This document shows, in pieces, positions 1 through 64,000 of a stretch of DNA of 64,000 nt (position 1 is its first letter; each line of letters starts with the position of its first letter). The translations under genes were made by a program, and so were the position numbers. The notes beneath the pieces are model-generated. The model ran no database searches, was not told the origin of the DNA, and saw only the letters and a list, made by a program, of their open reading frames with translations. This DNA comes from Eledone cirrhosa (Eukaryota): assembly GCA_964016885.1 (NCBI GenBank), contig OZ024744.1, forward strand, positions 97,464,001 to 97,528,000, written 5' to 3'.

Positions 1-107
1 CCACCATTACCAGCGTAAAGCAAACAATTATTATTATATAAAAAACTGAACTGGACTGGGAAAAGTCAACAGTTGACATGATTTTGATTTTGTATCAGTA
101 CTGTCGG

Positions 108-180
<73 letters not shown>

Positions 181-189
<9 letters not shown>

Positions 190-1136
190 ATAATCAAAGC
201 TATGTTCAAAGCATTTATTCACTTACAATTGTTTCATCCAAACCTAGGCTTGGAACATTCGGAGCATTTTTCAATGAATGTACACATAATTGACCTCCTT
301 TCCAACGCAAGAGACATAGAGATACATATATATATATATTGATGTACAGTAGAGTGACATATATTATATTATATTATTTCTGTATAGCAATTCAAATTCA
401 AAATCAAAATTAAAACAACCGCTGTAAATTCTCACACCAGAATCAACCTATTCTATAAATTTGGATTAAATAACACTGAGCCGCAATAAGCTAAAATAAT
501 TGAATTTAATGCATCAAACATCCAATACGGAATCATTGTTACTTATGTGATGGATGTAAAAATTATTTATTACTTTTCCTGAATGTGAAAATGGTGGTGG
601 ATACGAAAACCATAACTTTCTTTTGCTTCTCCTATTTATTTTTATTTTTCTGCACACATACTTTTTTATTATATACAAAAAATACATTACCACTACAACC
701 ACCATCATAGTCTTACTTACCCGCTTAAAGTGCTTGTATTACATGTAACACCCTGCCACACAATAATCATATATAAATGAGACACACTTGCATGGCCCAC
801 GTGTAACTAACGCATACACTAACTACTACATCTGACTAACAAACTATCCTCTTGCATTATCTGTGTTAACTGCCGAATGTATTTTAATTTTGTTTTAATT
901 TTAATTTTGATTTTAATTTTGAATTTGAATTGCTATACAGAAATAATATAGTATAATATATGTCACTCCACTGTATATCAATATATATATGTGTATCTGT
1001 ATGTCTCTTGCTTTGGAAAGGAGGTCAATTATGTGTACAAACATTGAAAAATGCTCCGAAGGTTCCAAGCCTAGGTTTGGATAAAACAATTGTAAGTGAA
1101 TAAATGCTTTGAACATAGCTTTAATTCTTGTGAATT
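181..1136. repeat. Long imperfect inverted repeat (arms ~181-418 / ~890-1136); possible foldback element or MITE
   Basis: aattcacaataatcaaagctatgttcaaagcatttattcacttac... vs ...gtaagtgaataaatgctttgaacatagctttaattcttgtgaatt. Confidence 0.88.
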
Positions 1137-1294
1137 ATATATAACTGCTCTGTAGAACAAATGATGTTATTACATTCAGCTATTTACCTTACTGGTAATA
1201 AGGTAGTAATAAATTACTGACCTTCACTGTTTAGGGTTTAAAATATACATAACTATAAAAAGTTTTAGTATATACATAACCATAAATATTATCC

Positions 1295-1369
<75 letters not shown>

Positions 1370-1509
1370 TGGTGTCTGTGTTTGTATGCATGAATGAGTG
1401 TTGGTGTGTGAGTGGCGTGTGTGTTTGTAGTTTGTATGCATAAGTGTTGGTGTGTGAGTGTGTGTGCGAGTCGTGTCAATAAGTGTGTTTTTTTTGTTTT
1501 TGTTTTTTT

Positions 1510-4500
1510 ATGGCCATGCTGTAAAATGTAGAGAGGGCCCTTGAGTCTAGTAAGACATCCTCTCTAGTGCTGGTGGCACAAATAAAAGCACCCAGTCCAT
1601 GCTGTAAAGTGGCGCTGGTGTTAGGAAGGCCATCCAACCAGTGTATCAATGCCAAAACGCTTAGCAGCACAGCAACAAATATGAAGACGTCGCATCTCAG
1701 AGTTGCAACACTTAATGTTGGCACTCTCAGAGGTAGATCTGCTGAAATAGCGGAGATGCTGGAGAGAAGGCAGGTGGATGTGTGCTGCCTGCAAGAGGTG
1801 AGATGGAGAGGTGCCTCTGCGAGACTAGTCGTAGGCAAGCGTCTTAGCTATGAGCTTTTCTGGGTAGGTAAGGATGATGGCTTAGGGGGAGTAGGCACTT
1901 TCCTGGCTGAGAGATGGATCAATAAGACAATAGAGGTAGTTTGAGTTAGTAATCGAATAATTAAGCTTAGGTTAGTTGTAGGCAGGAGACTACTGACAAT
2001 CATCTCTGCCTATGCTCCTCAAGCAGGCCTAGGCAAAGAAGAGAAAGACTGCTTTTACAAGCAACTTTTACAATGACAGAGGACGGAGACATCGTTATGC
2101 TAACAGGGGACTTCAATGGTCATGTTGGACAACTCCAGGATGGTTACACTGGGGTACATGGTGGGCACGGTTACGGCTCAAGAAATGAAGAAGGAGTGAG
2201 ACTTCTTGAATTTTGTGATGCAAGTACACTGACTATTTGCAACACTAACTTCCAGAAACCTGCCAACCACCTAATAACCTACAAATCTAGCGAACACATA
2301 AGCCAGATTGACTTCTTACTAGTTAGGCAGCGGGACAGGCAGATAGTGTCTAATACCAAGGCATACCCTGGGGAAGAATGTACACCACAGCATAGGTTAG
2401 TCGTTAGTGATATCTCAGTAAGCAAGAGATGGAATGAGACATACAGGAAGGTGTGGAGAAGAAAGGTCTGGAAGCTAAAAGACTTTTCACTAAAATACAA
2501 ATTTAGGAAAGCCCTTCAAGATGTGTATGACGAAAATGAAGACGATTTAGAGATGTATGACATAGATAATAACTGGAATTTCTTATGTGACAACTTGCTG
2601 CAGGCTACTGATGAAACTTGTGGCTGGAGCAGAGCTCCAACCAGACAGAGAGTGACCTGGTGGTGGAACAGCACAGTAGATAAAGCCATCAGAGACAAAA
2701 GACTAGCATGGAAGGCTTGGAAAAAGGGTGGGAGTAGGGAAGAATATACAGCCGCTAAGAGAGAAGCTAGGCATTATGTGTACTTAGCATGCAGGGAGGC
2801 TGAGAGTAGGAGGTTTGCCAATGTTCTGCGATGGGAAGATCAGAGGCGTGTGGTGTTCCACATTGCAAGGCAGTGTGTCAATGCAAATCAGGATGTTGTT
2901 GGAGATAAATGTGTCCGGGATGATGCCGGTGTACTTAGTGTCATGAATGATCAGAAAAAGGAGGCCTAGAAATGTCATTATGAGAGACTGATGAATGTGG
3001 AGAATGAATGGAAGAGAGAGAAATTACCCATTGTAGATCCGACAGGGGTCCAGCTATTGAGATTGACGAATATAGGGTCCAAGAGGCGATTAAGGAAATG
3101 AAAAATGGTAAGGCTGCTGGACCATCGGGAATAGTTGCTGAGATGCTGAAGGCATCAGGGGACGAAGGCACTAAACTGATTGCACGCATCATCAATCAGG
3201 CTATATATGGTGGTGTCATACCCAAAGACTGGTGCAGCAGTATTCTCAGAAATTGCTACAAAGGTAAAGGGGATGCTCTGGAGAGGAGCAATTATAGGGG
3301 TATAAAACTGATGGATCAGGTTATGAAAGTGGCAGAAAGGATATTAGCACAACTAATTAGAGAAAGGGTCAAACTAGATGAGATGCAGTTTGGTTGTGTG
3401 CCTGGGAAGAGTACAACAGATGCCCTCTTCTTGGTGAGACAATTGTAAGAGAGGTTCTTAGAGAAAAATAAGCCACTATACTTAGCCTTTGTTGACCTAG
3501 AGAAGGCCTTTGATAGGGTACCCCAATCTGTCATCTGGTGGTCCCTAAGGAAACTAGGTGTTGAGGAATGGCTTGTGAGGACAGTGCAAACTTTGTACAG
3601 AGGTACTCTCAGTAAAGTCAGGGTAGGAATGGAGTTTAGTGAGGAATTCCAGATACAAGTAGGAGTACATCAAGGTTCGGTCCTCAGCCCGCTCTTGTTC
3701 ATTATAGTCCTCCAAGCCATAACAGAGGAGTTTAAGACTAGCTGTCCATGGGAATTTCTCTATGTTGACGAGCTGGTTCTTATAGCAGAATCAGTAGAGG
3801 AGCTAGAGAATAAATTCTGGCTATGGAAACAGCAGTTGGAAGTAAGAGGACTGAGAGTGAACCTAGCTAAGACAAAAGTGTTGATGAGTAGAAAAGAGGA
3901 CAAAACTCTGATTCCGTCAGGGAAATGGCCATGTTCGATATGCAGAAAAGGAACTGGCATAAATTCTATAAAATGCACACAATGTAGGTCCTGGGTACAC
4001 AAGAGATGTAGCGGGATAGCAGGCAAACTAACAGGTAGGGAGAAATATGTATGCAGTAGATGTACAGGGAAATTAGACAGTAGAAGTCGCATTGATAGAC
4101 ACATTTTTCAAATGCAGGCGAGTGCTATAGAAGTGGTGGATAGCTTCCGGTATCTAGGAGATCAGATTAGCATGGGAGGAGGGTGTTCCGAGGCCATAGT
4201 ATCTAGAATAAGGACGGGTTGGAAGAAGTTTAGGGAGCTGCTTCCTCTGCTGACGAAGAAGGGTTTCTCCTTGCGTACGAAAGGCCGGTTGTATGATGCC
4301 TGTGTGAGGAGCGTGATGCTGCATGGTAGTGAGACATGGGCAGCAATTGCAGAGGATATGCGACGGCTGGAGAGAAATGAGGCAAGCATGCTCCGTTGGA
4401 TGTGCAGTGTAAATGTGCGTGAACGACCCAGCATGAATGTGTTGAGAGAGAAACTGTGTCTGAGAGGGATAGAATGTAGTGTACGGGAGAGGAGACTGCG

Positions 4501-4766
4501 GTGGTATGGACATGTGGTGCGCATGGAGGATGACCGATAGGTGAAGAAGTGCCAGGAAATGCCAGTTGAAGGAAGACGTGGTAGAGGTAGACCATGAGAA
4601 ACATGAGCGGAGGTGGTGAGAACAGACCTCAGATCGCTGAAGCTCACGGTGGAGATGACGAAGGACCGTGACGAGTGGAGAGATGCTGTGCTGAATAAGA
4701 CCCATCCCCACCCTTGCAAGCAGGGAAGAGCGGACGTAAAATGATGATGATGATGATGATGATGAT
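1510..4766 (+). mobile_element. Near-full-length, inactivated RTE-clade LINE (APE endonuclease + RT with internal PHD finger)
   Basis: LNVGTL..LQEVRW, GDFNGHVG, QIDFLL, QHRLVV; [44 protein letters not shown]; several stops and frameshifts; YADD mutated to YVDE; (GAT)n tail. Confidence 0.93.
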
Positions 4767-7700
4767 ATGGTGGTACCCCAGAATGGCCTCAGCTTTTCCG
4801 TTGGAACATGTATTAGGATAATATCCAGTCTGATGATTGGCTCCTTTCCTTTTTGATGCTCTTACAAGATACTCCTCTATAACATCATCTCCTGTAATCA
4901 CAGATTTACATAAACTTTGTGTGATCTTGGAGTAACTGATGATGACACTAAGTCAGGCCTGAACTTATTATTTTCTTACGAAGATGTTAAGAAAAGAAAA
5001 CTTGTAACAAAAACATCACATTCTCTGAATCCACTGACGATTCAGACAACGACACAAATAAAATCTTATTTATCTACTAGCTACATATATGGCATAACAA
5101 ACCTAGCCACCAAAAATTAAATATATTCAAAACTATTGCTGTCATTAATGACAAGGCGGTAGATTGGCAGTATCGGTAGAGGGTCAGAAGCCATGCTTTG
5201 CTGCATAGAGATACGGTCCTTTATAATCTGAGTTCAAATCCCGCCAAAGCTAACTTTGCCTTTCATCCTTATATGGTCGATAAAATAAAGTACCAGTCAC
5301 GCACTGGGGTCGATTTAATCGACTAACCCTCCCCCCAAAATTGCTGGCCTTGTGTCTATATATGAAAGCCTTATTATTGAGGGCGGTGGATTGGCAGTAT
5401 CGGTAGAAAGTCGGACACCATGCTTTGCAGCATAGAGTTACGGCCCTTTACGGTCTGGGTTCAAATCCCGCCGAGGTTAACTTTGCTTTTCACCCTTACA
5501 GGGTCGATTTAATCAACTTTCCCCTCCCCTAAGATTGCTGGTCTTGTGCCTATATAAGAAACCATTATTGACAGACATGGTTCATTAATATGTGCAATAC
5601 TGAATTGATTTCCTGTTTTGTTTTCCTATGCAATTAAGTTTTAATTTTAAGTTTTCTTGTTACTTTACATTAGGGAATCAATGACACCATCGAAGTTGAA
5701 GGCCCTATAACCTGGAGATTGTTAAATGTTCTAATATTTCAGTTGTAAAAATACCACGATATATTTTCAAGATATATGCTCATGACATTCCTTTCTTTAA
5801 CACTTTAGCATTTAAACCAGCCATATCCGGCCAGAATTCTCTCACCTCTTTCTGTTCAAACCAGCTATAACAAGCCACTTATACTTATGTTAAGGTATTT
5901 TTCTCAAAATATATAATATAGAAATCTCATAGATTCGATATTATGTGAAATAATTATGTAAGATATAGCCTTTACTGTGAAAATATAATAGTAAATTTAG
6001 AGTAATGTAAATGGTAAATAGTTAAAACTTAACTATTTCAATCTTCTTGACATGTGTGCTTCACAAGTATTCCATGATTGATGAGATAGATGAAGTTAAT
6101 CTTTTTGTGACCATATTTCTCATGAAATATACTCTATTACGATTAATTAATTAATGAAGAATTCGGAAGAATTTACTAAAACTATTAATTAATTATTTCA
6201 TTACTAAGACAGTAACAACATATGGTTCTTATATATAATTATATTAGAAGATTTTAATTTAACCATTTGACGACTGTATTTCTAATGACATACACTTAAT
6301 TTCAATTAATTAAAGAAGAAATTTAAGGAATTTACTAAAATAATTAATTATTTCATTACTAAAACAATAACTGAGCATAGGGTTCTTATATAAAATTATG
6401 TTGGAAAATTATAATTTATATAGGGATCCTTTAAAATGGATGGTTTCATTTCATAGAAACGGGGGCTGGTTTTGGCTGGATTGGTCCCTAAAGTGTTAAT
6501 GTTCCTACTGAATAACCGCAAGTCAATGACTGCAGAAAAAACATGGACAGAGAAGAAATTCTTAAAATACAATATTCTGGTGAAGGAAGGACTGGTTAAA
6601 GTGGCTAGTACGGAGCCTGCTGTGGTCAGACAATATTAGTAATGAGATGTGGGGAGACAAGTAAGTTGGAAGCATCTGACTGGAGGTGGCACAAGACCAG
6701 CCAACCAGTTCTGAGGAGCAGTAGCCATATAAAGTGGACGTGTAAAAGACATGGCGAGGTTTGTCACTGCGGATAACAGGAAGTAAATAAATGAAAGTGT
6801 ATTAATATATAAATAAAAATAAACAAATGAATAGATGAATTCACTACAACTGCGTTTGGCTAGAATGAGTTATAATATTAGTTATGCTCAAACACTCTAA
6901 ATATAGTATTTTAAAAAATGCAGTAATTTTTTTTAAAAAGAGGGTAGGAAAGGAATATATATTTTGTTTTAAGAAGCGAATTAATATATAATAATATATA
7001 TTTTCATGTATGTATAATCCATTCAACAAAAAGAATGAAGAGTGAAAGAAAATGTAAACTTCATATAATGTTCAGCAGCTAACAATTACTTGTGTACATA
7101 TGTGTACGTATATATGGTTCGTTTTTGCATATGTGCACAGTTGTGTTATATGGTCTTGACTGGATTTGAACTCAGACCACAAAAGGGTGTAACTCTATGC
7201 TGCAAAACATGGCGTCCGACCTTCTACCGATACTGCTAATCCCACACATGCTCAACTATGTCCTACATAGTTCAAGCTCTCATTCTAACACAGAAACATA
7301 TTTCTCTATCTGCTTTATTCAAACTACCTAGCTATAACTCACATATCAATTACATTCTATCATTGACTTATGAATGGAGATCCATCAGCACAAACAACAG
7401 CTACAATAATTCAGATAAATTATTGAATTTGTTAATGCATGTTTCCATGCTAGTATGGAATAAAAAAAAAATGAATGTAAAATTATAAGATGGAAAAAAC
7501 TTTTAAAGAAAAATCATACCAAAAAAATATCTTTTAAATAAAAATGGCAAAAATAGAGTAAAAATCAATTAATTTATTCCTTAAAACCTATATTATCAAC
7601 TATTTTTAGAGAAATGAGTTACTATGAAATACTAAAACATAATTCATTACTTAATAACTGAAATAATTTGTAGGAAAATTTCATTCTTATAAGTAGGATT

Positions 7701-7902
7701 AAATGTTGATACTTATTTTAAATCAAACTAAAAGTAAATTTTACATTGTAAGGATATTGAAGAAACACCTGCTTAAGATAGAATCAATTTAGAAATGGAA
7801 TACCAGATTGATTAAGATATAACAAGTCATAAATTAATGTCTTGTATGACTAAGAATCAAGAAAATAGCAATAAAAATAACTCTATATAATCATTGTAAC
7901 TA

Positions 7903-8304
7903 TGAGGGCAATCCCAAAAGTAAGGTCTCCTTCCGATATTGCAACTTTCCCGTTAAAATCCTGTGGATGGTGCTTCGGGAAACCTCAGGAACCAAAATGC
8001 AGAGACCATCCAGAGTTATCCGCCGATCTTTACGCATGTTTTCCTCGGAAGGAGACCTTATTTTTGGGGAATTTGCCCTCGTATATAATAACTGCTCGAA
8101 ATTCGCACTTGGCGGTAGCTTTCAACGGGAGCTCAATTCTCAACGGCTGCCAAGCCAAGATTGAGAGCATCCCAGCGAAGCGCGCGCATGCTTGTTTGGG
8201 GAGTGAAGGAAGCACCAATCACAACAGTGTCGCCAACAGCCCTACGAACAGTTTCTCTGCATCCCCCATCGCTTTGGAGACCTTACTTTTGGGGATTACC
8301 CTCG
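7903..8304. mobile_element. Tc1/mariner-like MITE with one left TIR and two right TIRs
   Basis: TA|tgagggcaatcccaaaagtaaggtctcc; reverse complements at ~8051-8081 and ~8276-8304, each followed by TA. Confidence 0.75.
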
Positions 8305-8329
8305 TATTTCCCTTCATTATCCCTTATCA

Positions 8330-8615
8330 TCTCCATCATCTATACTTTCATCACCACCATCATAATCATCATCATCATCATCATCATCATCACCATCCCC
8401 ACCATCACCACCAACATCATCATCACCACCATCATTATCATCATCCACATCATCATCATCATCATCACCATCCCCACCATCACCACCAACATCATCATCA
8501 CCACCATCATTATCATCATCCACATCATCATCATCATCACCATCCCCACCATCACCACCACCATCATCATCATCCACATCATCATCATCATCACCATCCC
8601 CACCATCACCACCAC

Positions 8616-8647
<32 letters not shown>

Positions 8648-8798
8648 CCATCCCCACCATCACCACCAACATCATCATCACCACCATCATTATCATCATC
8701 CACATCATCATCATCATCATCACCATCCCCACCATCACCACCATCATCATCATCATCATCACCATCCCCACCATCACCACCAACATCACCATCCCCAC

Positions 8799-8846
<48 letters not shown>

Positions 8847-8847
8847 T
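8330..8847. repeat. Compound (CAT/CAC)n microsatellite with higher-order blocks
   Basis: Recurring catccccaccatcaccaccaacatcat blocks. Confidence 0.95.
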
Positions 8848-9401
8848 GTATCAATTTTTTTGCATCCTCATTCTTGTCTGTTACTACTGACAACATTGTT
8901 TTCCCTATCATCATCATCATCATCAACATGCTCCTCATCATTATTGACTCATTAAGGGCTGTGGATTGGCAGTATCGGTAGAGCGTCAGTCACCATACTT
9001 TCCAGCATAGAGTTACGTCCCTTTACAATCTGAGTTCAAATCCCGCCGAGGTTAACTTTGCCTTTCATCCTTACGGGGAGGGGCGCGGGGGTCAATAAAA
9101 TATAGTACCAGTAATGTACTGGGGTAATTGCTGGCCTTGTGCCTAACAGAAACAATTATTAATAACTGCATTAGGGCAGTGGATTGGCAGTATCGGTAGA
9201 GCGTCAGTCACCATGCTGTGCAGCAGTAGAGTTATGTCCGTTTATGGTCTGAGTTCAAATCCCGCCGTGGTTAACTTTGCCTTTCATCCTTACGGGGGGG
9301 GGGGGGGTCAATAAAATATAGTACCAGTAATGTACTGGGGTAATTTCTGGCCTTGTGCCAAAAAGTAGAAACAATTATTGACTCATTAATATTCACTGAT
9401 T

Positions 9402-9720
9402 CACATGGCTTAGTGGTTAGAGCATTGGCCTTGCAATCGAAAGGTTGTGAGTTCAATTCTCAGATCGGGTGATGTGTTGTTTCCTTGAGCAAGACACTTT
9501 ATTTCACATTGCTCCAGTTTACTCAGCTGTAGAAATGAGATGATAGGGACTGGGGTCCCTATCATTCCACTGCAAAGTGTTTGTGGAGGTGCCACGGCAA
9601 ATAAGCACCCAGCACTCACTGTAAATGAGGTTGGTGTTAGGAAGGGCATCCAGGTGTAGAAATCAAGCCAGAATCAGTTCCCGTCCCACCCTTGCAAGCA
9701 GGGAAAAGCGGACGTAAAAA
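9402..9720 (+). mobile_element. tRNA-derived SINE family B (V-domain-like core) with RTE-derived body and tail; other copies 11592-11985 (+), 22510-22762 (+), 34650-35008 (-), 54055-55520 (+), 62625-63058 (-)
   Basis: A box TGGCTTAGTGG, B box GAGTTCAATTC, core TTCCTTGAGCAAGACACTT; 3' end cccacccttgcaagcagggaa..ggacgtaaaa matches the LINE end at 4706-4745. Confidence 0.85.
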
Positions 9721-9915
9721 TAAAAATGAAATGATTCATTTATATATATATTTTATTTTTTTTCAAACACTGAAGACATATGTATAAAAGCACTTAAAAT
9801 GTTAACACCAACATGTATTAAATCTTAATTCGGGCAAAAATTTATAAAAATTATCAAAAGACATCAAAAGACATTAAAAAAAAATGGTAGCATTTTTTTT
9901 TTTACTTCCGGTACA

Positions 9916-10051
9916 ATATATATATATGTATATATATATATATATGTATATATGTATATATATATATATGTATATATATGTATATATATATATATATTTA
10001 TGTATATATGTATATATATATATGTATATATGCATACATATATATGTATAC

Positions 10052-10083
<32 letters not shown>

Positions 10084-10084
10084 G

Positions 10085-10134
<50 letters not shown>

Positions 10135-10135
10135 A

Positions 10136-10177
<42 letters not shown>

Positions 10178-10188
10178 GTATATAAGCA

Positions 10189-10231
<43 letters not shown>

Positions 10232-10260
10232 GTGTGTGTGTGTATGTGTGTATGTATATG
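9916..10260. repeat. (TA)n/(TATG) microsatellite
   Basis: Direct inspection. Confidence 0.95.
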
Positions 10261-10429
10261 TCAGTATATTGTCAGTTTTCAGATTTACTTTCTCTTACCT
10301 AGAATATCAAATATCACTAATGAAATTTTTTTTTTTTTTTGTCTTTTTTTGTGTGTTTTTTGTTAAGCTGTTATCAAATATACATATGCTGATAGGAGCT
10401 TATTCGGTTTTGCTTTCAGTAAATTTATA

Positions 10430-10736
10430 GTTTGTTTTTTTTTCTTTGTTTATTTTTGTTGGTTTTTTTTTTTTTGATTTTCCACTCATTTGTTGATAAA
10501 CAGATGTGTCCAGATCCTTTATGAATTTTGTTGAGTAGCATTTTGATTTTATTTCATCCAGTTATGAAATTCTAATTACATATCAAAATATATTAACATG
10601 AATGAAAGGATTTGCTCATCCAAAGTGAAAAAAAAAAAACGATGTCAGCATTCAATATTCTCTTTTTCTAAAACAGACATTTTACAGCAGTTGTTCTGAG
10701 AGGTTTCCTCAACCTGCTTGTAGGTATCACAGGAAT
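10430..10736 (-). other. Nid: Probable non-coding terminal (3'UTR) exon of nidogen; 3' end approximate
   Basis: Strong acceptor (tttttattttctag|attcc) at 10737-10760; minus-strand AATAAA hexamers near 10548 and 10448; pairs with the donor 16 nt after the stop. Confidence 0.5.
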
Positions 10737-12431
10737 CTAGAAAATAAAAAACAGAAAAAAATATTTTAAATATTTGTGTAAAAAAAAAACAATGATGACA
10801 TACATGGCATTGGTGGATGGCAGTTGTGGTGATAGTGGTGGTGGAGGTGTTGGTGATGATAGTGGTGGTGTAGGTGTTGGTGGGTGGTAGTGATAGTGTT
10901 CGTGGTGGTGATATTGGCCTTATCTCATATAATTATCTCACATAATATCAATACTTTAACATCAGTATAAGTGGCTAGTTACAGCTGGTTTGAACAGAAA
11001 GAGGTGAAAGAATTCTGGCCAGATATAGCCGGTTTAAATGCTAAAGGGTTAAGAAGGCTAAGACAATGTAACATGGTCAGTAAAATTTAGTTTAAATGAA
11101 AGCAATGTAAAAGTTTATTACCTGGTATCTATTATTATTTTTTCTTTTTTTTTTTCGTCCTAATATTTCAGGACATAAAAATCCTTTTCTCATGTAAGGG
11201 GAACTTTCAGGGCAGAGCAAAACGTTTGGGTCTTATCGCTTTAAAATTTGATTTAAATCTAAAATTTTTATATATATCATCATCATCATCATCAACGTTT
11301 AACGTCCGTGTTCCACGCTTGCATTGGTTTGGACATGGGTATTCCCACTTGAGGCAAGAGTGATTGTCTTGCTCGCATAGGACTGTCTGGCCGGTTTTCT
11401 ACAGTTGGATGCCCTTCCTAACACCAACCACATTTACAGTGTGGGTCTGGGAGGTTTTTACCGTGTTGCCTACACGGCCACATTACAGCGTGGACTGTGT
11501 GTTTTTTTGTCGTGACACCTACACGATCTCATTTGTTTCGGCCTGGATGGTGTGGCACCAACATAACTTTACAATATATGTATATTGTGAAGGCACATAG
11601 CTTAGTGGTTAGAGCATTGGGCTTGCAATCGAAAGGTTGTGAGTTCAATTCTCGGACTGGGTGATGTGTTGTTTCCTTGAGCAAGACACTTTATTTCACA
11701 TTGTTCCAGTTTACTCAGCTGTAGAAATGAGATGATAGGGACTGGAGTCCCTATCATTCCACTGCAAAGTGGTGGTGGAGGTGGCCATGGCAAAAAAGCA
11801 CCCAGCACTCACTGTAAATGAGGTTGGTGTTAGGAAGGGCATCCAGCTGTAGAAATCAAGCCAGAATCAGTTCCCGTATGAGCAAGAGAAGGTCAACCAA
11901 CCGGACACTGCCCACAACAGGACAACCTGTCTAACCCATGCTAGCATGGAAGAATTGACGTAAAACGGTGATGATGATGATGATGATTGTTTATGTCATA
12001 GTCATTAACAATTTTTGTTAATGTATAGTCATTCTCTAGTTTTATTGTACAAGGGTCAGCTGAGGGTACTGTGGTTAATATGGTTGACTAAAAACCCTTG
12101 ACAATAGTGCCCCATCATCACTGTAGCTTAACTCTTAACTTCCTGTGATGATTTAACAAAAAATATCAAACAATCGTTTGTTTGTTTTTATATATAATTT
12201 GTTTTTAATATATGTTTCTACTTTTGGCACAAGGCCAGCATATATCCCAGTGCATTACTGGTACTTTATTTTATCAACCTCCGTAAGGATGAAAGGCAAA
12301 GTTAACCTCAGTGGGATTTGAACTCAGACTGTAAAGGGATGTAACTCTATGCTGAAAAGCATAGCATCCGATCCTCTACCAATACTGCCAATCCACTGCC
12401 CTTTATATATAATGTAATGGAGTTATAGTGA

Positions 12432-12739
12432 TGTTTTGTACTTTTCAAGAATGTCTTGTTAATGTGGTTTCATGTGGTACAGGATGTTAAGAGTTAATGT
12501 GATACAGTCATAGTACTGTTTTGTACTTTTCAACAATGTCTTGTTAATGTGGTTTCATGTGGTACAGGATGTTAAGAGTTAATGTGATACAGTCATAGTA
12601 CTGTTTTGTACTTTTCAACAATGTCTTGTTAATGTGGGTTCATGTGGTACAGGATGTTAAGAGTTAATGTGATACAGTCATAGTACTGTTTTGTACTTTT
12701 CAACAATGTCTTGTTAATGTGGTTTCATGTGGTACAGGA
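12432..12739. repeat. 85-bp tandem repeat, ~3.6 copies
   Basis: gtacttttcaa recurs at 12438, 12523, 12608, 12693. Confidence 0.9.
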
Positions 12740-12996
12740 CGATATGTGCTAATCAGTAAATCAGAAACAGAATGAAAAAAAATATATCCTTTGGAGATTG
12801 GTTGGAATAAAAGCGAATCCTCCGTGGTATATAATCTGTTTTATTAAGATGATCTTTTTGTGAAACAAATAATAGAAATATTCTTTACGAAGAAGAATCA
12901 GTGGATGTGTGTGTGGGGTGAGGCTTATTTTGATCTAAACTTAATTGATATCCTAATTAAGAAAGCATGCAAATATTTACCTTTAAGTTTGATTAA

Positions 12997-13133
12997 CTAA
13001 ATCTGTAATAATGCTGCATTGCTGCAATCATCGCTATGGACATCATCGGGACACACACATGTTCGTCCTGATCCGAATGTTGGAAGACACAAGAAAGGGC
13101 AACCTCCATTGTCATGGGCACAACCATTAGTAT
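12997..13133 (-). CDS. Nid: Nidogen last coding exon: C-terminal EGF and stop
   Basis: ttttcag|AT ACT...; [45 protein letters not shown]; a donor-like AAG|gtaaat follows at 12981/12980. Confidence 0.9.
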
Positions 13134-16100
13134 CTGAAAACAAGGAAAAAATAAACTCTTTAAATGTACAAGGCATAAACATAACATACATAGCATTAAA
13201 GCTCCCTAAAATATACTCTTTAAATGTACAAGGCATAAACATAACATACATAGCATTAAAGCTCCCTAAAATAAACTCTTTAAATGTACAAGGCATAAAC
13301 ATAACATACATAGCATTAAAGCTCCCTAAAATAAACTCTTTAAATGTACAAGGCATAAACATAACATACATAGCATTAAAGCTCCCTAAAATAAACTCTT
13401 TAAATGTACAAGGCATAAACATAACATACATAGCATTAAAGCTCCCTAAAATAAACTCTTTAAATGTACAAGGCATAAACATAACATACATAGCATTAAA
13501 GCTCCCTAAAATAAATCCTTTTCTCAAGACTTAGTTTGTAAAATCTGTAAAAAATATATTTATAACTTTAAAATTTTCATGACAAAATTGTCTACATGAT
13601 TGCCATCATTATCATCATCATCATCTTCATCACCATCATTGGTGGATTGGCAGCATCGGTGGAGGGTCGGACGCCATACTTTCCAGCATAGTTACGTCCC
13701 TTTACGATCTGAGTTCAAATCCCGCTGAGGTTGACTTTGCCTTTCATCCTCCTTACGGGGGTCGATAAAATAAAGTACCAGTAATGCACTGGGTAATTGC
13801 TGGCCTTGTGCCTAATGTAGAAACAATTATTATCATCATTATCATTGTTTTACATGTGCTTTCTATATCTGCAGTGATCAGATATGTCACCACAGTCTGA
13901 GTTAGTTCTTATTCAGTGTTTCTTCCCTCCTAGATGGGTTAGAGGCTTATGTGTTTGACATTTTCTACAGATGGATGCTCTTCATAATGCCAACTGCTTT
14001 ACAGAGTGTGCTGGGTGCATTTTATTGTGGAAACAGCATTAGAGGGTGGCTGTCATGTCAGCTCATCATCATCATCAACATCATCATCATTTAACATCTA
14101 TCTTCAATGATGATGATGATGATGATGATGACATGACAACCTCTCTCTAATGCTTGTTCCACAATAAAATGCACCCAGCACACTCTGTAAAGCAGTTGAC
14201 ATTATGAAGAGCATCCATCTGTAGAAAATGTCAAACACATAAGCCTCTAACTACTCTATATTCTCTCCATTCATTTGCCAACCACAGAACATACTTTGCA
14301 TATTTTATTATGGTAATGACACTTGTACTCGGCAAGATTTTCACAACCCAACAACTTGTTCAGCCTTGTTCAGCTAAGGAAATGTGACAGAAAGAGTGAA
14401 GGTAGGGTGATGACAAAAGGAGGACAAGGGTGGAATGGGGAAAGAAGAAAGAATATCATGAGAAAAGTAGATGAGAAAGTAATGGAAAAAAGACAGTGAT
14501 AACATCTTTCAAGGATTCTTCTATAAAGTTTAATAGTTTTCCTAACAAACAATATTGATTTTTTTTTTTTTTAATTCAAAATTCAATATCAGAAACCTTA
14601 TTAACAATTCCAATACGGTCAAATATTTTTTGTGTAAATGATTTCCTCATTAAAACTGTTTTTGCTTTTAAATTCCAGCAAAGATTCAACATGAGTGAAA
14701 TTGAGGATAGATCTTCCAAAATAATTTATCAAGTAAAATATCTATTTAATTTTAAGACATTAATGCTCGTTACATTTTCCACAATCCTGTTCTCACAAAA
14801 AGCATTCATGCTGTCAGTATGGATTATTACATTTATGATAATTTACAGAAATATCCACTAATTTGGATCTAACAATTATGTTTTTATACATCTTTAACAT
14901 ATTTTCTTAACAAAGTATCACAGAAACTTTGTCAAAACACACTTTACTAATGTAGAACACACCTGGATGTAACGCATGCACAAACCAAGCACACAACACA
15001 CAACACACAAAAACAAGAAGGTGTAGGACAGAACAAAGGAGAGACAGACAAAATAAAAACCTAGTCACCGAGGAGGTCGCAAAATGTGTGATGAAAGAGC
15101 TTTGACGATATATAAATAACCTTCCGGTTATCCAACCAACCAACCAACAGTAAAATTATAATAAATTGAAGTGAAAACCAACAGGGGCATGTGTTTTTAT
15201 TGGCAACATGACCCTCCCAAAGTATAACAATACTTTACTAATGATTCCCTGCTAAAACATTGGGCTAATATTTTGTTTGTTTGTTGTTTTTGAAATAACT
15301 TGTATGATGCCTTAGATCAATAGTTCCCAAAATGGGTTTCGCAGAATTCAAGGGTTCCAAAAAGGAGTTTCTAGGGTTCCGTGAAAAAAGGTAGAGAAGA
15401 CCATATAACAGTATTAGACATTGGGGATCTCCCAAAAGTTTCTGAACCAAAAAGGGTTCTGCATTTGAAAATGTTTAGGAAACCCTGCCTTTGATCAATC
15501 AATACCTTGTGAGTGAATTTAATATAGATGGAAACTATATGAGGCCCATCATATATGAAGTGGTGGGGTATATGTGTATGCCAGTCACTTCAAAGGTCAA
15601 CCTACACAACCACTTTACAGTGTGGACTGGGTGTTTTTTGTCGTGATACCTACACCACCACTTTACAGTGTGGACTGGGTGTTTTTTGTCGTGACACCTA
15701 CACAACCACTTTACAGTGTGGGCTGGGTGTTTTTTGTCATGACACCTACACAACCACTTTACAGTGTGGACTGGGTGCTTTTTGTCGTGACACTAACACA
15801 ACCACTTTACAGTGTGGACTGGGTGCTTTTTGTCGTGACACCTACACAATCACTTTACAGTGTGGACTGGGTGCTTTTTGTCATGACACCTACACAACCA
15901 CTTTACAGTGTGGACTGGGTGTTTTTTGTCATGACACCTACACAACCACTTTACAGTGTGGAATGGGTGCTTTTTGTCATGACACCTACACAACCACTTT
16001 ACAGTGTGGACTGGGTGTTTTTTGTCATGACACCTACACAACCACTTTACAGTGTGGACTGGGTACTGTTTGTCGTGACACCAACACAACCACTTTACAG

Positions 16101-19100
16101 TGTGGACTGGGTGCTGTTTGTCATGACACCTACACCACCACTTTACAGTGTGGACTGGGTGCTGTTTGTCATGACACCTACACCACCACTTTACAGTGTG
16201 GACTGGGTACTGTTTGTCATGACACCTACACCACCACTTTACAGTGTGGACTGGGTGCTGTTTGTCATGACACCTACACCACCACTTTACAGTGTGGACT
16301 GGGTGCTTTTTGTCGTGACACCTACACAACCACTTTACAGTGTGTACTGGGTGCTTTTTGTCGTGACACCTACACCACCACTTTACAGTGTGGACTGGGT
16401 GCTTTTTGTCATGACACCTACACAACCACTTTACAGTGTGGACTGGGTACTGTTTGTCGTGACACCTACACAACCACTTTACAGTGTGGACTGGGTGCTT
16501 TTTGTCGTGACACCTACACAACCACTTTACAGTGTGGACTGGGTGCTTTTTGTCATGACACCTACACAACCACTTTACAGTGTGGACTGGGTACTGTTTG
16601 TCGTGACACCTACACAACCACTTTACAGTGTGGACTGGGTGCTTTTTGTCGTGACACCTACACAACCACTTTACAGTGTGGACTGGGTGCTTTTTGTCAT
16701 GACACCTACACAACCACTTTACAGTGTGGACTGGGTACTGTTTGTCATGTCACCTACACAACCACTTTACAGTGTGGACTGGGTGCTTTTTGTCGTGACA
16801 CCTACACAACCACTTTACAGTGTGGACTGGGTGCAATTTAGCAGAGAACTAATGTTTGTTGGATGAGAGGTGTTAAATTAAACTAGAAAATAAATAAAGG
16901 CACTGCATGTTGCTGTAATATTTTCTATAATATAATTGTTTCTACTTTTAGCACAAGGTCAGCAATTTGGGTGGGAAGAGGAAATTAATTATATTGTCAC
17001 CCCCTTCCACCAGTAGTTGATTGGCTGTGGGGCATCCAGTACATGTGACCCCATTTTCTCATAATACAGAGAGATGAGGAGGGCAAGAGAGATGGGGGAG
17101 ATGACAGTGGGCATTCAGCACTTCTGTGTTTAGGCCTGGTGTGCAGCATTAGTTGTCTGTAAAGAAGCAAAAGTGGCATGATTTTCCTCGTTCTTAGCAT
17201 CTTTTACACAAGTTTTAGTTTTATTGACCCAGAAGGATTAAAAGCAAAGTTGACCATGGCATGATTTGAACTTAGAAAGTGAAGCGACAGAGCAGATACT
17301 TCTGATCATTAATCCGACACATTATGAGGGTTGGCTGAAAAGTTCATAAGTTGACTATGAAGGAGTGATGCTAGAGCTATAAAATCTTGCATGCAATGCA
17401 TTAATTCCAACTCTTCTTATTAATAACTGTATTGTTTCATTCCAGGGACTATGTTGAAAAATAAACCTCATTTGGTCATTCCATGAGAGTATCTTGGTCA
17501 GCCTATGAAGGAGTGATGCTAGAGCTGTGAAATCTTGCATGCATTAATTCCAACTCTTCTTATTAATAACTACATTGTTTCTTTCCAGAGACTATGTTGA
17601 AAAATAAACCTCATTTGGTCATTCCATGAGAATATCTTGGTCAGCCTATAAAATTTTCAGCTGACCCTCTTAATGACTCTGCCAACCTACAGCTTTAATA
17701 TTTTGTATAATTTAATTCCTTTTTTATCCGAGTTCAAAACAAAGTTCTCTTCTATCTCACTGTCTTTGCCTCTACAATACTGATAGGCTACATTATAAGA
17801 ACGCTGTCCGTCTGTCTGTCCATCCCTCCATCCATTACGTTCACTATATATATATAGAGAGAGAGGGAGAGCGCCAAGCAAGAGATGTATATATATCAAG
17901 AAAGAAAAAGGGACACTGTGTCTTTTTGAGGTGACAGAAAGAAGTAGACAGACAGAAAGTTATGACGTCGCCCTCATCAATATAGAGAGAGGGGGAGAGA
18001 GAGCCAAGAAAGAGATATATGTACATGTTTAGAGAGAGAGAGAGAGAGAGATAGTGTGTGTGTGTGTGTGTGAAAGAGGGAGAAGACAATGTCACTCTCA
18101 TCTAGTATATATTAAAGTAGTTATAAACTTTGATTTGATTGTAAACATACAGTTGGGTTATAGAGCATTGGGAAATTTTAAATATGAAATCTGAAAATAC
18201 AGTCACCCCAATGCAGGCATCTCTGTCCACTTTTATTTCATTTCCAGGGGTACTTTACTGGTTTGTTCAACTATTATTTATTATAGAGTATACTGAATTG
18301 CAATCAGGCTCAAATTGGAATAACTAACTATTACAACTCACATGTGCAAACATAGAATGAGTTTAAAATTGTCCTCAATGTCTTAATATTAAGGTGTATG
18401 CTTTTGAAAACTGTTCAAGATAATGATTTCTAATTTAAGCACAAGGCCAGCAATTTGAGGGGAAGGAAAATCGATTATATTAACCTCAGTATTTGACTGG
18501 TAAATTATTTTATCGACCTTAGAAGGATGAAAGGCAAAATTGACCTGGGCATTATTTGAACTTGATGTAAAGCTAGCTAGAACAAATACTACAAAGCATT
18601 TTAACTGATATTCTAACAACTTTGTTAATCCACCATCTCTCTGTTTAAATAATAATCAATAATCAATAAAACAGTTAGAGTTACTCACGTCGGGGACAAG
18701 AATCAGTTATAGTTGTGATGCCATACATTTTTCCATGACCTCCAATTGGTGTACTTAAAGGTTCACTTGGTTTATTGGAATTCCACTTTATATTAGATAT
18801 GGTAGACCTAAGAAAAGATATTTAAAACAAAACAACATTTAATCAATTGTGAAAAGAAATCTTTCTTTAACAACATAATGTACATAGAAGATGTTAATAG
18901 CATCTGATGATACCGACATGTCCTGTCAAAAGTTATAATCACTGAAGCTGAATGAATGAGAAGCAGCTTCTTTATGATGTAATCACCCCCAAAAAATCAC
19001 ACAAAAAATATTTAATGTTCTATTAAAGTAAGAGATAATATATTCTAGTGAAGCACCCTTTATATTTGTCACGTCTCTTTAGATTTCTGTGCAAAATAAG

Positions 19101-22100
19101 GTAACTAAATATTTTTCTACTTTTGTTGATAGAAACATAAACAGAATTTTAATACTTACTTGGTCCAATCTGTCCAGTAAATACTGTTATCAGAAAATAC
19201 CATATCAAAGATTCCAAGCTCATGTCCATCAACTTTGTATAAAGTTCGTCTTCCAACACCATTGAAGTGAACGCACTCAATTTTAGATAAAACTAAAATG
19301 AAAAAGTAAATATGACTATTTATTTATAACTCTCTAAAACAAATAAAGTAATAGACACAATACAGGGTGAATAATAATAAAAAATCATCCAATTTTATTT
19401 ACAATTTTTACAAATGCTCAATATGTAAATAACTTTAATAAAATTTGTAGAAGTTATTTTAAAAAAACTTTATTTTCAGACATATATTGTATAAGTTACT
19501 ATATGATTATAAAATAGCTTTGTGAAATATAGCTTTTGGATACACCCTGTATATTTTAATTTCATATATAGTAAGGATGTCTACAATGTGGAATGTATTA
19601 TGATAACATTGATGTCATCAGAGATACTTAAAATACTTAGATTTGTAACAACTGACGAGTTAACTACTAAAGTATTTTATAAATTAATACATAGAAATTT
19701 TGACAAAATAAACCCTTAAGATGAGAAAACTTATAAATGTATATGTGTAGTGGGCTTTCTAGGTTTGATAATTATGATGATACTTTAAAATCAATAATAA
19801 ATAACCTCAATGGGAATATTCAGATTTTGAGTGTTGGCTAACTATGAAAGAGTGAAGCTAGAGCTGTGAAATACTGCATGAATTAATTCCAACTCTTCTT
19901 ATTAATATTTGCATTGTTTCTTTCTGGGGGACTATGTTAAAAAATAAACCTCAGCTGGCCCTTATAGATATTAATTACCACCTACTCTCATGTCTCGAAT
20001 AATCATTTTTCAGAGTTTTTCCTCACCCTCCGACCCCCACACCACTCTTATTCCATCCCTTGTTTTAAAAAAATCAATGGAGACAACCTAGAAAAATTAC
20101 CAATTTTCCACTGCCCCTGCTTATTCAACCCCACCCCCATTTATTACAACCCCCTACTATTATTTGAGTAAATAAATGTTTCTACTTTTGGCACAAGGCC
20201 AGCAATTACCCAGTACATGACTGGTACTTTATTTTATCGACCCCCGTAAGGATGAAAGGCAAAGTTAACCTCGGCGGGATTTGAACTCAGAATGGCAAGG
20301 GCTGTAACTCTTTGCTGCAAAGCATGGCGTCCGGCCCTCTACAGACACTGCCATTCCAACGCCCAAAAATAAATAATGGAGATCCTTTACATACCATATG
20401 TAAACAGAATATGTAGTAATACTGAGGTTTAATACTGGTAGATAACTAAAAAAAATATTTTTTTTATCATTTGTTGATCTCACTGGTTAACAACTTCTAT
20501 TTAATAATTGTTTCTACTTTTGGCACAAGGCCATCAATTATCCCAGTGCATTACTGGTACTTCTATTTAATAATCTAGGTGGAATTGGGCAGGGAATTGG
20601 CAGTATCGGTAGAGGGTCGGACACCATGCTTTCCAGCATAGTTACGTCCCTTTATGGTGTGAGTTCAAATCCCGTCTAGGTTAACTTTTCCTTTCATCCT
20701 TACAGGGTCGATAAAATAAAGTACCAGTAATGTACTGGTTAATTGCTGGTCTTGTGCCAAAAGTAGAAACAGTTATTTAATAATCTAGTACTTATATATT
20801 GTGTCTCTACAATTTCCAACAAAGATTCTTCAAGAAGCTACATTATAAATTGATAATAGAGTTTGATACTGAAAAGCCTTAACTTTTATTGAGAATGTAA
20901 CCATAAAGACAAATGATAAAATTTCTCATATTTTAATATTGTTCTTATTATATCATATATATGGAATTTCTCATCCAAAGTACCTTAACCCTATAGCATT
21001 TAAACTGGCCGTATCTGACTTCTTTCTGTTCAAACCGGCCGTAACTGGCTGCTTATACTTATGTTAAGATATTGCTCTCAAAATAAATAATTGTTTCTAC
21101 TTTTGGCACAAGGCCAGCAATAACCCAGTACATTACTGGTACTTTATTTTATCGACCCCGTAAGGATGAAAGGCAAAGTTAACCTCAGCAGGATTTGAAC
21201 TCAGAATGGCAAGGGCCGTAACTCTATGCGTCAAAGCATGGTGTCCAACCCTCTAAACCATTGGTTCCCAACCAGGGGGCCATGGCCCACCAGTGAGCCA
21301 TAGCAAGTTATTGGGGAAGCCACGGGAATTAACTAAAAATCACAAAATTTCATACATAAAAAAGAAGAGTAGTTTCCTAACATAATTTTTTCTTTTTCTT
21401 ACTTCAAATTTGTATATTCAACTTTTTATCAGCTTTCTAACTTTTATAATTATGATTTTACTTCACTTGATAATTATTTAAATCTGGATATAACAATTTA
21501 TGTTTTAGTAAATAAACTTAGTAAAGAAATTTATTTTTATAACAGGATATATATTATTTATTTTAGTAAAGTTATCATTTAAAACTGGATATAGAAACTT
21601 TTTTTTTATTTATTTTAGTGAATTTCTCAATGTCAGAAAAACAGAAAAAAAGAAAGTATGATAATACATATCTTCAAATCGGATTTGTTTGCATGCAAAA
21701 GAACAATATTGATTTGTCTCAATGTGTAACTTGTTTCAAGGTCCTGGGAAATGACTCTATGAGGCCTTCTAAGATCAAATTACATCTTTCAAAATGTCAC
21801 CCTGAACTACTTGGAAAAGATGAATCTTTTTTTAAAAGGAAATCAGAAATCTCATTAATTTGTTCTTTGAAATGAAATATGTTCTTATTTTAATGTTTTT
21901 TGTTGAAAAAGGGTTTATAATAAATTTAAAATGATTTGATTGAAATAAAAAGACATGACAAAATTATTTCTACATAAAAAAATTATATCAAAAATTAAAA
22001 ATTTTTTTGGGGGAGGGGGGGGGGTCATACTGTTTTGCTATATCATTAAGGTGGAATTTATTATAAAAGGTTGGGAACCGCTGCTCTAAATAATATCAAA

Positions 22101-25100
22101 ATCTCATAGATTCAATATTATGTGAGATAATTATGTGAAATAGAGTGTTTATTGTGAAAATACAATAGTAAATATAGAGTAATGTAAATGCTAAAGGGTT
22201 AAATATTGTATTAGTTACATCATATTTATGAAATTTCAAACATTAGCTTTCAATTTTGTTTCAATTAGCTTTTTGTTTAGGAATTTCAGTTGCATTGGGT
22301 AAATTGTTTTTATATTAGGATTGTATTTATGTATTATGTTACATGTAAAACCAACATGGTGGAAACAAACACTGTTTACTCAGCTGTAGAAATGAGTTAT
22401 GATAGGACTCACACACATCCAATGAGATATACCTTGGAGGAGGCCAGCTAAACCTGCATAGGTGTGAGCTGTCACACACACATATATATGAGGTTATAGT
22501 GTAATAGAGCACATGGCTAAGTGGTTAGAGCATTGGGCTTGCAATTGAAAGGTTGTGAGTTCAATTCTCGAACCAGGTGATGTGTTGTTTCCTTGAGCAA
22601 GACACTTTATTTCACTTTATTGCTCCAGTTTACTCGGCTGTAGAAATGAGTTATGATAGGACTGGGATCCCTATCATTAAATTACCCAAGACACCTCCAA
22701 CAAGATATACCTTGGAGGAGGCCAGTTAAACCTACATAGGTGTGAGATGTCACACACACAAACAAACACTGTGATTTTAAAAAAAGAGGAAACAGGAACC
22801 TACCTTTGTCACCCCAACATAATTGGCTGGTTTGAAGATCTAAGGTAATTGCATTAGGTAATCTTAACTCATCGTGGACAAACAACTGTCTATCAGAGCC
22901 ATCCATATTAGCCTTTTCAATTCTGGGATTATTATGTACCCAGTCTACCCAATAAAACACCCTGAAAGAAAAAGATATATATACTAAATAAGTATAAGTG
23001 TGTTTAAATTTACATATACACAGAAAGTGGAGCAGAACATTGTAAAAACAAGAGTGTGTAATTTTAAAGTATTGATAGATAAATGTTTCTACTTTAGGCA
23101 CAAGGCCAGCAATTACCCAGTGCATTACTGGTACTTTATTTTATCGACCCCGTAAGGATGAAAGGCAAAGTTAACCTCGGCGGGATTTGAACTCAGAATG
23201 GAAAGGGCTGTAACTCTTTGCTGCAAAGCATGGCGTCTGACCCTCTACCAATATAGATAATAAATAGTAATGGTGTCACAACAACACTTAGTCCACTGTT
23301 CACTCTGTAAGATGATAATATTGGTACCAGAACAAAAGGTCCACCCAAGTCATGCAGATACCACAAAAACAAAAGCACCCAGTCCACCCTGTAAGGAGGT
23401 TATGTTTCTGCCTCAACATTGAAAGCACCCTCTCCACTCTGTAAGTTGATAGTACTGGTGCCACACAACAAATGCACCCAGTCTAGCTTGTAAGATGGTC
23501 GTGCTGGTGCCATATGAATAAAAGCACCCAATCTGAACCGTGTAAGAAGGTCATACTGATGCCTCAACAAGAAAAGCACACAGTCCATCCAGTAAGGTGG
23601 TCATGTTTGTGCCTCAACAACAATAGCACCCAGTCCACTATGGAATGTGATAGTATTGGTACCAGAACAAAAGCACCCAGTCCACCCTGTAAGGTGGTCA
23701 TGCTTCTTCCACAATAACAAAAGCACCCAAACAACAATGCCATACAAACAATAGATTAGGCCCATCATGGATTTTGCTAGTCCTGCCTATGTTCCATGTT
23801 ATCATCCTCATTCCTTTTAATCCATTTCGTCCTTGCTTGTATGTGTTGGATGGGGATTTTTCCCCAGCAAAGATTCCCTCCATTCATTGTGCTCCTTTGT
23901 CATCTATCTGTGAGGTTGAGTGTTTTAAGATCCTTCCTCACCACTTCAGCCTAAGTCATCCTTGGTCTTCTCTTCTACAGCTTCCTACCACTGGCATTTC
24001 TCTACAGTTTTCTATCCTTTAGGATCCTCTTCACCCAACAATCATCATCCATACACATCACATAGCCTTTCCAGCACAGTTGAAAGTCTGTCTTGAGCTC
24101 AGAGGTTCACCAGGCCAGTACTTATCCTGGTTTCCATGGCATGAAGCGAATGTGAGTATAAAACTCACTCTGGAGAGGACACCAGTTCATCTCCATGTCT
24201 CCTGGTTTCTGTGGCATGAAGCACCTGAGTGTACAAGACTCCCTCGTGGACAGGATGCCTGTCCATTGCAGGGTTAAACCCCCAGCTATTGCTGGTACTC
24301 ATTTTCTGCTGAGTAGACCAGAGCAACATGAAATGAAGTGTTTTGCTCAAGAACACAACACACAACCACCCAGTCAAGGAATCAAACCCACAACATTATG
24401 ATTGTGTCCAACACCCTTACCACTAGGCCACACACCTCTACTTAGTATACCGGAGCAACATGAAATAAAGTGTTTTGCTCAAGAACACAACACAAACCTA
24501 GTCCAGGAATTGAACCCACAACATTATGATCATAAGTCCAACAACCTTACCACTAAAACACATGTCCCCACTACCAGCACAGACTGTTATACATTAAAAA
24601 AAAAACTTACCCTCGGATTGGATCCACGACAATTCCCCTTGGGTTGCTTATTTTTGTATTAAATAGAGTTTTACGTTGAGTACCATCTAATTTGGTTAAT
24701 TCTATTGTCTTTTTCCTGGAATCAGTCCAGTACATATTCCTTGATATCCAGTCAATGGCAATGCCTTCAGATTTCACATCTAAAATAAGAAAATTAAGTG
24801 TTATTCCTAATTATTACCTTTGTTTTTTTAAGTAAAATTTTTAAGTAAAATTTTCTTCTCCAAAATGAGAGATCACAGCTCTCATACCATGGACATGTGG
24901 TTAGAATGTCTCAGTAAAGAACTGCTGGACAGATTTGTAGCTCGGAGATGAGAGAGTCACTCCAAGTAGAGCCACTACTTCTCCGAATTGAAAGATCACA
25001 GCTCTAATACTATGGACATGTGGTTAGAATGTCTCAGTAAAGAACTGCTGGACAGATTTGTAGCTCGGAGATGAGAGAGTCACTCCAAGTAGAGCCACTA

Positions 25101-28100
25101 CTTCTCCGAATTGAAAGATCACAGCTCTAATACTATGGACATGTGGTTAGAATGTCTTAGTAAAGAACTGCTGGACAGATTTGTAGCTCGGAGATGAGAG
25201 AGTCACTCCAAGTAGAGCCACTACTTCTCCGAATTGAAAGATCACAGCTCTAATACTATGGACATGTGGTTAGAATGTCTTAGTAAAGAACTGCTGGACA
25301 GATTTGTAGCTCGGAGATGAGAGAGTCACTCCAAGTAGAGCCACTACTTCTCCGAATTGAAAGATAACAGCTCTGATACTATGGATATGTGGTTAGAATG
25401 TCTCAGGAAAGAACCGCTGGACAGATTTTACCGGTGAAACCAACAGGTAGGAGACCCAGGGGTAGACCCCAAGCAAAGTAGTTGGATAACATCCATGACC
25501 TTGGCTGGTCATGCTTGGAGATCCAGCCAGATAGTTGGACACATTTACTGCGATATTATGTGAGATAATTACGTAAGATAAAGTGTTTACCAGGAAAACA
25601 TAATTGTAAATATAGAGTAATGTAAATACTAAAGGGTAGAATTGAAAATGTAGATATTATCAAAACAATTGCTTCTTACTGCTGACAATAACTTCGGAAT
25701 GGTTTCCATTTACATCCATCCTTCTGATTGTATAGCTTTGAATATCACTGTAATATAACAACTTATCATGACAGTCAAAGGCCAATGCTATGGGTGTTTG
25801 ATCTGGTAAAGAAAGAAAGAAAGAAAGAAAGAAAGGATATATATTATTGCAAAAGAATATAGAATTAGGGTTGGGGTTGGCAGTATTGGTAGAGCATAGG
25901 ATAATATGCTTCGCAGCATTTACTGTATCACCATCCTCCTCATCATCATCATCATCAGCATCAACGTTTGACATTCATTTTCCCATGCTAACATGGGTTA
26001 GATGGGTTGTCCTGTCTAAGGCAAGTTCGATCAGGTGACCATGTCTTGTTTATATAGGACTGTTTCTGGCTAGACTTCTATGGCTAGATGCCCTTCTTAA
26101 TGCTGACCACATTTATAGTGTGAGCAACCACATTTACAGCATATACTCAAATATAAGCTGAGGAATATGTGACCAAAAAAATCGTTGGTAGATGGAAGTA
26201 TGTTTATATTCGGGGTCAATATTTTGACGAATTTCACCAACTCTAAATTATATGTAAATAAGGTTTGGATTTTTGTCTATTTCTTAGGCATAAAATAGTG
26301 GGGTTGGCTTATATTTGTATTGACTTATATTAGCGTATATACAGTAGTTACTACATTGCGTTCTGAGTTCAAATCCTGCTGAGGCTAGCTTTGTGTTTCA
26401 TGGGTGTCAATAAAATGAAGTACCAACAAATCACTGGAGTCAATTTAATTGACTTCCCCTTTATCTTCAAATTGCTGGCCTTGTGCCAAATGTAGAAGCA
26501 TAAATACATATATGTATGCATGTTTGTGTATGTGTGTGCATGTTTGCTTATGATTTTTCCCATTATCTTCAAAATAATGGATATGAGTTGACACAAACAG
26601 AAATTATCTTCACTAGAAATGATACACACAGTTATATGTCTCCATAGAGTGATAATAATTAACCCTTTCGTTAGCATATTTCTAATAAAAGATACTGCTA
26701 TTGTTTTCAAATAATTTTTTAAATAATCAAAACTTTAGAAGGATTTAGTAATTTAACTAACTTTCTCTTTATGATGATGATATTTGGAACATAACTTAAC
26801 AAAGATTCTTATATAAAATTATGATTGGAGACTTTCAGATAAATATAAACGCTTTAAAATAAATAATTTTGTATCATAGAAGTAGGGGTAGTATCAGGTG
26901 TTTATTGTGCCAAGGAGCTTAAAGAGTTCTAGGTGTTATACAGTTTCCAAATTATGACAATGTGGTCAGTAGTTGTGCAACAGAATGTTAAAATCTTACC
27001 AGGCACACTTGAAATCCTTCTGCCCATTTCTCTAGAGTGAGTATAAGGCATCTTCAATATGCTTTTTCCTCGAATAAATGCCAAATAGTTCTGGCTCTGA
27101 GAAATTGCTGAAAATTGAAATATTGAAATGATACTTAATTAGTAAAAGATTTTTATGTTCACTTCTTGAAAGTAACATATGAGCATCGGCTGAAAGGTTC
27201 CTAGGTTGTCTATGAAGGACTGATGCTAGAGCTGTGAAATTTTGCATGCATTAATTTCAACTCTTTTTATTAATAACTGCATTGGGGTTTTTTCAGGGAC
27301 TATATTGAAAAATAAACTTTATTTGCTCACTCCATGAGAATATCTTAGTCAGCCTATGAACTTTTCAGTCGACCCTCAAATTGAAATAAAACATCCCATT
27401 AAAAAAAAAATTAGAAGTTAGTGTTTAGAAAAGATTAATTAATATTTGAATGATTGATAGTATTGAATTGTGCTAAGACGGAGCCACCATTGAATCATAT
27501 CAATATATAATTAGTAAAATGTTTTTTAGTGTTGTGCTAAGTAAGACCAGAAGACACTTCTCTTCTGAAGAGCACCTAACATAGCTATCCCAGTGACGCA
27601 TGCTCATACAGTGTATGGGAGCGTTCCCTGGGGTATGGCAGTCCATATTCAGGCCACTTTAGGGTCCCAGTAGGTGACAGAATGGAGAAAAATGTTTCCT
27701 CAGTGATGCATGCTCATACAGTGTATGGGAGTAATTCCCTGGGGTGTGGAAGTTCATGTTCAGGCCACTTCAGGGTCCCAGCAGGTGACGGAATTGAGAA
27801 AAATGTTTCCCCAGAGATTGGTGAGGGAGACACGTTGAAATAGCCTTTCCAGCTTGCATGGCTCACTCCTGCAAGTTGCCAACTCCACCCCGATAGTAGA
27901 GAATACGGTTGTGGTAGGGAGACCAAGAATGGCAGATATCTCCAGTGCGATGGGTTTGACAAGAAGCCAGTTCACTCCATGGGACTTGTTCCTGTGGGTG
28001 GCCAATAGTTCAATAGTAGTGAGTAGAGATGTGGTCCAGGGAACAAGAATGCCAGATGTCTCCACTGCTATATGTTCAACCACAAACCTATCGGAGAGTG

Positions 28101-30790
28101 ACTAATACATCAAGAATATTCCCTGTTTGGCTTGTTGAGCAGCGAAGCCTATTATAGTCACCAAATTCACCAGGTTTCTACTGGAGAAGGTGTCACTGTG
28201 TGTAGCAGCCCAGATATGGGGCTTACCACCATGGAATAGGAAAATTGTTTTACCATCTGGCCTTTTGTTGTCCCCTCAATTGCCAACTGTAGGAGTGAGA
28301 TAACTTGGCTTTTTCAAACATATTTTTGCTGGTGGTTTTTGATTCCCTATGATTGAACATCTCTCTCTGTGTACTTCTCTCTATATGCTGATTTATAAAG
28401 GGCCCAGAATCTATTCCTTGAGCTCATTAAATTATAGGGGATTAATGTGAGATTTTTAACTCCATTTTTTTAATTTGATATATTGACTCCTAATTCATTT
28501 CTATATGTAAGTAGAGCTTCTTAAGTTGAATGGTTCTGAGCTGCTGTTTCTAGCGGTCTTTTGGTCTATTCACACCACCATGGTCTATAAAACACACGTC
28601 TTTTCTCTATACCATGCGTGTTTTCTTAGTTCTCTGATATATTTATATAGAAGTGTTGATCATATTGCTAAGCACCATCAATGAGCTTGTTATTATTATT
28701 ATTATAGAGAGGGTAGGGTGTAAACATGGCTTCAGTGGGGCACTGATCAATTTAGATCAATCGAAAGCATTCGATAGGGTCAACCATCGGTATCTGGAGT
28801 TTGTCCTCAAAGCAGCTGGCTTCGGCCCTGTCTTCAGAAGCTGGATCGCTGCAATGCACAGCGGCACACGTTCGGTGGTCAAGGTTAATGGGCACCTCTC
28901 GGAACCATTTCGGCTCTCCCGATCGGTCCGTCAAGGGTGCCCTCTCTCTTCCCTTCTGTACGTATTGACTCTCGAGCCTTTACTGCGGAAGCTGGAACTG
29001 TTGCAGAGCATCCTGCTCGAACCGGGACGAGGAAAGGCGGTGTTGGCTTATGCGGACGACATCACCGTGATGGTGTCGGACACCTCAGAAATCGAGGTGG
29101 TCGACACCTTACTGAAGGAATATGAAAGGTTGACAGGAGCCAAACTTAACCCGAAAAAGTTGGTGGGCTTTCAGCTCGAAACTGAAGAGGCAAGCCTATG
29201 CCGTCCAACAGCGCCGTGGGGCGCTGGACGGACAGACCGGTAAAGTTGCTCAGGGTTTGGTTCAGACCAGACCTCCAGGTGGAAAAGAATTGGGACGAGG
29301 TAATGAGCAGAGTAGCCAGTCTCACCCAAAAATGGGCTGGGAGGAAGCTATCACTGAAAGGTTGCGTGGAAGTGGTGAGTGCGTACATCGCGTCCGTCAT
29401 CTACTACCGCCTGACCATCGTGCCTTGCGCCCGTCCGCACCTCGTCAAGTTGGAATGGCTCCTATTCAAATTCTTGTGGAAAGGACAAGTTCCATTGGTG
29501 AGGCAGTCCATCTGCTGCCAGCACCCTCTACGCAGAGGGCTGGGCATGCCGTGGCTAATGATGCGCAGACATGCGCTGAGGTTGCGACATCTCCAAATAT
29601 TCTGCCTAAACAGTGAACAGGTGTGGTTGCCATTTATCAGACAGGCCTTGCCGCAGCTCGTTTCTTTGACTGAGCTGCATTCCTGGGTCAAGAAGAGACC
29701 AAGACTGGGTGACTAGTACCTGGAATGCCAGGCCCTCACTGCCCTCTACCAAGTGGGCAATGTGATCAGTGGAACTTCCACTCTCGAATTCTATAGAAGA
29801 CTAGTGGTGGGCATGTGCGATGATGCACTCGGAGAAGCTTTGGGCCTCGACGAAGTCGAACTGAGCAGTCTGTACCGGAGGACTTTCAAGCCAGGGACGA
29901 TGGATAATTTCCCAAAATCCCTCACTTTGCAGTGTTACCAGGGGGCACTGCTGGTTTGGGATAAACTCTACAGGCACGGAAGTGCTGTCAGACGGACCTG
30001 CCAAAGATGCGCACAGATTGACGAAACCGTTCTGCACGCACTTGTCCAATGTCCGTGCATTACTGACTTGTGGAGTTATGTCGAACAGCTACTGTTGCAT
30101 GTGGAATGGATCCGGGTATCGGCCGAGTCCATAGTGAAGATCGACCCGCCGCCTTTCTTAGGTCAGGAAGAGCAGGCAATTTTCCTCTGTCTGGTGGCAG
30201 GTGCGAAAGAGGTTATATGGTGGACTAGATTAAAAGGACTGAAGACAGACACTTTTCTCTTCGGCCAATCCCTCATCAACTTCTTCAAGTTTCACCTGGA
30301 AAAGAAGGTGAGGGTGGAGAGAGAAGTGCTGCCCCCCCTCCTCCCTCGTACATTTGCTAAAAGGTGGATGAATGTGGCGAGAATGGCTCGTGTGAATGGG
30401 CCTACTCTGACCATGCGCCTATAGGCTAGCTAATTTGAGGAGAAGGGTGCTCTCCCTGGGTGCCCTAGATCGCAGGGTGGTTCAGGATTGGTGGGGTACC
30501 TGGGTCACCCCTGGATTGTCCACCTCCTATAGGGGAATTTATTTTGTTATATTTATGCATAGTTTATTTTATATTTTTATATCTTCATTGTTAAATTAGT
30601 CTTGCCATTGTGCACTTTTACTCGACCTTATTGTAAACCCCCCACTGTCCCTGTCTTTGCATTGTCCCCTACATGTCGACCCTTATGGCTAATAAATGAA
30701 ATCATTATTGAAACTGTTTACTTTGAAGTTTTGCCAAAATTACCCGCTTATCAAAACAGTCTTTAGAGTGTATGTATGTATGTATGTGTG

Positions 30791-30838
<48 letters not shown>

Positions 30839-33800
30839 TAGAGATAGGTAGATGGTGGATTGGCAGTATCGGTAGAGGGTCGGACGCCATGCTTTGACGC
30901 ATAGTTACGTCCCTTTACGGTCTGAGTTCAAATCCCGCCGAGGTTGACTTTGTCTTTCATCCTTACGGGGGTCGATAAAATAAAGTACCAGTAATGAACT
31001 GGGTTATTGCTGGCCTTGTGCCTAAAGTAGAAACAATTATTATTATTACGGGGTCGATAAAATAAAGTACCAGTCACGCACTGGGGGTCAATTTAATCGA
31101 CTTTCCCCTCCCCCCAAATTGCTGGCCTTGTGCTTATATAAGAAACCATTATTATTATTAATGTTGTTGTTGTTATTCCTCACTGGAATTAATATATAAA
31201 ATATTTATGTAATCAAATGAATATAAGATATGTACCTGAACAACGGAACCCATCTCCACGAAATCCTGTACGGCATATACATACATTTCTGTCTCTTATA
31301 GTTTTGCACTCTGCATATGCATGACAGAGAGTACGGTTGATGGTACAGTCATCCTCTGGAAGTAAAAACCATTAGAATCAATAGAAATTTGAAAACAAAA
31401 ATATTTTATCAGCTTTTAATATTCCTGCTCAACCAGGGCTAATTTAGTGCTTGAAATGATATATTTATTCAACCAGGGTCGATTTGGGGCTTAAAGTCAA
31501 CAGCAATAAAAACACTACACAGCATGCAATTCTAGCTGCTACTGTATGTATACACAACATTCCTTGACAGTGTATGTGTGGCAAAAGCAAACTTTTAATA
31601 ATATGCAGATTGAAGCAAGGCATGTTCAATATGCTAGCTCAGAGGTTTTCAAACTTTTTGGGCCACCACCCTCTCTCACTGCCATGTAATACCTGCAGCG
31701 CTCCCAACCTTATTTCCAGAGAGACTTGTCTACATACAAATTGTAAATAATATGATAAATAAAATCATTAATTTATATATGATAAATAACATACTATGAA
31801 TAAATGAATATTATATATTTTTTTATTTTATTATATTTATATATAATATGTATCATTTGATATGACTTGAAAACATTTTTTCACGCTCAGTTACTGAAGC
31901 ATGGAACAAACTACCTGCATCATTTGTTAGCTGCCAGGACACTGTATCCTTTAAAACCTCCATGATAGCATGCACATATGTGTGTGTGAAGTGAGAATAG
32001 AACCACAATGAGTTATTGTGCTGGTCCTATAAAGTGGCACTCAAGCAAGTCATAAAAATGATGAAGCTGTATTTTATCAGAATTATTACTTCTTTTTTAA
32101 TCATCCCTCCATAAAAGGTGAAGTATGCTCAAAGTTCTTGTTCCAGACTCCCCAATCTCTCATCACAGCAAGAAGATCCTATCCAGTGAGGCCAGTGTCA
32201 CCAACAGTCCTGATGGTTATGTCTAGATGTCCCATTTGGTGCTTTACATCTGGTGACTAGAGAAGACTTCCCAATATCTTATCACAGCAAGAAGATCCTA
32301 TCCAGTGAAGCCAGTGTCACCAACAGTCCTGATGGTTATGTCTGGATGTCCCACTTGGTACTTTACATCTGGTGACCAGAGAAGACTTCCCAATATCTTA
32401 TCACAGCAAGAAGATCCTATCCAGCGAGGCTAGTGTCACCAACAGAGTCCTGATGGTTATGTCTGGATGTCCCACTTAGTACTTTACATCTGGTGACCAG
32501 AGAAGACTTCCCAATATCTTATCACAGCAAGAAGATCCTATCCAGTGAAGCCAGTGTCACCAACAGTCCTGATGGTTATGTCTAGATGTCCCACTTGGTA
32601 CTTTACATCTGGTGACCAGAGAAGACTTCCCAATATCTTATCACAGCAAGAAGATCCTATCCAGCGAGGCTAGTGTCACCAACAGAGTCCTGATGGTTAT
32701 GTCTGGATGTCCCACTTAGTACTTTACATCTGGTGACCAGAGAAGACTTCCCAATATCTTATCACAGCAAGAAGATCCTATCCAGCGAGGCCAGTGTCAC
32801 CAACAGAGTCCTGATGGTTATGTCTGGATGTCCCACTTGGTGCTTTACATCTGGTGACCAGAGAAGACTTCCCAATATCTTATCACAGCAAGAAGATCCT
32901 ATCCAGCGAGGCCAGTGTTACCAACAGAGTCCTGATGGTTATGTCTGGATGTCCCACTTAGTACTTTACATCTGGTGACCAGAGAAGACTTCCCAATATC
33001 TTATCACAGCAAGAAGATCCTATCCAGCGAGGCTAGTGTCACCAACAGAGTCCTGATGGTTATGTCTGGATGTCCCACTTGGTACTTTACATCTGGTGAC
33101 CAGAGAAGCAGTTTCTCTGCAGGTTCATCATGGTTGGAAACATGACCAACAAGAGCCAAGTAACAAGACTGAACTTTCAATGAAACATGTGGCAGATCAC
33201 TATAAAGAACTTTGTTGGTAGTGTGACTTTGCCATGAAATGTTGAGCACTACATGTAACATCTTGGTGTAGGAACCAACAAGTCTCCTTGAGCAAGGGAT
33301 ACTGACAGTCCAAGATTCTGAACCATATAGCAAGATGGTTTCCACAGTAGTTTTGAAGATTTCTTACTATTGAAAAATTATTACTATCCAACACCAAACA
33401 ACACATCCCAACCAAATTATGATAATGATTAGTCACTTTTCACCAAAAGATATCTACCATTATCTCCATTCACTATTCTTTGTACAACTCTATAACTCTA
33501 TTACATTAGAACCTTGCAGTATAAGTGCCCTAAATAATTTGTTGTATGAGCCAAGGCTGATGCAAATTTTTGTCTTGTAGTACAAGTGGAAATCTGCAGT
33601 ACGAGTGAGTTTCATGCAAGTGACCGCTAGTTGGTGCTGAGCTCACACATGCTCTCCCAACAAGGGCAGCCTCCCCTTGCTCAGTTCATGTGTTTATCTC
33701 GTTGGGGCAGCATTCCTATTGTATTTTTACCAGTGTTTTGTTTTTAGTTTTGTATATATTTTGCTATTATTTTATAATAATTAGTGGGAGAGATTGGTTC

Positions 33801-36800
33801 CCCAGTGGAGGACATTGTAGCGGAGAAGGCTATCTCTACGCGTGACATAAAGCCAGTGTTGGCAAAGTGGCAGGATGTTTCTGAATATGTAGAAAAAAAA
33901 ATCATCCTGAAAAAGTATCTACTGGAACGGATTAACAATATTTTAATTAATTTCAATGGGGGAAAATTGATTTGTAAAACGAAGTAAATCATAAAACAAA
34001 CTCGGTCATGGAAATAATTAAACTCGTACTGCGAGGTATTATGAAATATTCAAAATTTATACCATGTGTCTTTTTTCTACAGTTGATTCCATCTCCTTCA
34101 TAGCCAGATCTGCATATACATTGATGTTGTTGTACTAGATCATGATAAACACACACTGCATGTTCATGGCAGTTGTCTCGTAGTTTGCAGCTTATTTCTG
34201 AAAAATTAAAACAAAAATGTATATGAAGGGGAAAGTGCAGAGCATATTAGATACCAAAAAAAAAAAATTACAAGATACAAAAAGTCCCAAATTCAAAAAG
34301 AAAGTTCTCAAATATAATTGATGACATACCTCTTTGAACACATTGCAAACCATTTCCTTTATAGCCTGTCCTACACACACACATATAGTGTCCTGGCTGG
34401 CGGCGGTCTGGTACACAGTCAGCATACTGGTCGCAATTATTAGCAACACGACATGATGTAGATGACCGGCAGTACCTTCCATCTCCTGTAACATAATAAA
34501 AGATAAAGGATAAAGATCCCATTACAGTTTTATGACCTAACCATGGCTCACAAATCGCATTTGCCAAACAATTTTAACACTGAAATTAATTTTTTAGAAA
34601 TATACATCAAATATACAGGTCGGTTATATAGGTGTATATGTATATATATCATCATCATCATCATCATTTCATTTTACGTCCGCTATTTCCCTGCTGGCAA
34701 GGGTGGGACGGGAACTGGTTCTGGCTTGATTTCTACAGCTGGATGCCCTTCCTAACACCAACCTCATTTACAGTGAGTGCTGGGTGCTTTTTCGTGGCGC
34801 CTACACGTCCACTTTACAGTGTGGGCTGGGTGCTTTTTTGCCGTGGCACCTGCACGACCACTTTGCAGTGGAATGATAGGGATCCCAATCCCTATCATCT
34901 CATTTCTACAGCTGAGTAAACTGGAGCAACACATCACCCGGTCTGAGAATTGAACTCACAACCTTTCGATTGCAAGGCCAATGCTCTAACCACTAAGCCA
35001 TGTGCCTCCATATAATATATATATATATGATTTTATCATTTATTTTGTTTGACCTGTTTAGCTTGACTTGTTTTTTGGCTTAGGTGGTTAATGCCTTCTT
35101 GACCACTTTTTCAGTTTTGTATGGCGTTTTAACATATATGTTTAGCCCTGGGTTTTTAACTATGGAGCGCTTGCCAGCATAACTCTGATTTTGCGTTTCG
35201 TTTTGCTTTTTCTACCTGCCGAAATGCGATTCTCGCTGAATTTATATTTGCATCAAATATATATATATATATAATATATGTGAATCTAGTGGAATATTCC
35301 ACTATTATTTTTGGTAAGGTGAGAGAAGCTCTATACACTCTAAAATCCTCAACTCATATTGACTGAGGCACTCCGTCAGTTACGACAATGAGTGTTTCAG
35401 TTGATCCAATTAATGAAACAGCCTGCTCGCGAAAATTAACGTGCAAGTGGCTGAGCATTCTACAGGACACGTGTACTCTAAATGTAGTTCTCAGGGAGAT
35501 TCAGCATGACACAAAATGTGACAAGGCTGGCCATTTTGAGTTGTACTACAGGTCAACTCATTTTGGCCAGCTGAATAGACTGGAGGAACGTGAAATAAAG
35601 GGTCAATATAAAAATACCAGTCATATACTGGAATCGTTTCTTCCTCTATATTTCTTTCTCACTTCTTTCTATCACTCTCTCTCTCCCTCTCTGAAAGAGA
35701 TTGGCTGCCAAATTTTAAAAAGAGTCCCAAGAAATGCTGTATAACACTGTAGCACCCCTACAACTCCACCAGGAGTTGTAGGGGTTCATGTGTATATCAA
35801 TAGCTGATAGGTTTATTTAAATAACAGGAAAGAGCCGCTACTTCTCAGAATTGAGAGATCATAGCTCTGATACTAAGGGCATGTGGTTTGAATGTCTCAG
35901 GAAAGAATCGCTGGACAGATTTTTACGGGCAAAACCCTGAGCCCGAGCAAAGTGGTCAGATAGCATCCATGAGCTTGGCTGGTCACGATTGGTGATCCAG
36001 CTGGATCAGTTAGAGACGGTTGCTTTAGACTGGATCTACTGGAAGGAGTGTTGGGGACTACTCTTGACCCATGGCCTTCTCAGGAACAAGAATGTGTAGA
36101 AGAAGAAGAAGTAGAAGTGAAGAAGAAGTAAAGAAGAAGAAGAAGTAAAGAAGAAGAAGAAGAAGAAGAAGAAGAAGAAGAAGAAGAAGAAGAAGAAGAA
36201 GGCAAAGAAGAAGAAGAAAGCAAAGAAGAAGAAGAAGAAGAAGAAGAAGAAGAAGAAGAAGAAGAAGAAAGACCACCTTGATAATCAAACCATGACAAAA
36301 AATCTTAAAGTCATTTGTTTATGAAAATGAATATAGATTCTAGTGTATAATAATTGTTTCTACTTTAGGCACAAGGCCAGCAATTACCCAGTGTATTACT
36401 GGTACTTTATTTTATCGACCCCCGTAAGGATGAAAGGCAAAGTTAACCTCGGCGGGATTTGAACTCAAAGCATGGCGTCCGACCCTCTACCAATTACTAC
36501 CAATCCACCGCCCTTTGCCAATTAGTGTATAATAATTGTTTCTAATTTTGGCACAAGGCCAGCAAATTACCCCAGTGTATTACTGGTACTTTATTTTATC
36601 GACCTCATAATAATTGTTTCTACTTTTGGCACAAGGCCAGCAATTACCCAGTGTATTACTGGTACTTTATTTTATCGACCTCATAATAATTGTTTCTAAT
36701 TTTGGCACAAGGCCAGCAAATTACCCAGTGTATTACTGGTACTTTATTTTATCAACCCCCCTCCGTAAGGATGAAAAGGCAAAGATAGTGTATAATAATA

Positions 36801-39600
36801 CCTGTGTATCCTTTTTCACAAACACATGTGTAAACATTTCGTCGTGAATCCAACTGGCATCGAGCATGTTGCCCACATCTAGGACAACGCCTGGCAGTAC
36901 ATTCTCGACCATTTCCATCATAACCTGGTTTACAGCGGCAAACATGTCTTTGAATAGTTGCTTCAAACACACAATCGGCATAGGGGGAGCACTCCCGGCA
37001 TGTATCTATTGGTATATTTTGAAAAATAATTAAAGAAAAGAAATAACTAATATTAATTATTTTGAGAAAAACAAAACAAAAAAAACAAACAAAACAATTA
37101 TAACAAAAAAAGAAAAAAAAAGGTAATTATTGCATCGATTATTTAATTACAGATAATGATTTCTGATTTAGGCCCAAGACCAACAATTTGGTGGGAGGAG
37201 GAGGAAAGTGGATTATATCAACCCCCAGTGCATTACTGGTACTTTATTTTATCAACTTAGGCAATAGACCAACAATTTGGTGGGAGGAGGAAAGTGGATT
37301 ATATCAACCCCCAGTGCATTACTGGTAATTTATTTTATCAACCCCAGTGAATTACTGAAACTTTATTTTACCAATCCGCTCTCCCCCCACAAGGATGAAA
37401 AAAAGCAAAGCTGACCTCGGTGCGATTTGAACTCAGAACGTAAAGGGCCATAACTCTATGCTGTAAAGCATGGTGTCTAACATTCTACCAATACTGCCAA
37501 TCCATTGCTCTTCAATAGCCATGAAAAATAATAGTTTCTCATTTAGGCACAAGACCAAGAATTTGGTGGGAGAAGGATAGTCGATTAAATCAACCCCAAC
37601 GCATTACTGGTACTTTATATATATATATCACATTGAACTGCTCAGCAGTAGGACATGTGCATGATATAAACAAATGCCATTGGTTGGTTGGTCTAGCAAT
37701 GTCAATGCAAAGACACACAAAGACAAACATGCATTCATACACAGACACACACACATACAGACAGACACACACACATACATACACACACACATATATATAT
37801 ATATATGTAGGAGGTGAGTTTTATTGTAGTACAATAAAGCAATGCAGATATCGGATAAGAAGCACTCTACAGTTTGTAGGACTGGAGTATACATAATATA
37901 TAATATTACTACATTGTAGTATATATCCATTTAAAAACTTTATATATATCTCATCCTTCCTCATTATATTCCTCCCCCTCCACTTTTTACTCTCATCTCC
38001 TCCTCTTTTTCATCCTTTCCACCCCCCCCCCCCTCAAAATTTTTTTTTATCCAATATCACACATCAATCTAAAACTACTTTTCATATGTTGATTTAAAAC
38101 TGCACTATCCACAAGTGTTTTTAACCTTCATATCATGTCCTCCTATTTTATCTGATGAAAACACAAATGTTATTGCATGATATTTGGGGTGGTGTGGATG
38201 GGGTGGGGGTGGGGTGGTGGGACGGGGGGGGGGGGGTATTTTGTTAGAGATGCCTACTGGCTGTAGTAGGTTTTACTATGTATTTACTATGTATTTAGGT
38301 AAGGCGGGTCTTCTCTGTTACTGAGTACCGCCAAAGGTCTCGGTCCAGTGACATTGTCTTGGAGAGGTGTAGGTGTGTGAGGTCGGAGTTTATCAGCTCG
38401 TCCCAGGTTTTTCTAGGTCTGCCTATTCCGTGGCTACCGTCTATCTTTATTGCCCTGCACTTTGTTATACAGCTCTCGACTTTCATGCGCATCACGTGTC
38501 CATACCAACGTAGCCTTCTCTCGAGTAAACAACATCTGATCCCTCTTATTTCTAATTTTTTCCTTAGTTCGTTTATGCTTTGCCGTTCACGTATATTACT
38601 GTTACACATCCAGCGGAGCATGCAAGCTTCGTTCCTCTCTAGTCTGCGTATATCCTCTGCACTCAATGCCCAGGTTTCACTGCCATGCAACATTGCTGTT
38701 CGTATGCAGGCATCGTACAACCTGCCTTTCATTTTTAGGGAGAACCCTTTAGCAGCTAATAGTGGTATAAGCTCTCTGAACTTTTTCCAACCAGTTCTGA
38801 CTCTAGCTACTGTACTTTCAGAGCACCCTCCCCCACTGCTGATTTTATCACCCAGGTAATGGAAACTGTCCGCTATTTCTATAGAACCCTCTGCGCAATT
38901 GAAAGAGCTAGTATTTTGTGGGCACTTGCTGCTACTTATTGCACCAGAGCACCGGCCACATGTAAAATCTATGTTCTTAGTTAGCTTACCTGTGATCCCA
39001 CTACATCTTTTATGCACCCATACTTTGCATTTAGGACATAAAATGGAGTTTCTACCTACGCCTTTCCTACACACCGAGCACGACCATTTCCCAGAAGGGA
39101 CCGCCGCCTTATTTTCTTTCCTACAAACTAGAACTTTAGTCTTAGCCAGGTTAATTTTAAGGCCTTTTGATTCTAGGCCGTGCTTCCATGTTTGGAATTT
39201 CTTCTCTAGCTCGGCCATTGATTCCGCTATGAGCGTTAGATCATCTGCGTATAGGAGTTCCCATGGGCAGCCGGTCTTGAACTCCTCTGTTATAGCCTGA
39301 AGGGCAATAATAAATAGTAGGGGGCTGAGAACAGAGCCCTGATGGACGCCAACTTTTACGCTAAACTCTTCACTATATTCGTTGTTAATTCTAACCTTGC
39401 TGACTGTTTCTTTATACATGGCTTGTATAGCTCTCACAAGCCATTCGTCAACGCCTAGTTTTCTAAGAGCCCACCAGATAATGGAGCGGGGGACTCTGTC
39501 GAAGGCTTTCTCCAAGTCGACAAAAGCTAAGTAGAGGGGTTTACCTTTAGCTAGGTACTTCTCCTGTAGTTGTCGTACAATGAAAAGAGCGTCTGTGGTA

Positions 39601-39659
<59 letters not shown>

Positions 39660-41333
39660 ATATACATATACATACACATACAGAGTGGGTAGCTAATACT
39701 GCACCAATATGTATACAAATATATACACAAATCTAATATAATTGTCGATCGACTTTCATCAAATCGGACCGAGGAAACAATGTTTCCATTGATCTTTCCA
39801 ATTACTAATACTATCTATTGGATGCAACTCCAGGTAGAAGAAGCAACATGAAATAAAGTGTCTTGCTCAAGGACATAATGCATCGTCCGGTCCAGGAATC
39901 AAACTCACAACCTTACGATTGTGAATCCACTCCTCTAACCAATCAGCCACACGCCTTCACATATCTAATATGTAGGCATGTAAAGAGGCCAGAAAATATG
40001 AATTTAAGTCAGTAATACATTACCAATGTGAGTACAACTTCTTCCATCACCAGTAAAACCAGCATTACAGCGACAATGATGAAAGAGTCGGTCAGAATCG
40101 AAGTAACAGTGGGCATTTGCATCACAATGTTCACAATCAACTGAAATATAAAAACAAAATCATTGTTTGTATGGATGGTAAAAAAATAAATCTCTCAGGA
40201 GAGCTGAACAGCAGAAGCCCTTCAAAGTAGAACCTCTGCTCAGGCAATTGTTTCATCCCTTAACCCTTTGGCATTTACATTACTCTATAAATACTATTAT
40301 ATTTTCTCGGAAAAGGCTTTACCTCACAAAATTATCTCACATATTATCGAATTTATGAGATTTTGATATTATTTATTTGGAGAACAATATCATAAAATCA
40401 GTATGAGTGGCCACTTACAGCAGGTTTGAACAGAAAGACTTGAGAGAATTCTGGCCGGATATCGCAGGTTTATATATTTAAGTGTTAACTTAAAATGGGA
40501 TTGCAAGATAAGAAATATATGTCTTATCTTGCAAATTTATATCTTGACACAAAACTTTGTTTTGGCACAAAGCCATCTAAAACTGCCTGTTTCTATTACA
40601 TCATCATCAGCAGTAGTTTATGTCCATTTTCCATACATGTATGGTTTCTACATTGTAGTATATATCCATTTAAAAACTTTCTATTAACATAACCACTTAT
40701 TAGGTAATGTTTCTAATGCTACAATAATAATTGTTTCTACTTTTGGCACAAGGCCAGCAATTATCCCAGTGTATTACTGGTACTTTATTTTATCGACCCT
40801 GTAAGGATGAAAGGCAAAGTTAACCTTGGCGGGATTTGAGCTCAGATCATAAAGGGCCGTAACTCTTTGCTGCAAAGCATGGCGTCCGACCCTCTACCAA
40901 TACTGCCAATCCACCGTCCAATGCTACAATAATAATGGTTTCTACTTTAGGCACAAGGCCAGCAATTACCCAGGCACAAGGCCAACAATTTGGGGAGAAA
41001 GGGAAAGTCAATTAAATCAACCTCAGTGCATTACTGGTACTTTTATTTTATCGAGCCCTCCCCCCCCCATAAGAATGAAAGGCAAAGCTAACCTCAGCGA
41101 GATTTGAGCACATACCGTAAAGGGCCGTAACTCTATGCTGCAAAGAATGGTGCCTGACACTATACCGATTCTGCCAATGCAAAATGTTGCAAATAATGTT
41201 TGGCTATTATAATTTGCGAAAGTGAAAAAATATAAATAAATAAATAAAATGAACGAAGGGAAGTAACTCAAATAAGCCAGTGGTACTAATTTGAATCAAA
41301 AGTTAAAGAAGTAGTGTGTTGAATGCCAAATAC

Positions 41334-41368
<35 letters not shown>

Positions 41369-43066
41369 AATTTTAAAATAATTTATACACCATTCTTGGT
41401 ATATAGATGCATATACACACCAGATGCACATATACACCATTGTTGGTGTGTATGTGGCAATATCTGATTCCTATATGAAACTGCTCTTTTGACAAGTTTG
41501 CAAAAAATAAAAACGATACTTTTGAAAAATATACATTTGTGGCCACTGCACCCTCTCACAGCCACCTAATACCCTCAGTGATTCCAACCCTATTTCCAGA
41601 AAGACCTGCCTACATGCAAATTGTAAATAATATATAATAAATAAAATCGTTAATTTATATATAATAAATTATATAATATATACTATGTATAAATAAACAT
41701 TATATATGTTTTTATTTTACAATGTTTATATATAATTGCCTATGTACAAAGCGAAACATTCAGTCAGTAGGCACCTCTTAACCAAATATACACCCCTATC
41801 CTCCCACTCCCACCAACACCACCCTCTCTCTGTAAAGTTGGTACCACAACATCCAGTCCAAATAAATGAGATAATTGTTTCTACTTTTAGGCACAAGGCC
41901 AGCAATTAACCAGTACATTACTGGTACTTTATTTTATCGACCCCCCGTAAGGATGAAAGGCAAAGTTAACCTCGGCGGGATTTGAACTCAGACTGTAAAG
42001 GGACGTAACTATGCTGGAAAGCATGGTGTCTGACGCTCTACCGATTCTGCCAATCTACCACCCTAAAAGTAAATGAGATAATGAGATCAAGATTGTGTAG
42101 GTGTCATGACAAAAACACACAGTCCACGCTGTAATGTGGTTGTGTAGGTAACACGGTAAAAAGACTCCCAGTCAAGACTGTAAATGTGGTTGGTGTTAGG
42201 AAGGGCATCCAGCCAGATAGTCCTATATGAGCGAGACACGGTCACCCGACAAACCTTGCCTCAACTTGGGACAACTCCTGTCTATCCCATGCTAGCGTGG
42301 AAGATGGACGTTAAACGATGATGATGATGATGATGTTTCTACTTTAGGCACAAGGCCAGCAATTATCCAGTGTATTACTGGGGCTTTATTTTATTGACCC
42401 CGTAAGGATGAAAGGCAAAGTTAACCTCGGCGGGATTTGAACTCAGATCGTAAAGGGAGGTAACTATGCTGGAAAGCATGGCGTCTGACCCTCTACCGAT
42501 TCTGCCAATCCACATCTACTAATATATAATTGTTTCTACTTTTGGCACAAGGCCAGCAATTATTCATTATATTACTGGTGCTTTATTTTATCGACCCCCG
42601 TAAGGATGAAAGGCAAAGTTAACCTCGGCAGGATTTGAACTCAGACCATAAAGGGACATAACTCTATGCTGCAAAGCATGGCATCCAACCTTCAACAAAT
42701 ACAGCCAATCCACCACCCTTTATTTATATATATGTATCATTTGATATTTAATATACTATTATATCATCTCTACCACTCCCCCCAGTGCCCACTTTGAGAA
42801 CTTCTGAAGTAGTGTGTGTGTGTGACAGCTCACACCTATGCAGCTTTAGCTGGCCTCCTCCGAGATATATCTCGTTGGAGGTGTCTTGGGTAATTTAATG
42901 ATAGGGACCCCAGTCCCTATCATCTCATTTCTACAGCCGAGTAAACTGGAGCAATGTGAAATAAAGTGTCTTGCTCAAGGAAACAACACATCACCCAGTC
43001 TGAGAATTGAACTCACAACCTTTCGATTGCAAGGCCAATGCTCTAACCACTAAGCCATGTGCCTAC

Positions 43067-43101
<35 letters not shown>

Positions 43102-46100
43102 TATATACATATCTTTTTCTTTCAGGGTGTTTTATTGGGTAGACTGGGTACATAATAATCCCAGAATTGAAAAGGCTAATATGGATGGCTCTGATAGACA
43201 GTTGTTTGTCCACGATGAGTTAAGATTACCTAATGCAATTACCTTAGATCTTCAAACCAACCAATTATGTTGGGGTGACAAAGGTAGGTTCCTGTTTTCT
43301 CTTTTTTTAAAATCACAGTGTTTGTTTGTGTGTGTGACATCTCACACCTATGTAGGTTTAACTGGCCTCCTCCAAGGTATATCTTGTTGGAGGTGTCTTG
43401 GGTAATTTAATGATAGGGATCCCAGTCCTATCATAACTCATTTCTACAGCCGAGTAAACTGGAGCAATAAAGTGAAATAAAGTGTCTTGCTCAAGGAAGC
43501 AACACATCACCCAGTCCTAGAATTGAACTCACAACCTTTCGATTGCAAGCCCAATGCTCTAACCGCTAAGCCATGCGCCTTCTGAAGTAGAGCAAGACAA
43601 AATAAAAGATTGTGGTCTTCTTACGAATAGGATCGGTGCATGTCATTCCATCTCCACTGAATCCAGAGTCACATTCACATTTATATTTGGCTTCCTCTTG
43701 AGAATAAACACAAACAGCATTTTCACCACAGTTGTTTACTTCATTGCAGCTGTACGCTAAAAACAGAGCATAATAATTTCATAGTTAATATTTATAAAAG
43801 AAAACAATTTGTGGTTTCAGCAATCAAGGTAACAAAGATGGAAATGGAAAGTAAGTAAGTAAATCAGACCTGAAAACTCTCCCCATCCAATAGGGAGATC
43901 TCCCACCCACTTTGGGGTGGGTGAGAGATGTCTTCTCTTGTGAAAATGGGTATAGATTTTATTATGTAAAATCTCTCCAATTTGCCTCATTTTTCCCCAA
44001 TTTTGGGACACTTTTTTTTCATGGTATTCCCCGTTTGGGTTTTTAGAGGATGGCAGGTCTGGTAAATAATTAAACGTTTTGATTTATGTAATTCTAGTCT
44101 AATCCAAAGTCTGTCTCAAGCCCGGGCAGTGCTTATCCCTTTTGTTGTGGTATGAAGCGACAGAGAATACATGACTCACCCTGGACAGGATGTCAGTCCA
44201 TCACAGGGGTAAAGTTTATCCCAAGACCAGAGGCTTATCCCAGTTTTGTAGTATGAAGTGACTGAGAATACAAGGTTCTCCCCGCACCTGGACAGGAATG
44301 CCAGTCCATCACAGGGTTAAACCCCCAGCTATTGCAGGACTGGAGCAACATCAAATAAAGTGTCTTGCTCAAGGACACATTGAGCCGCCTGGAATCGAAC
44401 TCACAACGTTACGATTGTAAGTCGAATGCCCTAACCACTAGTAATACCAGTATAAAAAAAAACTGTAAAAAACAAAAGAAGTTTAGAATGTGGCGAGCAA
44501 GGTTTGTAATTGAAATAGTGACAGCAGCTTCACCAAAACATTTTGACTAAATAATTGTTTCTACTTTTGGCACAAGGCCAGCAATTATCCCAGTACATTA
44601 CTGGTACTTTATTTTATCAACCCCGTAAGGATGAATGACAAAGTTAACCTCGACGGGATTTGAACTCAGACCATAAAGGGCCATAACTCTATGCTGAAAA
44701 GCATGGCGTCTGACGCTCTACCGATACTGCCAATCTACCGCCTTACTGTCAATAATAATACGTCTGCCAATAGCTGGGGAAATCGAGAATATAAACAATT
44801 GAAATATATCCGCAGCAAAACTTTCCACGGAGAAATTGATTCATGTACTAACATTTTTTTCACTGAACGATATAAATCGATAATTGTTTCTACTTTTGGC
44901 ACAAGGCCAGCAATTATCCCAGTACATTACTGGTACTTTATTTTATCAACCCCCGTAAGGATGAAAGGTAAAGTTAACCTCGGCGGGATTTCAACTCAGA
45001 CTGTTAAAGGGACGTAACTATGCTGGAAAGTATGGCGTCCGACTGCCAATCCACCGCCCTGGCTAAATAATATAGTCTTATAACAGTTTCTGATTTATGC
45101 AAAAGGCCAACAATTTTGTGGGAGGGGAAAATTGATTAAATCAACCCCAGTGTGTTACTGGTACTTTAGTTTATTGACCCCATAAAGATGAAAGGCAAAG
45201 CTAACCTCGACAGGATTTGAACTTAGAATGTAAAGATCCATAATACTATGCCACAAACATGTTTTTTGATGATCTACCAATACTGCCAATCCACCGCCCT
45301 ATAGTCTAATAACAAGGCATATAAACCCACTGAATATTCAGTGGGTTTATACGCCCCATTATTAGACTATATTATTTAGTCAAAATAACTATGCTTTCCA
45401 GCATAGTTACGTCCCTTTACGATCTGAGTTCAAATCCCGCCGAGGTTGACTTTGCCTTTCATCCTTACGGGGTCGATAAAATAAAGTACCAGTAATGCAC
45501 TGGGTAATTGCTGGCCTTGTGCCTAAAGTAGAAACAATTATTTAGTCAAAATATTACGGTGAAGCTTCTATTTCGATTTCAGTTCTATACTGTATAAACA
45601 TATGTTTAAGGAGAATTTAATATTGTTGAATTGGAAGTTCAGTTGTCGGATAAGTTCTGAGGCGTTTGCAGAGATTATGGGTACTGTTCCCTCTGAAGTA
45701 ATCAATTAAAAGAACATATTCATTTAGTACTAAATATAGCTACCTAATATCAACTATAGTCATAGCAACAATATCAACTACTAGCATTAAATCCCAGCGT
45801 TGCTCGGGGTCAGTAAGTTACCAAAGTTAGGTTGCACCACCCATTTTATGGCAGCACTTTTTTGTCTGCCAGGCACTGGGTGAAGGAATTGCAGACCTGG
45901 ACTGCCGAAACAGGAGCTGCGCCAGCAGTGACAATTGTAGTTTCACCTATGGATATTATCTCTGTGCAAAGAAGTGTTGAAATTTATTGTTTCACACTAC
46001 TTGCGCAACACGCGCGTAGACGATGCCAGCCGAACAACAGAGCTGCGATGGAGTTGTTCTGCATGGTTGTCTAATGTGTGTTTTCTAAATTTAAGACAGT

Positions 46101-49100
46101 AGGGAGGGGTGTGATATTAGGGAGAGTTAGCCGCTGTTTCTAGCAGGTTTAGTGACCTCATAGAGGATATGTGTTTTTAAATTTAAGACAGTAGGGAGTG
46201 GTGTGATGTGGAGGAGAGTTAGCTGCTGTTTCTAGCAGGTTTAGTGACCTCATAGAGGATATGTTTTCTAAATTTAAGACAGTAGGGAGTGGTGTGATAT
46301 GGAGGAGAGTTAGCTGCTGTTTCTAGCAGGTTTAGTGACTTCATAGAGGATATGTTTTCTAAATTTAAGACAGTAGGGAGTGGTGTGATATGGAGGAGAG
46401 TTAGCTGCTGTTTCTAACAGGTTTAGTGACTTCATAGAGGATATGTTTTCTAAATTTAAGACAGTAGGGAGGGGTGTGATATGGGGGAGAGTTAGCTGTT
46501 GTTTCTAGCAGGTTTAGTGACCTCATAGAGGATATTATTGTGTATAGTAAATAAACTGATACTTCTTTCTTCCACGTTCGTTGAGAGGTTTTAAAAAAGA
46601 TTTATCGCTATTTTTGTTGTTGTTGAATAAATTTATCTGTTGCTTTTGAATAATTGTTGTTTCGTATGAAATGTAATAAGTTCTCTTTGTCATTGAAGTA
46701 AATAAATGTTTGACCGTTCCACACTCAAAAACAAACGTTCTCTCTCTCTCTTCGGCGTTCCTAAAGGAAGTTTGTAAGCATGTATGTAGTTTTATCGAAT
46801 TTGAAGGGGAGTAGAGAGAGGTAAGCAGATTCTATTAGAGAGGTAAAGCGTCATGTATTTAGTTTTATCGATTATTTCCATTTTGAATGAAATAAATAGT
46901 CGTTGACCTAAGTTAGACCATTTACAACATTCTTACAGACTTTGAGTCGAATCGGTTTGAAATTGTGCAAATGTATAAACATGGAACATGCACACACACA
47001 CACACAACAACAATCTGCCTTTTATAGATAATGGTAGTCATAGCAACAATACCAACTATATAGTCATAGCAACAATACCAACTATAGTCATAGCAACAAT
47101 ACCAACTTTAGTCATAGCAACAATACCAACTTTAGTCATAGCAACAATACCAACTATAGTCATAGCAACAATACCAACTTTAGTCATAGCAACAATACCA
47201 ACTTTAGTCATAGCAACAATACCAACTATAGTCATAGCAACAATACCAACTATAGTCATAACAACAGTACCAACTATAGTTATAGCAACAATACCAACTT
47301 TAGTCATAGCAACAATACCAACTATAGTCATAACAACAATACCAACTTTAGTCATAGCAACAATACCAACTATAGTCATAGCAACAATACCAACTTTAGT
47401 CATAGCAACAATACCAACTTTAGTCATTCATAGCAACAATACCAACTATAGTCATAGCAACAATACCAACTTTAGTCATAGCAACAATACCAACTTTAGT
47501 CATAGCAACAATACCAACTATAGTCATAGCAACAATACCAACTATAGTCATAGCAACAATACCAACTATAGTCATAGCAACAATACCAACTATAGTCATA
47601 ACAACAGTACCAACTATAGTCATAGCAACAATACCAACTTTAGTCATAGCAACAATACCAACTATAGTCATAGCAACAATACCAACTTTAGTCATTCATA
47701 GCAACAATACCAACTATAGTCATAACAACAATACCAACTTTAGTCATAGCAACAATACCAACTATAGTCATAGCAACAATACCAACTTTAGTCATAGCAA
47801 CAATACCAACTATAGTCATAGCAACAATACCAACTATAGTCATAGCAACAATACCAACTTTAGTCATAGCAACAATACCAACTATAGTCATAGCAACAAT
47901 ACCAACTATAGTCATAACAACAGTACCAACTATAGTCATAGCAACAATACCAACTTTAGTCATAGCAACAATACCAACTATAGTCATAGCAACAATACCA
48001 ACTATAGTCATAGCAACAATACCAACTATAGTCATAACAACAGTACCAACTATAGTCATAGCAACAATACCAACTTTAGTCATAGCAACAATACCAACTT
48101 TAGTCATAGCAACAATACCAACTATAGTCATAGCAACAATACCAACTATAGTCATAACAACAGTACCAACTATAGTCATAGCAACAATACCAACTTTAGT
48201 CATAGCAACAATACCAACAATAGTCATAGCAACAATACCAACTATAGTCATAGCAACAATACCAACTATAGTCATAACAACAGTACCAACTATAGTCATA
48301 GCAACAATACCAACTTTAGTCATAGCAACAATACCAACTATAGTCATAGCAACAATACCAACTATAGTCATAGCAACAATACCAACTTTAGTCATAGCAA
48401 CAATACCAACTATAGTCATAGCAACAATACCAACTATAGTCATAGCAACAATACCAACTATAGTCATAACAACAGTACCAACTATAGTCATAGCAACAAT
48501 ACCAACTTTAGTCATAGCAACAATACCAACAATAGTCATAGCAACAATACCAACTATAGTCATAGCAACAATACCAACTATAGTCATAACAACAGTACCA
48601 ACTATAGTCATAGCAACAATACCAACTTTAGTCATAGCAACAATACCAACTATAGTCATAGCAACAATACCAACTATAGTCATAGCAACAATACCAACTT
48701 TAGTCATAGCAACAATACCAACTATAGTCATAGCAACAATACCAACTATAGTCATAGCAACAATACCAACTATAGTCATAGCAACAATACCAACTATAGT
48801 CATAGCAACAATACCAACTTTAGTCATAGCAACAATACCAACTATAGTCATAGCAACAATACCAACTATAGTCATAGCAACAATACCAACTATAGTCATA
48901 GCAACAATACCAACTATAGTCATAGCAACAATACCAACTTTAGTCATAGCAACAATACCAACTATAGTCATAGCAACAATACCAACTTTAGTCATAGCAA
49001 CAATACCAACTATAGTCATAGCAACAATACCAACTATAGTCATAGCAACAATACCAACTATAGTCATAGCAACAATACCAACTTTAGTCATAGCAACAAT

Positions 49101-52100
49101 ACCAACTATAGTCATAGCAACAATACCAACTTTAGTCATAGCAACAATACCAACTATAGTCATAGCAACAATACCAACTTTAGTCATAGCAACAATACCA
49201 ACTATAGTCATAGCAACAATACCAACTATAGTCATAACAACAATACCAACTATAGTGATAACAACAGTACCAACTTTAGTCATAGCAACAATACCAACTA
49301 TAGTCATAGCAACAATACCAACTATAGTCATAGCAACAATACCAACTTTAGTCATAGCAACAATACCAACTATAGTCATAGCAACAATACCAACTTTAGT
49401 CATAGCAACAATACCAACTATAGTCATAGCAACAATACCAACTATAGTCATAGCAACAATACCAACTATAGTCATAGCAACAATACCAACTTTAGTCATA
49501 GCAACAATACCAACTATAGTCATAGCAACAATACCAACTATAGTCATAGCAACAATACCAACTATAGTCATAGCAACAATACCAACTTTAGTCATAGCAA
49601 CAATACCAACTTTAGTCATAGCAACAATACCAACTATAGTCATAGCAAAGTACCAACTATAGTCATAGCAACAATACCAACTATAGTCATAGCAACAATA
49701 CCAACTGTAGTCATGACAACAATATAATGGCACAAGCTATAAAGAAAAAAATAATATAAAAAAAAAAATATAATAATTACTTATAAGTTCACAATATTGT
49801 CCATCGCCTCTGTAGCCTGCACTGCATTCACATTTGGGAGATCTAGTATTATAGTTATAAACACACTGGGCGTGTTCATGGCATGGCTCAGGGCAATCTG
49901 TATTAGTAAAAGAAAGAGGAGAAATGTTATACATAAAATTAAAACATTACAATTCGTTTTTGAATTAGTTTTGCGAGATTTCTTATCTGAAAACATGTGT
50001 TGAAACAGATATTGTTATACTTTGGGAGGGTCATGTTGCACAAAAAAACAAGATGATGTAGGACAGAACAAAGGAGAGACACAAAATAAAAACCTAGTCA
50101 CTGAGGAGGTCACAAAACGTGTGACGAAAGAGCTTTGACAATATATTATATAAACAACCAGCCAATCAGAAACTTATAATAAATTGAAGTGCGTGTGTTT
50201 TTATTGGCAGCTTGACCCTCCCAAAGTATAACAATAAAATATTACATTTGTAGATATTTCATATTTACAGAATCTGAAAAGCCCTATTTTATCAATGTCT
50301 AGTAATATTTTCCACCTCCAACCTTCTCACTTTTGCCATAAACCTCGGCACTGCCACACACCACATACTTGTAATGTGGATGAAAGGAAGATATCTAAAT
50401 ACAGGGACATGAATCACCATTTCTTTTTCGTAATGGTCACTGACAAGATCTCTGGTGTCCTCAGTCTCTGAAATTTCATTTTCCTCTGAAAAATTTCCTG
50501 GACTTGACTCACTACTTTCTGTTCCTAATATGGTCATTATCAACACCTTTGGTGTCCTCAGTCCTAAGACTGTCATTTTCCTCTGAAAAATCAGCAGGAG
50601 TACATCCCACCTGAGGAAGGAACCCTTCTCCCTTGTGGTGGAGTGACTGATGCAGCATGTGTCCACTGGCTGTTCTCAGTGGTAATGCTTTCACTATATT
50701 GTTTCACCAGGCACTGTTGAGATATACCACTATGACTGAGGTGTAGAGTCAGCTCTTCCCCACCTCCTTTCCCTTACTTACACTATTTAATTCTTTTTTC
50801 TCTTTCAATTTTTATTGCAAACATTATAAAATTAAACTTGTTAAATAAAATTAATTGCTTTTTTATTTAATAAATTCTTTGATATAACACCATAATTCGT
50901 ATATAATATGGTTGATATGCTTACAGTAGAGTATCATCATCATCATCATTATCATCATCGTTTAACGTCCATTTTTCCACATTAACATGGGTTAGATGAG
51001 TTGCCCTGTTGTGAGAGAAGCCAGATCAAATAACCATATCTTGCTCATATAGAACTGTTTCTGGCTTGGTTTCTACAGCTGGATGCCCTTCCTAATACCA
51101 ACCACATTTTCTTGCTTATACAGAACTGTTTCTGGCTTGGCTTCTACAGCTGGATGCCTTTCCTAATACCAACCACATTTTCTTGCTTATACAGAACTGT
51201 TTCTAGCTTGGTTTCTACAGCTGGATGCCTTTCCTAATACCAACCACATTTTCTTGCTTATACAGAACTGTTTCTAGCTTGGTTTCTACAGCTGGATGCC
51301 TTTCCTAATACCAACCACATTTTCTTGCTTATACAGAACTGTTTCTAGCTTGGTTTCTACAGCTGGATGCCCTTCCTAATACCAACCACATTTTCTTGCT
51401 CATATAGAACTGTTTCTAGCTTGGTTTCTACAGCTGGATGCCCTTCCTAATACCAACCACATTTTCTTGCTCATACAGAACTGTTTCTGGCTTGGTTTCT
51501 ACAGCTGGATGCCTTTCCTAATACCAACCACATTTACCAATACTCTAATCTAACATTGCATCTTGTTGTTTAGTTAGATACTTCTGATTACAACATTTAA
51601 TCTATTACATAGCCATGAATGGTTTTTGGCTCATACCATAGAAATGTTTCAGAAAGCAGAAATTAATATCTGATTACTAGGCAAAGACTCTGGGATCGGG
51701 GTTAGACAGCAACTTTCAGGTTCTTGTATTCTCGGATGATGAATAATTGCCCCTGCTTGTTAATTTTTAAGATATTTTCCACACTGCTCTTATTCCATCC
51801 CATTAAATTTTGTGGATTGGCAGTATCGGTAGAGGGTCGGACGCCATGCTTTCCAGCATAGTTACGTCCCTTTACGATCTGAGTTCAAATCCCGCCGAGG
51901 TTGACTTTGCCTTTCATCCTTACGGGGTCGATAAAATAAAGTACCAGTAATGCACTGGATAATTGCTGGCCTTGTGCCTAAAGTAGAAACAATTAAATTT
52001 TGCTAATCTATCTCCAGCAAAATACCATACATTATAAAATAAATAGGCTGGGTTGGGTGTCTCAATATGTAAACTAAATGACTAATTCTGGGTTTTTTTT

Positions 52101-55100
52101 AAAATCAAGGGAGACAACCTAGAAAAATTACCGATTTTCCAACACTCCTCATATTATTTGTGACCCAAGAGTAATTAAAAACGGTCGATATTATTTCTAT
52201 ATGCTGGATTGGCAGTATCGGTAGAGGGTCGGATGCCATGCTTTCCAGCATAGTTACGTCCCTTTATGATCTGAGTTCAAATCCCGCCGAGGTTGACTTT
52301 GCCTTTCATCCTTACGGGATAATAAAATAAAGTACCAGTAATGCACTGGGTAATTGCTGGCCTTGTGCCTAAAGTAGAAACAATTATTTCTATATTTTGT
52401 TATACAAATAATGATTTCTAATTTAGGCACAAGGTCAGCAATTTGAGGAAAGGGATGAGTCAGTTATATCGACCCTAGTACATAGCTGGTGCTTTATTCT
52501 ATTGACTTCGGAAAGATGAATGGCAATGTTGATTTAAATAGGATTTGAACTCCAAATGTAAAACGGCCAGAAATGTTGTTATATACCACCAAGATCATCA
52601 GTATGGACTTCATCATGTCATTAATAAATGTGCTAAACAAACCTACTTATGTTCATTGAACCAATGAGAAAGGTCTACTAAAAATAGCAGCCAAATCTTC
52701 CTCAAATTATATTCCTACCGTCTTAAAAAGAAATATCACATTAGGTAATGAAATCCTGATATCCTATGTCTGAAAATAAAACAGGATAGTCATGGCTTGT
52801 ATGCCTTTGATTATAGATCTGCTTAGTTTGAACTGACCTGAAGCTAAACAGTTACAACTATTGCATATCAGTATTAAATAATAAAACAGGTGTAGTTTCA
52901 TATCCAGATAATTGTCTTCTATTAATCCTTTAGCATTTAAACCGGTCATATCCAGCCAGAATTTTCTCACCTTTTTCTGTTCAAACTGGCTGTAACCAGC
53001 TATTCATACTGATATTAAGGTATTGTTCTCAAAATAAATAATATCAAAATATCATAGATTCGATATTATGTGAGATAAAGTGTTTACCATCAAAATCCAA
53101 TAGTTTTTATAGAGTAATGTAAATGCTAAAGGTTTAAACTACTATAAAAACATTTCAACATAAATATAAAGCCAAAGAGAGAACCGCTACAGGGTAACTA
53201 CTCAAAATGGTAGAAATAGCAGCCAAATTTCACTCAAAGCACACACTACCAAAATGAATAAAAAAAGTGCCTATTATATAATAGGCATAGTTAAAATGCT
53301 ATCTATATACTACTAAAACTCTGTGATTACGTCTTGTCTGTAATATAATACAGCCAAAAGGGTGCATAATGGGAAAATACTTTGAAAGGAAGTTGACCCT
53401 GAAATGGGAATACAAATGGAATAAAACACGTCTCACGTAAATCGAAGCACGGGTTCCCGAGATATGGGTTTTTTCCGGGTACCATTATAAATAGAGAGAG
53501 GGAAAGATAGAGAGAAAGAGAAAGAGATAATGGTGGTGAGAGAATAGATTGAAAGAGAGACATAGAGAGAGAGAGACAGAGAGAGAGGGAGAGAGAGAGA
53601 GAAGGAGACAGAGAAGGAGGCAGAGAAGGAAAATGGAAGAGAAGGAGAGAGAAAGCTGTAAAAATTATTTTTAAGTGAACATATTTTTTTTTTTTATAGT
53701 TTTTTTAAGTGAACGTAACCCAACGGGTCACGGGAAGTTTATCATAGAGTTGACCCATGCTTAATCAACAACAACAATAACAATCTCAAGAATATAAAAT
53801 AATCAAGTTTTACATACCTCGCCTCTTGCATTTGCCTCCTTCTGATTCATATCCATTATTACAACGACAAATATATGATCCCGCAGTGTTGAAACATTGT
53901 TCATTTTCACCACAAGCATTTTTGGAGCACTCATCAACATCTGATATCAAAGAAAACATCATTTCAATACTGTATCAACATTATTTCAATATTATATCAA
54001 TATTATATCAATATTATTTCAATATTATTTCAATATTATTTCAATACTCATGGAGGCACATGGTTTAGTGGTTAGAGCATTGGCCTTGCAATCGAAAGGC
54101 TGTGAGTTCAATTCTCAGACTGGGTGATGTGTTGTTTCCTTGAGCAAGACACTTTATTCCACATTGCTCCAGTTTACTCAGCTGTAGAAATGAGATGATA
54201 GGGACTAGGGTCCATATTATTCCACTGCAAAGTGGTCGTGGAGGTGCCATGGCAAAAAAGCACCCAGCACTCACTGTAAAGTGGTCGTGGAGGTGCCATG
54301 ACAAAAAAGCACCCAACACTCACTGCAAAGTGGTCGTGGAGGTGCCATGGCAAAAAAGCACCCAGCACTCACTGCAAAGTGGTCGTGGAGGTGCCATGAC
54401 AAAAAAGCACCCAACACTCACTGTAAAGTGGTTGTAGAGGTGCCATGACAAAAAAGCACCCAGCACTCACTGTAAAGTGGTTGTAGAGGTGCCATGGCAA
54501 AAAAGCACCCAGCACTCACTGTAAAGTGGTTGTAGAGGTGCCATGACAAAAAAGCACCCAACACTCACTGCAAAGTGGTCGTGGAGGTGCCATGGCAAAA
54601 AAGCACCCAGCACTCACTGCAAAGTGGTCGTGGAGGTGCCATGGCAAAAAAGCACCCAGCACTCACTGTAAAGTGGTTGTAGAGGTGCCATGGCAAAAAA
54701 GCACCCAGCACTCACTGTAAAGTGGTTGTAGAGGTGCCATGGCAAAAAAGCACCCAGCACTCACTGTAAAGTGGTTGTAGAGGTGCCATGGCAAAAAAGC
54801 ACCCAGCACTCACTGCAAAGTGGTCGTGGAGGTGCCATGACAAAAAAAGCACCCAACACTCACTGTAAAGTGGTTGTAGAGGTGCCATGGCAAAAAAGCA
54901 CCCAGCACTCACTGTAAAGTGGTTGTAGAGGTGCCATGGCAAAAAAGCACCCAGCACTCACTGTAAAGTGGTTGTAGAGGTGCCACAGCAAAAAAGCACC
55001 CAGCACTCACTGTAAAGTGGTTGTAGAGGTGCCATGGCAAAAAAGCACCCAGCACTCACTGTAAAGTGGTTGTAGAGGTGCCATGGCAAAAAAGCACCCA

Positions 55101-58100
55101 GCACTCACTGTAAAGTGGTCGTGGAGGTGCCACAGTAAAAAAGCACCCAGCACTCACTGTAAAGTGGTTGTAGAGGTGCCATGACAAAAAAGCACCCAGC
55201 ACTCACTGTAAAGTGGTTGTAGAGGTGCCATGGCAAAAAAGCACCCAGTACTCACTGTAAAGTGGTCGTGGAGGTGCCACAGAAAAAAAGCACCCAGCAC
55301 TCACTGTAAAGTGGTTGTGGAGGTGCCACAGCAAAAAAGCACCCAGCACTCACTGTAAAGTGGTCGTGGAGGCGCCACAGAAAAAAGCACCCAGCACTCA
55401 CTGTAAATGAGGTTGGTGTTAGGAAGGGCATCCAGCTGTAGAAATCAAGCCAGAATCAGTTCCCGTCCCACCCTTGCAAGCAGGGAAAAAGTGGACGTAA
55501 AATGAAACGATGATGATGAATGATGACTCTATCAATATTATTTCAATACTGTATCAATATTATTTCAGTATTATTTCAATATCATAGGCGGTGGATTGGC
55601 AGTATCGGTAGAGGGTCGGATGCCATGCTTTCCAGCATAGTTACGTCCCTTAACGATCTGAGTTCAAATCCCGCTGAGGTTGACTTTGCCTTTCATCCTT
55701 ACGGGGTCGATAAAATAAAGTACCAGTAATGCACTGGGTAATTGCTGGCCTTGTGCCAAAAAGTAGAAACAATTATTTCAATATCATCATCATCATCATC
55801 ATCATCATCCTTTTACGTCTGCTTTTCCCTGCTTGCAAGGGTGGGACTGTATCAATATTATTTCAATACTGTATCAATATCATTTCAATACTGTATCAAT
55901 ATCATTTCAATACTGTATCAATATCATTTCAATACTGTATCAATATTATTTCAATACTGTATCAATATCATTTCAATACTGTATCAATATCATTTCAATA
56001 TTGTATCAATATTATTTCAATACTGTATCAATATCATTTCAATACTGTATCAATATTATTTCAATACTGTATCAATATTATTTCAATACTGTATCAATAT
56101 CATTTCAATATTGTATCAATATTATTTCAATACTGTATCAATATCATTTCAATATTGCATCAATATTATTTCAATACTGTATCAATATTATTTCAATATC
56201 GTATTAATATTATCATTTTTTTTTTTATATATTAAAATAATTATTTCTACTTTTCATACAGGGCCAGCAATTACCCCAGTGAATTACTGGTACTTTATTT
56301 TATCGACCCCGTAAGGATGAAAGGCAAAGTTGACCTCGGCGGGATTTTAACTCAGATCTTAAAGGGCTGTAACTCTATGCTGCAAAGCATGGCGTCCAAC
56401 TCTCTACCGATACTGCCAATCCACGGCCCTATTCAATATTATATTAATATTATCACATTGATACTGCCCTGTATAGTTTCAGATAAAATTATATTCAATT
56501 ATCCCATTGGTATCATTAAAGTGAAATAGAGCAAGCTGAGCTGCACATATTCTAACTATCAGATCAAGCAAACTTGGAAGCTGTAGACACAATTGTCTAT
56601 TGCAGTAGGCAGATTCTCTAATTCTATGAAGGTAGGCTGAAGATTTCATAGGCTGACTATGAAGGAGTGAAGCTAGAGCTGTGAAATCTTGCATGCATTA
56701 ATTTCAACCCTTTTTATTAATAACTGTATTGGTTCTTTTCAGGGACTATGTTGAAAAATAAACCTCATTTGGTCATTCCATGAGAGTATCTTGGTCAGAC
56801 TATGAAAGAGTGATGCCAGGGCTGTGAAATCTTGTGTGCAATAATTTGAACTCTTTTTATTAATAACTGCATTGTTTCTTTCTAACAAGGACTATGTTGA
56901 AAAATAAACTTCATTTGGTCATTCCACGAGAGTATCTTGGTCAGCCTATGAACTTTTCAGCTTATGATCTTTTCGGCTGACCCTTGTATATCTGTATCCA
57001 GTGCCAGTTGGTGGTCAATGGATCTTTTACTATGAGTAGTTTTCTATAATAATAAATGAGGCACTACTTTACTTCTCTAACAGTGACCAATGAACCTTAG
57101 TCTTTGTTGGTAACTTGCCAAACAAGGACACATTATTTAAACTTTGCCTTTCATCCTTACGGGGTCGATAAAATAAAGTACCAGTAATACACTGGGTATT
57201 TGCTGGCCTTGTGTCTAAAGTAGAAACAATTATTTACAATAGGCGGTGGATTGGCAGTATCGGTAGAGGGTTGGACCCCATGCTTTGACACATAGAGTTA
57301 CGGCCCTTGCCATTCTGAGTTCAAATCCCGCCAAGGTTAACTCTGCCTTTCATCCTGACGGGGTCAATAAAATAAAGTACCAGTAATGCACTGGTGTAAT
57401 TGCTGGCTTTCTGCCAAAAGTAGAAACAATTATTTACAATAGGCAGAACCAGGACTATAGAGAGACAAGTCCATCTGGGTTTGTGGTCTTTTTTCACTGA
57501 ATTAAGGGTTCAAACCAGGTACTTAGTGGTCTACTGCAATGTAGAAATATTGGATGATTGTAGTTTTTACCCTAAGTAGCTTTCCATAGCAATAATTGAT
57601 GCATTACCATGTGATTGCTTCGCTGAAAGTGACCAATGAAATTTAATCATCTTTGGCTCAACATAGTTGTTAAAAGATTCAAAATAAACTATATAACTAT
57701 TTGCTATCTTGCTAATAATGTTAACAATAATCCCATATTAAGCAGATTATATACAGGGTGAGTCAATGCATTTTTATTGCAAGGTTCACAGGTAACTTTT
57801 TGAACATCTGCTTCAAATTATATTGAGGAACAGGGTCAGCTTTTTTGAACAATTACTTTAATTATATATTTTTAACTAGTTTTCATCATCATCATCATCC
57901 TAATCATTTAATGTCCATCTTCCACGCTAGCATAGGTTAGACGGGAGTTGTGCCACTTGAGCCAAGGCTGGTTGGGTGACCGTGTCTCGCTCATATAGGA
58001 CTAAAGAAAGGTTGCCAGAAGTTGTTTGATGTATTTATAATTTTGTACTGTACGACCAGAATTTTGGTGGATGCCCTATCTAATGCCAACTACATTTACA

Positions 58101-58602
58101 GTATGTGTAGGTGACACAACAAAAAGCACCCAGCAGACACTGTAAATGTGGTTGGCATGTAGAAGGACATCCAGCCGTAAAAACTAAGCCAGAAACAGTT
58201 CTGTATGAACAGGACATGGTCAACTGACCGACTTGCCTCTGACAGGACAACCTGTTTAACCCATGCTAGCAGAGACGTAACTAGGGTATGACAAGCATGG
58301 CACTTACCATGGGTGCCACTTGGACTAGGAACGCTTTCTATTAAAGTCAAATAAGTTTGGTAGGAGAGTGAAAAAAGAAACTCCTTCAGATGTATGATCT
58401 GTCTTTGATTATCATGGGTGAGAACACTAATGGCTGGATCAGTAAACCATTTATATAAATTATTAGGCCCCTACAGTGCTGGGCAGAGACATAATTTCAC
58501 TGCTTGCCATAGGTGCTAGTTTCCCTAATTATGCCTCTGCATGCTAGTATGGAAAATGGACATTAAATGATGATGATGATGATGAGGAGGAGGAGGATGG
58601 TG

Positions 58603-58651
<49 letters not shown>

Positions 58652-58738
58652 CGATGAAGATGGGGCGATGACAATGACGATGTTGATGATGATGTTGATG
58701 ATGATGATGAATATAAATGTTGAATTGCCCAGTTACTT

Positions 58739-58771
<33 letters not shown>

Positions 58772-61750
58772 GTGATGAAGAAGATGATGATGATGATGAT
58801 GACGATGATGATGACGATGATGATGATGATGAATATAAATCTTGAACTCTGCCCAGTTACTTGTGACTCTCCCTGTATAGTGGATTCTATTTTAATGGAT
58901 CAAATTCTTACCCTTTCTCTTCCAACTTCAAATCACAAATATATGTCACAAATATATGTCACAAATATATGTCACAAATATATGTCACAAATATATGTCA
59001 CAAATATATGTCACAAATATATGTCACAAATATATGTCACAAATATATGTCACAAACTGACATAGTAACAATATTACAGCGTAACATAGACACATAATTG
59101 TTTCTACTTTGGGCACAAGGCCAGCAATTACCCCAGTGTATTACTGGTACTTTATTTTATCGACCCCTCCCCGTAAGGATGAAAGGCAAAGTTAACCTCG
59201 GCGGGATTTGAACTCAGAATGGCAAGGGCCGTAACTCTATACGTCAAAGCATGGCGTCCGACCCTCTAACGATACTGCCAATCCACCGCCCGTATAACAT
59301 AGACACATAATGAAATGTATATAAATCCACAGAAATATATACATATGTGTGAATGAAGTAATTCCATCGGAAAAGTCCAGGAAAAAAGAGTGCTCTATGT
59401 AAGCAACAGAGCTTAATTATTATTATTATGTAATAAACAACATAAGGCAATTATTCCATTTACCAGTGGTTTCTTAAAAGCAAAAGGTTTTGCTTTCAAT
59501 CCTCAGAATGAAAAATCCTGGTTTGTTTATTGAATATGGATTCTAAAAACAAAAATGCAATCTATATGAAAGTGAGGCTGGAAAAGGGAGAAGGAAAGGA
59601 AAAATAAAATAAAATAAAACTACACATGCAAACACACACAAAAAAAAAAAAAAAAAAAAAAAAAAAACCCAAGTGTGTGTTAGTATGCTTTTGGGTTTTT
59701 TTTTTTTTTTTTTTTTTTTTTTTGTGTGTGTTTGCATGTGTAGTTTTATTTTATTTTATTTTTCCTTTCCTTCTCCCTTTTCCAGCCTCACTTTCATATA
59801 GATTGCATTTTTGTTTTTAGAATCCATATTCAATAAACAAACCAGGATTTTTCATTCTGAGGATTGAAAGCAAAACCTTTTGCTTTTAAGAAACCACTGG
59901 TAAATGGAATAATTGCCTTATGTTGTTTATTACATAATAATAATAAGAAATATATACATACACAGAAAGACACAGTCACAGAGAAAAAAAAAAATTTGCA
60001 TTGAAATTTCAATTAGAATGAGACTCACCTGTACACAAGTAATTTACCATTTCATATCCAGTATTACATACACATTTGTAGCCATTTCTCAAAGTCCTAC
60101 ATTGGGAGTTCAATCCGCAGACAATGTCTTTACAGTTAGCGCTACCTGAAAATAGATTAAAGAAATACAATGGAACCTTGGTTCTTGAACTTAATTTATT
60201 CCTGAAAGCCATTCGTCACCTGAAATATTCATAAACTGAAACTATTTTTCCCATACAAAATGTTGAAAGAGAAATACAGAGAGAGAGAAAGAGAGATTGT
60301 GTGTGAAAGACAGATAAATATCACAATAGTAACTAACTACACAGGAGTTGACATTTTCCTGCTAATTCTCCCAGTTTGTTGCCAACTGTTATTGCTGACA
60401 TGTTTTATGATCAGAACATTTTTTCATGAACAGATTGTTTCTACTTTAGGCACAAGGCCAGCAATTACCCAGTGCATTACTGGTACTTTATTTTATCGAC
60501 CCCGTAAGGATGAAAGGCAAAGTCAACCTCGGCGGGATTTCTAGAAGAAATTGTCCTGAAGAGAGATGGGATCTGATAGGTCTAAATCCCCAAATCACTA
60601 TGGTGGCATCCTAAAACTCCCTGAAGTTAAAGCTCCCATTGACAAAGTGTCACATAGAAGTATGACTACTAATTGTCTCAGGTCAAACAATTACGTGAAT
60701 AAAAATATATATATATCATATTTCCTGGTGCCATGAGAGGTGCTCATGAACTAAGGTTCCACTGTATCGCTTGGGTCATTTAATTGCCCAGTATATGGTC
60801 AATACTGTATTTTCCAGCTTTGAAGATGCTACTTTTTTCCTAAAATAAGGCTAAAAAAATCTACCATGCATCCTGGAGGCCGAAGGTTGTTTATTATTTT
60901 TTTTTTTTATTTGTTGTTGTCAAAATTAGGGTGCGTCCTCGAGGACGAAATGTCTTTGGCACCAGGAAATATGATATATATATATTTTTATTCACGTAAT
61001 TGTTTGACCTGAGACAATTAGTAGTCATACTTCTATGTGACACTTTGTCAATAGGAGCTTTAACTTCAGGGAGTTTTTAGGATGCCACCATAGTGATTTG
61101 GGGATTTAGACCTATCAGATCCCATCTTTCTTCAGGACAATTTCTTCTAGAGAGAGAGAGTAAGAGAATGAGAGAGTGAGAGAATGAGAGAGTAAGAAAG
61201 AGAGAAAGAGTATGAGAGAAAGAATGTGAAAGAAAGAGTGAGAGAGTTAGAAAGAGAGAAAGTGTGAGAGAGTAGTTATCACAGTTTCTGTGGTGTGAAG
61301 CAACTAAGAGAACAAAACTGACCAGTCCATCACAGAGTTAAAACCCCCAGCTATTACTGGTAATCATTTTCAGCTGAGTATACAGGAGCAATGTAAAATG
61401 AAGTGTTTTGCACGAGAACGCAACACACAACTCAGTCCAGGAATCAAACTCATGACAGTATGATCATAAGTCCAACACCCAGGCAGATTTAAGTTAAATC
61501 TGCCTTCCAAACATGTCAACTCCAAATGATCCTTTAAATCTCTCCTAGGGATAATGGGTTTTTAAACCTGAAAATATTTGAGATCATTAAATTTGCTAAG
61601 GTAAGGTTCTTTTGTTATCTTAACAATTTAATTTTCTTTTTAATGCATTGTTTGGTTTTCAAAATTATTTAAATTTGTGTTTCCTATTCAACACTGCTTC
61701 AAGTAAGCTACAAAACTATATATATATATACATATATATATATGTGTATA

Positions 61751-61791
<41 letters not shown>

Positions 61792-62220
61792 GTAATAATA
61801 ATAAATTTGAAGACTAAAATCGAAAGAGGGCTCGATAAGGATAAATATATATCAAATATATAAGAACCGTAGAGCAACGTTTTTTGAAATATCCACTTCT
61901 GCGTTTACAGATTGACTTTGTTAGTTTCAGAAGATCCCGTTAAGGGTGAAAGCAGAGATTCTTTACTTAAACTTTAATCTGTTATTTTAATAAATATATA
62001 TATATATATATATATATTTATTAAAATAACAGATTAAAGTTTAAGCAAAGAATCGCTGCTTTCACCCTTAACGGGATTCCTGCTTAGTACAGGTATGTTC
62101 TTTGTAGAAATATTCAGATGTTGTTTCTGCATGATGAATATAAGTCAGTAGAGTGCTCAACCGAGGGAGCCAAATATATATATATATAAATGAAAGGTAT
62201 AGAAAACATTGTAGCAAAAA

Positions 62221-62259
<39 letters not shown>

Positions 62260-62525
62260 ACAAGAATATTGAAAATAGTATATATATATATATAAGAAAA
62301 TTTTACCATTAACAGTTTGGATACTACTAGCAGCAATGAAGCTGATAGTTTTCTTTTGTATTCTATAATCATTATATATTTTGTTGATTGTGTGTCTGAA
62401 TGTCTGTTGTCTGTTGACAGAAGGATCATGTTTGCATTCATCAAAACGAACTTCTTGTTCCCATGTGTAGCGCCTACCAACACCATCTACTCGGAAAATA
62501 CGGTCTGTTTTGGCACGTAATACAC
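12997..62525 (-). CDS. Nid: Nidogen/entactin, partial (G2F end - 10 EGF - YWTD propeller G3 - EGF); 17 coding exons in window, 5' end outside window
   Basis: Hand-spliced exons join in frame with canonical GT-AG sites. Domain order and motifs ([12 protein letters not shown]; ALAFDC..KLLYYSD; EGIAIDW..RNMYWTD; NPRGIVVDP; MYGITT...CP; [19 protein letters not shown]) match nidogen architecture. Confidence 0.93.
13148..13515. repeat. 60-bp tandem repeat, ~6 nearly identical copies, abutting the acceptor of the last coding exon
   Basis: Unit ataaactctttaaatgtacaaggcataaacataacatacatagcattaaagctccctaaa. Confidence 0.95.
13938..14251. repeat. Inverted repeat centred on (CAT)n/(ATG)n
   Basis: gttagaggcttatgtgtttgacattttctacagatgg... 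vs ...ccatctgtagaaaatgtcaaacacataagcctctaac. Confidence 0.9.
15598..16834. repeat. 48-bp minisatellite, ~26 copies, derived from the SINE-B/RTE 5' module
   Basis: Unit acacctacacaaccactttacagtgtggactgggtgctttttgtcgtg. Confidence 0.95.
17322..17672. mobile_element. Mariner-like MITE family (other copies ~19829-19965, 27178-27378, 56624-56990, 63147-63320, 63337-63563)
   Basis: TA-gagggttggctgaaaagttcatag...ctataaaattttcagctgaccctc-TA inverted termini; internal duplication of gactatgaaggagtgatgctagagctgtgaaatcttgcatg. Confidence 0.7.
18689..18807 (-). CDS. Nid: Nidogen exon: end of G3 propeller
   Basis: cttag|...|gtgagt; [39 protein letters not shown]. Confidence 0.87.
19160..19292 (-). CDS. 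Nid: Nidogen exon: YWTD repeat
   Basis: tttag|...|gtaagt; [45 protein letters not shown]. Confidence 0.9.
20985..22202. mobile_element. piggyBac-like MITE (TTAA-flanked, CCCTTTAGCATTTA termini) interrupted by a SINE and the hAT element; family copies at ~5797-6025, 10915-11052, 25540-25637, 40260-40488, 52921-53136, 63716-64000
   Basis: ttaaccctatagcattta...taaatgctaaagggttaa; the same internal sequence recurs at the listed sites. Confidence 0.7.
21259..22083 (+). mobile_element. Internally deleted hAT (Buster/Charlie-type) DNA transposon retaining the transposase N-terminus with BED-like zinc finger (21630-21875)
   Basis: TIRs CATTGGTTCCCAACC / GGTTGGGAACCGCTG; 8-bp TSD CTCTAAAC/CTCTAAAT; [13 protein letters not shown]...[39 protein letters not shown]. 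Confidence 0.85.
22804..22961 (-). CDS. Nid: Nidogen exon: YWTD repeat (source of the inverted copy at 43126-43283)
   Basis: ttcag|...|gtaggt; [52 protein letters not shown]. Confidence 0.92.
23760..24078 (-). mobile_element. Decayed RTE LINE 3' end
   Basis: Minus strand resembles DDCWVK...[23 protein letters not shown], as at the 3' end of the LINE at 4540-4700. Confidence 0.6.
24611..24779 (-). CDS. Nid: Nidogen exon: YWTD repeat
   Basis: tttag|...|gtaagt; [57 protein letters not shown]. Confidence 0.93.
24855..25540 (+). mobile_element. RTE-like LINE 3' fragment with 120-bp tandem (~4.7 copies); single-unit relative at ~35830-36090
   Basis: Unit translates [21 protein letters not shown]; followed by GRRPRGRP-like sequence. 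Confidence 0.75.
25680..25802 (-). CDS. Nid: Nidogen exon: LDLR class B (YWTD-type) repeat
   Basis: accag|...|gtaaga; [41 protein letters not shown]. Confidence 0.9.
27000..27107 (-). CDS. Nid: Nidogen exon: start of G3 beta-propeller
   Basis: ttcag|...|gtaaga; [36 protein letters not shown]; in phase with both neighbours. Confidence 0.8.
28705..30705 (+). mobile_element. 5'-truncated Tx1/L1-like LINE (RT plus C-terminal CCHC zf-RVT)
   Basis: [37 protein letters not shown]...[10 protein letters not shown]; frameshift and stop; 3'UTR ending in AATAAA. Confidence 0.88.
31236..31355 (-). CDS. Nid: Nidogen exon: EGF repeat 10 (contains RGD)
   Basis: tccag|...|gtacat; [40 protein letters not shown]. 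Confidence 0.88.
32130..33360 (-). mobile_element. RTE-like LINE 3' fragment whose C-terminal part is amplified as a ~120-bp tandem (~8 copies, 32145-33107)
   Basis: [11 protein letters not shown]...[13 protein letters not shown]...ALVGHV; unit gagaagacttcccaatatcttatcacagcaagaagatcc... repeats every 119-121 bp. Confidence 0.75.
33784..33915 (+). mobile_element. Possible Tigger/pogo transposase C-terminal relic
   Basis: [23 protein letters not shown] resembles the pogo-family C-terminal helix; from recall only. Confidence 0.35.
34063..34197 (-). CDS. Nid: Nidogen exon: EGF repeat 9
   Basis: ttcag|...|gtataa; [45 protein letters not shown]. Confidence 0.9.
34330..34485 (-). CDS. Nid: Nidogen exon: end of EGF 7 and EGF 8
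   Basis: tacag|...|gtatgt; [52 protein letters not shown]. Confidence 0.9.
36097..36270. repeat. (GAA)n microsatellite
   Basis: Direct inspection. Confidence 0.95.
36802..37005 (-). CDS. Nid: Nidogen exon: EGF repeat 6 and most of EGF 7
   Basis: aatag|...|gtatta; [68 protein letters not shown]. Confidence 0.88.
38270..39602 (-). mobile_element. 5'-truncated RTE-clade LINE with uninterrupted RT C-terminal ORF and PHD finger
   Basis: [53 protein letters not shown]; ends in a short TAAATACATAG repeat; truncated at (TA)n. Confidence 0.93.
40024..40140 (-). CDS. Nid: Nidogen exon: EGF repeat 5
   Basis: ttcag|...|gtaatg; [39 protein letters not shown]. Confidence 0.9.
42813..43578 (-). mobile_element. 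Composite SINE-[captured exon]-SINE insertion with 12-bp TSD
   Basis: CTTCTGAAGTAG at 42801-42812 and 43579-43590; two same-orientation V-type SINEs (heads at ~43578 and ~43064) bracket the exon copy; (CA)n tail at the left end. Confidence 0.85.
43126..43283 (+). pseudogene. Inverted duplicate of nidogen exon 22804-22961 with both splice sites retained
   Basis: Near-identical 158-nt copy (one visible amino-acid change, QTSQL to QTNQL) with ttcag| and |gtaggt flanks and adjacent intron sequence; antisense to the host gene. Confidence 0.92.
43625..43756 (-). CDS. Nid: Nidogen exon: EGF repeat 4
   Basis: tttag|...|gtaaga; [44 protein letters not shown]. Confidence 0.9.
45780..47030 (+). mobile_element. 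Helitron/Helentron-like non-autonomous element, with an internal ~101-bp tandem (46080-46535), inserted into the 24-bp minisatellite
   Basis: Starts ACTAGC...CCCAGCGTTGCTCGGG and ends (CA)n...CTGCCTTTTATAGAT; the 24-bp unit is present on both sides. Confidence 0.5.
47035..49720. repeat. 24-bp minisatellite, ~110 copies
   Basis: Unit agtcatagcaacaataccaact(a/t)t. Confidence 0.97.
49781..49897 (-). CDS. Nid: Nidogen exon: EGF repeat 3 (contains RGD)
   Basis: tacag|...|gtaatt; [39 protein letters not shown]. Confidence 0.9.
   Translation of the reverse strand: MALSHAMNTPSVFITIILDLPNVNAVQATEAMDNIVNL
50010..50236. mobile_element. MITE with 23-bp TIRs; partial second copy ~15000-15232
   Basis: attgttatactttgggagggtca ... 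tgaccctcccaaagtataacaat. Confidence 0.7.
51039..51535. repeat. 71-bp tandem repeat, ~7 copies, from a SINE/RTE module
   Basis: Unit tcttgcttatacagaactgtttct(a/g)gcttggtttctacagctggatgcc(c/t)ttcctaataccaaccacattt. Confidence 0.9.
51812..51995 (+). mobile_element. tRNA-derived SINE family A (Nin/Deu-domain-like core), representative copy; about 25-30 copies in window, e.g. 5155, 5381, 8956, 9174, 13640, 20590, 30850, 52205, 55586, 57242 (+) and 12215, 20175, 23085, 36350, 40728, 41872, 42335, 42527, 44552, 44881, 56240, 59095 (-)
   Basis: A-box-like TGGCAGTATCGG, B box GAGTTCAAATCC, core GCCTTTCATCCTTACGGGGTCGATAAAATAAAGTACCAG, (ATT)n tail. Confidence 0.85.
53818..53940 (-). CDS. Nid: Nidogen exon: calcium-binding EGF repeat 2
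   Basis: atcag|...|gtatgt; [41 protein letters not shown] (DxDEC and CxNxxGSYxC consensus). Confidence 0.92.
54225..55405. repeat. 49-bp minisatellite, ~24 copies, expanded inside a complete SINE-B
   Basis: Unit cacccagcactcactgtaaagtggttgtagaggtgccatggcaaaaaag; SINE head at 54055 and tail at ~55520. Confidence 0.95.
55845..56205. repeat. 22-bp (2x11) tandem repeat; related remnants at 53960-54048 and 55530-55582
   Basis: Unit tcaatactgtatcaatatcatt. Confidence 0.9.
58567..58832. repeat. (GAT)n microsatellite blocks
   Basis: Direct inspection. Confidence 0.9.
58932..59056. repeat. 13-bp tandem repeat, ~9 copies
   Basis: Unit tcacaaatatatg. Confidence 0.92.
59417..59946. repeat. Perfect long palindrome, arms ~255 bp, loop ~15-20 nt
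   Basis: Left arm ttattattattatgtaataaacaacataaggc...A28 ccc; right arm ggg T28...gccttatgttgtttattacataataataataa. Confidence 0.95.
60029..60145 (-). CDS. Nid: Nidogen exon: EGF repeat 1
   Basis: ttcag|...|gtgagt; [39 protein letters not shown], 6 Cys. Confidence 0.9.
60540..61151. repeat. Inverted repeat, arms ~195 bp (60540-60733 / 60957-61151), spacer ~220 bp
   Basis: tctagaagaaattgtcctgaag...tggtgcca vs tggcacca...cttcaggacaatttcttctaga; few mismatches. Confidence 0.93.
61935..62077. repeat. ~140-bp palindrome centred on (TA)n
   Basis: tcccgttaagggtgaaagcag...aataaa(ta)n tttatt...ctgctttcacccttaacggga. Confidence 0.9.
62307..62525 (-). CDS. Nid: Nidogen exon: C-terminal part of G2F domain
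   Basis: tatag|GT GTA TTA...GTT AAT G|gtaaaa; [34 protein letters not shown]...[13 protein letters not shown]; phase 1-1. Confidence 0.88.
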
Positions 62526-62619
62526 CTATAAGATACATGAAATGATATTTTATGAGTAATTGGAAAGAAGAAATTATATTATTCATTAAATCAAAGGAAC
62601 AAAAGTATTGAGAAGCAGG

Positions 62620-62650
<31 letters not shown>

Positions 62651-64000
62651 TTTACGTCCACTTTTCCCTGCTTTGCAAGGGGGGGGGACGGGAACTGATT
62701 CTGGCTTGATTTCTACAGCTGGATGCCCTTCCTAACACCAACCTCATTTACAGTTTGGGCTGGGTGCTTTTTTGCCGTGGCACCTCCACGACCACTTTAC
62801 AGTGGAATGATATGGACCCCAGTCCCTATCATCTCATTTCTACAGCTGAGTAAACTGGAGCAATGTGAAATAAAGTGTCTTGCTCAAGGAAACAACACAT
62901 CACCCGGTCTGAGAATTGAACTCACAACCTTTCGATTGCAAGGCCAATGCTCTAACCACTGAGCCATGTGCCTCCATACACATCACCCGGTCTGAGAATT
63001 GACCTCACAACCTTTCGATTGCAAGGCCAATGCTCTAACCACTAAGCCATGTGCCTCCAAATAGTAGAAAAAATAAGAAAATGTAGAAAACAAAGATTAC
63101 TTTAGGATAGGTTTATTATATATGTATAGCTAAATACACATTTAAATATGAGGGTCAGCTGAAAAGCTCATAGACTGACTATGAAGGATTGATGGTAGAG
63201 CTGTGAAATCTTGCATCAAATAATTTCAATTCTTCTTATTAATAACTGAATTGTTTCTTTGGTCATTCCATGAGAGTATCTTGGTCAGCCTATGAACTTT
63301 TCGGCTAATCCATATATATATGTGTGTGTGTGTATTTATGAGGGTGGACAGAAATGTTCATTGGCTGACTATGAAGGATTGATGCTAGGGCTGTGAAATC
63401 TTGCATGCATTAATTTCAACTCTTCTTATTAATAACTGCATTGCTTTTTTTCTAGGGACTATGTGGAAAAATAAACCTCATTTGGTCATTCTATCATTCC
63501 ATGACAGCATTTTGATCAGTCTATGAACTTATCAGACTATGAATTATTCAGCTGACTCTCATACAGTGAAACCAAAGAGGATTAAAAATATAGCTATACA
63601 TCAATGTTAAAAGCTTAAGAAATAGATGAAGAAAATGTAGATGTATAACTTTTAGAGGATAAATTGTGATCTGAACATTGTCATCCTAATTTTAACATAC
63701 ATTTTTAATTTTTCCTTAATCCTTTAGTATTTAAACCGGCCGTATCCAGCCAGAATTCTCTCTACTCTTTCTGGTCAAACCAGCCATAACCAGCTGCTCG
63801 TACTGATGTTATGGTGTTGTTCTCAAAATATGTAATATCAAAATCTCATAGATTCAATATTTTGTGAGATGATTATGTACGATAAAGTGTTTACCATGAA
63901 AATATGATAGTATATATAGAGTAATGTGAATAATATATGAGATAATTATGTGAGGTAAAGCCTTTAGCATGAAAATACAATAGTATATATAGAGTAACGT

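Follow-up and report, generated by a model that had tools for sequence, protein, structure and literature searches.

A young, probably neutral antisense copy of a YWTD exon inside a SINE cassette of a nidogen-like gene in Eledone cirrhosa

An intron of a nidogen-like gene in Eledone cirrhosa holds an antisense copy of a coding exon from further downstream in the same gene, and the cassette that carries it is real, young and probably neutral. On balance we think it likely that homology-primed repair of a DNA break added about 370–395 bp to an older unit of two SINEs, where they have stayed as a neutral passenger. Coordinates refer to the window, the whole 64-kb stretch of DNA that was analysed, in which the features are as follows.

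22363..22772, plus strand: source two-SINE unit, with a 13-bp direct repeat at 22363 and 22760
22509..22759, plus strand: source SINE, antisense to the gene, in the intron downstream of the YWTD exon
22804..22961, minus strand: the nidogen-like gene's true YWTD exon (LDL-receptor class B), 158 nt
42801..42812, unstranded: tail-end copy of the 12-bp direct repeat (TSD), whose motif, CTTCTGAAGTAG, has just two occurrences in the window, at 42801 and 43579
42813..43067, minus strand: SINE2, a full-length tRNA-derived SINE with a (CA)n tail, old
43068..43103, unstranded: (TC)n(TA)n microsatellite spacer, absent at the source
43104..43327, plus strand: copied unique flank, 224 nt, 3 differences from the source
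43126..43283, plus strand: antisense copy of the 158-nt YWTD exon, frame still open
43328..43498, minus strand: SINE1 body and tail, 0/171 differences from the source SINE, with the source's derived alleles
43499..43578, minus strand: SINE1 head, apparently from another SINE copy, 9/80 differences from the source and 6/80 from SINE2
43579..43590, unstranded: head-end copy of the 12-bp direct repeat, its last 4 nt overlapping the family 5' leader
43625..43756, minus strand: EGF exon that precedes the cassette in the gene, with its donor GT at 43624

The real YWTD exon (22961–22804) has AG/GT borders and lies in the open spliced frame of the nidogen-like gene; on its downstream side, the source's 13-bp repeat encloses a 5'-truncated SINE (22374–22481), a short spacer and a full SINE. 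The cassette sits in an intron of 3,484 nt that ends 17,180 nt before the YWTD exon is transcribed. An earlier note on this DNA had placed it about 45 nt from the donor of the EGF exon, which is right for the SINE start, but the outer edge of the TSD lies 33 nt from that donor. The second SINE and the 12-bp TSD described there are both present; the last four nucleotides of the repeat on the SINE-head side also belong to the family's own 5' leader (GAAGG, at 36 of 80 C1 loci by a strict motif count), so that the true TSD may span 8–12 bp.

The cassette SINEs are tRNA-derived SINEs, with a tRNA-like head, a dispersed high copy number, a tail and a TSD. The head of SINE2 scores 29.9 bits against the Rfam tRNA model RF00005 (gathering threshold 29) and that of SINE1 22.3 bits, while a 27-nt pattern from the SINE body has 1,302 exact matches in the genome. 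Tails are (CA)n, and a flanking repeat of at least 7 nt accompanies 43 of the 80 C1 copies under a loose rule. No tRNA gene was found within the 64-kb window.

Self-BLAST aligned 43104–43578 with the reverse complement of 22509–22983 over 475 bp, with 12 mismatches and no gaps (463/475 identical), which bears out the reverse-complement copy reported earlier; together with the exon borders, the alignment also confirms that the whole 158-nt exon and both splice sites lie inside it. Besides the ends of the introns and the two splice sites, the copied flank takes in the 13-bp TSD that belongs to the source SINE itself, and the exon copy has a single coding difference (Ser in the source, Asn in the copy). 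The non-repeat part of the source, 22770–22990, has exactly two matches in the 3.0-Gb genome, both within the window. An assembly artefact, which a repeat-rich region might invite, is hardly credible, as a misjoin would not give 12-bp repeats at both ends, a distinct head, three substitutions of the copy's own and a spacer that the source lacks.

The 12 mismatches are clustered: nine fall in the 80 bp of the SINE head, none in the 171 bp of the SINE body and three in the 224 bp of flank (9/80 vs 3/395, Fisher p=1.0e-5; head vs body, p=2.5e-5), and nine head differences at the copied tract's own rate have a Poisson p of 1.8e-8. When alleles are scored against the majority base of each column in 117 family copies, all derived alleles from offset 108 onwards are common to source and copy, whereas of the nine in the head none is. 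The SINE1 head has none of the source's five derived head alleles, and the two heads carry 5/80 and 4/80 derived bases of their own. To judge by these alleles, the copied SINE is a mosaic in which a foreign, older head is fused to the source's body and flank, with the template switch placed between 43498 and 43472 (offsets 81–107, 27 identical bases past position 80). The last difference between source and copy is at offset 471 of 475. We lean towards the view that only the last 370–395 bp of the 475-bp match stem from the nidogen exon region.

Four of the 12 differences read A in the source and G in the copy, as would the marks of an edited RNA template; three of these four lie in the head, at sites where it is the source that has changed and the copy that keeps the majority base of the family, which disposes of that reading. 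Nor is the SINE1 head a duplicate of the SINE2 head, which six differences in 80 rule out; the single derived base that these heads have in common is a change at a CpG site, present in 9 of 117 copies. The G at offset 128 is a weak sign of kinship between SINE2 and the source, having 129 exact genome matches and occurring in 6 of 117 copies. Of the SINE variants that had been called private to source and copy, a 3-nt insertion is so (0/117 other copies), but a 2-nt insertion recurs in the truncated SINE beside the source and, elsewhere on this chromosome, at three more insertion sites.

One SINE allele is confined to 4.7 Mb of one chromosome, chromosome 28. An introgressed block was considered as the cause of this local allele and rejected, an abundant repeat being undifferentiated there (154 copies vs 23, with 0.012 as the lowest p in 229 tests); a second family was confounded by a mixture of subfamilies and a third had too few copies. 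Family-wide local spreading was not seen either, in a low-power test on 69 of the 80 C1 copies that could be aligned: there was no excess of shared rare alleles at <1 or <3 Mb (permutation p 0.80 and 0.82).

The SINE-driven capture proposed in the earlier note, taken as one TSD-bounded retrotransposition, is not supported, given this mosaic and the ages of its parts. Divergence is 0.76% in the copied tract vs a family median of 3.3% from the majority (SINE2 is off the column majority at 9 of 240 positions), and the other parts look older than that tract by a factor of about ten. The best match to SINE2, among 40 scored of 904 candidates in one haploid assembly, is 96% identical. For the SINE1 head, none of three other exact pattern matches has both of the other derived bases, and the closest among 111 copies differs at 3/80. 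Since neither the head nor SINE2 has a near-identical donor among these copies, the TSD likely comes from an older two-SINE unit.

Like the product of a SINE 3' transduction, the cassette has an element and its flank within one TSD; the copied element does not match the source from its 5' end, and the flank ends with neither terminator nor tail. A rather unlikely variant holds that an old 3' transduction with a template jump built the whole unit within its TSD in the family's active period and that late gene conversion between the inverted copies spared the head. This would account for the canonical 5' end abutting the TSD, for the single TSD round all parts and for the similar numbers of derived bases proper to each head, as if the two had split early. 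Against it, the conversion tract must reach the very end of the homology, and transcription must have read past two T4 runs to an end that has no terminator. The mosaic would look no different had the capture been old and the conversion recent, and this counts against the repair model.

The most reasonable explanation is that the copy was written by repair. An older unit of a head-donor SINE, a microsatellite and SINE2, suggested by the divergence values, would have lain inside the TSD. With a break within the first SINE or behind it, the end on the head side would have entered the ~90%-identical SINE that lies in cis at a distance of 20 kb, at some point among the 27 identical bases; this switch zone is visible in the sequence, and the repair pathway is proposed. 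Synthesis would then have run through the body and tail of the source SINE, its TSD and the exon as far as the (TA)n tract that follows, an order that the copy retains, and the extended end would have rejoined the microsatellite before SINE2 through a few bases of TA microhomology; the copied tract does stop in the spacer with a TATAT overlap. As donor and acceptor SINEs are oppositely oriented, the exon copy is antisense. One junction in homology, the other at microhomology and a donor in cis at 20 kb, all seen here, are features of homology-primed templated insertion (SDSA/MMEJ), and in C. elegans the end-joining of extended SDSA ends yields duplications (PMC8654963). The repair route needs no transcript of the flank. 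Pol III read-through would cross T4 runs at both 22775 and 22914, yet no T run marks where the copy stops; its flank ends at a TA tract, the next T4 being at 23062.

Several observations weigh against repair. All parts stand in SINE-sense order within one TSD, as in template-switch retro-chimeras; the donor search covered one haploid assembly and 40 scored candidates; and the older two-SINE unit is a reconstruction in a family in which same-direction pairs are rare (none at 80 C1 copies, in a stretch of ~1 kb each, although the source itself is such a pair). That order and the single TSD, as in a LINE template-switch fusion, favour a recent single retrotransposition, in which a LINE reverse transcriptase passed from SINE2 RNA to the nidogen intron and on to a third SINE RNA. 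Tripartite chimeras with 14–16-bp direct repeats are described from fungus and mouse (PMC2104539). We judge this origin improbable, and equally so the route it would take, a jump at the TA tract to the intron (as RNA or DNA) with a homology switch finishing the head; for it to be recent, SINE2 and the head would each need a donor of ~99% identity, and none was found in the one assembly.

A second exon-carrying cassette was not found among the 80 C1 copies or in an 864-kb neighbourhood, which is a small sample. In favour of repair, the neighbourhood does hold another stretch of unique DNA that has been duplicated locally into two copies, 300 kb away, with the copies 2.8 kb apart, a microhomology join, an end in (CT)n and no TSD seen. 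The screen gave 30 pairs of low copy number in the region, of which eight were viewed and three checked genome-wide; two of these three proved to be repeat families and one a true duplication, a tally that tells against repair, and the idea that local duplications ending in microsatellites are common here was dropped.

By computation, copy and exon could pair in the pre-mRNA along the full length of the tract. The exon-masking duplex of ~470 bp proposed earlier holds as to antisense geometry, cover of the splice sites and computed stability (-873 kcal/mol, vs self-folds of -117 and -125, with six G.U wobbles and six true mismatches, none of the latter in the exon), but the case for function is weak, with the arms 20,120 nt and eight exons apart. 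The copy must stay unspliced over 17 kb more of transcription, and so pairing is probably rare. A regulatory role is unlikely given the 20,000-base gap.

The pairing is nevertheless the gene's strongest exon-covering one, which speaks against neutrality: it is the only exon-overlapping pair among 126 inverted pairs (at least 100 bp, 85%) in 12997–62600, and the exon part has no nearer complementary partner. As in an editing complementary sequence (ECS), an intronic complement of an exon lies in the same pre-mRNA, and the arms lie in flanking introns as for a circular RNA, one 2,964 nt ahead of exon 40140 and the other 1,628 nt past exon 24611, here a predicted circle of 1,132 nt. We regard it as doubtful that the copy acts as a cis-antisense element, in which late splicing of the intron would permit the duplex and clustered ADAR editing, skipping or an exon 40140–24611 circle would lower the allele's output of intact nidogen. 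Octopus has the highest editing rate among 22 species (bioRxiv 2020.01.19.911685), and a new long dsRNA born of duplication may be hyper-edited at once (PMC4053966). On the other side stand the length of the loop, vs human Alu editing that falls off on a scale of ~800 bp, which may not fit cephalopods, and is weaker across different introns and exons (PMC4066801), a studied range within 5 kb for Alu loop-out skipping (PMC13019027) and the rarity of robust recoding outside neurons in squid (PMC9068888). Editing or skipping would damage the protein: 35 of the 49 exon adenosines would recode if edited, and skipping would shift the frame and bring an early stop in the next exon, 123 nt short of its end. 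The copy is also too young for visible constraint. Distinctly improbable, finally, is the whole chain in which one-step SINE-to-SINE repair, 20-kb pairing of nascent RNA and hyper-editing or skipping amount to the birth of an ECS that recurs at opposed exon-flanking SINEs.

Any effect of the insertion might instead be ordinary exonisation of the gene-sense SINE1, from an acceptor at 43458 to a donor at 43347, which we rate as very improbable. The candidate poison exon has 111 nt and an in-frame stop and begins 166 nt from the upstream donor. Its sites score 8.0 and 6.1, within the leave-one-out ranges of the gene's own, on matrices that are crude, having only 13 acceptors and 12 donors of this gene behind them. 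Such splice motifs sit unused in most intronic SINEs.

As it stands, the cassette appears to be a single young duplication with only a putative antisense role. Its mosaic warns that an element, its flank and a TSD are no proof of retrotransposon transduction. The locus is also a natural experiment, in which an animal rich in ADAR has a young, near-perfect exon complement whose distance is long and known: an effect in carriers would show that RNA can pair over a long range and that new cis-antisense control can arise in one step, and no effect would set a bound on distance. Were the ECS-birth reading true, it would concern the coleoid lineage, with the heaviest A-to-I recoding, and carriers and non-carriers may still be comparable.

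No equivalent case was found in the largely open-access literature searched. In 3' transduction of the L1/SVA type, an element and its downstream unique flank lie within a TSD. The cassette is similar in having an element and an exon-bearing unique flank within a TSD, and differs in its foreign head, a flank that ends without poly(A) or terminator, the second SINE that follows and the landing in cis 20 kb off. OK and OR1 are further tRNA-derived SINEs of octopus. By description the cassette SINEs resemble these, OR2 and the Ceph-SINEs in their tRNA-like head, body, simple-repeat tail and TSDs, and occur in an octopod genome; OR2, likewise a tRNA-derived SINE of octopus, and the squid Ceph-SINEs are named in PMC4758252.

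SDSA-templated duplications as described in PMC8654963 share homology and microhomology junctions and a tract of a few hundred bp, but have a sister chromatid as template and a tandem product, whereas the cassette was probably templated by an inverted SINE 20 kb off and the product is an inverted exon copy. The LINE template-switch chimeras of PMC2104539 likewise have three same-sense parts and one short direct repeat; the parts of the cassette look unequal in age, and its middle is unspliced flank of the same gene, not an abundant RNA. ECSs and inverted-Alu duplexes (PMC4053966, PMC4066801, PMC13019027) also involve an intronic complement within one pre-mRNA, but known ECSs are imperfect and conserved and Alu effects fade within a few kb, while the complement here, known from its sequence, is near-perfect, very young and 20 kb away. 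The closest molluscan likeness is the Lymnaea antiNOS-2 of PMC3537157, an antisense RNA born of an inverted duplicate of its target gene; it is a separate, trans-acting transcript with experimental support, whereas the Eledone copy is intronic, would act in cis and is described at the level of sequence.

Self-BLAST of the window bore out the antisense match of SINE, intron and exon that the earlier note had proposed: positions 43104-43578 (the copy) are the reverse complement of 22509-22983 (the source), with 463 of 475 positions identical and no gaps, and a search of the 3.0-Gb assembly with the non-repeat part of the matched region hit source and copy and no other site. The 12-bp direct repeat said to enclose the unit was likewise recovered, at 42801 and 43579 and nowhere else in the window. 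That the host gene is a nidogen also held: a search with the peptide of the YWTD exon retrieved nidogen-1-like proteins from Octopus bimaculoides and Argonauta, the Pfam domains are NIDO, G2F, EGF and LDL-receptor B, and splicing 13 of the 17 exons placed by tblastn on the minus strand (43756 to 12997) gave one open frame. The protein hits point to an octopod-like host. The copy, antisense to this gene, occupies the 3,484-nt intron that follows exon 43756-43625, eight exons upstream of its genuine counterpart. In SINE direction, the cassette at 42801-43590 reads as follows.

12-bp repeat, SINE1, the source's own 13-bp TSD
intron (53 nt in all), reversed exon, intron (22 nt)
(TC)n(TA)n spacer, absent at the source, then SINE2, (CA)n and 12-bp repeat

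The SINE heads match the Rfam tRNA model, and the family comprises at least 1,302 copies with a median divergence of 3.3% from the column majority (116 copies). At the source (22363-22772), a single 13-bp direct repeat encloses two SINEs, one truncated and one full, in contrast to 80 SINE copies on contig C1, none of which has a same-direction family neighbour in the ~1-kb stretch examined. Tails of the family can expand: in copy L005 (1-1500) the last ~26 nt and the (CA)n tail form a tandem array of >1.4 kb, and shorter tail duplications occur in L014, L017, L021 and L036. Mutually inverted 48/49-bp tandem arrays at window 15600-16842 and 54223-55415, 80% alike, are made of the tail unit of a sister subfamily with the first 170 nt in common.

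The copy has a mosaic make-up. Of the 12 positions at which it departs from the source, nine lie within the first 80 nt and three in the 224-nt flank, while the 171 nt of SINE in between are free of differences, a clustering in the head with Fisher p=1.0e-5 (Poisson 1.8e-8). When SINE alleles were polarised against 117 family copies, the head carried five derived bases in the source and four in the copy, none in common, whereas from offset 108 (counted from the SINE1 head end) both have a 3-nt insertion, a 2-nt insertion, five substitutions and a CpG-site change. The supposedly private SINE variants proved so in part: the 3-nt insertion is found in 0 of the 117 others, and the 2-nt insertion occurs at further insertion sites on C28, the contig of the window. 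An unshared head followed by shared alleles indicates that the SINE1 head came from another SINE copy, and the alignment places the switch to source sequence within offsets 81-107. The source-derived tract, 368-395 bp, diverges by 0.76%. The closest other copy to SINE2 is 96% identical (best of 40 scored among 904 candidates), and the three other exact matches to the SINE1 head pattern all lack its other two derived bases. On the simplest reading, head and SINE2 would have aged in place with the TSD theirs, and the tract would be roughly ten times younger than both.

As the origin of the tract we lean towards break repair via the inverted SINE 20 kb away. A broken end would invade that SINE, synthesis would run through the exon up to the (TA)n tract, and the end would be rejoined by microhomology; repair from an inverted SINE explains the antisense orientation of the exon. 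Worms provide a documented case of extended SDSA ends being closed by end-joining (PMC8654963). Repair would also do without a flank transcript; such an RNA would need to cross two T4 runs, and the copy ends at no T run. An old transduction followed by recent gene conversion is unlikely, and a recent tripartite template-switch retro-chimera more doubtful still; chimeras of such a kind have been described (PMC2104539). One further two-copy local duplication of unique DNA lies 300 kb away, 130 bp long and joined by microhomology to a broken tandem-array end, terminating in (CT)n; its copies are 2.8 kb apart.

C28 97805304-97805464, first copy (L196)
C28 97808244-97808403, second copy (L197)

Two more candidates proved to be ordinary repeats, so such duplications are not established as common. 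A separate fragment with a 160-bp local duplicate (L192, C28 97764659-97765309) resembles, we presume, small-subunit rRNA.

The 2-nt-insertion allele has five exact matches, all on C28; at up to 2 mismatches there are seven, namely six C28 SINE copies, spanning 93.06-97.80 Mb and thus within 4.7 Mb of one chromosome, and one unrelated C3 fragment.

C28 93.06 Mb, carrier L057
C28 97.29 Mb, carrier L058
C28 97.49 Mb, window 22374-22759, both SINEs of the source unit
C28 97.51 Mb, window 43328-43578, the cassette
C28 97.80 Mb, carrier L067

With source pair and cassette merged these make four insertion sites with different flanks, and 5 of the 9 SINE copies in the 864 kb around the window carry the allele. 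In a family with no fewer than 1,302 dispersed members, such confinement is very unlikely to be chance (<1e-4, a rough post hoc estimate). No general neighbour effect appeared among C1 SINE copies and no block signal in an abundant repeat. Candidate explanations of the cluster are local conversion, local hopping and block ancestry; the first, acting between SINEs, would sit well with the main repair model, and local retrotransposition would be more unusual.

The near-perfect duplex envisaged over exon and splice sites stands as computed pairing: copy and source together reach -873 kcal/mol versus -117 and -125 when each arm folds by itself, with 6 wobbles and 6 mismatches; from offset 282 to the end, a stretch covering the exon and both splice sites, there are wobbles but no mismatches. 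The interval 12997-62600 holds 126 inverted pairs (≥100 bp, ≥85%), and this is the sole one to overlap an exon. The arms are 20,120 nt apart, and the host intron ends 17,180 nt from the real exon. In human Alus, editing is reported to drop exponentially with distance on a ~800-bp scale and to be weaker across gene segments (PMC4066801), a 22-species survey sought pairing within 2 kb (bioRxiv 2020.01.19.911685), known ECSs are described as imperfect and conserved (PMC4053966), and squid recoding as mostly neural (PMC9068888). The two distances and these benchmarks make activity of the cassette less likely; since the benchmarks do not come from octopus nascent RNA, long-range pairing of copy and exon keeps a low probability. 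Its effect would be damage rather than tuning, because 35 of the 49 adenosines in the YWTD exon recode if edited and skipping the 158-nt exon leads to a stop in the next exon, 123 nt short of its end. A more ordinary effect may come from SINE1, in the form of a cryptic poison exon of 111 nt: both gene-sense SINEs have splice-like acceptor and donor pairs (43458-43348 and 42945-42836, minus strand), and both candidate exons carry in-frame stops.

Elsewhere in the window, a 530-bp fold-back at 59417-59946 (97.7% self-complementary, A28/T28 near its centre) comes to within ~90 nt of the exon 60146-60033 donor and is, by distance, a far better putative ADAR substrate than the cassette. A 195-bp inverted pair in a nidogen intron (60540-60733 and 60957-61151, 98.5% identical, 224 nt apart) is probably a small fold-back transposon.

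The cassette is real and open to test, but it is a single, young structure and probably inactive. No report of the same exact arrangement was found in the literature searched, whose coverage excluded most subscription papers. Its elements, SINE, templated duplication and inverted intronic complement, are each already known; in Lymnaea, an inverted gene duplicate is reported to give rise to an antisense RNA that acts in trans (PMC3537157).
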